Positions 1-10,473 of a DNA stretch of 10,473 bases are shown here, piece after piece. A program made the position numbers and the translations under genes. The first letter of the stretch is position 1, and each line of letters begins with the position of its first letter. The DNA comes from Acaryochloridaceae cyanobacterium VAR_48_metabat_390 (lineage in GTDB: Bacteria > Cyanobacteriota > Cyanobacteriia > Thermosynechococcales > Thermosynechococcaceae). Location: the NCBI GenBank assembly GCA_031422435.1, contig JANPLU010000132.1:1-10473 (forward strand), read 5' to 3'. Below the pieces are notes generated by a model. It made no database searches. It had not been told where the DNA came from and saw only the letters and a list, made by a program, of their open reading frames with translations.

Positions 1-1508
1 CGGTTCCGTACCTGCGTGGGTTGGGGCAAGAAGCACAAGAGTGCCGCAACTGGGGCGCTCAGCAGAATCTGTTGAGGTACAGCGCGCCTTTCCGCAAAAC
101 GCCTGAATTCTTGACGGTGTTTGCTTCTCAAGATCAGCCGCTGCCCGATCAGCACGTTTACGGCGTGGGCAACGATCCGCTAGAGATTCAGTTTGGCGCA
201 ATCTTCCCGAAAGAAACCCGTAACCCGACCGCAGGCTCCGCGCCCTTCGGCAAAGATACGCGCCGGATTTTGATTAATCGTGGTCCTGGCATCAATAACC
301 AAGTCAGCAGCCCTGAAGCAAGAGGCATTGCGCCCAGTACCCTAGGGCCTAAAGTCTTCAAGCTCGACCAGGTGCCTAGCTTTAACCAAAAAATTGGGAA
401 GCGCACGGCAACCAATAAAGGGGTTAGCGTTAAGTTCTCAGAAAGCTCTACCCAGGCCATCATCCGAGCGACCTATTTGCAGGTGTTTGGTCGTGACCTG
501 TATGACGGTCAGCGCCAGAAGGTTGCCGAAATCAAGCTTGAGAATGGTGAAATTACCATGAAAGAGTTTGTGCGGATTCTGGCAAAGTCTAACGTCTTCC
601 GCAGCATGTATTGGACGCCGCTGTACGTCTGCAAGGCGATCGAGTATATTAACCGTCGTCTTTTGGGTCGCCCAACCTATGGTCGCCAAGAGATGAACCG
701 CTACTTCGACCTGTGTGCCAAAAAGGGCTTTTACGCTCTGGTTGATACACTCATCGACAGTAAAGAATACGAAACGGCCTTTGGCGAAGATACCGTTCCT
801 TACGAGCGCTATCTAACCCCTGCGGGACTTTCAATGCGAACCATTCGCGGTGGCGCAGCCGCTGTAACAGCACTTGCGGCTAAAGCTGAACCAACGCCTC
901 GCTTTATTGAGCTGGGTGTGGCTCACAATCAGCCTGCTGAATCTCAAATCCAGAGTCGGGTTGAGCAAGGTGTAAGCAAGCAGCGTGAGCAAACCAAGGT
1001 CTTCAAGCTGACGGGTACGGTTGATAAGACCGCTCTCAAGGCATTGACCCAGGCCGCCTATCGCCAAATCTTTGAGCGCGATCGCAATCCGTTCAGCATT
1101 CAAAACGACTTCTCGGTTCTCGAAGTTAAGCTCAGCAATGGCGACATCAGCGTCAAAGAGTTTATTGAAGGGATTGGGATATCGCCGCTGTACGTCAAAG
1201 AGTTCTATACGCCATTCCCCAATACCAAGGTAATTGAGCTAGGCACCAAGCACTTCCTAGGACGTGCCCCCCTAGACCAAGCTGAGATCCGGTTCTATAA
1301 CCAAATCTTGGCAAAGGATGGCATTAAGGCGTTCATTCGCGCCATGGTCAACAGCGTCGAATACTCGCAATTCTTTGGTGAAGATACGGTGCCCTACCGA
1401 CGCTTCCCAACGTTGCCTGCCGCAAACTTCCCCAACACGGAGCGGCTATACAACCAGCTCACGAAGCAGGACGACAGTATTGTGGTTCCGAGCTTCTCTC
1501 AGGTGTAA
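1..1508 (+). CDS. apcE: Phycobilisome core-membrane linker LCM, 5'-truncated by the window edge
   Basis: The frame is open from base 3 ([18 protein letters not shown]...). It contains the ARM motif [16 protein letters not shown] and two complete linker REP domains ([10 protein letters not shown]...[11 protein letters not shown] and [10 protein letters not shown]...[12 protein letters not shown]), and lies directly upstream of apcABC. Confidence 0.98.
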
Positions 1509-1554
1509 CGTTCTCGTTACAAAATTTCACTAATTTGATGCCTTTTGGCAAAGT

Positions 1555-1595
1555 AGCCCATGTATTTCTCAAAAATGAGGAGTACATGGGTTTTT
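1555..1595 (+). terminator. Stem-loop / intrinsic terminator downstream of apcE
   Basis: AGCCCATGTATTTCTCA (1555-1571), loop AAAA, TGAGGAGTACATGGGTT (1576-1592): a 17-bp stem with G-U pairs running into a T tract. Confidence 0.8.
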
Positions 1596-1694
1596 GACTA
1601 GAAATCTTGTTAGATTAGAGACTGATTCAATTATTCTCTAAACCCTTGCTGAGCCTACGTTTTTTACTTTTTTGCTTCAGTCTGAGAGCAGAGT

Positions 1695-1712
1695 TTTAAA
1701 AAGTGTTACAGC
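1695..1712 (+). promoter_or_regulatory. Putative HLR1 (RpaB-binding) direct repeat in the apcA promoter
   Basis: TTTAAAAA-GT-GTTACAGC versus consensus KTTACAWW-N2-KTTACAWW (3 mismatches). It lies about 30 nt upstream of a possible -10 element GAAAAT (1740-1745). Confidence 0.5.
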
Positions 1713-1755
1713 TTTGTAGGTATTGCTACCGAAATACCGGAAAATGATTGCGGTA

Positions 1756-1869
1756 GGGAGCTGAACTTGAGTTACTTTCCTGAACTCAAAGAGCAGCATC
1801 ACTTTCGGTTGACGATGGGTGTGGATGAGCATTTGCTTAGACGCAAGCAGGCCGAAAGTTCCCATCCAT
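1756..1869 (+). promoter_or_regulatory. Structured putative 5' UTR of apcA
   Basis: Helices TTGAGTT 1767-1773 / AACTCAA 1783-1789; ACTTTCGGTT 1801-1810 / GGCCGAAAGT 1850-1859; TGCTT 1834-1838 / AAGCA 1845-1849. Confidence 0.45.
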
Positions 1870-1954
1870 AATAAAGAGATTTTTTACGCGTAGCGATACC
1901 GTAGAGTCCCTTAAAATAGTTTTGTTGATCTTTCTTAACTAGAGGAATCCATCA

Positions 1955-2440
1955 ATGAGTGTAGTCACGAAGTCAATCGTGAATGCGGATGCTGAAGCCC
2001 GCTACCTAAGCCCCGGCGAATTGGATCGCATTAAAGGGTTTGTCTCCAGTGGCGAACGCCGTCTGCGTATTGCTCAAGTTTTGACCGAAAACCGTGAGCG
2101 CATTGTTAAAGGCGCTGGCGATCAGCTTTTCCAAAAGCGTCCTGACGTTGTTTCTCCCGGTGGCAATGCCTACGGCGAAGAAATGACTGCCACCTGCCTC
2201 CGTGACCTTGACTACTACCTGCGTCTTGTCACCTACGGCGTTGTCTCTGGCGACGTTACCCCCATCGAAGAAATTGGGATTGTGGGCGTTAAGGAAATGT
2301 ACAATTCCTTAGGTACTCCCATTCCTGCCGTTGCTGAAGGCGTGCGCGCTATGAAGGGCGTCTCTGCTTCTTTGCTTTCTGGTGAAGATGCTGCTGAAGC
2401 AGGTGCTTACTTCGATTTCGTCATCGGTGCAATGCAGTAA
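1955..2440 (+). CDS. apcA: Allophycocyanin alpha subunit
   Basis: 161 aa, [27 protein letters not shown]... with chromophore Cys in [14 protein letters not shown]-like AGAGGA at 1941-1946. Confidence 0.99.
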
Positions 2441-2510
2441 TTTCTAACTGCGATCGCTGCTCTAATAACGATTGAATTTAAGATTTCAAGGTAGATTAGG
2501 AAACGAAATT

Positions 2511-2996
2511 ATGCAAGACGCAATTACCGCTGTTATTAACGCTTCTGACGTTCAGGGGCAGTATCTAGACTCTTCTGCGCTAGAGAAGCTCAAAGGCTAC
2601 TTCCAAACGGGCGAACTCCGCGTTCGGGCTGCTTCTGTAATCAGCGCCAATGCCGCAACTATCGTTAAAGAAGCTGTTGCAAAGTCTTTGCTGTACTCAG
2701 ACATCACCCGTCCCGGCGGAAACATGTACACCACTCGTCGCTATGCAGCCTGCATTCGTGACTTGGACTACTACCTCCGCTATGCAACCTATGCAATGCT
2801 TGCTGGCGATGCATCCATCTTGGATGAGCGCGTCCTCAACGGCCTCAAAGAAACCTACAACTCCTTGGGCGTTCCTGTTACCGCAACGGTACAGGCCATC
2901 CAAGCAATGGGTGAAGTGACTGCCGGACTTGTTGGCCCCGATGCTGGCAAAGAAATGGGCGTGTACTTCAGCTACATTTGCTCTGGCTTGAGCTAA
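2511..2996 (+). CDS. apcB: Allophycocyanin beta subunit
   Basis: 161 aa from ATG 2511 ([10 protein letters not shown]...), with [23 protein letters not shown] (methylatable Asn71, bilin Cys81). The ORF track's upstream TTG start is not the canonical start. Confidence 0.99.
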
Positions 2997-3001
2997 GCAA
3001 T

Positions 3002-3023
3002 TGAGGTCTTAAGATCTCATTTT
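3002..3023 (+). terminator. Short hairpin plus T tract directly after apcB
   Basis: TGAGGTCTT/AAGATCTCA near-perfect inverted repeat (3002-3019) followed by TTTT. Confidence 0.45.
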
Positions 3024-3029
3024 GATTCA

Positions 3030-3144
3030 GTAGGGGTCTGGGAAATTGAGGGTGAAGGCTAGCTTGTTAAAGACTAATCTCCGGTAGCAATATAGAGGTT
3101 GGTTTTGACAGTCTGGTTTTTATCTTGAGTTCCCAGACCTTCGC
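3030..3144 (+). promoter_or_regulatory. Long imperfect hairpin in the apcB-apcC spacer
   Basis: GGGGTCTGGGAA (3033-3044) pairs with TTCCCAGACCTT (3130-3141). Pairing continues inward with G-U pairs and bulges to a loop at about 3082-3094. Confidence 0.75.
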
Positions 3145-3201
3145 TATGTTTGCAGCAGAAATACTTACAATGCCAACAGACAGATAGGAGAAAGTTAAAT
3201 T

Positions 3202-3405
3202 ATGCGGATGTTTAAGGTGACAGCTTGTGTGCCTAGCCAAACCCGGATTCGCACTCAGCGGGAATTACAAAACACCTATTTTACAAAACTAGTTCCTTAC
3301 GATAACTGGTTTACCGAGCAGCAGCGCATCATGAAGATGGGCGGCAAAATTGTGAAGGTTGAGCTGGCAACGGGCAAGCCTGGTGCAAATACTGGCTTGA
3401 GCTAA
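3202..3405 (+). CDS. apcC: Allophycocyanin-associated small core linker LC7.8
   Basis: 67 aa, MRMFKVTACVPSQTRIRTQRELQNTYFTKLVPYDNWF...; SD AGGAG at 3186-3190. Confidence 0.99.
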   Translation: MRMFKVTACVPSQTRIRTQRELQNTYFTKLVPYDNWFTEQQRIMKMGGKIVKVELATGKPGANTGLS

Positions 3406-3441
3406 TGCTTGATTGATTGATATATCTTTATGTTTGCTGTA

Positions 3442-3472
3442 TGAGGGAGGTTAGCATTGCTGATCTCCCTTA
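3442..3472 (+). terminator. Stem-loop after apcC, possibly bidirectional with the convergent hepT
   Basis: GAGGGAGGTTAGC (3443-3455), loop ATT, GCTGATCTCCCTT (3459-3471). There is no strong T tract. Confidence 0.65.
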
Positions 3473-3551
3473 ATGCGTTTGACGTTTAGCCTTAATGACT
3501 ATGGGCTGGCGATCGCTTTCCATTTTACGTAAATCTGGTGAGATCGCCGGC

Positions 3552-3893
3552 TCAAAAGCTCTGCCTGATTTCAGCGATAACTGCCTTCAGAGCTGGAATT
3601 CCAGATTCAACAGTAGACTAAACCACAGCGACATCAATTCCCCAATATTCATGAACCAAAATATCTCTCATCCCAGCAATAGATTGCCAGGGAACCTGTG
3701 GATATCGCTTACGAATTTCATCAGGGATTTTCTTGACAGCTTCCCCTAAAATTTAAATCAATTTGGTGACAGCTAAAACTTTTTCTCGATTGCCTTGAAA
3801 CTGATCAAAGTCAACCCCATCCGTAAAAGATTCAATATCAGCAATAGCCTCCAAAATATCATCCAGATAGTCTGACAATGAGCGTTTCGTCAT
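3552..3893 (-). pseudogene. hepT: HepT/DUF86 HEPN RNase toxin, interrupted by two in-frame stop codons
   Basis: Manual translation from ATG 3893: MTKRSLSDYLDDILEAIADIESFTDGVDFDQFQGNREKVLAVTKLI*ILGEAVKKIPDEIRKRYPQVPWQSIAGMRDILVHEYWGIDVAVV*STVESGIPALKAVIAEIRQSF*. It has the RX4HXY motif (RDILVHEY) and an ATGA overlap with the upstream MNT gene. Confidence 0.92.
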
Positions 3894-4183
3894 ATATAAA
3901 CTACTTCGGATAAGACCTTCGCTTGAATTCTCGGTTTCAGTCCATTTTTTGTCACCAAATCAACCTTTAAGCCGACTTGTCTACTAAGATAATTTCGCAG
4001 TTCCACAAGTTGGAATAAAGTTGGAGCCTGCTCATAATCAATCAAAATATCTGGATCGCTCTCCGCCGTTTGTTCTCCCCTCGCATAGGAGCCAAAAATA
4101 CCTAGCTTCGTTACCTGATATTGCTCTCGCAATAGCGGCTTACTTTGACGCAAAACTTGCTTAAAATCATCTAATGTCTTCAT
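3890..4183 (-). CDS. mntA: Minimal nucleotidyltransferase, MntA-type antitoxin
   Basis: 97 aa with GSX10DXD motif (FGSYARGEQTAESDPD) and KVDLV; coupled to the HEPN gene. Confidence 0.9.
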   Translation of the reverse strand: MKTLDDFKQVLRQSKPLLREQYQVTKLGIFGSYARGEQTAESDPDILIDYEQAPTLFQLVELRNYLSRQVGLKVDLVTKNGLKPRIQAKVLSEVVYI

Positions 4184-4477
4184 CGTTTCTCCATCAGCGC
4201 ATGCGTCTGTTCAAACCACGCTTCGTCCTGATATCTATTATCGCTGGTTTCTCCGTTTCAGAAACCTCCTGATCTCACACCGCTCTCGCCAAGCAACACT
4301 GAATCAAAAGGAAGCATAGCCTCCATCCTTATGTCTTTTGTCTCTGTTCTCACTGCTCTCTTGCTCCTATCCTCTTGTCCACAGTTTTGGTCTTCTAAAA
4401 AATCAGGTCGTTCATATCAAGCAGCCTAAGTCTCTTCAGACATTTTGAATTTGGACTTGCTGGCGAAGCAAAAGAGC

Positions 4478-4507
4478 TTGACGCGACTGGGATTATGTAG
4501 ATAGACT
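4478..4507 (+). promoter_or_regulatory. Putative sigma70-type promoter for the leuA leader
   Basis: TTGACG (4478-4483), 18-nt spacer, TAGACT (4502-4507); implied TSS near 4513-4515. Confidence 0.55.
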
Positions 4508-4534
4508 GCAATGAGTCGAACCGAACAGGTTTTT

Positions 4535-4609
4535 ATGAACACACAGCAGCGATCGCCCCACATCGTCACTAGCCAACTGCTTGGTCTAGGACTGCTGCTG
4601 CTGCCCTAG
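4535..4609 (+). CDS. Putative leucine leader peptide 1 (MNTQQRSPHIVTSQLLGLGLLLLP*)
   Basis: 24-aa uORF (alternative in-frame ATG at 4511). 7 of the last 10 codons are Leu (CTG CTT GGT CTA GGA CTG CTG CTG CTG CCC TAG). It lies upstream of leuA. Confidence 0.75.
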   Translation: MNTQQRSPHIVTSQLLGLGLLLLP

Positions 4610-4637
4610 CGCGCATATAGTGTTTCTCTAAATCGAC

Positions 4638-4663
4638 AAAGTATTTCACTAAAGTATTTCACT
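4638..4663. repeat. Perfect 13-bp tandem duplication AAAGTATTTCACT x2
   Basis: Read directly at 4638-4650 and 4651-4663. Confidence 0.9.
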
Positions 4664-4820
4664 TTTCATACTCTCAGGGTTTCGCTGGATGTCTACTCGT
4701 TAGGGCATTCAGTTCGCTCTTGATAAAGTTTTTGCCTCAAGCGCTGGCGAATCTAGCGTCTGTGAAGGGAGTAGTATCATCCATTTCTCTAAATCTTTTT
4801 CACCAAATCAGGAGACTGTT

Positions 4821-4955
4821 ATGCAGCTAAATCTATGGCTAAGACTGCGACTATTGGCGGGTTGTCTGACTCAATCCCTGCGGCACTCGGACAACCCTAG
4901 TTTTGCCACCAATATGTACTGCAAACCTAAAGCACGCTATCGATCATCATGTTGA
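4821..4955 (+). CDS. Putative leucine-rich leader peptide 2, overlapping the leuA start
   Basis: SD AGGAGA at 4810-4815 and ATG 4821 give 44 aa [44 protein letters not shown]. There are 8 Leu in the first 20 codons (4 CTA). The stop TGA 4953-4955 lies in ATGTTGA at the leuA start. Confidence 0.6.
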
Positions 4956-6664
4956 ATAAACCCGCCACGAAGTATCAGCCCTTTACGCCTGTTGATTTAG
5001 CCGATCGCACTTGGCCGTCTCAAACCTTAACCCATCCTCCGATTTGGCTGAGTACCGATCTTAGAGATGGCAACCAGGCGCTGATTGAGCCGATGTCTGT
5101 CCCTCGCAAGCTCAAAATGTTTCAAACGCTTGTAGCGCTGGGCTTTAAAGAAATTGAGGTTGCATTTCCGTCTGCTTCTCAAACCGATTTCGAGTTTGTC
5201 CGCCATCTCATTACAGAGCAGCTCATTCCAGAAGACGTGACCATTCAGGTATTAGTCCTTGCTCGTGAGTCTTTAATCCGCCGCACGTTTGAATCGCTTC
5301 AGGATGCGCGACGGGCGATCGTTCATTTGTACAATGCAACTTCTCCGGTGTTTCGCCGCACGGTGTTGGGGTTAGACCGTCTGGGCACAATTGGCCTTGC
5401 GACTGCTGCGGCAACGCTCTTTAACGAACTGGCAGCAGAGCAGCCCCAAACCGAATGGGTGTTTCAGTATTCACCAGAAACCTTTACGGCGACGGAACTT
5501 GAGTTCTCTAAAGATATTTGCGATGCGGTTTTAGAGGTTTGGCAACCCACCACCGACCGCAAGGCCATTATTAATCTTCCGGCAACGGTGGAGGTTTCAA
5601 CCCCAAATGGCTTTGCCGATCAGGTGGAGTGGATACATCGGCATTTGGCGCAGCGAGACAGCGTTATTTTGAGCGTTCATACCCACAATGATCGCGGGTG
5701 TGGCGTTGCCGCAGCAGAACTAGCGCAGATGGCAGGTGCTGAGCGAGTGGAGGGCTGTCTGTTTGGGAATGGCGAACGCACGGGCAATGTGGATTTGGTG
5801 ACGCTGGCGCTGAATCTTTATACCCAGGGCATCCATCCTGGTTTAGATTTCTCTCACATCAACGAAGTGGCGCGAACGGTGGAAGACTGTACTCAGTTAC
5901 CCATTCATCCTCGGCATCCTTACGTTGGCGATCTGGTGTTTACTGCGTTTTCGGGTTCTCACCAGGATGCCATTAAGAAGGGTTTTGCCGTACAGCAGCC
6001 GGATGCCGTTTGGGAAGTTCCCTATTTGCCCTTAGATCCTGCTGATGTGGGGCGCACCTATGAATCGGTGATTCGGGTGAATAGTCAGTCGGGCAAGGGC
6101 GGGATGGCGTTCTTGCTAGAGCGCGACTATGGCTTGGTGCTTCCTCGACGGCTGCAAATTGAGTTTAGTCAGATAGTGCAGCGGGCGATGGATGCTCAAG
6201 GGACAGAATTTTCATCGGCAGATCTTTGGAAGCTATTTGAGCAGGAGTACAGACTCTTTCATCCATTGGCCTACAAATCTCATCACCTTTCTGAAACCGA
6301 AGCGCTGAACCAGATGATTTCGGTATCTTTAGCATTTTCCGGTCAGTCTATGATGACTCACGGCTACGGAAATGGCCCAATTGATGCGTTTTTAGATGGG
6401 CTGGGTCTTGGGTTTCAGGTGCAGCATTATGAAGAGCGATCGCTGGCTCAGGGCAATGATGCAGTAGCGATCGCCATTGTTGAACTGAAGGCAGAGACAC
6501 TATCGGACACCCTGCATGGGGTCGGCATTCATGCCAATATCGTCACGGCTTCACTTATGGCAATTCTGAGTGCCGTTAATCGAGCGACCCAAGTTACCCC
6601 AGATCTAAACCAGAAACTATCCCAGCGATTTAAGAAGGAGCCGCTTCCATCATTGGGATATTAA
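4949..6664 (+). CDS. leuA: 2-isopropylmalate synthase (actinobacterial/proteobacterial/yeast-type LeuA)
   Basis: 571 aa: N-terminus KYQPF...[21 protein letters not shown], metal-binding [41 protein letters not shown], and a C-terminal regulatory domain with GNGPIDAF. Confidence 0.97.
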
Positions 6665-6791
6665 ATCAGTTGGAGATATGCTTCAGTTTTTAACTCAAAA
6701 GCATAACGACCGTGTTTCAATTCTTGTAACCCTCTAAATCCCTCGAAAAATCGAGCTAGCATGATGCGATAGAAACAAAGGGTCGTCAACC

Positions 6792-8183
6792 ATGAAACAA
6801 TGGCGTGTTTTTACGTGTGGGTTATGTGCTGCACTGTTAATTCTGGGCTGGGTTGCTCCGGCTTGGGCATTTTGTGGATTTTATGTGTCTAAGGCAGACA
6901 CCACATTATTTAACAAGGCTTCTCAAGTGGCGATCGCCCGTGACGGAAATCGCACCGTCATCACAATGGCAAACGACGTGCAGGGCAATATCAAAGATTT
7001 TGCCGTTGTTGTGCCTGTGCCAATGGTCTTAAAACAAGAGCAGGTTCACGTTGGCGACCCCAAAGTTCTCAAACGGCTCGATGCCTTTAGCGCCCCGCGC
7101 CTCGTAGAATATTTTGACGCGAATCCCTGTGAGCAGACTAGGCTATACGACCGCGTGATGTCTGCGGCACCGATGGCACAAGAGGCTGTCGGCGCAGCTA
7201 AAGCTCGATCAAGTAATGCGCTAGGGGTAACGGTAGAAGCCCAATTTAGCGTCGGTGAGTATGACATTGTGGTGCTGGGAGCCAAAGAATCTAACGGCCT
7301 TGAAACCTGGCTGGCTCAAAACGGCTACAAAATTCCCCGTGGTGCAGCGCCATTATTTCGCCCCTATATTCGCCAGAACATGAAGTTCTTTGTGGCAAAG
7401 GTGAACCTCAAAGAATTTAATAAGGCAGGTTTTGAATTTTTGCGCCCCATTCAAATGGCCTACGAATCGCCTAAGTTTATGCTGCCGATTCGTCTAGGAA
7501 TGATTAATGCAGGGACTGCTCAAGATTTAGTCGTGTATATTCTCTCCCCCAAAGGCCAAGCTGAAGTGGTCAACTACCGCACGGTCAATGTACCTTCCGA
7601 GGCAAATGTGCCGCTTTTTGTGAAACAGGAATTTGGCAAAGTCTACCCAGCCCTGTTTGGCACCGCCTATGACCGCGAAGGCCGCAACGTTGTTTTTCGA
7701 GAATATGCCTGGAATATGGGCAACTGCGACCCCTGCTCTGCCGACCCACTCACACCCGAAGAACTGCGGCAGGCAGGCGTGTTTTGGATGGATGAGCCAT
7801 CTCAGTCTCAACCTCAGCCTCGCGGCGGCGGACGGTTTGCGCCACCTTGGATGAGCAATAACGTCTTTATTACGCGGCTGCATGTGCGCTATACCCGCGA
7901 TAAGTTCCCTGAAGATTTGGTGTTTCAAGAAACCGCCAATCAGCAAAACTTTCAGGGTCGCTATGTGTTGACCCACCCCTACAAGGGTGAGCTGAGTTGT
8001 GCGGCAGGCAAGCAGTATAGGCGATCGCTTCCCGCCCGGTTTGAGAAAGAAGCCCAAACTTTAGCAAACCTAACGGGCTGGAATATTAGTGAGGTTCGCA
8101 AAAAGATGAATCTTCAGCAGCCCATCCCTGAAGGTTGGTGGCGTAAGCTATGGCGTAGCGTTGTTCCATCTTTTGTTGGATGA
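6792..8183 (+). CDS. DUF2330 domain-containing exported protein
   Basis: 463 aa with a signal peptide ending AWA, followed by FCGFYV...FNKASQV...MAND...DFAVVVPVP, MKFFVAKVNL, EYAW...CDPC and FITRLHVRY, recalled as typical of DUF2330. Confidence 0.85.
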   Translation: MKQWRVFTCGLCAALLILGWVAPAWAFCGFYVSKADTTLFNKASQVAIARDGNRTVITMANDVQGNIKDFAVVVPVPMVLKQEQVHVGDPKVLKRLDAFSAPRLVEYFDANPCEQTRLYDRVMSAAPMAQEAVGAAKARSSNALGVTVEAQFSVGEYDIVVLGAKESNGLETWLAQNGYKIPRGAAPLFRPYIRQNMKFFVAKVNLKEFNKAGFEFLRPIQMAYESPKFMLPIRLGMINAGTAQDLVVYILSPKGQAEVVNYRTVNVPSEANVPLFVKQEFGKVYPALFGTAYDREGRNVVFREYAWNMGNCDPCSADPLTPEELRQAGVFWMDEPSQSQPQPRGGGRFAPPWMSNNVFITRLHVRYTRDKFPEDLVFQETANQQNFQGRYVLTHPYKGELSCAAGKQYRRSLPARFEKEAQTLANLTGWNISEVRKKMNLQQPIPEGWWRKLWRSVVPSFVG

Positions 8184-8195
8184 ACGCCGTAAGCG

Positions 8196-8477
8196 CTACT
8201 CGTCTGGCTCTATGGTGCTGAGCAACCCGTGATTTTGAAGGGTTTCGCAGTAAAACTCGGCGTGTTCTAGCGCACAAACAATGACTAAAGCTAGTCCGTG
8301 GTTGTGCGCTTCCATCATGACGTTGAGTGCTTGCGGCTCGGTTAGGTTAGGGATCGTTTGGATCAGGATACCAACCACATACTCCATTGAGTTGAAGTCA
8401 TCGTTATGGAGCAGCACCTTATAGCGCGGCGCTAACTTACGAACCGTTGACGGCTTTGCTAAAATTTCGACAGACAT
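8196..8477 (-). CDS. clpS: ATP-dependent Clp protease adaptor ClpS
   Basis: 93 aa, YKVLLHNDDFNSMEYVV...MMEAHNHG...EHAEFYCETL...STIEPDE; SD AAAGGA upstream on the minus strand. Confidence 0.97.
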   Translation of the reverse strand: MSVEILAKPSTVRKLAPRYKVLLHNDDFNSMEYVVGILIQTIPNLTEPQALNVMMEAHNHGLALVIVCALEHAEFYCETLQNHGLLSTIEPDE

Positions 8478-8735
8478 ACGTTAAATCCTTTCAATCCATC
8501 TAGAAACGGCCTCATCTAGAAGCTGTTTTGTGAACTTGTTCTAAAAATTAGTTTTGATGCAGGCAGCCTTTATGGGGTTCAGACCTTAAAGAAGCGTAAA
8601 GCCGCTGCCAGCAATCCGGTTTCCTTAGTTTACCAACTTCGTCTACTTTAGGTAAGAATCTATAGGCATTAGGATATGGGTGGATAGACTGAATTAACTG
8701 AGAAACGGGTACGGCTAGAAAAAGGAGAACCATAT

Positions 8736-8933
8736 ATGACTGCAATCACAATCAATATCTCTGATACCCGACTTAAAAAGTTGCAACAGCTAGCGAATGA
8801 AAGCGGCGTATCTCCTGAAGAGTTACTATGCGCCAGTGTTGAAGAATGGTTGAGCGGGTCAAAAGATGAATTTGATCAAGCGGCTAGCTATGTTTTGAAG
8901 AAAAATGCTGAACTCTACCAACGTTTAGCATAA
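8736..8933 (+). CDS. Small putative ribbon-helix-helix DNA-binding protein, probable antitoxin of Doc
   Basis: 65 aa with alternating strand TAITINISD, then helices, and C-terminus YVLKKNAELYQRLA. Strong SD AAAAGGAGA; TAATG overlap with doc. Confidence 0.75.
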   Translation: MTAITINISDTRLKKLQQLANESGVSPEELLCASVEEWLSGSKDEFDQAASYVLKKNAELYQRLA

Positions 8934-9316
8934 TGCGCTATTTGAAGCTTAAGGAAGTGATTGATCTGCATCATCAGGTGGTGGAGCAGTCGGGTGGCTC
9001 ATTGGGGATTCGTGATTTGGGTGCTTTGGAATCTGCTGTAGCACAGCCCTTGATGAGCTTTGGCGGCGAAGATTTGTACCCAACCTTAGAGGATAAAGCA
9101 GCGGCCTTAGGGTTTTCGCTGGTGATGAATCATCCATTTATAGACGGCAACAAGCGGATTGGACACGCTGCAATGGAAACGTTTTTGATTCTAAATGGGG
9201 TAGAGATTGATGCCTCTGTAGATGAGCAAGAGCAGGTCATTTTAAGTTTGGCAGCAGGACAGCTTGAACGTGAATCCTTCACCGAATGGTTAAAGCAGCA
9301 TATTAAGCCTGTTTGA
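8933..9316 (+). CDS. doc: Death-on-curing (Doc, Fic family) toxin
   Basis: 127 aa with GIRDLGALESAV and the Doc-type motif HPFIDGNKRIG. Confidence 0.92.
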   Translation: MRYLKLKEVIDLHHQVVEQSGGSLGIRDLGALESAVAQPLMSFGGEDLYPTLEDKAAALGFSLVMNHPFIDGNKRIGHAAMETFLILNGVEIDASVDEQEQVILSLAAGQLERESFTEWLKQHIKPV

Positions 9317-9378
9317 TAGTTTTTTTTGCTATGGGCATCAGAGATCGATCATTGAGTGTCGCAAGGAGATAACGCACG

Positions 9379-9930
9379 ATGGTTGTCACAACAGCAAAAT
9401 GGACGATTGATGAGTACCACCAAATGATCGCGGCGGGGCTTTTGGACGATCGCCGAGTGGAGCTATTAAATGGAGAAATTGTCGAGATGTCGCCAGAAGG
9501 CGAACCCAATGCCTACTCTTGCAGTGAGGTAGGAGATTATTTACGAGGTCGATTGGGCGACAAGGTCAAAATTAGAGAAGCGCACCCGATTACGCTACCG
9601 AATCATTCTGAGCCGGAGCCAGATATTGCGATCGCCCAACCCTTAGGACGAGAATACCTTCAGCATCACCCCTATCCCAAAAATATCTTTTGGCTGATTG
9701 AATACTCAGAATCTAGCCTAGATAAAGATCTGGAAACGAAACGACATCTTTATGCCGAAGTTCAAATTCCTGAGTATTGGGTCGTTAATCTCAAAAACAG
9801 AACGCTGATCATTTTTCGAGATCCTCAGAATGGAGATTATGGATCGAAGGTCACGCTATCGGAGGGGACGGTTTATGCGTTGGCGTTTCCAGAGATTGCT
9901 TTAGCCGTTGAGGCGATCATCAGTCTTTAG
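9379..9930 (+). CDS. Uma2 family putative restriction-endonuclease-fold protein
   Basis: 183 aa, WTIDEYHQM...RVELLNGEIVEMSP...SEPEPD...LIEYS...YAEVQIPEYWVVNL; SD AAGGAG. Confidence 0.92.
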   Translation: MVVTTAKWTIDEYHQMIAAGLLDDRRVELLNGEIVEMSPEGEPNAYSCSEVGDYLRGRLGDKVKIREAHPITLPNHSEPEPDIAIAQPLGREYLQHHPYPKNIFWLIEYSESSLDKDLETKRHLYAEVQIPEYWVVNLKNRTLIIFRDPQNGDYGSKVTLSEGTVYALAFPEIALAVEAIISL

Positions 9931-10051
9931 TTGATTTGATGACGAGAATCTTATTCATTGGTTGGGGTTCACATAAGCAAGGCGAGATCTGGGGCATCTG
10001 ATAGCATAGAAATATTATTAGGTTGGCTCCCAAATATGTTTGGAGGTTTCC

Positions 10052-10473
10052 ATGTCAACTGCCACGGTTCCTAAATTATCTGTTGATCAACTGTTACTAA
10101 ATGTGAGCCATGCCAAGCTAACCGTAACGCCAGAGCAATTTGACCAACTTTGTATCGACAACCCAGATCTACGTCTTGAACTAACAAAAGATGGCGAGTT
10201 GATTGTTATGGCTCCAGTGGGTGGTGAAAGTGGTGAGCGAAACCTAGATTTAGCAATCGATGTTGGGATCTGGAACCGACAAAGTAATTTAGGTCGAACC
10301 TTCGATTCATCAACGGGTTATGACTTCACCGCATTGGGTGGTGGCAAACTATCGCCAGATGTATCTTGGATTGAAAAGTCGCGGCTTGAGGGTATTGAAA
10401 TCGTCGGGTTTATTCCAGTGGTACCTGATTTTGTGATTGAGCTACGTTCTGCGACGGACAATTTGAAGCCGTT
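10052..10473 (+). CDS. Second Uma2 family protein, 3'-truncated by the window edge
   Basis: SD GGAGG at 10042-10046. Manual translation: MSTATVPKL...EQFDQLCIDNPDLRLELTKDGELIVMAP...FDSSTGYDF...SPDVSWI...PDFVIELRSATD; open to the window end and missing from the ORF track. Confidence 0.92.
   Translation, partial: MSTATVPKLSVDQLLLNVSHAKLTVTPEQFDQLCIDNPDLRLELTKDGELIVMAPVGGESGERNLDLAIDVGIWNRQSNLGRTFDSSTGYDFTALGGGKLSPDVSWIEKSRLEGIEIVGFIPVVPDFVIELRSATDNLKP

Follow-up and report, generated by a model that had tools for sequence, protein, structure and literature searches.

A conserved tandem of two leucine-codon leaders precedes the accessory leuA2 gene of cyanobacteria and betaproteobacteria

Introduction

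Why would a single gene for leucine synthesis be preceded by two separate leucine-rich upstream open reading frames (uORFs)? This question is raised by a stretch of 10,473 nucleotides from the genome of Acaryochloridaceae cyanobacterium VAR_48_metabat_390 (hereafter the window, to which all coordinates refer). The original prediction, made from the letters of the window, described a promoter-like sequence and two Leu-rich uORFs, each tied to RNA helices, ahead of leuA. It supposed that a shortage of charged Leu-tRNA is read twice, through an RNA switch after the first uORF and through coupling of the second uORF to leuA translation. In the literature that we searched, single leucine leaders have been reported in enterobacteria, streptococci, Campylobacter and actinobacteria. 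Our analysis confirmed the promoter-like site and both uORFs; the arrangement is real and conserved, two leucine-codon leaders standing in tandem before an accessory gene, leuA2, found in cyanobacteria and betaproteobacteria. The features are the following.

4478-4507, + strand: predicted sigma-70-type promoter, TTGACG-N18-TAGACT
4535-4609, + strand: uORF1, 24 codons, ending in LLGLGLLLLP, with its Leu codons at 4577-4603
4602-4615, + strand: short GC hairpin, its 5' arm beginning in the last uORF1 Leu codon; five pairs possible in 41/44 loci
4616-4675, + strand: pyrimidine/U-rich tract 3' of the uORF1 stop, seen in base composition across loci
4810-4814, + strand: Shine-Dalgarno (SD) site AGGAG of uORF2, -7.4 kcal/mol
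4821-4955, + strand: uORF2, 44 codons, with the core L-R-L-x-x-G-C
4845-4853, + strand: CTG CGA CTA (Leu-Arg-Leu), including the candidate sensor codon CTA at 4851-4853
4859-4897, + strand: stem 1 of element 2, 4859-4869 with 4887-4897, seen by covariation
4880-4909, + strand: predicted stem 2 of an H-type pseudoknot, 4880-4885 with 4904-4909, by aggregate score
4949-6664, + strand: leuA2, yeast/actinobacterial-type 2-isopropylmalate synthase (TIGR00970, 749 bits, cut-off 697)

The leuA2 gene and its surroundings

The gene call of the original prediction holds inasmuch as the product is a 2-isopropylmalate synthase; the gene is, however, an extra one of the yeast type and not the usual cyanobacterial leuA. 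In a profile scan, its product of 571 aa comprised HMGL-like, IPMS_D2 and LeuA_dimer domains, with the allosteric domain retained, and fell below the cut-off of the leuA_bact family. A second homologue, encoded on contig C32 and 28% identical to LeuA2, reads as the ordinary cyanobacterial LeuA, beside which leuA2 would be an additional copy. No Leu-run uORF was present within 270 nt upstream of this canonical gene. A sample of 401 cyanobacterial genomes included 7 with leuA2, and the gene occurs in 7/9 other genomes of the same genus.

A quick maximum-likelihood tree was built from 75 proteins; 13 redundant or partial loci were left out of it, the canonical leuA among them, and its outgroup branches are long. 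In this tree, the 35 cyanobacterial-clade sequences form a single branch (SH-aLRT 98), which joins (99) a betaproteobacterial branch of Methylophilaceae, Oxalobacteraceae and Zoogloea. The simplest reading of such a topology is that leuA2 was likely acquired by horizontal transfer from a betaproteobacterial neighbourhood. The same tandem leader precedes leuA2 in Methylophilaceae, Noviherbaspirillum and Zoogloea, and the arrangement is thus not peculiar to cyanobacteria. Five Paraburkholderia LeuA2 copies (L044, L050, L054, L060 and L062) stand without either leader element; three of these match residues 1-434 only and would be without the allosteric domain. A contig labelled Candidatus Paceibacteria (L071) carries leuA2 and a leader nearly identical to those of Actimicrobium (L073), and was likely mis-binned.

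The window also holds what we take, from the translations, to be an apcE-apcA-apcB-apcC region. Between apcC and leuA2 lies a small toxin-antitoxin insertion (3549-4183, - strand) composed of an intact MntA-type nucleotidyltransferase antitoxin and then a HepT-like gene interrupted by internal stop codons. This pair is not present in the closest relative (L001), in which apcC directly precedes the leader. Further along, we found a DUF2330 protein (6792-8183), a presumed clpS (8196-8477, - strand), a small ORF paired with a Fic/DOC gene (8736-9316) and Uma2-family genes (9379-10473, the last of them putative).

Conservation of the leader as a whole

Taken alone, the promoter pattern is no better than chance (3 sites found vs 1.5 +/- 1.1 in shuffles). 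Just 5' of uORF1, TTGAC-N16-18-TAnnnT stands in 24/31 cyanobacterial loci vs 1.5% of random 130-nt windows from the same loci. With the strict pattern, no promoter was found between uORF1 and uORF2 in any of the 16 tandem loci tested.

Conservation of both uORFs and of their Leu codons, which the original prediction set as a test, was borne out. In the 35 cyanobacterial-clade loci, uORF1 is present in 34 (29 recognised by script and 5 by eye, the 35th locus having just 310 nt upstream), uORF2 in 20 and both in 19. The spacer between the two elements varies from ~100 to 360 nt and is unalignable; at 64-93% protein identity, the loci nevertheless retain both cores together with the promoter, the SD and the phase. 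Of 2000 dinucleotide shuffles of the leader, 0.2% gave an ORF with 7/10 Leu and 0.05% gave a pair of this kind.

The helices assigned to each uORF fared unevenly: stem 1 of element 2 covaries strongly, while the uORF1 hairpin carries a C-C mismatch in the window and the leader as a whole does not fold better than its shuffles (z -0.55). No Rfam family reached its gathering score in the window or in five homologous loci (one chance match, E 2.3). As expected for the host, no Rho was found: TIGR00767 had no match in the genome, which is 99.99% complete.

Element 1

The frame of uORF1 might be longer, an in-frame ATG being found at 4511. Beyond the cyanobacterial clade, it is found in 14 proteobacterial-type loci. 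Among the 27,724 short ATG ORFs of the genome, it is the only one with at least 6 Leu in the last 10 codons, all of them CTN. Across 31 loci, 49% of the final 15 uORF1 codons specify Leu, compared with 9.7% of leuA codons, and TTA/TTG account for 3.9% of the uORF1 Leu codons vs 41% in leuA. Such a preference, together with the enrichment of CTA in uORF2 (see below), fits the sensing of Leu-tRNA supposed for the leader.

The fourth pair of the short hairpin is G-C in 39 and C-G in 4 of the 44 loci (the register of one of these 4 is doubtful); the copy in the window is the sole one of the 44 with a C-C mismatch and is weakened. The 30 nt past the uORF1 stop contain T at 0.36 and C at 0.19 in cyanobacteria, and C at 0.39 and T at 0.34 in betaproteobacteria. 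Within the spacer after uORF1, the window carries a 13-bp tandem duplication (4638-4663), which is a single copy in L001.

The RNA switch expected after uORF1 did not materialise, since no conserved terminator/antiterminator was found. Terminator-like sites after uORF1 were not enriched in cyanobacteria (13/30 spacers vs 14.0 expected from shuffles), were present in 5/13 betaproteobacterial spacers vs 2.4 expected, and the + strand of the window leader has no intrinsic terminator. Two further candidates were rejected. Pairing of the uORF1 Leu codons with 4699-4707 is not kept in L001, and a Rho-dependent attenuator is at odds with the genome lacking a Rho match and with the tract being U-rich here rather than C-rich.

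Element 1 is kept and element 2 is missing in L046-L061 (the Nodosilinea group), L003, L004, L036 and L049. These loci occupy several places in the tree, which suggests repeated loss of element 2.

Element 2

The SD of uORF2 reaches -4.5 kcal/mol or below in 28/30 loci whose uORF2 overlaps leuA, and the uORF2 start lies mostly 39-45 nt 5' of the stem. A CTN codon whose third position is free occurs in all 32 protein-selected loci, exactly 6 nt ahead of the stem's 5' arm. This candidate sensor is CTA in 8/20 cyanobacterial loci, vs 5.7% of the Leu codons of leuA, and in 7/12 other loci, vs 0.4%. The CGA codon is near-invariant (28/32 protein-selected loci). Besides tRNA-Arg(ACG), the genome has a gene for tRNA-Arg(TCG), a tRNA uncommon in cyanobacteria, which would read this CGA.

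Stem 1 comprises 10-11 pairs. In 31 sequences, 93.5% of its cells are paired and 22 cells are changed on both sides, and slid controls gave 24-50%. None of 500 shuffles scored as high, a count that overstates the significance, like the other shuffle counts given here, because the loci are related and not independent. For stem 2, in which the 3' part of the stem 1 loop would pair a short distance past the stem, the mean score over 65 representatives is 10.0 vs 7.6 +/- 0.3 when shuffled and 8.85 +/- 0.32 with partners swapped (0/500 in each control); this is an aggregate signal, weak per sequence (6/32 at p < 0.05). Its variants include GTGGC/GCCAC, GCGGC/GCCGC and GCGAC/GTCGC, with one mismatch in this genome. 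Based on this modelling, element 2 likely forms an H-type pseudoknot. An alternative hairpin, in which the L-R-L codons pair with the 5' arm of stem 1, is 88% paired, and covariation is absent from it.

In a DNA-only scan of metagenomes for element 2, 76/120 of the matches listed lie directly before leuA2. A uORF1-like frame was present upstream in 19/28 leuA-linked representatives vs 0/19 non-leuA matches, counted among the listed matches with enough upstream DNA. This set inherits the invariant bases of the search pattern, and invariance in it is partly built in. The RNA model of element 2 found one copy in the genome of the window and one in each of the five source genomes. In 151 Pseudomonadota genomes it gave 2 matches, one being a source genome and the other L221, a weaker match (L221:1500-1605, E 8.8e-6). 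A viral scan returned 1 match, not linked to leuA.

Element 2 also varies in the extent of its uORF. In L105, L113 and L192, the frame ends right after the sensor Leu codon, 5' of the stem. Achromobacter, Bordetella, Yanghanlia and Cupriavidus loci (L025, L027, L032, L034, L217) have element 2 only, with a longer uORF ending inside the stem.

The leuA start and its overlap with uORF2

In this genome and its lineage, no SD precedes leuA, and a strong one precedes uORF2. A leuA SD of -4.5 or below was found in 1/15 uORF1-only cyanobacterial loci; judging from these strengths, leuA2 in cyanobacteria is normally initiated de novo with no strong SD. Overlap and non-overlap loci do not differ in leuA SD strength (p 0.14).

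uORF2 overlaps leuA by 7 nt, its stop being the TGA of ATGTTGA, the beginning of leuA. It ends at +7 in 16/20 cyanobacterial loci and in 28/65 representatives, with 11 spacings and a single phase, and stops well upstream of leuA in 29/65 representatives. The stop at +7 is provided by the conserved first codons of leuA. Among 53 short-spacer loci, the +1 frame was open as often (36 vs 30), which makes an open frame alone weak evidence; in the 20 cyanobacterial loci, the frames were open in 19, 12 and 0. From the comparison of these loci we conclude that the overlap of uORF2 with the leuA start is selected and that it is not a universal output.

As modelled, the leuA start of the window is open in all three states (3.2, 3.6 and 4.4 kcal/mol), which excludes SD release as the output in this genome. 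The mean opening energies of the 65 representatives in the three states are 7.9, 7.2 and 7.6. With so small a shift and an open start in the window, there is no sign of an RNA switch acting at the leuA start. Modelling a stalled ribosome in four LEU-type comparison loci made this start easier to open by 1.7-7.9 kcal/mol, an effect that L109, L163 and L175, all of them overlap loci, retain in the model. Such coexistence of the overlap with activation by stalling argues against efficient reinitiation.

Pairing of 4855-4863 with leuA codons 3-6 was discarded, its effect being a mere 1 kcal/mol. A programmed -1 frameshift into leuA was rejected because the leuA frame is open in 0/20 cyanobacterial loci; there is no slippery heptamer either.

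Proposed mechanism

The scenario that we put forward is that two uORFs in series gauge charged Leu-tRNA and that stalling in leucine shortage would raise LeuA output; as a whole, we hold it with about even confidence. Its parts differ in strength. That both uORFs sense Leu-tRNA is the most secure, and we consider it quite probable; that stalling turns leuA on would be probable, though somewhat less so; that uORF2 acts by occluding the leuA start, with relief by stalling, is tentative and somewhat short of an even chance.

A single mRNA would begin just 3' of the promoter at 4478-4507. In the Leu run of uORF1, a stalled ribosome would cover the short GC hairpin beside the pyrimidine tract and let the transcript continue or survive without a classical terminator, our guess being protection from decay or premature release. 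uORF2 would then be loaded from its strong SD. When leucine is plentiful, ribosomes would unwind the stem, cross the leuA initiation region and terminate on ATGTTGA, and this termination traffic would exclude fresh 30S subunits from the leuA start. The 6-nt spacer would put stem 1 at the mRNA entry of a ribosome whose A site holds the Leu codon. With such geometry, a leucine-starved ribosome, its invariant Leu codon in the A site, would sit against the intact pseudoknot 6 nt ahead and, being held there, would leave the unstructured leuA start free.

The coupling to leuA foreseen in the original prediction survives insofar as the overlap is selected. In its plain, positive form it has the wrong sign, because a leucine-stalled ribosome would deliver fewer ribosomes to leuA, and occlusion would fit better. 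Repression by traffic over the leuA start is favoured on this ground, and also because three overlap loci keep the effect of stalling on the start and because uORF1-only loci have weak SDs. The absence of a leuA SD alongside the strong SD of uORF2 in the lineage of the window nevertheless fits positive reinitiation and counts against occlusion. The most far-reaching version of our scenario would be a Rho-free, two-sensor leucine gauge that moved from betaproteobacteria to cyanobacteria as a cassette of gene plus regulator, its second sensor being a rewired LEU-type pseudoknot that clears a repressive overlapping uORF. We consider this version, taken in full, unlikely but worth stating.

Alternative explanations

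The Leu-tRNA sensors might be the same and their output a different one, namely mRNA stability or transcript completion, with the stalled ribosomes and the pseudoknot shielding the message from ribonucleases. In betaproteobacteria, the shielding could be against Rho loading on the C-rich tract. In either case, the overlap of uORF2 would do no more than pass ribosomes to leuA. The hairpin and the single-stranded pyrimidine tract 3' of uORF1 in both phyla, and the shift of this tract from C-rich to U-rich in Rho-less hosts, speak for such an output, as do the lack of any terminator or SD sequestration and of a leuA SD in this lineage. The shift towards U, however, may just track genome GC content, and the opening of the start by stalling that some overlap loci retain would be left unexplained; we regard this output as improbable, if still deserving attention. 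A smaller chance is given to the idea that uORF2 activates leuA through termination-reinitiation and that its peptide, LRLxxGC[QR], arrests at high leucine or another metabolite, causing end-product repression. TnaC- and SpeFL-type arrest peptides are models for metabolite-dependent arrest of this kind. The conserved peptide core and near-invariant CGA codon would suit such an arrest, and so would the strong uORF2 SD, the lack of a leuA SD in this lineage and the phase-conserved ATGTTGA overlap. On the other hand, the enrichment of the rare CTA at the sensor points to tRNA limitation, loci that preserve the RNA stem have altered G-C-Q/R residues (L218 with R for C, L009 with S for G), and many homologues end inside or just past the stem, three of them immediately after the Leu codon.

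It is quite improbable, in our opinion, that the structures are protein-binding or riboswitch-like elements whose uORFs are translated only incidentally, a reading put forward earlier for actinobacterial LEU. This would agree with CGA and the stem being conserved at the nucleotide level and with the Streptomyces leader mutations of PMC1262725, which did not fit classical attenuation and for which a regulatory protein was proposed. It sits poorly with a conserved ATG with its SD, synonymous variation at both Leu codons, conserved phase and codon bias; moreover, the element persists in cyanobacteria, which would need the regulatory protein as well. Least probable of all, in our view, is that the leader came along with the transferred gene as a relic and serves no purpose in cyanobacteria. 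Element 2 is indeed missing in 15/35 loci, the hairpin of uORF1 has degenerated in the window, and the genome has a canonical leuA besides; a relic would hardly have kept its cores, SD, phase and promoter across the divergence given above while the spacer became unalignable. Overall, we retain the two-sensor gauge of charged Leu-tRNA as our working scenario.

Significance

If the leader is functional, an amino-acid sensor read by ribosomes can move between phyla together with its gene and go on working in a Rho-less host; if the scenario is true, it would be the first cyanobacterial leader-peptide amino-acid sensor in the literature searched. An old question, how terminator-less LEU-type pseudoknot leaders regulate leuA, is also made testable, as culturable hosts carry natural variants with uORF1 only, element 2 only or both, with and without the base stem and with and without the overlap. 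Finally, a compact leader that responds to leucine would be of use in engineering cyanobacteria.

Comparison with known leaders

Vitreschak et al. 2004 and Lopatovskaya et al. 2010 ('LEU1') reportedly predicted leuA leaders in alpha- and betaproteobacteria with Leu-codon peptides and a conserved structure, said to have no classical terminator before leuA. Elements 1 and 2, taken singly, may already be among them; neither study is known to contain a tandem, a cyanobacterial case or a leader that overlaps the leuA start. The literature that we searched, whose scope does not extend to these two studies, yielded no tandem Leu leader and no cyanobacterial leader-peptide amino-acid sensor. By a search listing, 'leuA' is absent from the main text of PMC11109978, the supplement of which may bear on novelty; there is no leuA in the main text or one supplement of PMC8632094, and no matching element in the available parts of PMC10117765, PMC6123439 and PMC4974804.

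The closest comparison is with the actinobacterial LEU element of Seliverstov et al. 2005 (PMC1262725), in which a Leu-run uORF is combined with a pseudoknot and with a base stem that pairs the Leu run to the leuA SD. As in that description, the enzyme downstream is of the same subfamily, a Leu-codon uORF runs into a predicted pseudoknot, and there is no intrinsic terminator. The Streptomyces leader peptide, MRFGLLLLSCRGEGL, enters the stem with S-C-R (leader from PMC8079986). By eye, a Microbacterium leader (L214) matches it, with the same S-C-R at stem entry, where element 2 has G-C-Q/R. A Shinella leader has LLLLGLTRGCRVR, where element 2 has LRLxxGC[QR], and alphaproteobacterial and other loci (L215, L218 and L009) look intermediate between LEU and element 2.

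Unlike the LEU element, element 2 has its Leu run reduced to L-R-L plus a two-codon spacer, with a Leu-rich N-terminal half; uORF2 continues over the leuA start rather than stopping in the pseudoknot, and a second, unrelated Leu uORF stands upstream. The base stem between Leu run and SD was not found in the window (duplex -5.7 kcal/mol, p 0.78; L214 -14.1, L215 -16.6), and 3/65 representatives had it at p <= 0.05; the shuffle test is of low power, the controls L214 and L215 themselves giving p 0.16 and 0.13, while opening energies separate the window from these controls. The element-2 model R1 had no match at E <= 1 on L214 or L215. As the base stem is absent and R1 misses the actinobacterial and Shinella leaders, we do not assign element 2 to the LEU element, and homology between the two is inferred. 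Element 2 may nevertheless work like LEU, and it may descend from it.

In the leuL attenuators of E. coli and Streptococcus (PMC5314783) and in Campylobacter LeuL (PMC3847290), a short uORF with clustered, often rare Leu codons likewise precedes leuA, and stalling serves as the sensor. Here, in contrast with these attenuators, there is no conserved terminator/antiterminator and no Rfam match, and there are two uORFs instead of one. The polycysteine sORF attenuators of mycobacteria (bioRxiv 10.1101/834739) provide a tested example of a stalled ribosome that activates downstream translation without a terminator; by analogy, this is likely the logic of ancestral element 2. In that system, an SD paired to the sensor codons is released, an arrangement not seen in the window, and the mycobacterial attenuators are leaderless and have a single sensor. 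Lastly, if a pseudoknot-braked ribosome does clear the repressive overlapping uORF2, the leader described here would be a bacterial counterpart of eukaryotic overlapping-uORF control.
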